Source of the DNA: a virus
Lineage: Duplodnaviria > Caudoviricetes
Length of the DNA: 41,683 nucleotides
Strand: one strand, 5' to 3'
IMG/VR virus record: IMGVR_UViG_3300045285_000066
Span: 1 to 41,683 of that record
Part shown: piece after piece, positions 1 through 41,683 of the stretch
Layout of the letters: each line of letters starts with the position of its first letter
How positions within the stretch are numbered: the stretch's first letter is position 1
Notes under the pieces: generated by a model
Database searches by the model: none
Told to the model about the DNA's origin: nothing
Seen by the model: only the letters and a program-made list of their open reading frames with translations
Program-made: the position numbers and the translations under genes

Positions 1-2
1 CT

Positions 3-506
3 GTAATAGTTACACCTAGCGGGTGCTGGAGAGCTGCGCATAGACGCACAGGCAATCCACTGGCGACTCGCGGAGAAAGTGGATACGTGTACGTCAGCGT
101 TGACGGGAGGCACGTATCGTCGCACATGTCAATGTACGAAAAGGAGTGCGGACCAATACCGGATGGGCTTGAAATTGACCATCTGTGCAGAAATAGAGCT
201 TGCTGCAATCCAGCTCACCTTGAGGCTGTCACCCACAAGGTGAACGCTCTGCGCGGCACCAGCTTGGCTGCTGATAGAGCCAAAAAGACGCATTGCGTGC
301 GTGGGCACAGTTTGTCTGGATCTAACCTATACCTGTACCGCGGGCACAGGCAATGCGAGATGTGCAGGCGCATGCGTCTCAAGAGCTGGTGGCGAGACAA
401 CAGGAAAGAGTGTAACAGCAAAGCTGCCGCGTATAGAGCTAACAATCCGGAGCGCGTAGAGCGCTGGAATGCAGCCCGCAGGGCCAAGAGGAGCGCAACT
501 GTATGA
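3..506 (+). CDS. HNH homing endonuclease (5' truncated by the window edge)
   Basis: Frame is open from nt 3 (VIVTPSGCW...). Contains EIDHLCRNRACCNPAHLEAVT HNH motif and a THCxRGH...RxCxxCR zinc module. Lower GC than its neighbours. Confidence 0.9.
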   Translation, partial: VIVTPSGCWRAAHRRTGNPLATRGESGYVYVSVDGRHVSSHMSMYEKECGPIPDGLEIDHLCRNRACCNPAHLEAVTHKVNALRGTSLAADRAKKTHCVRGHSLSGSNLYLYRGHRQCEMCRRMRLKSWWRDNRKECNSKAAAYRANNPERVERWNAARRAKRSATV

Positions 507-1306
507 CTGCCACGTCCGAATGGAATCTGGTGGCTGCTGGCCCGTCCCGCGTCCACCTTCGCACCTCGCATCTGCTGCGCGGCCCAGTCGTCACGGTGAA
601 CCGCGCGCTCGATATCGCCGGTCAAGGAATCCGCGTGGACTTTGCGGCGTTTGCTGATGGCCCGCAGCCGTGCTTCCTCGGTCTCGGCATGGAGCGCTTC
701 CTCATCCTCCAGCCGCACATACAGCTCTGGATCCCGCTGCGCGTCGTCACCAAGACGATCACGGTACAGCGTCCGCCGATGATGAAGAAGTTCGTCCCGG
801 CGCCGGCCTTCCTGACCTCCGTCGCCAAGATCCTGCCGCAGACCGCACACAAGGCGCTCCTGGAGTTCTCCAAGAAGTACCTGATGGAGGCGGGCGAGCA
901 GTTCACCGTCGAGGCTCCAGGCCCGACGCTCATGCACATCTGGGATCGTGCGCTTCCGGCGTCAACCGGCATGCGCGAGCTCCCGCACGGCACCGTGCTG
1001 GACGTGAACGACCAGACCAAGGGCAGGACGGCCTTCACGACCATCTGTGCCCTGGAGCGCATCTTCATGTTCCGGCCCAAGCGCGTGCGCATCCTCTGCG
1101 CCGACATGGCTGGACCCTGGATGGAGGGCAAGACTGAGGAGGAGTGCCACGAGGCGGAGAAGGCGAAGCCCAATCAGATGGGGCCGCCGCTCGACCGCTG
1201 GCGGCACGAGAAGTACGCCCTGGATGTCGCCATCAAGAAGGCTCAGGCGGAGTTCAAGGTTGAGGTGGACTGGGTGAAGCCTGAGCCTGAGTTGGTCACG
1301 GCATGA
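503..1306 (+). CDS. Putative glycosyltransferase-like protein (Maf/DUF115 or GT42-like Rossmann start); paralog of 25869..26504
   Basis: N-terminal LVAAGPS...GPVVTVNRAL and later KRVRILCADMAG resemble the GxGPS / VN / GxD motifs of these families. ATGA overlap with the upstream gene. Confidence 0.5.
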   Translation: MTATSEWNLVAAGPSRVHLRTSHLLRGPVVTVNRALDIAGQGIRVDFAAFADGPQPCFLGLGMERFLILQPHIQLWIPLRVVTKTITVQRPPMMKKFVPAPAFLTSVAKILPQTAHKALLEFSKKYLMEAGEQFTVEAPGPTLMHIWDRALPASTGMRELPHGTVLDVNDQTKGRTAFTTICALERIFMFRPKRVRILCADMAGPWMEGKTEEECHEAEKAKPNQMGPPLDRWRHEKYALDVAIKKAQAEFKVEVDWVKPEPELVTA

Positions 1307-1980
1307 CGGCAATCAACGTCGAGATGGATGCCTTCCTGCGCCAATTCAGCGCGCAGGACTACAAGCCCATCATCCCTGCGCGCAGCGGCTTCGAGGTGGG
1401 TGTGTCTCCATCCGAGGACGAGTACCTGATCCTGTGCGTCCTGCTGCGCGCCAGTAACGCTCTGAGCATCTTAGAGTTCGGTACGTGCGTCGGCGGATCC
1501 ACGCGCATCCTCGCTCTCAACGCACCGCACGCTCAGGTCTACTCGATCGACCTTCCAGTGCCTCGCAATGACACCAAAGACGAGCACGAGCAGTTCCTGG
1601 TGGACCTGGCGCAACGCGAGCCTTGCCTCCTAGCGCGCGACCTGCCGAACGTCGCGCTGCTCAAGGGCGACTCCAGGACGTACGACTACTCGGCTATCCC
1701 CGACTGTGACTTCATCTTCATCGACGGCGGGCACGACTACGCGACGGCGAAGTCGGACACATACAACGCCTTCCGGATGCTGAACCGGAACAACCCTCAC
1801 GCGATGATCGTCTGGCACGATTGCAGCAACGACATGACCCCGGACGTGACCAGGCTGACCGACGAGCTCTCCGAGAAGCTGCCGATCTTCGGGGTGCTGG
1901 GGTTCACCCTGCGCTACTACTCGCCCTGCCTGCGACCCGAACCGATCGAGGAGGCCCTGGATGGATCCGTCGTGCACTAG
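1303..1980 (+). CDS. Class I SAM-dependent methyltransferase (Methyltransf_24-like)
   Basis: ILEFGTCVGGST, YSIDLP, GDS, DFIFIDGGHDY and IVWHD motifs. Confidence 0.85.
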   Translation: MTAINVEMDAFLRQFSAQDYKPIIPARSGFEVGVSPSEDEYLILCVLLRASNALSILEFGTCVGGSTRILALNAPHAQVYSIDLPVPRNDTKDEHEQFLVDLAQREPCLLARDLPNVALLKGDSRTYDYSAIPDCDFIFIDGGHDYATAKSDTYNAFRMLNRNNPHAMIVWHDCSNDMTPDVTRLTDELSEKLPIFGVLGFTLRYYSPCLRPEPIEEALDGSVVH

Positions 1981-1986
1981 CGCCAC

Positions 1987-2006
1987 CTTGCGAGAACGTA
2001 GCTAGC
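1987..2006 (+). promoter_or_regulatory. Candidate late promoter/operator motif upstream of the portal gene
   Basis: CTTGCGAGAACGTAGCTAGC is 17/20 identical to 5020..5039 upstream of the scaffold gene. Confidence 0.5.
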
Positions 2007-2036
2007 GTCAACGTCACTCCCTAGCCTTTCCGGCTA

Positions 2037-3944
2037 GTGGCGTTCACCAGCACTGCGGCCGGGCTCTGGACGGAGCTGAAGCGTTCCATCGAGGCGCGGG
2101 ATCAGTTCCTGGGCGAGCCGTACTGGGAGAGCGTCCGTCGCTACTGCGGCCCGATGTACCGCAACGACTCGGACACGGCGGTCGATTTCGAGAACCACAG
2201 CGCCAACTGGAAGTCGATCTTCCTGCCCATCCTGGCTTCCGGAAACCCGCGCGTGCGCGGTCACACGCCACGTCTGGGTGGTGCGGTAGCCTTCGCCAAG
2301 GCGGTCGAGCTCGCGGTCAACCGGAACTTCGAGCTGACCGACGTGAAGCGCACGATCGAGCAGCTGGCGACCGACTGGGCCGACAAGTGGTCCGTCGCGC
2401 TGACGACGCCCACCCCGCAGCCTGGCATGCGTGAGCGCGAAGACCCGCCCTTCCGTCCGACGACGAAGCGCCTCAGCCTCGAAGACTACACCTGGGACCA
2501 CCTGACGAAACAGCACGCTGAGGCCCGCTTCCAGGCCCACCGTGTCGTGCGCGACAAGGAGGACGTGCTGGAAGAGGCCGCGAACTTCCCGCAGCGCGGG
2601 TGGAACGAAGCCATCGTGGACGCGATGGGTACCGACAAGGCGCGGCAACGCCAGCGCCAGCGACTCTCCACCAGCTCGCAGCGCGGTGAGGTCGAGTACT
2701 GGGAGGTCTGGGTGCCCGAGATCAACCTGGAGACCGCGCTCGACATCAACGGCGAGGAGTTCCAGCCCACCGCCGACACCGGCTACAACGGCACGATCTT
2801 CACCATCTGCCCGGAGGCGAGCGAGCACCTGCGCGAGCCTCGTCCGTTCTGGGGACCGCGCGACGGGCCGTACACCTACTCCGGCTACCTCTACGTGCCT
2901 GATGAGGTGGTGCCGCTCTCGCCGCTGGTGATGACCGCTGCGCAGGCCGAGATCTACAACTCGGTGATGTCCTCGGCGATCCAGAACATCCGCGGCTACA
3001 AGCGCGGGATCGCGGTCGGATCTGATGCTGGCAAGCTCGCCGATGTCCTGGAGGAGTTCCAGGACTCAGGCATCCTGACGGTGGAGTCGATCGGCAAGCT
3101 CCAGGAGCAGCTCCAGCAGATCGAGCTCCTGGGCCTCACACCGCAACACCAGCTTCAGATCACGATGCTGCGCGACCTCCTGGAGCGCTCCTCGGGCATC
3201 TCGGAAGCCCTGCAAGGCCAGACCTCCGGTGCGACGGCGACCGAAGCCTCGATCGCCTCCATGTCGGTCGGCAAGCGCATGGGGTACATGACCGAGAAGT
3301 TCATCGGCGGGATGGTGAAGCCGATCGCCAAGAAGGAAGCCTGGTACTTGGCGATGGACCCCCGCAGCCGCACGTCTCTCGGTGCGCTCGCCGAGGGCAT
3401 GTTCATGGATCCGAAGACGGGTCAGCCGATCGAGATGCCGGTGCTTGTGGGGGGACCCGAGCACGGGGATCTGCTGGAGGACTTCGATGTCGAGATCCAG
3501 CCCATCAGCATGCGCTTCACGACCGAGATGCTGGAGGCAGAGCGCGCCGCGAGCTGGGAGCAGTTCGTGCTCTCGACCGCACCGATGATCCCGACCACGC
3601 CCTACATCGACTGGAGCCTGATGTTCTCCAGGAAGGCCGAGCAGCTGGGCGACCCGTCGCTCGCCAGGGTGGTGGACGTGGAGAAGGCCCTGATGATGGG
3701 CAAGCTCCAGATGATGATGACGATGGGCGTCCTGGGTGCTCAGGCGCCTCTCCAGTCGCAGCAGACGAGCTCTCAGCCTAGACTGGGCATCGACATGCCG
3801 AAGCCCCAAGCCCCGCCTGCGCCGCAGCTCAAGGCGAGTGAGAGGCCCGGAGGCTTCTCCAGCAACGCGCGCAAGACCGCTGCGACGAGCGGCCAGAAGA
3901 ACAAAGCCCCACGAACCGCTGGGGCTTCCTCCTCGACACGGTGA
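2037..3944 (+). CDS. Portal protein (podovirus/P22-like)
   Basis: 635 aa, upstream of scaffold and capsid. SGISEALQGQTSGATATEASI matches the typical portal TATE motif. Low-complexity C-terminal tail. Confidence 0.8.
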   Translation: MAFTSTAAGLWTELKRSIEARDQFLGEPYWESVRRYCGPMYRNDSDTAVDFENHSANWKSIFLPILASGNPRVRGHTPRLGGAVAFAKAVELAVNRNFELTDVKRTIEQLATDWADKWSVALTTPTPQPGMREREDPPFRPTTKRLSLEDYTWDHLTKQHAEARFQAHRVVRDKEDVLEEAANFPQRGWNEAIVDAMGTDKARQRQRQRLSTSSQRGEVEYWEVWVPEINLETALDINGEEFQPTADTGYNGTIFTICPEASEHLREPRPFWGPRDGPYTYSGYLYVPDEVVPLSPLVMTAAQAEIYNSVMSSAIQNIRGYKRGIAVGSDAGKLADVLEEFQDSGILTVESIGKLQEQLQQIELLGLTPQHQLQITMLRDLLERSSGISEALQGQTSGATATEASIASMSVGKRMGYMTEKFIGGMVKPIAKKEAWYLAMDPRSRTSLGALAEGMFMDPKTGQPIEMPVLVGGPEHGDLLEDFDVEIQPISMRFTTEMLEAERAASWEQFVLSTAPMIPTTPYIDWSLMFSRKAEQLGDPSLARVVDVEKALMMGKLQMMMTMGVLGAQAPLQSQQTSSQPRLGIDMPKPQAPPAPQLKASERPGGFSSNARKTAATSGQKNKAPRTAGASSSTR

Positions 3945-4183
3945 ACCACATGCCTAGCCAAAAAAATTGGGAGGGTACCTCTCCCCCGAAGAAGGCCGCT
4001 GAGCCCGCGAAGACCACCACCAACCGTTCCGAGGGGAACTGGGTAGGCGGCGGGACGAGCAAGTCCAAGCCGAACTACGCCACCAAGCCGCAGGTGAACT
4101 TCGAGGGCTCGATCGACATCCCGACGCGCTTCGAGAAGGGCCAGGGCCAGAAGCCTGGCACTGGTCAGCAGGGCGGCTTCTAG
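3941..4183 (+). CDS. Hypothetical protein
   Basis: Overlaps the portal stop (GTGA); codon usage matches neighbouring genes. Confidence 0.6.
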   Translation: MNHMPSQKNWEGTSPPKKAAEPAKTTTNRSEGNWVGGGTSKSKPNYATKPQVNFEGSIDIPTRFEKGQGQKPGTGQQGGF

Positions 4184-4185
4184 CC

Positions 4186-4461
4186 GTGGGCCGCTACACG
4201 CAGCGGCAGGACAACAACCGCCGCAACGCCAAGAAGGAGGTCGCCTTCATCGACAGCTACGGCGGTTCCACGCTCAACAAGTCCCAGGCGATCATCAACG
4301 CCAGCAAGGGGGAGAAGTTCAAGGGCGTCATGTCGCCTGGTGCTGCGCCACGCCCTGATCCTGCCGCCAGCAACCGCCTGGCGCACGTCGGCATGAACGG
4401 CGCTCCGAACGTGTACGAGGAGAAGTACCAGGGGCGGATGAAGAAGCGCGGGATGCGCTGA
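4186..4461 (+). CDS. Hypothetical basic protein
   Basis: Tightly packed in the operon; GC3-rich codons. Confidence 0.6.
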   Translation: MGRYTQRQDNNRRNAKKEVAFIDSYGGSTLNKSQAIINASKGEKFKGVMSPGAAPRPDPAASNRLAHVGMNGAPNVYEEKYQGRMKKRGMR

Positions 4462-4703
4462 TGGACAGGAGGGGATTCTTCGGATGGCTCACTTCAAGCG
4501 TTGCCGGGCTCGCCGTCATTCCCTCTCTTGCTCCACGCCTGGGCGGACCGGGAACTCCCTCAAAGACACACTCACCGGCAAGCGCGCTCCCGCCCGACGA
4601 CGTGCCGAGCTCCGCCTACACGGCTACATCCGGGTACATCCAGACGATCTCGACTACCGTTGACTGGTCTGGAATCCCCTGGGTCTACACGGTGAACCGC
4701 TGA
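4461..4703 (+). CDS. Small protein with twin-arginine (Tat)-like signal peptide
   Basis: MDRRGFFGWLTSSVAGLAVIP fits RRxFx plus a hydrophobic stretch. TGATG coupling on both sides. Confidence 0.6.
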   Translation: MDRRGFFGWLTSSVAGLAVIPSLAPRLGGPGTPSKTHSPASALPPDDVPSSAYTATSGYIQTISTTVDWSGIPWVYTVNR

Positions 4704-5005
4704 TGGGCATCTGCCACTGGGATCCCGAGACGAAGAGCATCCAGCCTGGCCCTGGACCTACCAGGGTCGGCTCTGGATCTCAGGTCATGTCCCGCCACGG
4801 CGACAAGGGCGGCATCAGCTTCCAGATCCCTGAGGGCTGGACTGGCGGATCCGACAAGATCCGCCACGTCCCTGACGGCCCCTTCAAGGGGAGAGTATTC
4901 TGGACCTCTCAGGCGGAGGCGAGGGAGATCGCCAAGCGCCTGGAGGACAAGGGCGGCACAAGGGTCCGCTACGGCGAGTCCTCGCTCAACTCACGACGTA
5001 AGTAG
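4703..5005 (+). CDS. Hypothetical protein
   Basis: TGATG coupling; lies between portal and scaffold genes. Confidence 0.6.
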   Translation: MGICHWDPETKSIQPGPGPTRVGSGSQVMSRHGDKGGISFQIPEGWTGGSDKIRHVPDGPFKGRVFWTSQAEAREIAKRLEDKGGTRVRYGESSLNSRRK

Positions 5006-5006
5006 A

Positions 5007-5039
5007 CGCAAGCTGGCAGCTTGCGACAACATAGATAGC
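5007..5039 (+). promoter_or_regulatory. Perfect palindrome CGCAAGCTG-G-CAGCTTGCG overlapping a second copy of the late motif
   Basis: Inverted repeat at 5007..5025; CTTGCGACAACATAGATAGC at 5020..5039. Confidence 0.5.
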
Positions 5040-5069
5040 TGATGCTGTGGGTGCCTATCTTCGCTCGGC

Positions 5070-6101
5070 ATGAGCGAAGAGAAACTTGAGGGGATTCCCC
5101 TTCCGGGTACCGCTGAAGTTGCCGAGACGCCCGTTCCCGCTGCGAAGCCTGATCCGCTGGCGTCGCACAAGGCGGCCTTCGACAAGCTCATCTCCGAGCG
5201 CAAGACCGAGCCCTCCAAGCAGTACGCGACGGTTGACAAGCCCAAGAAGGCGGAGGCCGTCAAGGCCGCCGAGCCTGAGCCGGCAGAAGCGGAAGGGGCC
5301 GAAGAGACCAAGCCTGAGCCGAAGAAGCCTGCTGAGTTGACTGGGCTGCGTCAGCGCCTCGTCCTCGCCGGCAACCCGCGCAAGGCAGTTGAGTCACTCA
5401 GCGACACCGAAGTCGATGAGTGGTGGACGAAGCAGGAACAGCGTGAGCGGAGCGCCGCGACCGCCATCCAGCGGACAGCTGAACTTGAGAAGAAGCTCGC
5501 AGAGAACACCAAATCGTCGGAGCCCCCGGAGGTGCCCACTGATGACTTGGATCTCGAAGAGATCGCTTCCAAGCTCTCATCCCAGTTCGGCGAGGATGAA
5601 GGCAAGGCACTCGCAGACGTTCTCCAGTCGCTGATCGCGCCTCTCCAGCAGGAGAACAAGGCGATCAAGGAGCTCATCGAGACTGCGCGCAAGCGCGGGC
5701 AAGAAGAGATCTCCGACCGCAACCGGAAGCGCCTCGCGAAGCTCCTACCCGCTGTGAAAGAGAACGCGGATGTCTGGAGTTCTATCCAGCGCCGCGCTCA
5801 GGAAGAGTGGCAGAAGGATCCTCAGAAGTTCTCCACGGCCGAGGAAGCCTACGACGACTCTTTCCAGAAGCTCTATGGAGCCTTGCTCCCTCAAGAGCCA
5901 TCGCCTGCCGCAGTCCCAGACAACGCCAAGGAGAAGGCGCGGATCGCAGCATCCGCGGTTACCGCACCCAATTCTCAGAAGCGTGAGCGCGTCTATACGC
6001 CCATCGACGCGCACAGAGCTGCATTCAACGCTCTCCTGAAGAATGAGAACGACGTTGCCGGCGCGCAGCGAGCCTTCACGAAAACGCTGACGCCGCAATA
6101 G
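5070..6101 (+). CDS. Capsid scaffolding protein
   Basis: Acidic, E/K/P-rich, coiled-coil-like; immediately upstream of the capsid gene. Confidence 0.75.
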   Translation: MSEEKLEGIPLPGTAEVAETPVPAAKPDPLASHKAAFDKLISERKTEPSKQYATVDKPKKAEAVKAAEPEPAEAEGAEETKPEPKKPAELTGLRQRLVLAGNPRKAVESLSDTEVDEWWTKQEQRERSAATAIQRTAELEKKLAENTKSSEPPEVPTDDLDLEEIASKLSSQFGEDEGKALADVLQSLIAPLQQENKAIKELIETARKRGQEEISDRNRKRLAKLLPAVKENADVWSSIQRRAQEEWQKDPQKFSTAEEAYDDSFQKLYGALLPQEPSPAAVPDNAKEKARIAASAVTAPNSQKRERVYTPIDAHRAAFNALLKNENDVAGAQRAFTKTLTPQ

Positions 6102-6114
6102 GAGTTTCGATCAA

Positions 6115-7371
6115 ATGTCGGGCACCTCCATTCAGCTTCACAACAACTTCATCGAGTCCACTGGACCGCTGTACGTCACGAGCCCCGATGGGGTCATCAA
6201 CGACGCGCAGCGGAACAAGACGTACTCGATCACGGGCCTCATGGGAGGCGACCGTGGCAAGAAGAAGATGGTCCAAGGCGGGCGAGACATTCGCTTCGCC
6301 TCGATCTTCGAGACTGGTCAGCGCACGCGCTTCCACCAGCCTGGCGCAACGCAGAACTGGGCACAGCCCCAGAAGCTCGTCCACGGCGTCGCTCAGTGGC
6401 GCTTCCTCATCACGGACATGTCCTGGAACCTCCAGGATGTCGAGCTGTCTCTTGCCGGCGTGGCCGAGAGTGACATGTTCGACAAGTTCGTGGACATGAA
6501 GCGCAACTACGAGCAGGTCATGTGGACCGACAAGTGGGACTTCATGGAAGAGCACATCTGGTCGGAGCCCGACTTCACGGAGATGGAATCCGTGGCTGGC
6601 GGCGAGACCGGCAAGATGTACTCTGTCCCGGCGTTCCTGAACGAGTACCCCAGCGGTCTCTTCAACTCGACTGCCGGCGGCAACCCCGGCGTTGCCTGGA
6701 CGACCATCGAGAACATCGACCCGACGAGCACGGTCCGCGGTCAGAACCGCTTCGTGCAGAACTCGGTCTCCTACTCGAACGAAGGCACGAACGCGACCGG
6801 TAGCGGTCCTTCGCAGGCCAGCTCGCTCATGGGCGCTTTCCGCAAGGCGTGGCAGAAGTGCCACTTCGAGAAGCCGCCGAACCACGGCGAGTACTACTCG
6901 AACCCGGCCTACGACAAGCAGCAGTTCTTCACCTCGCCTGAAGGGCAGACTGCCTTCCAGATGTTCCTGAGCCAGTTCCAGGACACGTTCGTCATCGAGG
7001 GTCGCCAAGACCCGGCGTTCCCCGACCCGTCCTACAACTTCATCCCGGTCAAGTACGTCAACGCGCTCACGACCGCGACGCTGTACCCGAACAACACCAC
7101 GGTTGCATCGGCTACGGCGAACATCGCGGAAGGCACGAACGCGACGGGCAACAAGCGCGGGCCTCGCTACTACCTCACCAACAGCGAGTACCTGTACCCG
7201 ACCTTCCACGACACCTACTTCTTCCTGAGGGGCAAGGTGCGTGAGCACTTCAACGATCCGGACACGTTCGTCGTGCCGGTGCGCACCTGGGGCAACCTCA
7301 TCTGCACCTCGCGGATGCGGCACTGCCTGATCTCCCCGACTGGCAACCTGTACGCCAGCCTCTACACCTGA
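6115..7371 (+). CDS. Major capsid protein
   Basis: 418 aa, Shine-Dalgarno (SD) AGGAG, strongest codon bias in the window. GGRDIRF and WGNLICTSR ends are typical of podophage HK97-fold capsids. Expected position. Confidence 0.85.
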   Translation: MSGTSIQLHNNFIESTGPLYVTSPDGVINDAQRNKTYSITGLMGGDRGKKKMVQGGRDIRFASIFETGQRTRFHQPGATQNWAQPQKLVHGVAQWRFLITDMSWNLQDVELSLAGVAESDMFDKFVDMKRNYEQVMWTDKWDFMEEHIWSEPDFTEMESVAGGETGKMYSVPAFLNEYPSGLFNSTAGGNPGVAWTTIENIDPTSTVRGQNRFVQNSVSYSNEGTNATGSGPSQASSLMGAFRKAWQKCHFEKPPNHGEYYSNPAYDKQQFFTSPEGQTAFQMFLSQFQDTFVIEGRQDPAFPDPSYNFIPVKYVNALTTATLYPNNTTVASATANIAEGTNATGNKRGPRYYLTNSEYLYPTFHDTYFFLRGKVREHFNDPDTFVVPVRTWGNLICTSRMRHCLISPTGNLYASLYT

Positions 7372-7392
7372 TCCAAGAAAGGAGACACTCCA

Positions 7393-7986
7393 ATGTTCTG
7401 GCTTATGAAACCCGCTGGTGTCCCCGATACGGTCGGGGGTCTGGCTCCCATCGACTTCCCCGAAGTGGTCTGCGTCAACCGTTCCGGCGGCACGCACACC
7501 TTCGGCGAGGTTGTTGCCCTGGCGATTCCTCCTGGCAATGCTGCCACGTTCATCGCCACTAACGACTCCAATAGCTACCGTCCTGGCGCTTCCAATGACA
7601 CGGTTTGGAACACGGTCGTTGACCCGACAACCAACCAGCTTGTCAGCGGTGGCGCGACCACTCGTCGCTCCACCGTCTTCGGTGTCTGCACGACGCGAGG
7701 CGCTGGGGTTCTAAACAACGCCAAGGGAACCTACAAGTTCTTCGGCCTGATCGAGCAGGCGTTCGTTATCAAGTCCACCGGCACCAACGCCGCGATTGGC
7801 CTTGCTGCTGGAGCTCCGCTGACGGTGACTATCACCAACAGCTTCAACGGTCTCGTGGCGTCCAACCGCGTTGTGGTTGCGACGTACATGGACATCCAGG
7901 GCACCAACGTCGCTCGCAGGTTGCGTCGCGTCATGCTCCACAACGGCTTGTGGCCCAGCGCCTACGGCACGACCGGCGTCACCTAG
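7393..7986 (+). CDS. Capsid decoration/cement protein (putative)
   Basis: Strong SD (AAGGAG), G/T/A/V-rich, directly after the capsid gene and before a hairpin. Confidence 0.55.
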   Translation: MFWLMKPAGVPDTVGGLAPIDFPEVVCVNRSGGTHTFGEVVALAIPPGNAATFIATNDSNSYRPGASNDTVWNTVVDPTTNQLVSGGATTRRSTVFGVCTTRGAGVLNNAKGTYKFFGLIEQAFVIKSTGTNAAIGLAAGAPLTVTITNSFNGLVASNRVVVATYMDIQGTNVARRLRRVMLHNGLWPSAYGTTGVT

Positions 7987-8012
7987 CCCTCTCTCTCCCC
8001 CCCCTCTCGCTC

Positions 8013-8050
8013 GGGCCCCGCCCTCGTCATCCTCGGCGGGTGCGGGGCCC
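8013..8050 (+). terminator. GC-rich hairpin after the capsid block (terminator/attenuator candidate)
   Basis: GGGCCCCGC...GCGGGGCCC inverted repeat, preceded by a polypyrimidine run; only a weak T-tract follows. Confidence 0.5.
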
Positions 8051-8060
8051 ACTTACTTAC

Positions 8061-9026
8061 ATGTCCATCCAAACCGCTCGGATCTCGGAGAACATGCGCC
8101 ACGCGCTCGGCGGTGGCGACCTCTCCGTGGAGCTGGACAAGTTCCAGGTGCTGAACGAGGCCGGCGAGTACCTACACGCCATGCACGCCTGGAACTGGGC
8201 CAGGGGGCGTTCTGCGCTGCTCGACCTTCGAGGCTCGCTCTCTGGTACAACGGCGACATGGACCGCAGCGACCAAGACCCTGACGGCCACAGGCGCGTTC
8301 ACCAGCTACGCCTTCTTGGCCGGGGACGAGATCGAGATCACGGCGGGAACCGGAGCTACGACTGGCGTGTACACCGTCGCCTCCAGAACCTCAGCGAACG
8401 CGATCGTCCTGACGACCTCGCTGTCCTCCGTGGACCTTTCGACGGGCGACATCGCGTGGTCGATCTTCCCATCGACGATCGCCCTGCCTGAGGATCTGCG
8501 CGACATCATCTCGATCGCGCCCACGCGCACCAGCAACCGCGCGCGCATCTGCCTCACCAGCCTCGACCACATCAACCAGAACCGCGGCGCCAACGCCCTG
8601 GTGCAGAGCCCTGCGCTCTTCTATGGCGCGGTGGTCTACACGGGCGCGACGCCCACGCCCATCCTGGAGCTCTGGCCTTCTCCTGGAGCCAACGAGACCG
8701 GCGCCATGAGGATCTTCTACACGGCGCGCTGGGTGCGCCAGACGAACGACTTCGGGGTGATCGCCATCCCCGAGTTCATGGAGAATCTGCTGACGTTCAT
8801 CTGCCGTGCCTTCGCGCAAGGCTACGAGCGTGAGGCCGAGTCCAGCCTCCACAAGCGCCTGGCGGAGATCCAGGCTGGCCCTGTGTACGCTGCTGCGGTG
8901 AGGAGCGATGGCGAGGTGCAGGCGATCCACGGCAGACCGAGAGGCGGCGGCGCCGAGGTCTGGGGCCGGCGTCGGCGCTACGGAGGCTTCAACTCCCTCA
9001 TCAACCTACCGGGGCAGCCTGTGTGA
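8061..9026 (+). CDS. Head-tail adaptor / tail tubular protein A-like
   Basis: Likely start MSIQTARIS at 8061. LNEAGEYL...WNW, ALPEDLRDI, LELWPSP and IPEFMENLL motifs are typical of adaptors; there is an internal T/G/A-rich beta insert. Confidence 0.7.
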   Translation: MSIQTARISENMRHALGGGDLSVELDKFQVLNEAGEYLHAMHAWNWARGRSALLDLRGSLSGTTATWTAATKTLTATGAFTSYAFLAGDEIEITAGTGATTGVYTVASRTSANAIVLTTSLSSVDLSTGDIAWSIFPSTIALPEDLRDIISIAPTRTSNRARICLTSLDHINQNRGANALVQSPALFYGAVVYTGATPTPILELWPSPGANETGAMRIFYTARWVRQTNDFGVIAIPEFMENLLTFICRAFAQGYEREAESSLHKRLAEIQAGPVYAAAVRSDGEVQAIHGRPRGGGAEVWGRRRRYGGFNSLINLPGQPV

Positions 9027-9028
9027 AG

Positions 9029-9673
9029 CTAGCGATGGCCACTGGACTGATTTCTTCCGCGCACCGGAGGCAAGAAGAGGAGCTTGTCTATGGGCCACCC
9101 ATTCAAGTGTCTACGGTACAGCGTATGGTAGCAGATGCCAGTCCTAGTGGACCACTCAGAGAGTGGAAGCCTCTCTCCTGCGTTTTCGATCCATATAACA
9201 GCCTGACGAGAGTTCCTACGCTGCTCGGACATTGTTGCCCAGCGGCAGTTGCCCTTGCTGTATGGGCCGGAGTTGTCGATTCGGTCAAGCGTGAGTCTCG
9301 CGTCGGGCTTGTCACCCATGTCTTCAAGGAACGCCTTGAAGGACTTGCGCCAACGTTCGCACACGTGTATCCCCCTGGCGCCGTAGTAGCGAAAGACCTT
9401 ATCTTTTTCGTTGTGACACCTGGATATCATCTTGCTCCATGTGGAGTAGATGTTCGTTCCTCCTCTTCCGTGCGATTCGCGCTTACATCCGCAGGATCTG
9501 GTGTTTCCAGTGAGGAGGTTGTTCGACAGTACTTTGAGTTCTCTTCCGCACTCACATCGACAAGTCCACAACGCGACACGGCTACCTCCGCTTCTTTCGC
9601 GGTAGCCGATCATCCGCAATGCGGTGAGCATCCCGAACTTCATGTTGGAGATGTCTCTGGGGGGGCGAACCAT
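9029..9673 (-). CDS. HNH homing endonuclease, antisense to the virion operon
   Basis: WxCxCxCG...SCGC, W..M..RC, YGARGIxVCERW and LDRIDNSGPYSKGNCRWAT motifs. Confidence 0.92.
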   Translation of the reverse strand: MVRPPRDISNMKFGMLTALRMIGYRERSGGSRVALWTCRCECGRELKVLSNNLLTGNTRSCGCKRESHGRGGTNIYSTWSKMISRCHNEKDKVFRYYGARGIHVCERWRKSFKAFLEDMGDKPDARLTLDRIDNSGPYSKGNCRWATMSEQRRNSRQAVIWIENAGERLPLSEWSTRTGICYHTLYRRHLNGWPIDKLLFLPPVRGRNQSSGHR

Positions 9674-12600
9674 GCCTGAGGGCCTTCTTCCTGTTCAAGC
9701 GCCTTGGGGCGGATTGAGCGAACACCTTGGCTTCGGAAACCAGGAGCCCGGGACGGCCAGAGAGTTCCAAAACATGCGCTTGCAGGACCCTACCACGGGC
9801 CGCAACCGGATGTCAAAAAGAAACGGGCAATCGAAGTACCTGACCTCTGCCCTAAAGGCCACCGGCACCAAGGTCCAGGATCTCCTCAGCTACTTCAACG
9901 ACAACCGCCTGGTTGCCTACTCGGCCTTCGCCTCGGGCTCGGAGACCACCACCTGGTCCACGGCTACGCCCTCCAAGAAGGACTGCCTGAACGTCAAGGT
10001 GGACCGCCAGGGCAACGTCTACGCGCTCGACGGCAACTCGGGGCTCGTCAAGTTCTCGGCCGACAAGGTGAAGCTCTGGCAGCTCACGCTCCCAGTCGGC
10101 GACACCAACCACATCATCCGCGCGCTGGCGGTGGACGAGTTCGACCGCATCTATGTCGGTGTGTCTGCGGGTGGCCTCCAGGACAAGGCGAAGCTCTGGT
10201 GCTACGAGCAGCTGCCCGACAACACGACCGCGCAGCTCTGGGAGATCACGACCAAGGCGTACGTCGAAGACGTGGTGGTGAGCCAGGGCAAGCTCTACAC
10301 GATCCAGAACGCGGTGGATCGCCTGCGCAGCTACGTGCGGGTCTACGACTTCATCGACGAGACGGCGCCTGAGCAGGTGCAGGAGTGGCGCGTGCCACAC
10401 CCTGCGAACTCGATCGCGGTGAAGGCTGATGGCTCAGTCGTCGTCGCCTCTGAGGCCGTCAACCCCACCTCGGGCAGCGGCTCAGACTTCAAGTGGCGAG
10501 CACAGGATCCGAAGTACCCGGAGCTCTCGATCGACTCGGTTGACTGGACGCCATACCAGCTCTCCAACTTCGACCGTCGCGTGTGGGCCTGGTACGTGGC
10601 CGACGACATCGACGCGACTGACGTGGCCAGCGACTTCCAGGATGGCGTCGAGATCTTGCAGTGGCGCGACCGCACCAAGAACCTGCGCCACCTCTATGCG
10701 CCGATCGGTGAGGGCACAACCGGAACCAGCGGCGACATCGGCCCGCAGCTCGCCCTCGACTCCGTACTCGGGCACCAGGGCGTGCGCTTCACGAAGAAGG
10801 GCAACACCTCGCCTCTCCAGGCGCTGCGCTCGTTGCCGAACGCTTCGATCGAGATCGAACTCGCCGACCAGCAGCGCACGATGCTGCCGGCGTACACGAA
10901 CTCGTCATTCGCGCTCTACATCGTCTGCCGGCCGTCGAAGAACGTTCCGCCGGGTGATAGCACGGTGCGCTGGCTGATCGGGCAGGACCGCACCAACACG
11001 GCCAGCGCGTCGCTCATCAACTATCTCTTCGTCAACGCTAGCGACACGAACCTGAACTCGCTGCCGCCGACCGCCAGCGCCGGCAAGCTCTTCTGGTTCG
11101 AGGGCGCGGATCCAACCTCTGGCGGCTCTGGCACTTCCGGCCAGATCAAGACCAAGAACTTCGACGGCGAAGACGGCAGGCTATGCGTCATCACGATGGT
11201 CTTCGATGGCCTGGTGGCTGGCGACACGCAGCAGTCGCTCTTCCAACTCAACGGCAACCCGGTGGACCTCTTCCAGAGCCTCGCGCAGGCGAGCTTGGAA
11301 CCGACCTACGTCGGCATCCACAGAACACCCTTCGCCAGCTCTCCGACGGCTCCCAGCGCTGGCGTCGCTGGGTACCTGGGAGACATCCTGGAGATCCTGG
11401 TGCTGGATCGTTCCGACCGGAACTCGGCCTCGGCGAACGTGCTCACCTACGATGCGCTCGAAGAGTCGAGCTCGCCGCAGACGCAGACGGTCAACGAGAA
11501 CACGAACATCCTCGGCTACCTGGAGCACAAGTACGGCGGGCAGTTGAACCTGCCCTCGGTCAAGGCGCCGAACAACGACTTCCCCCACCCCTACGGGCTG
11601 ACCGGCTCTTCGATCGACTTCGTGGCCGCCCCGCCTAACCAGGCCGGCACCGGCCCGAACGCGGCGCAGGGTCTCGCCAATAAAGCTTGGGGCAGCGTCG
11701 TCAAGTACAACCCGGAGGGCAAGATCCAGTGGTGCGCGAACGAGATGGAGCTGGAGTCCGCGGCGCGTTCTGGAGGCTACGGGTACGCGGTCGCCGTGAA
11801 CTCCGACGGCAACATCTACTCGATGGGTCCGAACCCGACCGGCGCCGCAGGGAACACGAAACAGGTCCGCATGATCGTGGACCAGGGCACGGACTTCTCC
11901 ATCGCCACGGCTGACGGTGCCTGGTCTGCTGACTTCGACGGCAACCGCGAGCAGGACTACCACTACCCGCGGATCGACGTTGACCAGTTCGACAACCTGT
12001 ACATCCCCTACAACGAGACCAGCGCCACGGCGGCCTCGGTGCGCGTCTACTCCAAGACCGGCACCGTCCTGCACTCCCAGGTGCTCGCCTCGCCGCAGAA
12101 CGCCACCGCAGTCGCGGTCGATCGCAAGATCCCCGACTACCGGAACGACCTGACGACGAAGACGGTCGAGCACGTGATCGTGGCTGGGCTTGCCGCAGAG
12201 CAAGACCTGGCGACACTCGTGAAGCTGCGCCTGGTGCAGGCAACACAGACCGGCGCCTCGCCGCGTGATCTGGTGACGCTCGGTGTGTCCGGTGGCGACA
12301 TCGTGAAGTTCACGACTGCGGGTGTGGTGTCGATCACGGGCGGCACAGGCGCTCTGGACGCCTCGGCCTACGTGCAGTCCACGACGCTCTACAAGAAGGC
12401 GTACTGGACGGACGGCAAGCACCTGAAGGTCTATGACTCGGTGACGAACGAGATCACCGACTACAAGAGCGAGGGGCCGGGGTCGATGCCTGACCGTTGC
12501 TCGTTGCTAGAGAGCTGGCGGGGTAGGATCGTCCAGGCGCGTAGCGCCGACGAGCCGCACAACTGGTTCATGTCCAAGAAGGACGAGCCCAACAACTATG

Positions 12601-13595
12601 ACTACTTCCCGCCCGTCCCCGGAGAAACCGATGCAGTGGCAGGGAACAATAGTCCCGCCGGACTGTGCCCCGACATTATCAACAGCGTCGTCCCCTATAG
12701 CGAAGATATATTGGTCTTTGGAGGTGATCACTCAATCTGGGCGATGGTTGGCGATCCTGCCGCGGGCGGGAGGCTTGAACTTGTATCCGACACGACCGGA
12801 ATGTCCTTTGGGAGACCGTGGTGTAAAGACCCGAACGGGGTGCTCTATTTCTTTGGATCAATGGGGGGAATCTTCAGGTGGGTGCCTGGTTCTAGGCCCG
12901 ACCGTGTAAGCGTCTCGAAGATCGAGCGCCAGCTCCAGAACGTCGATCTATCGACCCACTACATCCGCCTGATCTACAACCACCGCGACGAGGGGATCCA
13001 TATCCTCCAGCTTCCATTCGGTGCCGGTGGGACCCAGGTCAGCCACTGGTTCTACGAGCTGAAGACGGAGAGCTTCGCCAAGGACATCTTCGGCACGGAT
13101 ACCTGGACGAACGTGCAGCCCACCGCGGCGATGGTCATCGACGGGGATGCCTTCGACGATCGGACGGTGCTCTTCGGCGGCGAGGACGGGTTCGTCAGGA
13201 AGTGGGACCGGGACTCGAAGCGTGACGACACCAGACCGGACGGCTCCACGCCGATCGCCATCGATGCCTTCTTCACGATCTTCCCGCTGCCTGGCTTGCA
13301 GGAGGAAGACACGTCGCTGGAGACGCAGTTCTCCGGGCTGACGGTGGTGCTCTCGGAGGCTGGCGATGGAGCTAGCTACGAGCTCTTCGCCTCCGAGGAG
13401 CCCGAGAGCATGGGCCAGGTGCGGCGCAAGGGCACACTGATCCCTGGACGCAACCCTCCGAAGTGGGACCGAGTGACAGGCCCCTACTGCGGCCTGCGCA
13501 TCCGCAACGCAGCTCCGGACATGAGCTTCGCAGTTGAGAGGATGTACGTGAGATACTCTACCGCAGGGATGGCCAGACCAGGAAAGCCCCGATGA
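9672..13595 (+). CDS. Tail nozzle / tubular protein B (P22 gp10-like) with a large inserted domain
   Basis: Likely start MPEGLLPVQAPWGGL; N-terminal GGL...NMR...KRNG pattern and C-terminal beta-propeller-like repeats. Follows the adaptor gene. Confidence 0.7.
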   Translation: MPEGLLPVQAPWGGLSEHLGFGNQEPGTAREFQNMRLQDPTTGRNRMSKRNGQSKYLTSALKATGTKVQDLLSYFNDNRLVAYSAFASGSETTTWSTATPSKKDCLNVKVDRQGNVYALDGNSGLVKFSADKVKLWQLTLPVGDTNHIIRALAVDEFDRIYVGVSAGGLQDKAKLWCYEQLPDNTTAQLWEITTKAYVEDVVVSQGKLYTIQNAVDRLRSYVRVYDFIDETAPEQVQEWRVPHPANSIAVKADGSVVVASEAVNPTSGSGSDFKWRAQDPKYPELSIDSVDWTPYQLSNFDRRVWAWYVADDIDATDVASDFQDGVEILQWRDRTKNLRHLYAPIGEGTTGTSGDIGPQLALDSVLGHQGVRFTKKGNTSPLQALRSLPNASIEIELADQQRTMLPAYTNSSFALYIVCRPSKNVPPGDSTVRWLIGQDRTNTASASLINYLFVNASDTNLNSLPPTASAGKLFWFEGADPTSGGSGTSGQIKTKNFDGEDGRLCVITMVFDGLVAGDTQQSLFQLNGNPVDLFQSLAQASLEPTYVGIHRTPFASSPTAPSAGVAGYLGDILEILVLDRSDRNSASANVLTYDALEESSSPQTQTVNENTNILGYLEHKYGGQLNLPSVKAPNNDFPHPYGLTGSSIDFVAAPPNQAGTGPNAAQGLANKAWGSVVKYNPEGKIQWCANEMELESAARSGGYGYAVAVNSDGNIYSMGPNPTGAAGNTKQVRMIVDQGTDFSIATADGAWSADFDGNREQDYHYPRIDVDQFDNLYIPYNETSATAASVRVYSKTGTVLHSQVLASPQNATAVAVDRKIPDYRNDLTTKTVEHVIVAGLAAEQDLATLVKLRLVQATQTGASPRDLVTLGVSGGDIVKFTTAGVVSITGGTGALDASAYVQSTTLYKKAYWTDGKHLKVYDSVTNEITDYKSEGPGSMPDRCSLLESWRGRIVQARSADEPHNWFMSKKDEPNNYDYFPPVPGETDAVAGNNSPAGLCPDIINSVVPYSEDILVFGGDHSIWAMVGDPAAGGRLELVSDTTGMSFGRPWCKDPNGVLYFFGSMGGIFRWVPGSRPDRVSVSKIERQLQNVDLSTHYIRLIYNHRDEGIHILQLPFGAGGTQVSHWFYELKTESFAKDIFGTDTWTNVQPTAAMVIDGDAFDDRTVLFGGEDGFVRKWDRDSKRDDTRPDGSTPIAIDAFFTIFPLPGLQEEDTSLETQFSGLTVVLSEAGDGASYELFASEEPESMGQVRRKGTLIPGRNPPKWDRVTGPYCGLRIRNAAPDMSFAVERMYVRYSTAGMARPGKPR

Positions 13596-13801
13596 ACCTT
13601 TGGGAACGCCTCGACCGCTGGTACGCCTCGGCGCCTCGCCCGAGCGTTGCGGCATGGGATGAACTGATCGACGATCTGTACCGCGCGCAACAGGCCCTCT
13701 TCGGCGAGTACATCTCCCTGGGAAGCTTCGATCTCCGTCATCCAGTGGAAGACGTTGATCGGCTCTTCGTGGCCTGCGAAAGATGGGGATGGTTCCAATG
13801 A
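13592..13801 (+). CDS. Hypothetical protein
   Basis: ATGA coupling on both sides. Confidence 0.55.
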   Translation: MNLWERLDRWYASAPRPSVAAWDELIDDLYRAQQALFGEYISLGSFDLRHPVEDVDRLFVACERWGWFQ

Positions 13802-14139
13802 GCTTCAACCCCAAGACTCCGCAGCGCTTCTCTGGCCGTGCCGGCAGCACGTCGAGCGGTCGCCTGCGCCGTGCCCTAGACGGCCAGGTGGACTCCAGCC
13901 GCAAGTTCGGTGACACCCTGGAGGTGGACAAGGATGGGCGTCTTGGAACCCGCCTGGCGCGCGACAGCGGCCTCCAGATGACGCGCCAGGGACTGAAGCT
14001 CGACCCGATCGCGGTGGGCGACAAGAACCATGAACCCATGAAGTTCATTCGTGACCCGGTGTCCACGGCGGCTGCTGACGTTCATGCGACGCTGGTGGAG
14101 CTTTTGGCTGAGCTTCGCAGAAGCAAGAGGATGAAGTGA
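13798..14139 (+). CDS. Hypothetical virion-associated protein
   Basis: Start MSFNPK overlaps the upstream stop (ATGA). Confidence 0.6.
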   Translation: MSFNPKTPQRFSGRAGSTSSGRLRRALDGQVDSSRKFGDTLEVDKDGRLGTRLARDSGLQMTRQGLKLDPIAVGDKNHEPMKFIRDPVSTAAADVHATLVELLAELRRSKRMK

Positions 14140-14774
14140 AGCCTAGCCTCATCTGCATCACCGGCCTCATGCGCAGCGGTACCTCGCTGGTCGCTCAGAT
14201 CGTGCATCGACTTGGCTTCCAGGTGGCGCCATTCATCCCTGCCCCAATGCCGCCCAGCTGGCGCAGCGACTGGGAGGATCCTCGGATCACTATCGACCTC
14301 ATCCTGGGTGAGAAGATCGACTGGCACGAGTACATGCGAGGCCGCGCGCATCTCTCCAAGGCGACAGGCTTCCTTGGGCGCTACGCCATCAAGAGCCCGT
14401 ACCTCGCGCTGCGCTACGGCGCCATCAGCGAGGCAGCACCGGAAGCATTCTGGATCCGCTGTGAACGCCAGGAGGAGGCGGTGGATCGTTCCTTCAAGGC
14501 ACACCCGCAGCTGGATGACGTTGCCCAGTACCGCATCGACAAGGCGCTGCACACCTTCGACCCTCACATGATCGTCAGGTACGAGTACGTGCTCGAAGAG
14601 CCGCTGATGGCTGTCGAGCAGATGGCGAACACCCTCGGCGTTCACGATGTCGAACCCATCCAAGCCGCCGCCAACCTTGTCGGCCAACCTACGGAGTACA
14701 CATGCCCGCAATCCAAGATTCGGAAGTGTCACTACGCAAGAAACGCGGCTCGCGCCGCCAGAAAAGGAGGGTAA
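14136..14774 (+). CDS. Sulfotransferase-family (P-loop) protein
   Basis: ICITGLMRSGTSLVAQIVHRLG fits the PAPS-binding loop; IKSP and VRYEYVLEEP motifs also match. Confidence 0.75.
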   Translation: MKPSLICITGLMRSGTSLVAQIVHRLGFQVAPFIPAPMPPSWRSDWEDPRITIDLILGEKIDWHEYMRGRAHLSKATGFLGRYAIKSPYLALRYGAISEAAPEAFWIRCERQEEAVDRSFKAHPQLDDVAQYRIDKALHTFDPHMIVRYEYVLEEPLMAVEQMANTLGVHDVEPIQAAANLVGQPTEYTCPQSKIRKCHYARNAARAARKGG

Positions 14775-14778
14775 CTAT

Positions 14779-15558
14779 ACGCCCGCACTGATAGCTGCTC
14801 TCGTCGCCGGAGGTGCTGACTTCGCTGGAGGCATGCTTGGCTCTCGCGCTGCCCGCAAGTCGCGCCACAGGAAGTCTGCGCGCCTGAAGCGCGCAATCAC
14901 CACCACCCAAGCCATCCAGGGCAAGGGCCTCCAGCAGCAAGAGGCGCTGTCGCGTCTCGGCACCCAGCAGCAGCTCGCCGGCTACGACACGGCCCGCAAG
15001 GAGGCGTCACGTCTCGGCCGTACGGCGAAGCAGACGGCGCTCGATCGCGGGACGCAGCTCGAAGCCTCGGCCTCGCAGAACCTCGCCAACCGCGGCCTGG
15101 GCAGCACCACAGCAGGCGCCAACCTCTCGCGTGGCATCTCCTCGGACACCTCCAGGACGCTCGGAGGCATCGACGAGGGCCTGGCAGGGATCTTTGGTGA
15201 TCTCGCGCTCGGCCGCTCTGGCGTCGAGGCCCAGGGCACCCAGAACCTCGCCGGCATCGCCGGGCAGCGCACGGGCATGGAGTCGAGCCTGGCGCAGATG
15301 GGCTTGCTCGGTGGTCAGCAGCTCGGGCAGTTTGACATCGGACCCTGGGAGCAACCGAGCACGGCGCAGAACCTCTTGCACGGCATCAGCACTGGTGCCG
15401 GCGCGTTCATGGGCGGTCAAGGTGGTGGGCAGAACCAGATGCTCATGCAAATGCTTCAGGAGCTTTTCAGCCAGAACCAAGGCAGCCAAAGCGCGGCCTT
15501 CCGCGGCAGCGCGGCAGGTCAGGCGCCAATCCCGCAATCGTTCGGCGGATATTACTGA
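14779..15558 (+). CDS. Internal virion / DNA ejection protein (probable ACG start)
   Basis: G/A/Q-rich with hydrophobic N-terminus PALIAALVAGGADFAGGMLGS. AAGGAGG lies 8 nt before an in-frame ACG. Confidence 0.65.
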   Translation, partial: TPALIAALVAGGADFAGGMLGSRAARKSRHRKSARLKRAITTTQAIQGKGLQQQEALSRLGTQQQLAGYDTARKEASRLGRTAKQTALDRGTQLEASASQNLANRGLGSTTAGANLSRGISSDTSRTLGGIDEGLAGIFGDLALGRSGVEAQGTQNLAGIAGQRTGMESSLAQMGLLGGQQLGQFDIGPWEQPSTAQNLLHGISTGAGAFMGGQGGGQNQMLMQMLQELFSQNQGSQSAAFRGSAAGQAPIPQSFGGYY

Positions 15559-16712
15559 TGGCTAGGATCGAATCAGGGCTGGACAAACGCGACCCCGCGG
15601 AAGCGTTCATGACCACCTACGACTGGGCGCGGAAGAACCGTCTCCAGAACGAGGCTGGGCAGCGCGAGCAGGCGCAGCTCATGCTCCAGGTGCAGCAGGC
15701 GTACATGGAGAACCAGCGGGAGCAGGCTAAGTCCCAGCAGCTCCTGAACGAGCAGGCACAGATGGGGAGCGCCGAGGCGTTGCAGCAGCTCTCCATGCAG
15801 ATGCAGGCTGGCAGCCATCCGGGCGCCAAGATGCTCAAGGACGCGATGGGCACCCTGTCACGCATCAGCGATCCCAAGGCTAGGGCCGTTGGCGTGCAGG
15901 CGTTCCACGGCGCCATGACGGAGCTCCAGAAGCGCCATCACCAGAAGGCAGCCCATGGCATGCTGGAGGATGCCGGCAAGGACGGCGACGTGTTCCAGCC
16001 CGAGCAGGTTCAGGACTGGCAGTCGCGGATGCAGGCGGGCGAGGATCCGAAGGTGATCTCGAAGGAGGTCATGGGGCACCGCGAGAAGCACGCAACCGAG
16101 CTACACGACACCCAGGAAAACGAGGTCAGCTTCCAGCAGGCTCAGCAACTCGTGCAGGCCGCTCCTCCAGGCTACGGCAAGCGCGCGGCGTCTATCGCGC
16201 TCAACATGGCCATGTCCTCGACTGCGGCGCGTTCCAAGCCTGGAGCTGGTGCGCTGGCGCTGGGTGCGGTGCAGAAGGCTCTCTTGGGCACCGCCGACGA
16301 CTACGAGAAGCAGCAGCAGGCCCACAAGCAGCACCTTCAGGAGACCCTTGGTCCTGGCAGTCAGGCGCCTGGTCTTGGCGGCATGACGACCGGCGAGCGG
16401 ACCAAGGAGATGGAGAAGCAGCCGCACACCCGTCCGCTCATGCCGTTCGAGAAGCGCGACGCTGGCGGTGGCCCCAACATCCCGCCGCTGCAAGGCGTCG
16501 GCACTCACGCAACACTGAAGCGCGGCCAGCAGCCGGCGACGGCCTCCAGGCCCGGCAAGAACTCTCAAGTCTCGGCGCCTGCGCTGCCGAAGGACAAGAT
16601 CCTGGCGGCCAAGAGCGAGGAAGACCTGGTGAAGGCTCTACAGGAGTCCGGGGTGCCGCTGACGCACGCCAACCTGTCGGCCGCTGCGAACCTCTGGAGG
16701 CCGAGTGAATGA
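15558..16712 (+). CDS. Internal virion / ejection protein
   Basis: Q/A/M-rich helical protein in the ejection-gene position; TGATG coupling. Confidence 0.6.
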   Translation: MARIESGLDKRDPAEAFMTTYDWARKNRLQNEAGQREQAQLMLQVQQAYMENQREQAKSQQLLNEQAQMGSAEALQQLSMQMQAGSHPGAKMLKDAMGTLSRISDPKARAVGVQAFHGAMTELQKRHHQKAAHGMLEDAGKDGDVFQPEQVQDWQSRMQAGEDPKVISKEVMGHREKHATELHDTQENEVSFQQAQQLVQAAPPGYGKRAASIALNMAMSSTAARSKPGAGALALGAVQKALLGTADDYEKQQQAHKQHLQETLGPGSQAPGLGGMTTGERTKEMEKQPHTRPLMPFEKRDAGGGPNIPPLQGVGTHATLKRGQQPATASRPGKNSQVSAPALPKDKILAAKSEEDLVKALQESGVPLTHANLSAAANLWRPSE

Positions 16713-19700
16713 CGTCCAAGAGCTCGATCCGGCGAGTGCCGTAGACTTCCTGCGCAGCGCCAAGCCGCAGCAGACCCAGGAGCTCTCGCCGGAGGACGCG
16801 ACAGCCTTCCTGAAGGGCATCGCGCCGCCCGAGCCTCCGAGCACGCTGGGCGTCATGGCGGGCCGCCTGATGAGCATTGGGGCCAACACGGCCCAGGCCA
16901 TCGGCCAGCAGTTCGACGAGTTGGCCTCTACGGAGCCCGCCAGCAGGGGCGGCATGCGCCCGCTGGACGGTGGCACCAGCGGCTCCGGCCTCTCCCAGGG
17001 CTTCGCACAGCCAGCTGGGGCCTACGCCCGCGGACCGCAGATCGGCCAGAACTTCTCGGACACCGTAGGCGGAGCGCTGCGCCAAGGCGCTGAGGCCGTC
17101 TACCCGCAGGCGAGCCACGGGCGCGGAAGCTTCCTGTCTGAGGATCTCCCTGCTGCCGTCACCGGCATCATCCCCGCCGCTGCTCTGACGGCAACAGGCA
17201 ACCCAGCTCTAGGCGCCGCTGCGTTTGGCCTGGACGCTGGTGGGCAAGCCTACGACGAGACCCTGAAGAAGACCGGGGACCACGAGAAGGCCATGAAGGC
17301 GCTCATCGGCAATGAGCTCATGGCTGGTGGTCTGAGCGTCGTATCGCCTGGCGGCCGACTGGGTGCCGCGATCAAGAAGCTGGCACTGGCCGACAAGCTC
17401 ACCGGAGGCGCTGGCGGCAAGGCGACGCTCATCGGCGCGATCGGAAAGTCTTTCCTGGGTGGCGAGATAGCTGCCGTGGCCCAGTCCGCCTACCACGATG
17501 CACTGGCGGAGCACCTGACGGGCGAGGACGTAGACATCCTCAAGAACGCCGTGGGGGCAGCCACCGACCCGGCGAACGTCACCCTCAACTCCCTGACCTC
17601 GCTGGTTCACGGGATCGCCGAGTCGAAGGCCCGACTGAACGTTGCCGCCGAAGGAGAACGAGCTGCGACCGAGGAGGCCGCCAACACTTCGGAGATTCCG
17701 AAGAGTTCCCAGCCTCAGGTAGAATCGGAACTCCCCGCTGGCGTCCAAGCGCAGCAGAGCGCAACTGGCTCCGGGAGTTTATCGGGTGGGGATGCCGTGC
17801 AACTCGGCGTCCCGGCCGGGTCTGACAAGGGCGCCAGCGGGGGTTATGCCATCACCGACGAGCAGGCCCTGGAGCACGCCAAGCGCACCCGCTCCGCCGT
17901 CTACCGCAACCCAGGCTTCCAGACTGGCGAGAAGGCTGGCATCGCCAAGGGCTTCACGTCGGACGAGTACCGGGCGCTGTCGCGCGAGATGGACAGCCGC
18001 GCCCTGGATGCCGTCGAGGCCAAGGACGTACCGGCGCTGAAGGAACACGCGGCGGCCATCATCGCCAAGGGCGAACCTCCGATCACTCCCGAGGAGATCC
18101 AGAGCGCACGCGGACAGCTTGAGTTGCGCGCCCGCGTGGCTGGCGAGAAGGTCACGCCGCAGACACGCATGTCGGATCTCGTTCGCAGCCTGCGCGAGCT
18201 CGTCAACGAGCACAAGGCGTCACTTGAAGAGAGCCCATCGGACAGTGCGGACTCCATGCCGGATGTCATCCAGCGTGCGGAGCGTGTGCTGGCCAACAGA
18301 CGTGACGCAGGCGTGGCCGAGACTGAGATGGACGCCACGCTTGGGGACCTGCTGCACGCTACAAAGCTGCCGCCCGAGACGGAGTTCGGTTCACGCAAGG
18401 AGAAGGCGCAGACCGACTACCTGCTGGCCGCGACCAAGAAGGCGCAGGCCATGCTCGATGTCTTCGACGCAGCCAAGAAGGCTTCGGCAGGCGAACGACC
18501 GCCAACTACTAGCAAACTACCAGAAGCTACTAATTTAGTAGTTGAGCCTCAGGCTGCGCCCAAGCCAGACGAGACGCAGCAGCTCGTCTATGGCGGCCTG
18601 CCGCCGCTCTACGAGACCAAGAACATCACCGGCGCCAAGGTCAAGGAGACCCTGACTGACGGCCTGCGCAAGCGTGGTGCCTCACCAGAGCAGGCAGCGC
18701 TTGCCGTGGAGCGTGCCTCCGGCGAAGTGAACGCCCAGGCCACCCAGGCCAAGATCGCCTCCAGGCGCCTCCAGCGCGCCATGACGAAGGAGTGGGGGCG
18801 CAAGGCTGCCGAGGGCCAGGAGGCGCAGCAGCGCATCCAGGACGCGCTGACGGACCCTGAGAAGATGATGGCGCTGCCGGAGGGCATCCGTGCTGCGGCG
18901 CTGGAGCTCCGTGCGCACGCCGACGCCAACGCGCGCACGATCGTCTCCGAGGGCATGGTGGACACGCCGATGGCCAAGACCTTCGAGAAGAACATGGGGC
19001 GCCACCTGCGCCGCCAGTACCAGGCGCACTCGGATCCTGCCTGGGCTCAGAAGATCGAGCCTGATGTCAGGAACCGCCTGAAGTCCCTGCTGGTCTCCTG
19101 GTCCGAGGAGCTGACGCCTGCGAAGGAGCAGGAGCTCAAGGGCAAGATCGCGGACAAGAAGGCGCCGACGATGGCGCGGCGCGAGGCCGAGTTCGAGCTC
19201 GGCAGCCGGCAAGCCCTACAGGGCAAGAGCGAGGACCAGATCGTCGCGCAGATGGAGCACATGCTCGCCGACGCCAAGGCCGTCGCCGACAACCCCTGGG
19301 CAGCCATCGGCAGCTCCAAGGTCAAGCGCAAGGATCTCTCGCTCTTCAAGGCCAGGAAGGGCATGCCCGAGGAGATGCGTGCGTTCCTGGGGGAGGTCAA
19401 GGATCCGCGGGTCAACTACGTCACGACGATCATGAAGCAGGCGCAGCTCATCGCTGCGCACCGGAAGTTCCGCGAGATGCGCGCTGACGGCATGGGCAAG
19501 TGGCTCTTCGAGGAGCCAACCGTCAAGAACGGCACCAAGTACGTGGCCGAGGTGTCAAGCGGCAAGAACCCTGCGCTGGAGCCGCTGACCAAGGGCAAGC
19601 CGCTCTACACGACAGAGGAGATCAAGAAGGCGCTCTTCGATGTGCAGCCTGCTGCGCAGAGCAAGGCGATGCGCTGGGCAATCGCCGCGAACGCGCTCAT

Positions 19701-21072
19701 CAAGACATCGAAGATCATCTGGTCGCCGATCACGATCGCCAAACAGGTCCATCAGAACTTCACGACCGCGCTGCGCTCAGGGCACGTCGAAGCCTGGCCA
19801 AAGTACGGCAAGGAAGCGCTGCGCGCGCTGACAGGCAGGGATGAGGCTGGGCTGCTGAAGCTCACGCGCCTGGGGCTGGTCGGGGAGTCTGTTGCCGCTG
19901 CCGAGTACCGAGACCTCGGAACAACGCTCAAGGGCAAGCAACTCGCCAAGCCGTACCGAGGCGTGGCGCACGCCAACGACCTCATGGGTGCCGCCTTCGG
20001 CTTCCCTGACACCTTCGCCAAGGTGGTGGCCTGGCACGCGGAGACAGAGCGACTGACCAAGGCGGGCTTCAGCCAAAAGCAGGCAGAGGCGCACGCGGCC
20101 GACATCGTGCGCAACCTCTACCCGACCTACTCCAGGATCACGCCGTTCGTTGACCGCTGGCGCAAGCAGCCGGTCTTCGGGACGTTCATGGCCTGGAACG
20201 CCGAGAAGATCCGCACCACGCACGAGCTCTACAAGCTCATCCGCTCGGAGCTCGACAGTCAGAACCCGGAGGTGCGCGCCAACGGCATCAAGCGCATCGG
20301 CTGGGCGATGATCGGCACCGCTGCGGCGCCGGCTGCGGCGCTCTCGGTCAACATGCTCAACGGGATCGACAAGCAGGAGGACGACGAACGCCGCAAGCAC
20401 GTCGCGCCCTGGGACAAGGAGAAGAACCTTCTGTGGCTGGGAGGCAAGAACGAGGGCCAGTACCTCGACCTCTCCGACATCGACTCGAACGCCTGGACCA
20501 CGGACTCCATCTCCAGGCTCATGCACGGAGACGACATCGGAAGCATCCTGGAGGACGCCTTCCGCGAGAACCTGTCTCCGTTCGTCGAGCCTTCGATGCT
20601 CACGCAGACGATCGCCGGCCTCGCGCTCGGCGAGGAGATCAAGGTCATACCCGGAAATGGGAAAGTGATCGAGACCCGCGACCGCGACCGCGCGGAGCTA
20701 CTCTGGAAGGCGCTGAAGCCCGGCGCAGCGCAGGCGATCGACTTCAAGGACGGGCGCTTCACCGTCCGGAAAGATGCCGCAAGCCAGCTCGTTGGCCTCT
20801 CGGGTCTCCGCCCGCAGCGCTTCGACGTGCGCGAGAGCGTGAAGTACGCCAGCTACGAGTTCCTGGACGCCCTGCAAGAGGCCAAGAGCGACGAGAAGGC
20901 ACGTCGCCAAGCCTTCGCGGCTCTCTCGGACAAGGCGCGCTCTGCGCTCACCCTGGGAGTACCCTATCGGGAAGTGCGCAACATCCTCGACGAGAAGCTC
21001 GGCCAGGAGTCCATCGACGCGATCCTGGCCGGCTCCTACCTGCCCTACCGTGCCCGCAGCAAGCCCCAGTGA
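16705..21072 (+). CDS. Large internal virion / DNA ejection protein
   Basis: 1455 aa, A/G-rich hydrophobic N-terminal third, helical C-terminus. Last and largest gene of the ejection block. Confidence 0.7.
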   Translation: MNDVQELDPASAVDFLRSAKPQQTQELSPEDATAFLKGIAPPEPPSTLGVMAGRLMSIGANTAQAIGQQFDELASTEPASRGGMRPLDGGTSGSGLSQGFAQPAGAYARGPQIGQNFSDTVGGALRQGAEAVYPQASHGRGSFLSEDLPAAVTGIIPAAALTATGNPALGAAAFGLDAGGQAYDETLKKTGDHEKAMKALIGNELMAGGLSVVSPGGRLGAAIKKLALADKLTGGAGGKATLIGAIGKSFLGGEIAAVAQSAYHDALAEHLTGEDVDILKNAVGAATDPANVTLNSLTSLVHGIAESKARLNVAAEGERAATEEAANTSEIPKSSQPQVESELPAGVQAQQSATGSGSLSGGDAVQLGVPAGSDKGASGGYAITDEQALEHAKRTRSAVYRNPGFQTGEKAGIAKGFTSDEYRALSREMDSRALDAVEAKDVPALKEHAAAIIAKGEPPITPEEIQSARGQLELRARVAGEKVTPQTRMSDLVRSLRELVNEHKASLEESPSDSADSMPDVIQRAERVLANRRDAGVAETEMDATLGDLLHATKLPPETEFGSRKEKAQTDYLLAATKKAQAMLDVFDAAKKASAGERPPTTSKLPEATNLVVEPQAAPKPDETQQLVYGGLPPLYETKNITGAKVKETLTDGLRKRGASPEQAALAVERASGEVNAQATQAKIASRRLQRAMTKEWGRKAAEGQEAQQRIQDALTDPEKMMALPEGIRAAALELRAHADANARTIVSEGMVDTPMAKTFEKNMGRHLRRQYQAHSDPAWAQKIEPDVRNRLKSLLVSWSEELTPAKEQELKGKIADKKAPTMARREAEFELGSRQALQGKSEDQIVAQMEHMLADAKAVADNPWAAIGSSKVKRKDLSLFKARKGMPEEMRAFLGEVKDPRVNYVTTIMKQAQLIAAHRKFREMRADGMGKWLFEEPTVKNGTKYVAEVSSGKNPALEPLTKGKPLYTTEEIKKALFDVQPAAQSKAMRWAIAANALIKTSKIIWSPITIAKQVHQNFTTALRSGHVEAWPKYGKEALRALTGRDEAGLLKLTRLGLVGESVAAAEYRDLGTTLKGKQLAKPYRGVAHANDLMGAAFGFPDTFAKVVAWHAETERLTKAGFSQKQAEAHAADIVRNLYPTYSRITPFVDRWRKQPVFGTFMAWNAEKIRTTHELYKLIRSELDSQNPEVRANGIKRIGWAMIGTAAAPAAALSVNMLNGIDKQEDDERRKHVAPWDKEKNLLWLGGKNEGQYLDLSDIDSNAWTTDSISRLMHGDDIGSILEDAFRENLSPFVEPSMLTQTIAGLALGEEIKVIPGNGKVIETRDRDRAELLWKALKPGAAQAIDFKDGRFTVRKDAASQLVGLSGLRPQRFDVRESVKYASYEFLDALQEAKSDEKARRQAFAALSDKARSALTLGVPYREVRNILDEKLGQESIDAILAGSYLPYRARSKPQ

Positions 21073-21078
21073 GTAACC

Positions 21079-21291
21079 ATGCCGGATGTTCAGGAACGGG
21101 TGACGGCGCTGGAGTTACAGGTCTTCGGCGTGGACCCGAAGAGCCCCGGACATGCGTTGCGCCTGGATCGCCTGGAGAGCCTGATCGAGAGGCAGACCGC
21201 GCAGGTTGGCTGGCTCGTCAAGGGCGGCGGGTTGCTGGCCGTGTACAAGGTGCTGGAGGTCGTCATCGAGTACGCGAAGAGCAAGCCATGA
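21079..21291 (+). CDS. Small membrane protein (coiled coil plus C-terminal TM; holin-like)
   Basis: ERVTALE...RLDRLE coiled coil, then VGWLVKGGGLLAVYKVLEVVI. Confidence 0.55.
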   Translation: MPDVQERVTALELQVFGVDPKSPGHALRLDRLESLIERQTAQVGWLVKGGGLLAVYKVLEVVIEYAKSKP

Positions 21292-21512
21292 GCGAAGCCG
21301 ACCGCAAGTACCTCAGGAACCTCGCCTTCTGGTGCATCTTCGTGCTCTCGTGCGCCGTCTGCGGCGCGAGCCTGTGGCAGCAACATGAGCAGGACTTGTC
21401 GGTCTCTGCGCGCCGTGCGCACATCGACCAGATCCAGAAGGACTCCATCGAGCGTGGCCAGCGCATCGAGGCCCGGCTGCAAGAGATCATCGAAAGGCTG
21501 CCACCGCGATGA
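21288..21512 (+). CDS. Small membrane protein (N-terminal TM plus coiled coil)
   Basis: MSEADRKYLRNLAFWCIFVLSCAVCGASLW; ATGA coupling on both sides. Confidence 0.6.
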   Translation: MSEADRKYLRNLAFWCIFVLSCAVCGASLWQQHEQDLSVSARRAHIDQIQKDSIERGQRIEARLQEIIERLPPR

Positions 21513-21703
21513 GCGACGCCTTCTGGGTGGCCATGTTCGGTGCCGTCTCCAGCGTCGCGGCAGTGCTGGTGAGCCTCAAGAACGGGCGCAAGATCGAGAT
21601 CGTCCACAAGACGATGAACAGCCGGCTCGATCAACTGCTTGCGGCAACGCGCAGGGAAGCGCACGCAGAGGGCATGAAGGAAGAGCGCGACAAGGCCGTG
21701 TAG
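21509..21703 (+). CDS. Small membrane protein (holin-like)
   Basis: FWVAMFGAVSSVAAVLVSL TM segment followed by VHKTMNSRLDQL. Confidence 0.6.
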   Translation: MSDAFWVAMFGAVSSVAAVLVSLKNGRKIEIVHKTMNSRLDQLLAATRREAHAEGMKEERDKAV

Positions 21704-21714
21704 AGTATCCATCC

Positions 21715-22062
21715 ATGAAGATCCTCCTCTACGTCCTGGTGTGCCTCTTCGCCACGGCAGCATTCGTCGCCTGCGCCTCACAGCCTGCCGGGCAGTACAG
21801 CGCCGCCCAGGTCTCCCAGGGCCTCAAGGACTCCGTGAAGGACGGAACCGTCTCCAAGGCCCAGGCGGATGCCGTTGGCGGGCACATCGCCAGCGCCGAG
21901 ACTGGGTTCCCGTGGGGCGATGTCCTGATGGGCGTAGGCACCGCTGCGGCTACGCTCGGGCTTGGCTACCTCGGGATCAGCCGCGGAGACAACAAGCACA
22001 TCATCGGGGCTGAGGAAGCTCAGGCGCTAGCCGAGCTGGTATCCGTTCGCAAGGCCGCCTAG
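21715..22062 (+). CDS. Lipoprotein with C-terminal TM (unimolecular-spanin-like topology)
   Basis: MKILLYVLVCLFATAAFVA-C lipobox; second hydrophobic segment VLMGVGTAAATLGLGYLGI. Confidence 0.55.
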   Translation: MKILLYVLVCLFATAAFVACASQPAGQYSAAQVSQGLKDSVKDGTVSKAQADAVGGHIASAETGFPWGDVLMGVGTAAATLGLGYLGISRGDNKHIIGAEEAQALAELVSVRKAA

Positions 22063-22428
22063 CGTCTCCTGGCGCTCCTGAATGCCCGGCATGGCTTCAA
22101 GAGCGGCCAGCGGCGGCAGCGGATGGGCGCGCTCAGGGTGGGGCTCGTCGACGCACTTTCCGTCGAGCTTCAGCCACTCCTTGATCTCGTGATCCTCGGC
22201 GTAGGCGCACAGGCGCTTGACGTGCTGGAGTAGGTCGTACTCCTTCCACAGTGGAAGGTCGTATAGATTTATTGGCTTGACGAAGCACAGGCTGATGTTG
22301 CATGCCGGCCAGGTGGCATCAACAAGCTCAGCCTCCATGACCACACTAAGCTCACCCACCAGCCTGAACCTGTGCCCAGGCTTGTAGGTGATCCTGGCCA
22401 GGATTGCGCGAGCCTCCGCGGGAGTCAT
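22027..22428 (-). CDS. Hypothetical protein
   Basis: Last gene of the - strand island; converges on the lipoprotein gene. Confidence 0.6.
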   Translation of the reverse strand: MTPAEARAILARITYKPGHRFRLVGELSVVMEAELVDATWPACNISLCFVKPINLYDLPLWKEYDLLQHVKRLCAYAEDHEIKEWLKLDGKCVDEPHPERAHPLPPLAALEAMPGIQERQETLGGLANGYQLG

Positions 22429-22431
22429 GGC

Positions 22432-22980
22432 CTAGAACGGCGCCTCTTCTCGCTGCTGCTCAGGGATGGAGTCCAGCAGCGATTGCGCACGCCCACGCAT
22501 CCGCGCGTTGCTGGCCGCGTACTGCGGGTCCTTGTCGGCCAGGTTGGCTAGGAAGGATAGATACCCGCGGACTTGAGCACTTCCGCGAGCAAGGTGCTGA
22601 TGTGCTTCGGCCCAGGTGACCTCTCCCCATGGCTTGTTCCCAGGTCCGATCTTCTTTCCGAGCTTGATCTTGTCGTTGGCCCAAACGCGAAAGTCCTTCC
22701 CATCGACAGGGCCAGGCTCCTGCGCCACTGGCGCTCCGTAGGACTTCGCGGGCGGAGCCACTGAAGCCGTGTCGATCTTGTCGCCTGTTGGCCAACGAGC
22801 GGGCGGCGCCTGCTGCGGCACGCGCGGCGCTTCAGGATCCGGCACGCCAAACAGGTTCACGAATGTTTGGAATGCCTGTTGGCTGATGGCTTCAATCTCT
22901 TCGACTTTGAAAGCGCCAGAAGACATCGCATATTGAGTAATTGCGCAGCACCAAATGCGAGCATCTTGACTAGTCGGCAT
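22432..22980 (-). CDS. Hypothetical protein with C-terminal GK..G..W.EV...YL.FL module (DUF3820-like)
   Basis: Good SD (AAGAAGGA); directly downstream of the pentamer array. Confidence 0.55.
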   Translation of the reverse strand: MPTSQDARIWCCAITQYAMSSGAFKVEEIEAISQQAFQTFVNLFGVPDPEAPRVPQQAPPARWPTGDKIDTASVAPPAKSYGAPVAQEPGPVDGKDFRVWANDKIKLGKKIGPGNKPWGEVTWAEAHQHLARGSAQVRGYLSFLANLADKDPQYAASNARMRGRAQSLLDSIPEQQREEAPF

Positions 22981-23004
22981 TGTGATCCTTCTTTGTTGTT
23001 CCTA

Positions 23005-23449
23005 GACGGCCAGACCTTACCGTTCCACTCTGGAACGTTCCGTGACGGACGCGCCGCTCCATGACGGCCAATCCATTCCCATCGTATCCGCTACATTCGA
23101 GGCCAGTTCGGCCAAGCCTTTCCTCGCGCTGCGCTGCCAAGCCCGACAGGTCCGTACGTAGACGGCCAATCCTGACCGGTACTTGCGCCACCGGACTCCA
23201 CGCCACCGGACGTTGACGGCCAAACCAGACCCGACGAAACGATTCCAGGCGTTCCCGCTCCAAGCCTCTCGAAGACGGCCATGCCATGCGCTACCCATCG
23301 TTGCGATGCACACCTATCCAATCGTTGACGGCCATGCCTTTACGAACGTTACTCATCCGCGCGCTACCCGACAACACGACGCCTTGCCGTACGACGACGG
23401 CCACTCCTAACAGCTCCGCACATTCGCGTCCGCTCCAATCCGGTCGTTG
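23005..23449 (-). ncRNA. Array of 8 putative guide-RNA units built from 5-nt modules (semi-constant triplet plus variable NN)
   Basis: GACGGCCA anchors (+ strand) at 23005, 23063, 23107 (variant TTCGGCCA), 23161, 23215, 23274, 23327 and 23396. Spacings 58, 44, 54, 54, 59, 53, 69 equal 4+5n, two of them 1 nt short. On the - strand the triplets are mostly GGC/GGT/GGA/CGT/CGC/CGA. Confidence 0.85.
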
Positions 23450-23974
23450 TCACTTTGCCCCGGCCGGTACGGTTGTCTTCACCGCGGCGATGAGTCGCCG
23501 CCATGCTGGGTCTGCGTCGAGGCCGAGCGACTCCACCCTAGCGCACGTCGAGCACATCGCGGCGTAGCACTCCAGTGAGAGCTGGCCCAACATGTTCGGA
23601 TCGCCGATCACCTCGCCGAGCGGCCGATACGACCTACGTGCCTCGCCGCCTTCGGCTACCGACATGACCGAGTGGAACATTCGCGCCGGCTTGCCGGTCT
23701 TCACGTTGACGACGTACACGCAACCCAAGAGCGCCTTCGCTCTATCCAGCCAGTGCGACTCCTGAGCCTCTTCCGGCGAGCAGTGGAAGACATCCTTGTG
23801 CGTGATGGCCTTCGGGTCTCGTGAGTAATCCACGAGGCCCTTGGCGGTGAGCGCGCCAACCTTCAGCAGCTCGTTGCCCGCCTTGGAGACGCGCTTGGCA
23901 ACATCTTCTCCGAAGGGTGAGTTCTCCAGCGGAGCAACTTTCCCCTTGCCCTTTAGGGTGCGCGTAGCCATCAC
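23450..23974 (-). CDS. Conserved phage protein, partner of the RAMP-like gene
   Basis: LTAKGLVDYSRDPKAITHKDVF...AQESHWLDRAKALL resembles a phage family I recall as LT...V..ARDP.SPLH..FEW...A...RL..AR.LI. Coupled to the RAMP stop. Confidence 0.7.
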   Translation of the reverse strand: MMATRTLKGKGKVAPLENSPFGEDVAKRVSKAGNELLKVGALTAKGLVDYSRDPKAITHKDVFHCSPEEAQESHWLDRAKALLGCVYVVNVKTGKPARMFHSVMSVAEGGEARRSYRPLGEVIGDPNMLGQLSLECYAAMCSTCARVESLGLDADPAWRRLIAAVKTTVPAGAK

Positions 23975-24711
23975 GCCATCTCCGGAGTGAAGACCTCGCC
24001 GCCCGTGATGCGGAAGCCGCCGTACATGCCCGAGCTCGACTTGCCAGTCAGGCGCCAGTCACCGACGCCGATGGAGCGGCCAGCGTTCAGGAACCAACCG
24101 AAGAGCTGGTCCTTCGACACCTTGCGGGCGTTGAAGCCGATGCGCAATCGGACCTTCCAGTGGTCGAACCGTGGGCGGATGCGGATGTCCACGGTGCCCT
24201 TCTGCCGCGCCACGTCCTGCTGCGGGTACGGCGGGCCGTCTAGGATGAGCGGCACCATGTTGGCGTCGCCTGGTTCGGTGATGATCCAGAACGAGGTCCG
24301 GGCGTCGATCTTGAAGAGATCGTCGTACTGGCTTGCCGCGGTGACTGCCGACTCCTTGAACATCACGGCTGGCATGGCGTAGCGGAACTTGCCGAGCGTG
24401 CCGTTGGCGATGTCATCCTTGCCGGGCCGAGGGCCGATGACGATCAGCGCTTCGAGGAAGCACAGCTCGACATCCTTGGGCTCCTTCTTCACCGACTTCT
24501 TGCCGGCCTGCTTGTCGAGGATCTGCTGCTTGATCCTGGCCGGAAAGTTGTTCTGGAGCATCGGCATCGTGGACTCCAGGTCCAGAATGAGTTCGCCGGT
24601 TGACAGGCCGTGCCAGTCGTCGATCTCGATGCGCTGGAACTTCTTCTCAGCAGGAGAGGCGAGGCGGTTGACTCCGTTGCTCTCGTGCGCCACTGACTTC
24701 TTCGTTGCCAT
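23971..24711 (-). CDS. Cas7/RAMP-like RNA-binding protein (solo, phage-encoded)
   Basis: N-terminal strand LILDLESTMPML, then MPAVMFKESAVTAA, RIRPRFDHWKVRLRI and a C-terminal glycine-rich loop AGRSIGVGDWR...SGMYGGFRI. This is the RAMP motif order. Confidence 0.8.
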   Translation of the reverse strand: MATKKSVAHESNGVNRLASPAEKKFQRIEIDDWHGLSTGELILDLESTMPMLQNNFPARIKQQILDKQAGKKSVKKEPKDVELCFLEALIVIGPRPGKDDIANGTLGKFRYAMPAVMFKESAVTAASQYDDLFKIDARTSFWIITEPGDANMVPLILDGPPYPQQDVARQKGTVDIRIRPRFDHWKVRLRIGFNARKVSKDQLFGWFLNAGRSIGVGDWRLTGKSSSGMYGGFRITGGEVFTPEMA

Positions 24712-24744
24712 CTGGTTTTCCTTTCGTGTCCGAGGACGCGAAGC

Positions 24745-24773
24745 ACTCTACCAGACCTTGCGGAAACAGTCAA
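24745..24773 (-). promoter_or_regulatory. Sigma70-type promoter for the RAMP operon
   Basis: - strand TTGACT-17 nt-TAGAGT, followed by SD AAAGGA before the ATG at 24711. Confidence 0.7.
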
Positions 24774-24791
24774 CTCCTGGCCGAAAATGGC

Positions 24792-25100
24792 CTAGTGATG
24801 GATGATTCCGTTCGACTCTCCGCGCGCCTGATCCAGCCTGACTTCAAGCAAGGCGCTCAGGCTCTTCTCTGCTCTCAATTCCGTCTCAACTTGCAGCAGT
24901 CTCTCGTGTAGCGCCTTGCACGCCTCCAGGGCGATGGATAGCTCCAGGTACGGCACTGTGCCCTTGAGCCGGCCTTCGCGGTTGATGCGCTTCCACCATC
25001 CATCGACCTCGATACGCACACTGAGGCCATTCACGTCCTCCAGCACTTGACGGTTGCCGGCCTCGTCCTGCCAGACGATCCTCGGAATGGGGCCGTTCAC
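24792..25100 (-). CDS. Hypothetical protein
   Basis: GTG start overlaps the resolvase stop (GTGA); C-terminal coiled coil. Confidence 0.55.
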   Translation of the reverse strand: MNGPIPRIVWQDEAGNRQVLEDVNGLSVRIEVDGWWKRINREGRLKGTVPYLELSIALEACKALHERLLQVETELRAEKSLSALLEVRLDQARGESNGIIHH

Positions 25101-25465
25101 TTCATGTTCTCCACGGCTTCGCGCCACCTGGCACCCGTCACCGCGTTCGACAGCCGGCGGAAGTCTGCCAGCCGCAGCATGAGTACCCATTCGGTTGAGC
25201 CATCCTCGCGCATGACGACAGCTGGCACTTTGTCCTCTGCTGTCGTGCTGGCCTCTGCGTCCCGCTCTGCCTGCTCCAGGAAGGAGAGCGCAGCGATCTT
25301 TTTTCTGCGTTTGACCTCCCAGTGGATCGGCGCCTCGGTGAGCACGTCCGACGCCTCCTTGCCGCTGACCTGAGCGGAACGCTTGGCGTCGGCCAAGCCC
25401 AAGTGCTCTCGGATGGCGTCCCTGGCCTCTCGCTCGCCGACCTTACCCTTGTTGCGGCTATTCAC
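25097..25465 (-). CDS. Holliday junction resolvase-like PD-(D/E)XK nuclease
   Basis: NSRNKGKVGERE...SDV...WEVKR motif. Confidence 0.8.
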   Translation of the reverse strand: MNSRNKGKVGEREARDAIREHLGLADAKRSAQVSGKEASDVLTEAPIHWEVKRRKKIAALSFLEQAERDAEASTTAEDKVPAVVMREDGSTEWVLMLRLADFRRLSNAVTGARWREAVENMK

Positions 25466-25475
25466 CTAGGTAAGT

Positions 25476-25505
25476 TACCGCAAGGTCTAGCCTACCGCAA
25501 GGCCT
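25476..25505. promoter_or_regulatory. Tandem TACCGCAAGG(T/C)CT repeats (operator candidate)
   Basis: Two copies at 25476 and 25493. The same core occurs at 24753..24765 (inverted) and 40498..40510. Confidence 0.5.
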
Positions 25506-25507
25506 TC

Positions 25508-25750
25508 TCAGCCTGCCTGCCCGCGTTCCCGTTCCTGGCGGCGCTTCTCCCACCGGCTGCCCATGTTCTGCCGCCCCATCTCCTGCATGCGCTCGTGGAG
25601 CTTCCTGACGCCCAGCCGGTGCGCCATGTCCATGATCGCGCCTGGGGAGCGGCCTGGGAACGCCTGGGAGAGCTTGGTGTAGGAGATCGCCGGGTAGTGC
25701 CTGGCGAGGGTCTTCTTCTCGTCTTCCGACCAGGGTGTGTTGTAGGGCAT
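25508..25750 (-). CDS. Small Myb/SANT-like HTH DNA-binding protein
   Basis: MPYNTPWSEDEKKTLARHYP...LSQAFPGRSPGAIMDMAHRLGVRK. Confidence 0.7.
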   Translation of the reverse strand: MPYNTPWSEDEKKTLARHYPAISYTKLSQAFPGRSPGAIMDMAHRLGVRKLHERMQEMGRQNMGSRWEKRRQERERGQAG

Positions 25751-25868
25751 GCTTCCGCTTCCTGCCCAGCGCCTGCCGGGCATGCGGGAACATAGTTTCA
25801 AGCGCATCAAGTGGGTAGCGTCAACTGGCGTGGTCGCCCTACCGCCCCGCTTCGCCCAGTGGCCGGAG

Positions 25869-26504
25869 GTGCCCTCGGAGTGCGTCAACGTGCTCTGTGA
25901 GGGTCCGTCCATCCGCGACCTGAAGCCCGAGCACCTCCTGCCAGGCCCGGTTGTCGCCGTCAACCACGCCCTCTCGCTCTCCGGCCTCGTGCCGGTGAAC
26001 GTCTGGGCGACGATCGACGACCCCAAGCTCCTCTGGGCCTGGGCGCAGCCCCACCTCCACGGCAAGGCCAAGATCTTCTCGACCGAGAACAACATCAAGT
26101 TCTGGTACGACCTCCTGGGCGAGGATGGCTTCAACGAGCGCCTATACTGCTGGGTTCCGACCTACATGGAGCACCTGGCCACGCCCGAGATCAAGGCGCC
26201 GGTGATCCCGACCGTCACCACGACGCTCGCATGGATCGGGAACATGCCGGCCGTCAAGCGCGTGCGACTCTTCGGCTGCGACATGGTTGGATCGAACAGC
26301 CCACTTTCGGAAGAAGCCTTCTCTGAAGAGGAGGACATCGGGTGGGAGTTTCGCTGGGATACCGAGCGCACGCTTTTGGCGCTCATGACCAAGAAGTACC
26401 GCGAGCGCGGGAAAAGGATAGAAAGATGGGTGAAGGCCCCTCACGTCTCAAGGAATTTGTTGTCCTCGTGGTCAAAGACGAAGCAACTGGAAAGGTCGTG
26501 CTGA
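25869..26504 (+). CDS. Putative glycosyltransferase-like protein; paralog of 503..1306 (start uncertain: 25749, 25782 or 25869)
   Basis: VLCEGPSIRDLKPEHLLPGPVVAVNHAL and KRVRLFGCDMVG align with the 503 protein. Confidence 0.55.
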   Translation: MPSECVNVLCEGPSIRDLKPEHLLPGPVVAVNHALSLSGLVPVNVWATIDDPKLLWAWAQPHLHGKAKIFSTENNIKFWYDLLGEDGFNERLYCWVPTYMEHLATPEIKAPVIPTVTTTLAWIGNMPAVKRVRLFGCDMVGSNSPLSEEAFSEEEDIGWEFRWDTERTLLALMTKKYRERGKRIERWVKAPHVSRNLLSSWSKTKQLERSC

Positions 26505-27004
26505 GACGGGAGATCGGCCCGAACATTGTCACGACCTTCGGCGACAAGTACTACGCGCAGTCTGCTGCGCGCAACTCCAGCAACGCCTTTGTTGCCACTC
26601 CGTCGATCACGTTCCACCGTGGGATGTTGGTCGTCGCCAAGAGCTACGGCAACGGCAGTGGTGCGCCAGGAAAGCTCAGCACGTTCCGGGGGTTCACAGG
26701 CATCGCTACGTCGCTCTCTGGCCGCCAGAGCTTTGATGCCGGTTACCCGAAGACGGGCGACACCGACACGGACAACACTGGCCGCACGGCTGATGCCCTG
26801 ACGTACAAACGCACCTATGCGACGAACCAGGCGAACTACACGATCAAGGCTCTTGGCATCTGCCAGTACCTGGCGTCGTCTGGCAGTGCCGCTGGCATTC
26901 GCCAGCTGCTATCCGCGAAGGCGCTTACTGCGGCGCAGCAGGTCACAAAAACGAGCTCACAGACGCTCGTTGTGTATGTGAATCATACCTTCCAGGGCGT
27001 GTAG
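26426..27004 (+). CDS. Tail/appendage structural protein
   Basis: NIVTTFGDKYYAQ N-terminus and VTKTSSQTLVVY C-terminus, as in tail collar/fiber attachment proteins. Confidence 0.55.
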   Translation: MGEGPSRLKEFVVLVVKDEATGKVVLRREIGPNIVTTFGDKYYAQSAARNSSNAFVATPSITFHRGMLVVAKSYGNGSGAPGKLSTFRGFTGIATSLSGRQSFDAGYPKTGDTDTDNTGRTADALTYKRTYATNQANYTIKALGICQYLASSGSAAGIRQLLSAKALTAAQQVTKTSSQTLVVYVNHTFQGV

Positions 27005-27007
27005 GCC

Positions 27008-28195
27008 ATGACTCAGCCTGATATCCTCTTCGTCATTTTCGACGATTTGTGGATAGGTGATGTCACGCCTACCCTGATGCCGAACGCTACAGCCTTCGCG
27101 GCAACGGGCGGCGCGCGCACCTTCACCCACTGCTACTCGATGCCGGTCTGCTCGCAGTCGAGAGCTTGCATGCTGTACGGCAAGTACGGGCGCAACCTCA
27201 GCCCGCCCATCATCGGCGGCATGGACTCCAGCGCCGGCCCGGAGCCCGACAGCGACATGGAGACGGTCGCCACGCTGCTCCAGGACAACGGCTACCAGAC
27301 GTGCCTGGTCGGCAAGTGGCATGGCGGCCGGAACCCGTTCAACGCGAGCAGCCTGTACGTGGGCGCCCCGCAAGCGCGCGGCTTCCAGTCGTGGGTGGCC
27401 GGTACCCCAGACAACATCGACGACTTCTACTCCTGGCCACGAGTAGACGACGAGGGCGCTGGCGTGGCCCTGACCACCGAGACCCAGTACGCGACAGCCG
27501 CGCAGCTCGCCGCGGCGCAGGGCTGGTGGGAGACGGCCGACAGCTCGCCGCGCTTCATGCAGGTCAGCTTCAGCGCGCCGCATGGACCCTACAACTTCCC
27601 GCCCACCAATGAGCTCAACGGCTTCGTGAGCACAGCTCACGCGCTCAACCGCCAGAAGTACGAGAGCGAGATCCGCTCGGTGGACTGGGCCTTCGGCGAG
27701 CTCCTGGCGACCGTAGGCTCGGATGCGGTCGTGGTGTGCGTGGGCGACAACGGAACCCCGAACAACGCCCGCGCTCCAGGCCAGCAGGCGAACAAGGTCA
27801 AGGCTACCTGCTACGAGGGCGGCATCCGCGTGCCTCTCGCTGTACGCTCGCCCAAGTACCCGTCTGGCACGAGCGACCGGCTGTGTCACATCGTGGACAT
27901 CCCTGCGACGCTCCTGGTGGCCGCAGGGATCACCGTACCGAGCGGATGGGACGGAAGGTCTCTCACCCTCTCGGCCCGCACCACGGCGCTCTCAGAGGCC
28001 CAGGACGGGGCGAGCGGCGGCGGGCATCTGGTGCGCGCTGCCATGACCAGCCAGTACAAGCTACTGCGCACGGACAGCGACCCGGAAGAGCTCTACAACC
28101 TTCTGACCGACCCGACCGAAGTCGCGCCCCTCAGCCTCACGGCCCCTGCCAACGCCTCCATCCTGGCAACGCTCCGCGAGGTTCTTGACGGCTAA
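27008..28195 (+). CDS. Sulfatase (formylglycine-dependent arylsulfatase family)
   Basis: PDILFVIFDDL, CSQSRACMLYG, VGKWH, APHGP, GDNG, YEGGIRVPL, HIVDIPATL and ELYNLLTDPTE motifs. Confidence 0.92.
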   Translation: MTQPDILFVIFDDLWIGDVTPTLMPNATAFAATGGARTFTHCYSMPVCSQSRACMLYGKYGRNLSPPIIGGMDSSAGPEPDSDMETVATLLQDNGYQTCLVGKWHGGRNPFNASSLYVGAPQARGFQSWVAGTPDNIDDFYSWPRVDDEGAGVALTTETQYATAAQLAAAQGWWETADSSPRFMQVSFSAPHGPYNFPPTNELNGFVSTAHALNRQKYESEIRSVDWAFGELLATVGSDAVVVCVGDNGTPNNARAPGQQANKVKATCYEGGIRVPLAVRSPKYPSGTSDRLCHIVDIPATLLVAAGITVPSGWDGRSLTLSARTTALSEAQDGASGGGHLVRAAMTSQYKLLRTDSDPEELYNLLTDPTEVAPLSLTAPANASILATLREVLDG

Positions 28196-30145
28196 GTGCC
28201 CAAGGCACAGAGGGCTCCAGGCTTCTCAATGGGCAGCGCAGCCGTAGATGTCGTGACTGTAGCTGCCATCACTGGCGGCGGACCGACACAGACGATCACA
28301 GGGAACCTCGGCGGACAGACGCCGAAGGCGGTCATCATCTACGCCACGCGCTGCGTGACGGTCGGCACGATCATCGACGGAGGGATGCTCTCGGTCGGGA
28401 TGACGGACGGCACCAACCAGTTCGTCAACTCCTGGGTGGCTGAGGATGGCGTCGCCAACAACGCGAACTACCACACCAACAGACGCTTCGACAGCGCGAA
28501 GCTGGTGCAGATCTGCGACACCGCAGGCGCTGGCGTCCTGGACGGCGAAGCGTCGTTCAGCAGCTTCGGAGCGAACACCGTCACGATCAGCTGGAACGAC
28601 CTCCCGAGCACTGCGGTCCAGCTTGTGGTGGTCTTCTTCTATGGCAGCGCTCTGAGCGCTGCGGTCGGACAGATCACGGCATCGAGCACGCAAGATCTGA
28701 GCGCGACTGTCTCCGGATTGGCCTTCGCCCCCAACGCGCTGCTGTTCGCCACGGCTTTGAATGCCTATGCGGCCGGTGGAACGACAGCCACGGACAGCGC
28801 TTCGATTGGCGTCGCCGTCACGCAAGGCGGCACGATCACTCAATCCGGGCTCGGATGGGTGAACCGAGACGGAGGCGGCACGACGGCGACCGTCGGCAGC
28901 ACGATGCTGCGCAACGACGCCTGCATGGCACGCCTCAGCGTAACAGCGGGCGGCACCGGCTCGCTGGTGGCATCCTACGATGTGACGAGCTTCACCAACG
29001 ACGGCTTCGTTATGTTCACGCGCGTCGGCTCGTCTCCGGTCGTTGCGATGTACCTGGCGCTGAACACGGATGGTCAGCGAGTGTGGGTGGGCAATCCTTC
29101 GCTCACCACAAGCTCAACTGGCGACAAGGCGATCACGTCGCCGGGATGGAAGCCGACCGCGCTCTTTATGTGCGGCACGGCGATCAACACCATCAACACC
29201 CAGGCGGATGACACGCAGGCGACGCACGTCTCGATCGGCGTGGCCACGGCGTCCAGCCAGGCATCAGCCTCCTACGAGGTGAAGGATGCCGTGGCTAACT
29301 CGGACACCCGCTGCCTGGTGCAGTCCAAGATCGTCGCCGTGCCAGACGACGTAGGCACGATCGACTGGAGCGGCAGCATCACGACCTTCGATGCGACCGG
29401 CTTCACGCTCAACGTCGATGACGCCTCGGCAGCCGACAGGTTGGTGTGGGCCTTCGCCATCGAGCAGCCCTTCTTGGCGATCGGCGATACCGAGCAGATC
29501 TCGGACTCGCCCGTCCTCAAGATCACCATTCAGCGCCGGGTGTCGAACGACACCGAGAACATCTCGGACACGCCGCGCCTCTTGGTGACGATCGACCGCA
29601 GGGTCTCGAACGACACCGAACAGATCTCAGACAACGCGATCCTGGCGGTGACGATCAACCGCCGAGTGGTCGCCGAGGTGGAGCAGATCTCCGACTCAGC
29701 CATCTTCGCCACCACAGACCGCAAGGTCTTCGGAGACACGGAGCAGATCAGCGACGCAGCCATCTTCCGGGTCACGTCGGACAGGACGACGTTCAACGAC
29801 ACCGAGCAGATCAGCGAGGCCGCGATCCTGGTGCGCGGCAACATCGCCTCGTTCTCCGAGACCGAGCAGGTGATCGACTCCATCGTCACCCTGCTTCAGG
29901 CGTCGATGGGCGCGACGGTCTTCGGTGACGTGGAGGACATCAGCGATGCCGCAGTCCTGGCGCTGCGCACGGCCTTCATGGGCTTCAGCGAGACCGAGCA
30001 GATCAGCGATGCGGCGGTGCTGCGCCTTGGCCGGGTGCTGGTGGTGAACGAGATCGTGGACATCCTGGACGGCTTCGTGGGTGGCGGCTCTGGTGGCCTG
30101 CACGCCATCAAGCTCAAGCGGGCTGGGAGGGTCTTCCAGTGGTAG
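28196..30145 (+). CDS. Tail fiber/appendage protein with C-terminal DTEQISD repeats (start may be 28229)
   Basis: T/G/A/S-rich beta protein with about 10 C-terminal repeats of 20-23 aa. Confidence 0.65.
   Translation: MPKAQRAPGFSMGSAAVDVVTVAAITGGGPTQTITGNLGGQTPKAVIIYATRCVTVGTIIDGGMLSVGMTDGTNQFVNSWVAEDGVANNANYHTNRRFDSAKLVQICDTAGAGVLDGEASFSSFGANTVTISWNDLPSTAVQLVVVFFYGSALSAAVGQITASSTQDLSATVSGLAFAPNALLFATALNAYAAGGTTATDSASIGVAVTQGGTITQSGLGWVNRDGGGTTATVGSTMLRNDACMARLSVTAGGTGSLVASYDVTSFTNDGFVMFTRVGSSPVVAMYLALNTDGQRVWVGNPSLTTSSTGDKAITSPGWKPTALFMCGTAINTINTQADDTQATHVSIGVATASSQASASYEVKDAVANSDTRCLVQSKIVAVPDDVGTIDWSGSITTFDATGFTLNVDDASAADRLVWAFAIEQPFLAIGDTEQISDSPVLKITIQRRVSNDTENISDTPRLLVTIDRRVSNDTEQISDNAILAVTINRRVVAEVEQISDSAIFATTDRKVFGDTEQISDAAIFRVTSDRTTFNDTEQISEAAILVRGNIASFSETEQVIDSIVTLLQASMGATVFGDVEDISDAAVLALRTAFMGFSETEQISDAAVLRLGRVLVVNEIVDILDGFVGGGSGGLHAIKLKRAGRVFQW
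29483..30070 (+). repeat. Coding tandem repeat, ~60-69 bp units encoding (G/N/S)(D/E)TEQISD...
   Basis: Recurrent gacaccgagcagatc-like units; three further copies at about 31365..31510. Confidence 0.8.
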
Positions 30146-31635
30146 ACCTGAAGACCGCGATCATCGAGGCTACCGTTCCGAACAGCACTGGCACCGTTGA
30201 CTACACGTCCAGCAGCATCACCAACTGGAGCGGCGGCGGTCTGGCCTTGATATTCGTGTCTGGCGACACTGCCGCCCCTACATTTGGAGGTCTGCTTTCT
30301 ATTGCATTGGTTGCTTCAGGCGGAGGCCAGCAGGCGCAAGCCTGGAGCGCAACAACAGGATCAACGACTATACCGGAAGACCACGAGGCGTCCGTCAACG
30401 ACCATGCAGTAATCATTCTCGATGTGTTCACCGGGACAACATTCGCATCTATTGCGCGAGCTCAATTCTCTTCCGCGCTATCCAATGGCGTGCGATTGAA
30501 CTGGACTAGCGTATCGGGAGTTGGATCTCGAACGTTCAAGATTGTCGTCGTGCTCATCGAGGGATTTACGAATGTAGCCACAGGCAACGCAGGATCTTTC
30601 TCGTACGGCTTCCAAGCGGATGCACTGATCCATATTCCGAACGGAAACTCCGGCGACGAAGCTTGGGCGCCAGCGAATCGCAACGCCCACGAAAATAGCC
30701 CAGGACTCGGGGGAGTGTTGCGAAATGGAGGCTTGACTCAGAAGTCAGCGTATGTTGTATCCGACAGAAACCAAGACCCGCTGGTGTCACGCGGCGGTCG
30801 GCGCACAACGGCATGGTGCGCAAGCGCGGATGGCATCACTGAGCGAGTTGGAACCGTAACCGCGATAGGCCCCTCAGGGCTAACGCTAAGCGGCACTAGT
30901 CGCGGGATGTATGCCGCGTTCAAGTCTAACGGCGTAGGCGACTATGCCCTAGCGCTTGAGACGCTGGACGGCGGCACGGGGACAAAGAGCTTCACCGGCC
31001 TCGGCACTAAATGCGCTCTTATTGTTGGCTTCGTGTGTGGAGTAACTAGCGACGACACCTTCGAGACAGATTCATCTGCTCTCGCACCATTCGCGTACTT
31101 CGTAACTGATGGCACTACCACCATATCGCTCGGCTTCTCCCAGAAGCACAACGGAGTTGCCATCGCGGCTGGAAACCCGACCTCTACATACTCTAGCTAT
31201 GCCAACGGGTCGATCTTGATGCTCGACCACCTCAACGCGACGGAGTTCGCGGCGACGGTCTCCAGCATCGACGCGACGGGCCTGACGCTCTCGGTGACGA
31301 ACGGACTTTCGGGTACGATGATGCTCTTCGGCTTCAAGCAGGGCACCGCCCTGGTCGTCTCCAGCGACACCGAGCGCATCTCCGACACGCCGGCCTTCAA
31401 CCTCATCAGCCGCCGGCCACTGACCGACACGGAGAGGATCTCGGAAGCCTCGGTCTTCCATGTGACGGAGCACAAGGCGTTCCCTGAGGTGGAGCAGATC
31501 TCCGACAGCGTCGGCGGCCTGGTACTCGTGGATGCCCGTCCAGGCATCGGCCCCATCGGGGCCGTCTTCCAGGGTGGTGCCGTCGCCGGCAGGGTCATGC
31601 AGGGCGGCGTTGAGGCGGCCGAGGTGGAAGGCTAG
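30139..31635 (+). CDS. Second tail fiber/appendage protein, distant paralog of 28196..30145
   Basis: Shares TG.K..T..G.K, IDATG.TL.V and DTE.ISD repeats. The central part has AT-richer codon usage. Confidence 0.65.
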   Translation: MVDLKTAIIEATVPNSTGTVDYTSSSITNWSGGGLALIFVSGDTAAPTFGGLLSIALVASGGGQQAQAWSATTGSTTIPEDHEASVNDHAVIILDVFTGTTFASIARAQFSSALSNGVRLNWTSVSGVGSRTFKIVVVLIEGFTNVATGNAGSFSYGFQADALIHIPNGNSGDEAWAPANRNAHENSPGLGGVLRNGGLTQKSAYVVSDRNQDPLVSRGGRRTTAWCASADGITERVGTVTAIGPSGLTLSGTSRGMYAAFKSNGVGDYALALETLDGGTGTKSFTGLGTKCALIVGFVCGVTSDDTFETDSSALAPFAYFVTDGTTTISLGFSQKHNGVAIAAGNPTSTYSSYANGSILMLDHLNATEFAATVSSIDATGLTLSVTNGLSGTMMLFGFKQGTALVVSSDTERISDTPAFNLISRRPLTDTERISEASVFHVTEHKAFPEVEQISDSVGGLVLVDARPGIGPIGAVFQGGAVAGRVMQGGVEAAEVEG

Positions 31636-31644
31636 AGTGCCGGC

Positions 31645-32175
31645 ATGAGCTCGGAGCCGAGAGTCTACAAATCGTGCCAGAACTACCGAGGGCAGTACCC
31701 TGTCCCGCCGGAGCTCATGCGGCGCTTCTGGGCTGGCGTCGGCAAGCGTTCCTTTGATGTCTGCTGGCCGTTCCGCAACGGAAAGTGGTACGGGCAGATC
31801 CAGCACGAAGGAGAACTCGTGCGCACACACCGCCTGAGCTGGATCATCCACAACGGCGAGATTCCTCCGCGCGGTTGCATCTGCCACAAGTGCGACAACC
31901 CGCCGTGCAGCAACCCGACGCACCTGTTCCTGGGCAGCTACCGCGACAACATCATGGATGCCCGCGCCAAGGGGCGCATGGTGACAACAGAAGCGTGCAT
32001 ACGGCGCGGAGAGGCAAACAACAAAGCCAAACTCACGGCGGCGAAGGTCACGGAAATCAGGGCGCTATACGCAACCGCCACGCGCAATCAGGTCCAGCTG
32101 GCCTCCGACTACAGCGTAACGCAAGCAGCAATCTGGGCTGTCCTCAACAGGAAGACGTGGAAGCATGTCCAGTGA
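31645..32175 (+). CDS. HNH homing endonuclease with C-terminal HTH
   Basis: CWPF...YG...THRLSW...ICHKCDNPPCSNPTHLFLG...DN..D and AKLT...V.EIR motifs. Confidence 0.92.
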   Translation: MSSEPRVYKSCQNYRGQYPVPPELMRRFWAGVGKRSFDVCWPFRNGKWYGQIQHEGELVRTHRLSWIIHNGEIPPRGCICHKCDNPPCSNPTHLFLGSYRDNIMDARAKGRMVTTEACIRRGEANNKAKLTAAKVTEIRALYATATRNQVQLASDYSVTQAAIWAVLNRKTWKHVQ

Positions 32176-32554
32176 GCCTAGAGTCTGGAAAAGTTGTGTT
32201 TGGGAACTGGGCACCATCAAGCCCAGAGCCCGGATGACGAACGAGGACGATGACGTGCTCGTGCAGGCCGACTTCACGGGCACGGTGACGCTCAACGTAT
32301 TCGACCTCTCCAGCTCAACTCCTACCACGGCAGCCTTCACGGCTACCCGCACTCTGGCGAACGTGGTCTTCAACTCCCTGCAACCCTGGACGCTGGACCC
32401 TGATGGGTACAACCTTGGGGACACGATCACGACTAACGAGCTCGCCCGAGAGGGCGGCCACCAGTACCGGATCGAGTACCTACTACACCACGTCACCGAT
32501 GGGCTTTACGCCGTAGCCTTCGAGGTGCGGGCAGAGCCTCTACTGAGCTCCTAG
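32165..32554 (+). CDS. Small beta-rich virion-associated protein (putative)
   Basis: End of the tail block; its N-terminus duplicates that of the upstream HNH gene. Confidence 0.6.
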   Translation: MSSEPRVWKSCVWELGTIKPRARMTNEDDDVLVQADFTGTVTLNVFDLSSSTPTTAAFTATRTLANVVFNSLQPWTLDPDGYNLGDTITTNELAREGGHQYRIEYLLHHVTDGLYAVAFEVRAEPLLSS

Positions 32555-32556
32555 CC

Positions 32557-32703
32557 ATGCCCAGCAAATCAGCCAAGCAAGCCCGCCTGATGGCAGCCGC
32601 ATGCCACGGCAAGACCCGCAACAAGATCAGCAAGAAAGTAGCTTGTGAATTCAACCGCAGCGATCGAGGAACAGGCATCCTCCGCGGCAAGCGCCGTAAG
32701 TAA
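32557..32703 (+). CDS. 48-aa basic phage protein (below the ORF-track cut-off)
   Basis: MPSKSAKQARLMAAACHGKTRNKISKKVACEFNRSD... matches the recurrent small phage family MPSKS.KQAR.MAA..H...VAKEF. Confidence 0.7.
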   Translation: MPSKSAKQARLMAAACHGKTRNKISKKVACEFNRSDRGTGILRGKRRK

Positions 32704-33739
32704 GCGCTGCACGCGCTGCAAGTTAGAGAAGCACACCTCGGCCTTCCTATGGAAGCGCCCTAGACCTAACCGGGCTGGAGAATGGGCCTCGCGGTGCCGA
32801 GACTGCACCAGCTTCCGCCTTCGCGAAATGCGCGCTGAGAGCAAGCGTGTGGCCGCAAGCCTCCCTGAGTCGTTCCCTGAGAGCAAGGTGTGCAGCAACT
32901 GCAAGGTCGAGAAGCCGCGCGCTGAGTTCCACAAGCGCCGCAGCTACACCAAGTGGATCCTGAAGAGCGAGTGCAAAGCATGCACCCGCATCCTGACACG
33001 CGCCTGGTGCCACAAGAACCCAGAGCGCACCAAGGACCGTGCACGTGAGTACCACCGCAGAATGGCTTCCAACGCCAAGCTGGCAGCCAAGCTGACGCCC
33101 GAGCAGCTGGACGTAGCGCGTCGGATGCTGATCGACCACCCGCAAGACCTAGCCAACGAGGAAGAACGAGCGGCCTACGCTCGCGGCTTCATGGCTGGCG
33201 CCAAGCGCACGCACGAAGAAGGTGAGCACTTCGAGCGCCTGAAAGACCTCTGCCACCGCGTAGCCTCAGAGGGCAAGGTCTGGGGGCACGCATACGAGGA
33301 TCGTCTTTCGGCGGCCTACGAGGGCCTGCTAGCATTCATCCGTGGCAGCCACCGGCGCGACTTCAACGACGTAGAGCATGAGCGCAAGGTCGCAGCCAAG
33401 GCGATCCGCTACAGCCTGATGGATCATGCACGAGCGAATGGCCCGCGCACGCGCGGGGGGGCGCAGCGCTATCAGCCTGCCGTTGGCCACGCCGATGAAG
33501 AATTCTGTCCGCTTGAGGCATCAGCGGTTGCGCCGCAGTCCGCGTTGCCATCCGAGGCCCTAGACCTCATCGACATCGAGCCTCGCTCCAGGGCGATACT
33601 GGAGGGCATCCTGGATGGCAGGACGTACAAGGAGATGGGTGAAAAGTTCGGCATCACCGAAAGCCGCGCATGCAAGCTGGCCAAGGAGGTAGGCCAAGAC
33701 CACCCAGAGCTAGAGAGCATGCTTCTTGCGGCTCTCTAG
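32645..33739 (+). CDS. Tandem zinc-ribbon domains fused to a sigma70-family (FliA-like) region 2 plus region 4
   Basis: CTRC/CRDC and CSNC/CKAC pairs. DRLSAAYEGLL...AKAIRYSLMDHAR fits region 2; GRTYKEMGEKFGITESRACKL fits the region 4 HTH. Confidence 0.7.
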   Translation: MNSTAAIEEQASSAASAVSKRCTRCKLEKHTSAFLWKRPRPNRAGEWASRCRDCTSFRLREMRAESKRVAASLPESFPESKVCSNCKVEKPRAEFHKRRSYTKWILKSECKACTRILTRAWCHKNPERTKDRAREYHRRMASNAKLAAKLTPEQLDVARRMLIDHPQDLANEEERAAYARGFMAGAKRTHEEGEHFERLKDLCHRVASEGKVWGHAYEDRLSAAYEGLLAFIRGSHRRDFNDVEHERKVAAKAIRYSLMDHARANGPRTRGGAQRYQPAVGHADEEFCPLEASAVAPQSALPSEALDLIDIEPRSRAILEGILDGRTYKEMGEKFGITESRACKLAKEVGQDHPELESMLLAAL

Positions 33740-33895
33740 GAACCTGCTGCGCTCGGTGTAGATCCGGCGCTTGTTCTTCTCCAGGCTGCACGCCTTGCAG
33801 ATCTTAGGGCAGCTCTGACGGTCAGGAGGGCAGTTGGTGGTGCGCTTGGCGCCACACTCAACGCAGACGATTTCGTACTTCTTCTTCTCGATCAC
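33710..33895 (-). CDS. Small zinc-finger protein
   Basis: CVECG...CKAC. Confidence 0.55.
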   Translation of the reverse strand: MIEKKKYEIVCVECGAKRTTNCPPDRQSCPKICKACSLEKNKRRIYTERSRFLESRKKHAL

Positions 33896-33899
33896 GCTC

Positions 33900-34409
33900 T
33901 CATTGTCCTTTCCTCAGCCCTTCGAGAGCGGCGCGGCAATTCTCGGAGAGCTCGTGCGCCCTCTCGCGTCTGCCGTCGTTCATGTCGTACGCGAGCTGCA
34001 ATCGCGACCACTCCACCGCTGACTCGGCCAGCGCCTCCGTCGCCCTCTCGATCTCCTCACGTCCAGTGGCAGACCCTGGACGGGCTGTGCTGGCGGTCTT
34101 CGCCAGCTCAGCGGCAGACGGCACGCGCGGGCCGCTCCTGATCGCGATGGCGCAGTCGAGGAGGGAGAGCAGTTCGGCCTTGAGCGCCGGAAAGCGCGCG
34201 TCGAGGTAGACGAATCCGGTGCGCTTGATGGTCTCGCGCAGCTCGCGCAGCCGGTCGATCGAGGGCAGCTCGCTCACGTCTGCTTCTCCCTCTCTGCGGC
34301 AAGAGCGGCGCCGCGTTGCATCTCCCAGTCCAGCGCGACCTGTGGCGGCCTTCGCGAGCCTGTCGAGCTCGGCCAGCTCGGCAGCGGTCAAGGGGCGGTC
34401 ACCAGCCAT
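33900..34409 (-). CDS. Hypothetical protein (alternative start 34277); N-terminal Ead/Ea22-like fragment
   Basis: LAELDRLAKAAT N-terminus; SD plus GTG at 34277. Confidence 0.45.
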   Translation of the reverse strand: MAGDRPLTAAELAELDRLAKAATGRAGLGDATRRRSCRREGEADVSELPSIDRLRELRETIKRTGFVYLDARFPALKAELLSLLDCAIAIRSGPRVPSAAELAKTASTARPGSATGREEIERATEALAESAVEWSRLQLAYDMNDGRRERAHELSENCRAALEGLRKGQ

Positions 34410-34587
34410 AGCCGTGCTCCTCTTGAATGCGTCGCGTCGCGTCCTCGATCTCGCGCTCCATTGCGCCGCGCTCTTCGGCCTGGATCTCGCGTTGGCATTC
34501 GGACGGATTCTCGCAGCCGTAGTCCTCGGCACCACACCACGGGCAGAACTCGCGGCGCTTCGGCTTGCTCACGGGGATTTCGCTCAC
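34399..34587 (-). CDS. Small Cys-containing hypothetical protein
   Basis: FCPWCG...C...C; GTGA coupling. Confidence 0.55.
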   Translation of the reverse strand: MSEIPVSKPKRREFCPWCGAEDYGCENPSECQREIQAEERGAMEREIEDATRRIQEEHGYGW

Positions 34588-34856
34588 TTGCCTTCCTCCT
34601 TCTGCGCGGCCTCGTCGTTCGCAGGAAGACCCTGCGAACGGTCTGTTGCGACGACGTTCGGCGGGCAGCCGAACGGACTGTCCTCGCTCCGCGAGGTCAG
34701 GGTCTTCGTCGCAACATCGCGGCGGGCGGATTCAACCTCGTTGTCGTGGCGCACTCTCAGGTAGTAGAGGACGCGGTCGCGCTCCTCGGCGGACATCCGC
34801 CACAGCAAGCGCACGCATTCTCTGAGCGTGTCGAGCTCTGCGTCCTTGTAGCTCAC
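34584..34856 (-). CDS. Hypothetical protein
   Basis: GTG start overlaps the upstream stop. Confidence 0.5.
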   Translation of the reverse strand: MSYKDAELDTLRECVRLLWRMSAEERDRVLYYLRVRHDNEVESARRDVATKTLTSRSEDSPFGCPPNVVATDRSQGLPANDEAAQKEEGK

Positions 34857-36190
34857 GATCCGGCCCCCTCGCCATCGAGGCTCTTGCTCGATGCATCGCG
34901 CTGCGCGAGGGCGGTGAGCTTCGTGTGCGCGCGAGAGAGCCACAAGGCAGCGCACGCGTACGCCATGATCGCTGCCTCGTTGCGCTTCGGCTGCGCGCGT
35001 GCGTTGTTAGCGAGCCTTTCCGTGAAGAGGTACTCGGACCAGACATGGCGTGCCGCGTCCGCGTAGGCGTCCGAGGCGGCGCGGGCGCGATTTGATTCGC
35101 TCATGTCGAGTGCGATTCGACACGCGCTCAAGTCCACCATCGCCATGTCGCGCGCCGCGCACGCTTCGTCCCGCTCCTCGACGAGACCGGCGAGCTCGCG
35201 TTCCAGGCGGTACACCTCCTTGCGGAGGCCGATCTTCTCGTCGGCACTACGGCCGGTCCCCCCGCAGATGCACGGGTGCGGCGAGATCGGGTCGCCGACG
35301 CAGGTGTCGCACTTGTACGCGCGGTCGAGCTCGCGCTGGATCGCGTCCCGCTCGCTCCGGGCTTCGTCGAGCAGGCGCAGCAGCACCACCGGCTCGCCGC
35401 CGTGCCGCGAGATCAGCGCATCGTGGTAGCGGTTGCGCTCCTCGGCGAGGCGGCCGAAGCGGGCGCGAGCGCACTGGGCGACGTAGGCCGCGCTCGTCGT
35501 GTCGCCACCCGCGAGCACGTCTTGCGCGAAGCGCTCGAACTCGTCTGGCTCTCCAACGCTGCCGCCAGTTGTGCAGCTATGCACGGACTGCGCAGAGGCA
35601 GCCGGAAGCGCGCTCGTCACGACGACGCGCGGCGTGCCGTCGTCGCCGCGCGTCGAGTAGCCCACCGGGGGCGCGCTCGGCCGGTTCATTGCGGAGATGG
35701 CCGCGTCCTCGCGCGCTTCTTGGGCCTCATCGCCACGGTTCAGCAGCTCGCACATGCTCTCGGCGTTCAGCTCGTTCCGCTGCGAGCCTTCGATGAGATG
35801 AAGGATGGTCCACCAGACGCCAACATCGGTGAGGCGCTCGATTGCGACTGCGTTTCCGTTGTCGTTACGGCGCACGCGATAGACAACCGGAGGCGACGAG
35901 GGAGCCGTGCGCGCATCTCCAGAGGACGCGTCGGTGTCCTTTCGCTCTGGAGGCGAACCCGCCCCCGGTTGTTCTTCCTGCGCGGCGAAGCGGAGGAGTC
36001 CGCGGCGGGCCATCAGCTCCGGCCACGTCGCATCCGTCACGATCGACCTGTGCCACGAATCCCAAGCTCCCTCGAGTGCCCAGCGCATCCCAGCGACGAC
36101 GGCACGCACATCCTCGGGGTACGGCTTGTCGTCGCCGGTGTGCTCGCGCAGCAGCTCCTTGGCCTTGCGGGTCAGCTCGTCCATGCTCAT
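34853..36190 (-). CDS. Mosaic hypothetical protein with coiled coils and a CxxC...CxCGGTG zinc motif
   Basis: 445 aa, SD GAGG; patchwork of short modules typical of phage early regions. Confidence 0.6.
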   Translation of the reverse strand: MSMDELTRKAKELLREHTGDDKPYPEDVRAVVAGMRWALEGAWDSWHRSIVTDATWPELMARRGLLRFAAQEEQPGAGSPPERKDTDASSGDARTAPSSPPVVYRVRRNDNGNAVAIERLTDVGVWWTILHLIEGSQRNELNAESMCELLNRGDEAQEAREDAAISAMNRPSAPPVGYSTRGDDGTPRVVVTSALPAASAQSVHSCTTGGSVGEPDEFERFAQDVLAGGDTTSAAYVAQCARARFGRLAEERNRYHDALISRHGGEPVVLLRLLDEARSERDAIQRELDRAYKCDTCVGDPISPHPCICGGTGRSADEKIGLRKEVYRLERELAGLVEERDEACAARDMAMVDLSACRIALDMSESNRARAASDAYADAARHVWSEYLFTERLANNARAQPKRNEAAIMAYACAALWLSRAHTKLTALAQRDASSKSLDGEGAGS

Positions 36191-36205
36191 CCTCGTGTGT
36201 AGTTA

Positions 36206-36322
36206 GCCGGGCGGACAGAGGCTGCACTCGCTCGCAAACAGAGCGCAGAAAGTTATGTGCTGGCGGAGCCAGCACAGCCTGTGCAAGGGGTCTTCCCTTG
36301 CACATTCCCGCGTCCGCCCGGC
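36206..36322. ncRNA. Candidate structured RNA (closing stem plus three hairpins)
   Basis: Perfect 11-bp closing stem and 10-, 9- and 5-bp internal hairpins fill the intergenic gap. Confidence 0.55.
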
Positions 36323-36332
36323 CGTTCAGGTG

Positions 36333-36803
36333 TCAGGTGTGGCCGCGTTTGCCGGGCAGTGTGTTCACGTCATCTCCAGGGGATCCTGGGGTGCCGCCGA
36401 TGTTGCCAGCAGGCGCGGCGCGCTTGCCGTTGCCCTTCGACTTGGGCTTCTTCGTCTTCTTTCCAGGCACCCAGACGCCGTGCGAGTTCTTCTTCCACGC
36501 ACGTCCGCCGCTGATCGTGTACTCGTCACCGCCGGGCGTGGTCATCTTGCCTGAGCTCAGCGCGGTCGGGTCGCTCGCGGTCGAGCTTGGGCCAGCGGTT
36601 CCGGCCTCGGGGCTGGAGAAGCCGCTCGCGTCCGTCACCGTGGTGTCCACCTTGGTCGAGTCGTTCGGGTTCTGCGTCACGTCGAAGTGGACGATGGAGG
36701 ACCCGAAGGAGTAGTAGGAATCGTCCGGCACCTCGCCTCCGGCCGAGATCGGGGTTGCGTACAGCAGGGCGGCAGCGAAGAGCAGGGGCATGAGCTTGAG
36801 CAT
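36333..36803 (-). CDS. Secreted protein with signal peptide
   Basis: MLKLMPLLFAAALLYATPISA/G; S/T/G-rich body and basic tail. Confidence 0.65.
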   Translation of the reverse strand: MLKLMPLLFAAALLYATPISAGGEVPDDSYYSFGSSIVHFDVTQNPNDSTKVDTTVTDASGFSSPEAGTAGPSSTASDPTALSSGKMTTPGGDEYTISGGRAWKKNSHGVWVPGKKTKKPKSKGNGKRAAPAGNIGGTPGSPGDDVNTLPGKRGHT

Positions 36804-37240
36804 GGGTTTCCTATTGCTTCGCCGGAGGCGATATGCCTTCGGTGTTCACCTGTGCGGCCTCGCCGCGAGCGGCGCTAAGCTGCGCGATTCTGGCGCGGTC
36901 CGGGTGTCGATAGTTCATGATCCACTCTGGGGTTCGCACGAGCTTCTTATCGTAGGTGAGTCGCACGCTCACGCCATTGAAGTGCTGCTGGCGCGACCAG
37001 TCCCACGTCGCATCCCACTCTTCCAGGAGCGCCGCCATCTTCGCCTGCCACTCATCTGGCATCTCATGCATGAAGACGCGAGGCAGGACCGCGAAGCTCG
37101 CGTAGGACAGCTCGAACCATAGCCAGAGCGCTTGGCGTCCTTCGTGCTCAGTCATGGCTCTCTCCAGGGGGCACTTTGCCCTCGGTGTTCGGCGCCACAA
37201 CAACAAGCATGAGCTTCATGGGTTTCCTTTGCTTCGCCGG
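36788..37240. repeat. Imperfect ~34-38 bp direct repeats flanking gene 36811..37155
   Basis: gcatgagctt(gag)catgggtttcct(a)ttgcttcgccgg at 36788..36825 and 37207..37240. Confidence 0.75.
36811..37155 (-). CDS. Conserved hypothetical phage protein
   Basis: WFELSYASFAVLPRVFMHEMPDEWQAKMAALLEE; SD GGAGAG before the ATG at 37155. Confidence 0.7.
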   Translation of the reverse strand: MTEHEGRQALWLWFELSYASFAVLPRVFMHEMPDEWQAKMAALLEEWDATWDWSRQQHFNGVSVRLTYDKKLVRTPEWIMNYRHPDRARIAQLSAARGEAAQVNTEGISPPAKQ

Positions 37241-37270
37241 GAGCCACTACGGCTCTCGGTGTACTTGTCC

Positions 37271-38038
37271 TTACTCGCTCCACCTCTGCCAAGCGCGCCA
37301 CAGTAGCGACCAGCTGTGATATTTTGATCTGGCGTCCAGGGTACCCATGAGCAGCTCCCAGGAGCGCAGGTACTGCGTCTCGGCGGTGCGTAGGGCAGTG
37401 CCGTAGTCGATGCTCCTGCGATCCTCAGGCAGCATCTGGAGCTCGCGGTAGACCATCTCCTGCGCGCAGGCAGCCTCCAGCGCGCACTTGACCATCGGGT
37501 CATTGACGGCGCTGTCGATATCTGCCCTCGTGGGAAGCCCGCCGAGCAACGTCACCCAGGAGTCTGGCCCGCGGAAGCCCATGTCGTCGTCGATGGGCAA
37601 CAGCGCGCGCGCATCGTCCACGGAGAGCCTGAGGAAGTCCGGGCTGTTCCACAGGTCGATGGTCGATGCTGCCAGGCCGTCAGCAGTGGGCTGCATCTCG
37701 TCGCTGAAGTCGGCGAAGGTGGCGGCCTCATTGAAGCCGTCATGGCCGACAGGCTGGAGAGAGCCAACAGCATCCGTCTGAGTGCTCTCGGTCCCCTTTG
37801 GGCGTGCTGCTCTCGGCGTCTGCTGTTGGCTGGAAAAACTGGTGCCGGCCGCATCGTCAATCCCGTCCCGAGTGGTAGGACACCCTGTAGGAGAGGCGGT
37901 AATGGGGGAGTGAGGAGCAACACCACGCGCCTCAACGCGACCGGCACCAGAACTGTTTATCAGAAGTCTGCCAAGGAAACATCCTAAGCAGAAGCAGAGG
38001 GCGTACACCGCAACATTCTGCTTGTTCATTTGTAGCAC
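37271..38038 (-). CDS. Membrane-anchored hypothetical protein
   Basis: N-terminal TM VAVYALCFCLGCFLG. Confidence 0.55.
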   Translation of the reverse strand: MLQMNKQNVAVYALCFCLGCFLGRLLINSSGAGRVEARGVAPHSPITASPTGCPTTRDGIDDAAGTSFSSQQQTPRAARPKGTESTQTDAVGSLQPVGHDGFNEAATFADFSDEMQPTADGLAASTIDLWNSPDFLRLSVDDARALLPIDDDMGFRGPDSWVTLLGGLPTRADIDSAVNDPMVKCALEAACAQEMVYRELQMLPEDRRSIDYGTALRTAETQYLRSWELLMGTLDARSKYHSWSLLWRAWQRWSE

Positions 38039-38439
38039 TATCCTCTCTGTTGGCCGATGCTCCGCAACAGGCCAAGCGCTGTCTCAACATCCTCTAGCGT
38101 AGCCTCCCTGAACGTTTCCCATGCGAACATAACACTAGAAGTGCAGCCTCTGTTCTTGTACCAGCCCATGACGATGTAGCCGCCACCTTCGCTTCCTTCT
38201 TCTGTATCCCTAATTGGAACAGCGACCACCCCAATAGAGATGTCCCCGTTGCGACAGACGTAGCGTCCCAAAATATGCTTTTCTTCTGCGTAGCAACGCA
38301 ATCTGTTTAGGGAAGCGCATTGCCAATTTTTTGTGTCGAATGAGCCGTCATGTTTGAATCCGCAATGCGGATCGCTTGAGAAGTTAGCCGGACGCCCAGC
38401 GCCATACAAATCTTTGCACATCTTGCAGTTTAGCTCCAT
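38038..38439 (-). CDS. Cys-containing hypothetical protein
   Basis: CKMC...CGF...NWQCASL; AT-richer codon usage. Confidence 0.6.
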   Translation of the reverse strand: MELNCKMCKDLYGAGRPANFSSDPHCGFKHDGSFDTKNWQCASLNRLRCYAEEKHILGRYVCRNGDISIGVVAVPIRDTEEGSEGGGYIVMGWYKNRGCTSSVMFAWETFREATLEDVETALGLLRSIGQQRG

Positions 38440-38576
38440 CTTGTCTTCGTCCCTTCTTCATAGCGGGCTGCGTGATGTGCTCGTGCTCGAAGTGCGGCAA
38501 CCGTAAGTCGTCCACCGACACATACGCCTAATAGAAAAAAGAATACAGCGTAGAATATAAATCCTGTCAGTGTCAT
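38430..38576 (-). CDS. Small membrane protein
   Basis: MTLTGFIFYAVFFFLLGVCVGG; ATGA coupling. Confidence 0.5.
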   Translation of the reverse strand: MTLTGFIFYAVFFFLLGVCVGGRLTVAALRARAHHAARYEEGTKTRWS

Positions 38577-39334
38577 TTGTAGCACCCTCCGCGCTCCTGC
38601 CCCACGGAGCAGTATGGGTGTTTGCACTTCCAGCTCTTCTGTCCCTTGACCAAGGGTAGCTCTGGGTAGCTGGTAGGGTCGAGTGTGCCTTGCGCATGAC
38701 GGATAAGGATACCTTCAACCTCGCGTAGGCGGGTCTGATACCGCTCTTCCAGCTCTTCCGTCCATGGCACCTCCAGCTCGATGAGCTGGCCGCCCTTGAC
38801 GCCCTTCCTGGCGTCCGAGTCCTTGGCCTCGTAGACGATGAAGGATCGGATGGTCTCCGGGCGCTTGGTGGGCTTTGTGTGTTCGTCGTAGTCACCAGCC
38901 AGCGAGTACACATTTGCCTCTGCGATGCCATCCCGGTACGCGTGCACCTGGAGCTTGTAGTCCTCGCTCACGCCTTCGCTGGACAGCAAGCCAGCGCCGT
39001 AGCTGCCCACGGTCTTGAAGTCCACCAGGGTACGCAGGCTCGGGATCCATAGGTCTGCCGTGCCTGTGAGGGTGAACTTCCCTGCGGGCAGGCGCACGGG
39101 CACCTGAGAGCGTGCGTCGGGCCAGATCTGTTTGGAAGCAGCTTCCAGGGCTTCGCCGCGCTGGTGGCCGAGCTCGAATGTGCGGCGGGTCTCGGGTGAG
39201 AGCGGGAAAGGCTCCATGCCCACCTGGAGCCAGGCCAGCTTGCGCAGACAATCGCCGAGGCTAGAGGGCGAGATGCGGAACTCGCGTTCCTCTTTCTGCT
39301 CGGCGTACCAGGCGTCTATGGCGTCAGCTATCAC
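38573..39334 (-). CDS. Cas4-like PD-(D/E)XK exonuclease
   Basis: ISPSSLGDCLRK, GTAD, LVDFKT, QVHAY and C-terminal C...C...C (four-Cys Fe-S pattern). Confidence 0.85.
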   Translation of the reverse strand: MIADAIDAWYAEQKEEREFRISPSSLGDCLRKLAWLQVGMEPFPLSPETRRTFELGHQRGEALEAASKQIWPDARSQVPVRLPAGKFTLTGTADLWIPSLRTLVDFKTVGSYGAGLLSSEGVSEDYKLQVHAYRDGIAEANVYSLAGDYDEHTKPTKRPETIRSFIVYEAKDSDARKGVKGGQLIELEVPWTEELEERYQTRLREVEGILIRHAQGTLDPTSYPELPLVKGQKSWKCKHPYCSVGQERGGCYK

Positions 39335-39768
39335 TTCGATTTGCCCTCCATGTATCTCCTCTGCGCCATCGCCCTACATTTACGGCACAAGCGATGCCGT
39401 CCACTTAGATATGTGTTGCTGTCATCCAGCGCGTGTCCCCTCCAGCAGGATTCAGCGGATGCACGACGAGCGGCCGAGATCGGCACTCCGATTCTCCACC
39501 CTTGGTCGCCATTGAAGCCCACAGGCACCACCTGTAGGTGGTCTCTACGGACACATTTGCGGTTATGGCACATGTGGTCTATCTCCTTGCCGGAGATGTC
39601 CATCTCGTATATGTACTCGGCAGCAATCCTATGCGCTAGTCTGCACCGTCCTTTGAAGTTGAATATACCGTAACCATTGTCGGTTGCGCCTAGCCATTCC
39701 CAGCATGATGAATCAACGCGGTTGACCTTCTCCATGAAGCGATCCAGTAGCGGCCGTTCTGCGATCAC
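39331..39768 (-). CDS. HNH homing endonuclease (same family as 3..506)
   Basis: CWEWLGA..NGYG...AHR...IDHMCHNRKCVRRDHL and CWRGH...RLCRKC motifs. Confidence 0.9.
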   Translation of the reverse strand: MIAERPLLDRFMEKVNRVDSSCWEWLGATDNGYGIFNFKGRCRLAHRIAAEYIYEMDISGKEIDHMCHNRKCVRRDHLQVVPVGFNGDQGWRIGVPISAARRASAESCWRGHALDDSNTYLSGRHRLCRKCRAMAQRRYMEGKSK

Positions 39769-39962
39769 TTTGGCTCCTCTTTTGTCTTCAGAGCATCGAG
39801 CGCCGCCTGCGTAGCCTCATCACGCCGCAAGCGATCCAGCACCTCGCGCAGGCGTTGCTGCACGCGATGGCAGACCTCTGCCGAGACGCGCAGCGCTGCA
39901 TCCTCAGCGGCGAGATTCTCGATCTCACGCTCCAGGCGTTGCTTGGCGTGGTCGTAGCTCAA
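39765..39962 (-). CDS. Small coiled-coil hypothetical protein
   Basis: Coupled by TTGA/GTGA overlaps. Confidence 0.55.
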   Translation of the reverse strand: MSYDHAKQRLEREIENLAAEDAALRVSAEVCHRVQQRLREVLDRLRRDEATQAALDALKTKEEPK

Positions 39963-40207
39963 TCCGGATCCAGTGGCTCTTTGAGAGCCGCGATGAGTTT
40001 GGCTGCCACCTGCGAGAAGTGGCTCTGTTCGTCGTAGCTCTCGGCCAGCACCTTGACGAAGCGCACGCGTATCTGACGCTCCTGGTAGGGCTCCAGGCTC
40101 ACGACCGGGGCGGAGCGGTAACCTTCCTCACGTTCAAGCTCAGCGCTTGAACGGTCCGCGCAAGGGCGGCCCTTGCCTTGCACGTCGCGTTCTTGATCTT
40201 CGGTCAC
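39959..40207 (-). CDS. Hypothetical protein
   Basis: Four-nt overlaps with both neighbours. Confidence 0.5.
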   Translation of the reverse strand: MTEDQERDVQGKGRPCADRSSAELEREEGYRSAPVVSLEPYQERQIRVRFVKVLAESYDEQSHFSQVAAKLIAALKEPLDPD

Positions 40208-40488
40208 AGCTTTGCCTTTCCGTTGAGCTCAACCTGGCGTACCCAGTAACGAACGCACGTCTCTTCTCTGCCGCAATCCACGAGCGACTTGCGATGCTTC
40301 CTCTCGTGGATGCGTCTGGCGGCCTCGGCCAGGTCTGGCGCTGAGTACACGCCTAGCGGGAAGTCGTTGAGACCGAGGATGTAGACGGTCGGCGCTTGGG
40401 GCCTCGCTGCCTGTTCTCTCTCGTCCACCTGAGGCCGTTCGGCCATCTCGTCACTCTGGTTCCTACCCATCTCTGGATCCTGCCTCAC
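40204..40488 (-). CDS. Hypothetical protein (start uncertain)
   Basis: VYILG...LGVYSAPDLAEAA motif of small phage early proteins. Confidence 0.5.
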   Translation of the reverse strand: MRQDPEMGRNQSDEMAERPQVDEREQAARPQAPTVYILGLNDFPLGVYSAPDLAEAARRIHERKHRKSLVDCGREETCVRYWVRQVELNGKAKL

Positions 40489-40606
40489 CCGATAAGCTTC
40501 CGCAAGGTCTCTTCTTGGGTTTCTTTCCCAGTGTCCAGGCGATGAAGGCCAGGAGTAGCGCCAGAGGCGCGGACAGCAGCCAGCAGGCGAGGAGAGCCCA
40601 GATCAT
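40463..40606 (-). CDS. 47-aa membrane peptide (below the ORF-track cut-off)
   Basis: MIWALLACWLLSAPLALLLAFIAWTLGKKPKKR...; fills the gap between adjacent ORFs. Confidence 0.45.
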   Translation of the reverse strand: MIWALLACWLLSAPLALLLAFIAWTLGKKPKKRPCGSLSGEAGSRDG

Positions 40607-40609
40607 GGG

Positions 40610-40885
40610 TCAATGGTTTGCGGCGAATCCGCCGGCCCACGACCCAGACTCCAGGCCATCGTGCAGTGGCTCACCATGCTCTCGGCAGTACGGCCCACAG
40701 TCGTCGCACAGCGTCACACGGCAGCCGCTCTCAGCGCAGTACGTCAGCGGTCCCCACTCGGTGCATTCCGAGCACTCTTGTTGCTTGGCGCAGTCCAGGC
40801 AGAGCCGGTGCTCTGGCCCCCACTCGCCGACGCCCTGCTGGCATATGGTGCAGGAGTAGCGGGTTTCTGAGTCCGGGTCGCTCAC
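40610..40885 (-). CDS. Cys-rich zinc-binding hypothetical protein
   Basis: Multiple CxxC pairs. Confidence 0.55.
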   Translation of the reverse strand: MSDPDSETRYSCTICQQGVGEWGPEHRLCLDCAKQQECSECTEWGPLTYCAESGCRVTLCDDCGPYCREHGEPLHDGLESGSWAGGFAANH

Positions 40886-41103
40886 GGCTCTACCGCGTCG
40901 TCAGGCACCCACAGGTAGCGGTGCGCCAGGTCATGCGCCAAGATCTTGTCATCGCCGGCCAAGCCAGCCACGAATCGTACGGCGTATCGGTACCCAGGTA
41001 TTGTTCCGCCGACATGCACGAGCTCGGTTCCGGCCGACACCTTGACGGTGCGCTCGATCGTGCCTGGGCTCATCGACAGTTCTAGGTCTCGCGAGGTCTT
41101 CAC
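40882..41103 (-). CDS. Hypothetical protein
   Basis: GTGA coupling on both sides. Confidence 0.5.
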   Translation of the reverse strand: MKTSRDLELSMSPGTIERTVKVSAGTELVHVGGTIPGYRYAVRFVAGLAGDDKILAHDLAHRYLWVPDDAVEP

Positions 41104-41471
41104 GGCACACCGATCTCTCTGCCTTGCGGCGTCTTGAGCTTGAGCACACAGCCGCGGGGATCGCCCTGGAGCTCGCACTTCCAGCCAGGCAGGAACTCGG
41201 CGACCATCGCCACGGCCTTGCGGTCGGCATGGCAAGAGATGCACAGGCCGTCCTTCCTGAGGCCAGGAGGGTGCCACAGTGCGTCACACTCCGCGCAGAG
41301 CTTCGAGCCAGGGTTGCCGTTGTCTGCCGGGTAGTCCCCGTTGCACTGGGCCTCTGCTAGGCGCTGCATGGTGGCCGCTACGCGCATGAACTTGCGCGCC
41401 ACGTCCACGCTCACGCCCTCTCGGCCCATGACCGAGAGGAACTCGTCTCTCCAGCGTTGAGGGCGGTTCAT
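41100..41471 (-). CDS. Conserved hypothetical phage protein
   Basis: RLAEAQCNG...QGDPRGCVLKL motif. Confidence 0.65.
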   Translation of the reverse strand: MNRPQRWRDEFLSVMGREGVSVDVARKFMRVAATMQRLAEAQCNGDYPADNGNPGSKLCAECDALWHPPGLRKDGLCISCHADRKAVAMVAEFLPGWKCELQGDPRGCVLKLKTPQGREIGVP

Positions 41472-41656
41472 TAGCCACCGCCTTCCGAGTCGAGCAGGCC
41501 GGCCTTGTTCGCTTCACTCTCTGCGGGTGTCTCCTGCCCGTTGGGCAGTAGACCGAGAGAGCGGGCGGCGGCTCGCAATCCGCCCACCGTTCCCTTGTTG
41601 ATTAGATGCTGAGGCACGCCTACCGTTGCGTCGTTCAGCGTCAGGATCTCCAGCAC
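41471..41656 (-). CDS. Hypothetical protein (may extend upstream)
   Basis: TAATG coupling to the next gene. Confidence 0.4.
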   Translation of the reverse strand: MLEILTLNDATVGVPQHLINKGTVGGLRAAARSLGLLPNGQETPAESEANKAGLLDSEGGG

Positions 41657-41683
41657 CCTTGCGCCGAGCTGGGCGAGCGCTAG

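Follow-up and report, generated by a model that had tools for sequence, protein, structure and literature searches.

A probable VIPR guide array of the staggered type in an uncultured phage, with one guide matching a conserved integrase motif

VIPR systems combine the gene vipr, an accessory gene and an array of pentamers, and their guides are read by a one-base-skip code in which one base is left unread after every dinucleotide (10.64898/2026.04.26.720920). In the staggered vrRNA arrays of that study the guides overlap by one base, as stated in the legend of its fig. S18, and GGY>GGA was among the scaffold mutants tested (10.64898/2026.04.26.720920). For the type II system of SUSP1, the available part of 10.64898/2026.04.26.720927 reports that residues R138, D177, W178 and R179 of Vipr grip the scaffold and that the pocket excludes purines at scaffold position 3. 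In the available part of 10.64898/2026.10.15.759431, a wobble-aligned SUSP1 guide on the active-site codons of a satellite recombinase leaves the satellite integrated, and this guide is needed for productive infection.

Here, we observed a pentamer array of related anatomy beside a gene for a RAMP-fold protein akin to Vipr, 5n+4 junctions in related loci and a guide that matches an integrase motif. We conclude, with a probability of roughly 0.88, that the array supplies the guides of a phage VIPR system formed with the adjacent vipr and accessory genes, and that it likely serves to silence genes of rival elements in the host. The original prediction for this DNA gave no family name, drew no connection from the array to the adjacent RAMP gene and implied high novelty; the last point does not hold, since the VIPR system and the staggered array have been described (10.64898/2026.04.26.720920). 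Published work already covers staggered arrays, relaxed scaffolds and guides against recombinases, as well as the system itself and its logic, so that the locus is not a discovery of kind. It does extend VIPR to a divergent clade of soil phages, ~30% identical to the relatives in cultured phages.

The window analysed is a whole virus record of 41,683 bases, for which a soil metagenome run may be the source. The staggered vrRNA array occupies 23005..23449 on the minus strand and consists of eight abutting units of NN+(G/C)G(A/C/T) pentamers; its first base on that strand directly follows the stop of ORF 23974-23450. Units of a 4-nt anchor plus 8-13 pentamers had been predicted, and indeed, GACGGCCA was found at 23005, 23063, 23161, 23215, 23274, 23327 and 23396, with a degenerate eighth junction at 23107. 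The spacings along the array are 58, 44, 54, 54, 59, 53 and 69, of which five (44, 54, 54, 59, 69) have the expected 4+5n form. The two units that had been quoted are present letter for letter (23161-23214 and 23215-23273), and the pattern is real on the plus strand on which it was read; the meaningful strand is the minus strand. There, seven of the eight units end in T-GGC-CGTC and one ends in CGAA, at the degenerate junction (23107). Also as predicted, units 1, 3 and 8 each contain one 4-nt module; at that module the parse of these units is ambiguous, and unit 8 was re-parsed.

By its 5n+4 abutting guides, with neither a tail nor a ribozyme between them, the array agrees with the definition of staggered arrays in the legend of fig. 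S18 of 10.64898/2026.04.26.720920. Like the staggered VIPR systems described there, it belongs to a phage-encoded set of vipr, accessory gene and pentamer array with units offset by one base, and its guides are of similar length (8-13 modules here, 9-16 published; 10.64898/2026.04.26.720920). Unlike them, it has a (G/C)G(A/C/T) scaffold instead of GGY and a GGC-CGTC junction. The structured 3' tail of type II VIPR is not present: the junctions are 4 nt long and the array RNA folds no more stably than shuffles (z=+1.14), whereas a pseudoknot tail of ~40 nt separates the guides of SUSP1. The combination of a loose scaffold with a tail-less 4-nt junction makes both the GGY requirement and the processing of staggered arrays directly testable.

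The periodicity was compared with 2000 dinucleotide shuffles. Autocorrelation gave z values of 5.1, 5.0 and 6.7 at lags 5, 10 and 15, which none of the shuffles reached, and of -2.4 at lag 3; the maximum of the whole window sits in the array (0.38 vs a peak of 0.31 elsewhere). Over the 80 regular modules, the two NN positions are near maximal in entropy (1.96 and 1.95 bits), in line with the original prediction. The scaffold triplet, for which low entropy had been expected at all three positions, is tight at its middle base alone (1.27, 0.34 and 1.66 bits at positions 1, 2 and 3). Position 1 is G or C in 74 modules, position 2 is G in 75, and position 3 is A, C or T in 79 and G in one; strict GGY is found in 28 of the 80. 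The VIPR pentamer is thus present only as a related consensus.

Five ORFs of 75-105 codons overlap the array and lag 15 gives the strongest peak, as might be expected if the region were a protein-coding repeat; replication-origin or protein-binding iterons and a chance pattern have to be weighed along with it. However, lags 5 and 10 are as clear, lag 3 lies below the shuffles, and none of the five ORFs matches PHROGs; a conserved coding repeat had been named beforehand as one outcome that would overturn the prediction. Moreover, the variable positions decode to a motif of an external gene, and most related loci have an array of this architecture beside Vipr, both described below. Readings of this kind are largely refuted, and we give them next to no weight.

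A CRISPR layout, with direct repeats alternating with contiguous spacers, is not present in the array. Tandem Repeats Finder has no entry at the array region, as had been foreseen, and Rfam gave no match to the array. An ORF of 182 aa with a purine-rich ribosome-binding site (22432-22980, minus strand) begins 25 nt past the last guide. There is no terminator-like site on the minus strand between the last guide and this ORF, and the array may be co-transcribed with it. Between the window and a contig from the run that is its likely source there are two differences in 4 kb, and only one of them, 23227, is within the array, at an NN position of guide 4; coming from one contig at a depth of ~6, this is only a hint of guide variation.

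The vipr gene (23971..24711, minus strand) encodes a protein of 246 aa with a RAMP (Cas7-like) fold and the G-loop GVGDWR, and matches phrog_4652. A sigma-70-like promoter with an extended -10 was matched at 24745..24773 on the minus strand, 34 nt upstream of the vipr start; the call is a consensus match only, with 2 sites in 2.8 kb vs 0.3 in shuffles. Pfam gave no match to the 246-aa ORF. Among 177,635 PDB sequences, the sole match was 36pp_D, the Vipr of SUSP1, with E 3.3e-4, and this became 9e-13 with a profile of 140 sequences (the 6 first matches plus 134 of the 150 relatives listed, out of 3568 at E<=0.001). The predicted structure has a mean pLDDT of 93, and its top Foldseek matches are Csm, Cmr and Cas7-11 RAMPs (library to April 2026). 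Judged from sequence and predicted structure, the 246-aa protein is a RAMP-fold protein homologous to described Vipr.

When aligned with the type II Vipr of SUSP1 (PDB 36pp; residue numbering taken via the Mooglevirus Mijalis protein), the protein keeps R138, D177, W178 and R179, here R179, D218, W219 and R220, and differs in having Asn for H17 and Ile for C173. That Asn in place of His17 accounts for the looseness at scaffold position 1 was considered and rejected, for the related loci L013, L023 and L024 have Asn yet G at 0.88-1.00. Close relatives of the protein (59-81% identity) are known as proteins on short contigs only; 301 Planctomycetota genomes contained no close Vipr relative and 5 distant matches.

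Apart from vipr with its G-loop and thumb, the locus has the further VIPR features of a single accessory gene, the absence of a CRISPR array and a viral genome. Class 1 CRISPR-Cas systems (Cas7/Csm3/Cmr4) and phage mini-CRISPR arrays share with it the RAMP fold and a guide array by the effector gene. They differ in the alternation of repeats and spacers, whereas information is interleaved with scaffold here, and the 54 ORFs hold no other cas genes except a Cas4-like exonuclease 14 kb away (38573-39334, minus strand; PHROG 1706/1674/1990).

The accessory (vap-like) gene (23450..23974, minus strand) encodes 174 aa and overlaps the vipr stop. When its protein was compared with 1311 ORFs from 25 related loci, the top 11 matches all lay directly after vipr, and a second search round placed the accessory family there in 17 of the 25 loci; a profile of these relatives matched the 174-aa protein with E 2.3e-10. 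The protein is conserved in relatives at 66-72% identity. Compared with the genes that follow vipr in Mooglevirus Mijalis and LESphi2, it showed no detectable similarity (E 0.14 and 0.24), and the accessory gene, unlike that of SUSP1, is not detectably Vap1. Pfam gave no match, to a nuclease or otherwise, the Atlas search returned unnamed viral clusters only, and the predicted fold (pLDDT 46) was too poor for comparison.

The 25 related viral loci carry a Vipr relative at 25-35% identity; five of them are near-identical mycobacteriophage records. Clustered pentamer runs were found in 23 of the 25, and the register shifted by 4 mod 5 at 80 of 86 junctions between adjacent runs. Measured with the same script, the GGY share is 0.37 here; the median of 23 related loci is 0.85, and 20 of them have a higher share than this array. 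This low share, the one-base deletion in three units and the six guides without a target would fit a VIPR locus in which drift has left the array dead, in part or entirely, with the loose scaffold and the 4-nt modules as decay and the guide 2 match as a relic. The departures are ordered, however, with G at position 2 in 75, G at position 3 in one and G or C at position 1 in 74 of the 80 modules. Seven of the eight junctions are identical, and the two genes are intact and show conservation, with relatives at the identities given above. In addition, non-canonical scaffolds beside Vipr-like genes are reported in the available part of 10.64898/2026.10.21.760802. Decay is therefore an improbable explanation, and a working guide array remains our preferred reading.

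Relaxed triplets beside a Vipr-like gene are also known from the NNNGG, YNNNG and NNNNG arrays of 10.64898/2026.04.26.720920 and, in the available part of 10.64898/2026.10.21.760802, from GAC/NN, CAC/NN, WGT/NN and TGH/NN arrays. The (G/C)G(A/C/T) scaffold is not among the examples in the passages covered, the list in fig. S10 of the latter study aside. Two of the related loci (L006:3624-3905 and L020:5221-5443) likewise have mostly non-GGY pentamers (GGY share 0.19-0.20), with a T-rich third position and the 4 mod 5 shift kept. In the mycobacteriophage-type loci L008-L012, staggered arrays lie upstream of vipr and the accessory gene is of the same family as here. The Vipr relatives of cultured Mycobacterium and Gordonia phages are annotated as hypothetical; these loci are ready bench models for staggered arrays. 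In a VIPR locus of a Planctomycetota genome (L166, G148:C236), vipr lies between canonical GGC arrays, and the junction between the tracts is a longer, irregular motif.

Guide 2 (23327..23395, minus strand) has 13 modules. Read in antisense with a one-base skip, it decodes to [IM][FL][DE][FL][HQ]ALRTT[FL]VT, which we take to be a tyrosine-recombinase motif with H-x-L-R presumably as its catalytic box. On this recognised motif, guide 2 was the guide picked for a single genome scan, in which 10 of its 13 dinucleotides (20 bases) were searched exactly in 185,579 genomes. The scan returned 23 exact sites in 19 assemblies, where uniform base use would predict ~1. Every site falls within DFHALRTTFV in one and the same orientation, the skipped base being the third of the codon (wobble), and the guide would pair with the coding strand. 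The sites match 23-25 of the 26 guide bases, no target having all 26, and the skipped positions vary (0.6-1.6 bits over 20 distinct sites).

A second search, in 151 Planctomycetota genomes with 24 bases and <=3 mismatches, gave 15 places in 9 genomes, 14 of them in an integrase-like frame; the reversed pattern gave 0. Of these 15, four had already been obtained in the first scan: three are in the centre genome, and the fourth, L076, is the same contig as L026. The ORFs at L033, L034, L044, L045 and L092, which are four loci of the 23-site scan and one of the 151-genome search, were confirmed as PF00589. As a control, the skip was varied in the first 101 of these genomes: a one-base skip gave 11 places, a two-base skip 0 and a three-base skip 1. 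The NN of guide 2 decode to a gene motif under the one-base skip and not under the longer ones, which bears out the earlier claim that information is interleaved with the scaffold. Viral contigs held no exact match to an 11-dinucleotide pattern of guide 2.

Guide 2 matches a conserved integrase motif under the one-base-skip rule, and the target is wobble-aligned as in the published systems. The guide reads the first two bases of each codon, so that synonymous mutations would give no escape. Because it spells the catalytic motif of an integrase, its likely role for the phage is to turn off competing mobile elements. This resembles SUSP1, in which, according to the available part of 10.64898/2026.10.15.759431, a guide also lies on the catalytic region of a competitor's recombinase gene with synonymous escape barred. 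The target here is a tyrosine recombinase across several phyla, whereas that of SUSP1 is a serine recombinase of one E. coli satellite family. It is a second kind of recombinase target and supports the view that the skip code serves to pin the catalytic codons of competing elements. In the searched text of the three VIPR papers and the language-model paper, figures, tables and data files aside, the term 'tyrosine recombinase' was not found.

Going by the titles of the records, the 23 sites fall into 14 in Planctomycetota lineages, 6 in Verrucomicrobia/Kiritimatiellia/Lentisphaeraceae, 1 in Omnitrophota and 2 in Gammaproteobacteria, so that Planctomycetota or related phyla hold 21 of them. From these target locations only, the host is likely a member of Planctomycetota or a related phylum, and the decoded guide is thereby a host clue for an uncultured phage. 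'Planctomycet' is absent from the main text of 10.64898/2026.10.15.759431 and from the supplement PDF of 10.64898/2026.04.26.720920; the figures, tables and data files may name targets of this sort or the scaffold.

By analogy with SUSP1, a leftward transcript of vipr, vap and the array would start from the promoter-like site at 24773 and be split at each 4-nt junction to give eight guides of ~45-70 nt. Each pentamer would be bound by one Vipr subunit, with the scaffold triplet hidden and the dinucleotide presented, and the dinucleotides would pair with double-stranded DNA, every third base being skipped, and block transcription without cutting. A is found at scaffold position 3 in 29 modules, which together with the GGY share runs contrary to the SUSP1 pocket; since that pocket excludes purines, some modules may load poorly. 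With guide 2 on the recombinase motif, a resident prophage or satellite would stay integrated.

A different mode of action, in which mRNA is bound or cut as by a Cas7 of type III, or cleavage or recruitment is contributed by the accessory protein, has in its favor that the nearest solved folds in the Foldseek search are RNA-targeting proteins, that guide 2 is antisense to its target gene and that the accessory protein is uncharacterised. On the other hand, guide 5, if real, has the same sense as the gene it matches, in agreement with DNA targeting, and published Vipr binds double-stranded DNA and represses from either strand (10.64898/2026.04.26.720920). The lack of any Pfam match in the accessory protein also speaks against an added nuclease step. 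Such a route is very unlikely in our view, and we retain transcriptional silencing by VIPR guides.

Guide 5 (23161..23214, minus strand; 10 modules) has a tentative target in the NPGGPGNP motif of a small DUF5681-like gene. Its sense decode is [KN]PGGPG[KN]P[HQ], and a one-base-skip, wobble-aligned reading is tentative here. Eight exact viral matches were found, 2 in the small family, 3 in one family of ~550-residue ORFs and 3 elsewhere, and the 151 genomes had 4 places vs 0 for the control, 3 of the 4 in the small-protein family. One viral member of the small family is a DUF5681 gene just before the genes for the terminase large subunit and the portal, another lies at the end of an island that also has DUF3987, AlpA and an integrase-like ORF, and a third is near a PriCT primase-domain gene. 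From its position, the DUF5681-like gene is probably the small terminase; in the available part of PMC8954984, DUF5681 is listed only as a protein recovered from phage particles. Because the motif is of low complexity and GC-rich, with 6 of the 8 viral matches in other genes, we put the DUF5681-like gene as the target of guide 5 at about even odds. If it is the target, guide 5 would shut down a gene that likely serves packaging in prophages or satellites.

The target genes of guides 2 and 5 occur in one locus just once, in a Planctomycetota genome (L090:1-15157, G009:C57) that has an integrase-like ORF, DUF3987, AlpA and HTH genes and the DUF5681-like gene in an island resembling a phage satellite. 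A broader reading, which we hold as possible but doubtful, is that of a VIPR clade with a rewired (G/C)G(A/C/T) scaffold, whose class-wide guides would lock in and starve a family of islands and in which T-GGC-CGTC would be the cut signal for Vipr or the accessory protein. If this were true, the guides would address an integrase motif common to at least 19 genomes of several phyla and a packaging motif, not one satellite.

Six of the eight guides are without a target, and the predictions set beforehand for guides 1, 3, 6 and 8 failed or stayed at control level. No target was found for guide 1 (23396..23449, minus strand; 10 modules, one of 4 nt). As a guide to the DUF5681-like family, its best score in that family was 14/20, and it had 4 matches vs 5 for controls, with 3 viral matches in unrelated genes. 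For guide 3 (23274..23326, minus strand; 10 modules, one of 4 nt), again without a target, the decode presumably resembles an IS4-like motif. This was rejected: its 60 viral low-GC matches are scattered over unrelated genes and frames, which is how chance matches look and differs from the look of the guide 2 sites. Guide 4 (23215..23273, minus strand; 11 modules), likewise without a target, had 0 viral matches, 5 metagenome matches in two unrelated kinds of genes, and 4 places vs 1 for the control. A serine recombinase was rejected as its target: 1 of the 4 places is in a serine-recombinase-like ORF, but on 30 PF00239 loci guide 4 did no better than shuffles.

The decode of guide 6 (23107..23160, minus strand; 10 modules, degenerate CGAA junction; no target found) we took to resemble an IS1595 transposase motif. 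The candidate was dropped with 0 viral matches, 0 in 5 genomes and 2 places vs 1 for the control in 251 genomes, and its suggestive match is antisense within an unrelated ORF of 519 codons. Guide 7 (23063..23106, minus strand; 8 modules) was compared with the loci analysed here and its own genome only. Guide 8 (23005..23062, minus strand; 11 modules, one of 4 nt) also has no target; when it was tried on the integrase family of guide 2, its best score of 15/20 lay outside integrases, with 0 viral matches, and in 151 genomes it had 0 places vs 2 for controls. In the parses tested, no guide had a self-target of >=80% in its own genome, the best scores being 63-79%; the absence of self-targets is shared with the published staggered systems.

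The remaining genome has no terminal repeat in the window and no integrase among the 54 ORFs scanned. Matches to portal/adaptor and virion proteins suggest a podovirus-like phage. A block of plus-strand genes (25749-33739) lies between two minus-strand regions and includes a sulfatase (27008-28195, PF00884), an HNH gene and two large ORFs without a Pfam or PHROG match. In the ORF at 32645-33739 (plus strand), an endonuclease VII-like part is joined to an ECF sigma-like part. Among the virion genes, a weak sulfotransferase match and a methyltransferase are found at 14136-14774 and 1303-1980 (plus strand); these two and the sulfatase possibly have functions in surface-glycan or DNA modification.

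Follow-up and report, generated by a model that had tools for sequence, protein, structure and literature searches.

Unit U1 of a guide array in the phage sequence studied here is very probably a VIPR guide matching the codons of the H-x-x-R box of a tyrosine integrase, and the phage Vipr protein would be expected to silence that integrase. The evidence consists of the vipr–vap–array layout of the locus, a perfect in-phase match, the protein family of the target and the lineage specificity of the residues read by the guide. Counting against this reading are the lack of an exact match in GTDB genomes, the missing link between the host of the phage and the target lineage, the other eight units, which do not match the target above background, the many non-canonical scaffold triplets and the shortness of the target contigs.

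Vipr locus and guide array

The window, i.e., the whole stretch of DNA analysed, is a virus record of 41,683 nucleotides (41.7 kb, GC content 63%) containing portal, structural, nuclease and replication-type genes. The locus in question constitutes a VIPR system whose array is staggered-like and lacks a tail (Table 1). At E ≤ 1, the 246-aa ORF matches a single PDB sequence, SUSP1 Vipr (E 3.3e-4); the match spans residues 176–221, comprising the thumb and the G-D-W-R loop. The predicted structure of this protein is of modest quality (pLDDT 61) and its top Foldseek matches are Cas7/Csm3 (E 3e-4); both results agree with a minimal RAMP that has an RRM core, a thumb and a G-loop. A search with the single Vipr protein as a query revealed no close relatives with DNA in viral contigs, and an alignment of six Vipr homologues led to 25 distant viral loci. 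Most of the relatives' loci that were displayed contain GGY/NN arrays with 4-base junctions, commonly AGGC or AGTC, whereas the junction in the window is CGTC.

The 174-aa ORF adjacent to vipr belongs to a family found near vipr in 17/25 viral and 2/6 genome loci; since this family is present in 17 of the 25 viral vipr loci, the ORF is regarded as a vap, a candidate accessory gene assigned by locus context. The model of the vap product is well folded and has no PDB match at E ≤ 0.001, and its matches in the Atlas are viral clusters only. The scan that yielded the promoter candidate found two sites in the region, compared with 0.5 expected.

The array comprises minus-strand units with a period of five bases, in which variable dinucleotides (NN) alternate with fixed triplets, as in pentamer repeats with a GGY or related consensus. 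Eight units had been counted in the initial annotation; parsing gives nine instead, of which two contain a one-base phase slip. The 13 variable dinucleotides given for U1 were exact, with 3-base scaffolds between them. Between consecutive units stand GGC and another four bases, with the phase shifted by one, as in the relatives. The units are separated by these seven fixed bases only, and the tail of about 40 nt, conserved and structured, that characterises type II is absent. A CRISPR-type repeat array was not found in the window. In U0 and U2, one scaffold each is cut to two bases, possibly marking hidden unit boundaries.

Table 1. Coordinates of the vipr locus and of other features of the window
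Feature	Position	Strand	Basis or remark
vipr, 246 aa, RAMP-like, G-loop G-D-W-R	23971..24711	-	SUSP1 Vipr match; Cas7/Csm3 folds
vap candidate of 174 aa that overlaps the vipr stop	23450..23974	-	family near vipr
sigma70-like promoter candidate upstream of vipr	24745..24773	-	consensus match only
vrRNA array, 9 units, GGC + 4-base junctions, staggered-like, no structured tail	23005..23449	-	parse; unit starts 23005, 23044, 23063, 23107, 23161, 23215, 23274, 23327, 23396
U0, nearest to vap, with a one-base phase slip	23396..23449	-	no target found
U1, integrase-matching guide, 13 NN at 23334-23395 plus junction	23327..23395	-	parse; 26/26 in-phase match
U2, one-base phase slip	23274..23326	-	no target found
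U3, 11 NN	23215..23273	-	no convincing target, best 20/22
U4, 10 NN	23161..23214	-	19/20 antisense in-phase matches in 4/25 viral loci
U5, 10 NN, degenerate junction	23107..23160	-	16-base core matches IS1595 transposases
U6, U7, U8, with 8, 3 and 7 NN, short terminal units	23005..23106	-	
Sulfatase	27008..28195		PF00884, E 2.8e-32; unusual auxiliary gene for a phage
Endonuclease VII/HNH-like N-terminus fused to ECF sigma-like region	32645..33739		
Additional HNH genes	87..506; 31645..32175; 39331..39768		
Cas4-domain exonuclease	38573..39334		ordinary phage gene
RusA-like resolvase	25097..25465		ordinary phage gene
63-base unit, two copies	29534..29662		within a 649-aa ORF

Match of unit U1 to a tyrosine integrase

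With every third target base skipped, U1 had been decoded in the initial annotation as the H-x-x-R box of tyrosine recombinases, and in-phase matches in integrase genes had been predicted. A search pattern composed of 24 bases of U1 with a one-base skip, the first dinucleotide being left out, found three exact matches in metagenome contigs and none in 185,579 GTDB genomes. The left-out dinucleotide also matches in all three contigs, raising the agreement to 26/26; in each contig the skipped base is codon position 3, the reading frame is ILDFHALRTTFVT, and the match sits on the H-x-x-R box, as predicted. The one-base skip with a skipped wobble base is thereby seen, from sequence comparison, for one of the nine units. 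The target footprint is 38 bp and covers 13 codons. The three contigs are 86–97% identical and therefore count as one lineage; at the 39 target bases they show no difference at all and thus do not themselves test variation at the wobble positions. The guide RNA corresponds to the minus strand and would hence pair with the coding strand of the integrase.

The partial target ORFs score 25 bits against PF00589, just below the cut-off of 27.1, and their full-length relative P0007 (98% identical) is a member of this family (E 1.7e-16, 60.9 bits). The motif of P0007 aligns with the H-x-L-R of XerA, and P0007 also aligns with lambda Int; the target is thus a PF00589 catalytic domain with the R and H-x-x-R motifs. 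The target contigs (1.2–3.1 kb) contain the integrase, an ORF without assigned function and two HTH genes; the genes following the integrase are of the HTH_31/HTH_3 (XRE-type) and HTH_17 (excisionase-like) families. This predicted gene set fits an island or a satellite, contigs of at most 3.1 kb being too short to decide. No protein homology was detected between the target contigs and the phage, and no tRNA was found beside the fetched integrases. In the window itself, the target-family profile detected no integrase (best E-value 1.1), in line with the initial annotation.

The paper that described VIPR systems reported a rule of 1-nt skips, the skipping of wobble positions, the argument that synonymous escape is thereby blocked and repression on either strand (bioRxiv 10.64898/2026.04.26.720920). 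By analogy with the published VIPR work, Vipr would coat the guide RNA, its subunits gripping the scaffold triplets, while the NN would pair with DNA with one base skipped, and binding would repress transcription on either strand. Further assumptions are that the array is expressed and processed, that this Vipr tolerates the relaxed scaffold, that the target element resides in the host of the phage as an island or satellite, and that this host is related to Kiritimatiellia; silencing of the integrase would keep a rival element integrated and prevent its excision while the phage infects. The earlier proposal that the guide targets an integrase is borne out as regards the in-phase match, and silencing by the guide is its predicted part.

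Lineage specificity, synonymous escape and the host

The best 120 of 169 homologues of the target integrase were taken, and 119 could be parsed. All 13 codon classes are fitted by only two of these 119, the two closest to the target; at the position where the guide reads F, 112/119 have W, and the family consensus at positions 1–4 is V-R-D-W. The family tolerates other residues at positions 1, 2, 4, 9 and 11. As only 2/119 of these homologues fit all 13 codons, the guide reads lineage-specific residues. The named homologues among those listed belong to Kiritimatiellia or Verrucomicrobia (41–60% identity).

This specificity bears on an unlikely, though not negligible, alternative, according to which the guide targets another tyrosine integrase in the real host of the phage and the lineage of L009–L011 matches through a shared motif. 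The H-A-L-R-T-T core does recur in unrelated integrase subfamilies (L002, L003, L005, L007 and L008, at 19–21/26), and L019, of another integrase subfamily, reaches 23/26. The main reading is supported by searches among 201 genomes from the class to which G001, a genome encoding integrases 52–53% identical, belongs (the class being taken from homologue names): four three-mismatch sites were revealed, each of them in phase on an H-x-L-R motif, and no sites for the reversed pattern; L019–L021 were judged to be H-x-L-R by eye, not by Pfam. The alternative also draws on the lack of a link between the host of the phage and the target lineage: a homologue of the phage portal was found in 0/401 genomes sampled from the phylum of this lineage, no portal relatives with a taxon name were found, and distant vipr homologues with adjacent GGY/NN tracts occur in only 6/201 genomes of the target class (L095–L100, in genomes G197, G163, G017, G122, G067 and G144). 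A related phage, L101/G498 (58% complete), gave no vipr match, and L010, one of the targets, was found in 0 contigs of run X1, which is not proof of its absence. What argues for the L009–L011 lineage as the target is that the guide matches rare states of the family (I-L-D-F, 2/119 of the parsed homologues) and that the leucine codon choices, which differ between codon 2 (TT-type) and codon 7 (CT-type), are all matched.

If the guide is indeed directed at this integrase, the claim that synonymous escape would be largely blocked holds for 10/13 codons and fails for Leu2, Leu7 and Arg8, which allow single synonymous changes at positions read by the guide; in the relatives L013 and L018, the first base of the Leu7 codon already varies. 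A comparison of six distinct loci gives identities of 86, 83 and 39% for codon positions 1, 2 and 3, respectively, values that are usual for coding DNA and come from a set where 4/6 loci were selected by the match.

Scaffold of the array

The scaffold consensus, in the RNA sense, is [GC]-G-[ACT]. In the seven units free of phase slips, the middle base of the triplet is G in 51/55 cases (binomial p ~4e-17); the canonical GGY is present in 17/55 triplets, and 19/55 end in A. The internal triplets of U1 are GGY in 4/12 cases and have the middle G in 11/12. This raises the question of whether the guide is a relic, once directed against an integrase, with a scaffold too eroded to support Vipr loading. 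The low GGY content of U1 would suit such decay, as would the two slipped units, the unit with only three NN and the far more GGY-rich arrays of most relatives displayed. The reading is nevertheless improbable: the reading frames of vipr and vap are open and have close homologues, random decay would not leave 26/26 matching NN bases together with a middle G kept in 11/12 triplets, and degenerate scaffolds are described in the VIPR papers: bioRxiv 10.64898/2026.04.26.720920 mentions staggered arrays, degenerate scaffolds and NNNNG-type scaffolds, and a further VIPR preprint reports non-canonical scaffolds. The structure preprint describes G-loop contacts, the requirement of SUSP1 Vipr D177 for silencing and the exclusion of purines at triplet position 3 by SUSP1 Vipr, with which the 19/55 triplets ending in A are at odds; the match of the 246-aa protein covers the D-W-R G-loop containing D177. 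The locus can serve as a test case for how far the scaffold tolerates purines at triplet position 3, a point of relevance to the programming of VIPR tools.

Control searches

Searches of viral contigs with the 16-base core of U1 returned eight loci, five of which are in-phase PF00589 ORFs, one of them below the curated cut-off. The initial annotation had expected no integrase matches with other gap sizes, and in-phase integrase matches above shuffled-guide controls; the two-base skip in viral contigs and the shuffles on the fetched loci agree with this. A two-base skip gave integrases at 0/21 loci, and the 16-base cores of three other units (U3, U4 and U5) at 0/41; at these control loci, the Pfam scan covered the longest frame spanning the match. 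In 168 kb of fetched loci plus the window, skips of 0 and 2 reached 17/26 at most and a skip of 3 returned the array itself; 300 shuffles of the guide gave no more than 20/26 there, a figure that gauges the background only, since the set includes loci found with the guide. At the level of codon classes, 200 shuffles reached at most 9/13 in 30 integrases, compared with 11 for the real order.

The chance of 26 fixed bases matching is 2e-17 to 3e-16 per position. If the collection is assumed to have about 1e12 positions, the expectation for nine units at four gap sizes is no more than about 0.01 matches, and post-hoc choice therefore does not explain the match. A coincidence favoured by such choice and by the abundance of integrase genes is hardly credible, as the family, the phase and the 13th dinucleotide had all been predicted before the search, even though the unit was chosen after the fact, the matches amount to effectively one independent lineage and GTDB gave no exact match.

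Comparison with known systems

As in the VIPR systems of bioRxiv 10.64898/2026.04.26.720920, the locus combines vipr, vap and pentamer-repeat vrRNAs with a 1-nt skip at wobble positions; the systems described there target rival mobile elements, as U1 would, to judge by its match. The locus differs from that of SUSP1 in lacking the tailed type II layout and in its relaxed scaffold. The RAMP fold and the G-loop predicted for Vipr resemble those of the Cas7/Csm3 filaments of class 1 CRISPR systems; unlike the latter, the locus has no CRISPR-type repeats, and its specificity resides in spaced dinucleotides, not in a contiguous spacer. The Cas4-like nuclease encoded elsewhere in the window could bear on guide acquisition.

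The closest published parallel is SUSP1 vrRNA4, which, according to the preprint text, lies on active-site codons of the recombinase of the F5 satellite and blocks excision of this satellite (bioRxiv 10.64898/2026.10.15.759431). Like U1, vrRNA4 matches the catalytic region of a recombinase of a rival element in wobble phase, and it was also argued to block synonymous escape (bioRxiv 10.64898/2026.10.15.759431). The footprint of vrRNA4 is 18 bp, beside a catalytic serine, in E. coli, compared with 38 bp here, where a tyrosine recombinase is matched at its H-x-x-R box; vrRNA4 was shown to stop excision, and for U1 the target is predicted from sequence. The words "integrase" and "recombinase" are absent from the main text of bioRxiv 10.64898/2026.04.26.720920, and "integrase" from its supplement PDF, while tyrosine-integrase targets may stand in its data S3; "tyrosine" has no occurrence in the text of bioRxiv 10.64898/2026.10.15.759431, the supplements of which may list such targets.

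The one-base skip, the wobble alignment and the targeting of recombinases have already been published, and the present case is a new example and not a new mechanism. What is likely new is the tyrosine, not serine, recombinase as a target, an element probably related to Kiritimatiellia and the relaxed scaffold. The perfect 13-codon guide–target sequence match independently confirms, in a natural case remote from E. coli and Pseudomonas, the 1-nt skip code of VIPR, and would extend recombinase targeting from serine to tyrosine recombinases. Decoded guides can also nominate hosts for orphan phages.

Other units of the array

The remaining eight units gave nothing above background against the target contigs or related elements, and no self-targets of units above background were found in the window. 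For U0, U2, U6, U7 and U8, no target was present among the fetched loci and the window. The 16-base cores of U3, U4 and U5 returned 12, 25 and 4 viral loci, with best matches of 20/22, 19/20 and 17/20, respectively, and no complete target among them. A run resembling H-x-L-R was found in 0/134 units parsed from the 25 viral and 6 genome vipr loci.

The core of U5 matches IS1595 (ISXO2-like) transposases in wobble phase at 3/4 viral loci (L066, L068 and L069), of which L068 and L069 are alike; the flanking NN of U5 mismatch at the IS1595 loci (16/20). In the 201 genomes, U5 gave no sites with up to two mismatches, and the reversed control gave one. The U5 result is a lead, but it also calls for caution: since the core falls on a conserved IS1595 motif without extension, in-phase 16-base matches can arise without being proof of targeting. 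It is a rather doubtful conjecture that DNA-mobility enzymes of every kind (serine recombinase, tyrosine integrase and possibly IS1595) are hit at their active-site codons by VIPR phages in a convergent manner, here by way of a relaxed scaffold, a PVC-phylum host and selected guides; if true, it would place such conflict in a PVC-phylum host, for which none had been shown before, and would make guides selected, non-random samples of rival genomes.

The 19/20 matches of U4 are antisense and in wobble phase on a Gly/Pro-rich stretch of long ORFs without a Pfam family; they occur at L074, L080 and L087, which form one family, and at L078. The pattern of U4 is GC-rich and was found at 25 loci, so chance is possible. 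In U3, position 23227, which lies in an NN, has another base in the run X1 contig that covers it at a depth of about 6; this is one of only two differences listed across 4 kb, and either a guide polymorphism or an assembly difference is possible. The junction-adjacent NN starts with A on the plus strand in 8/9 units, so that the 3'-most base of the guide is nearly always U; this near-constant 3' U may reflect a constraint on processing or loading, by which the choice of targets would be limited too.
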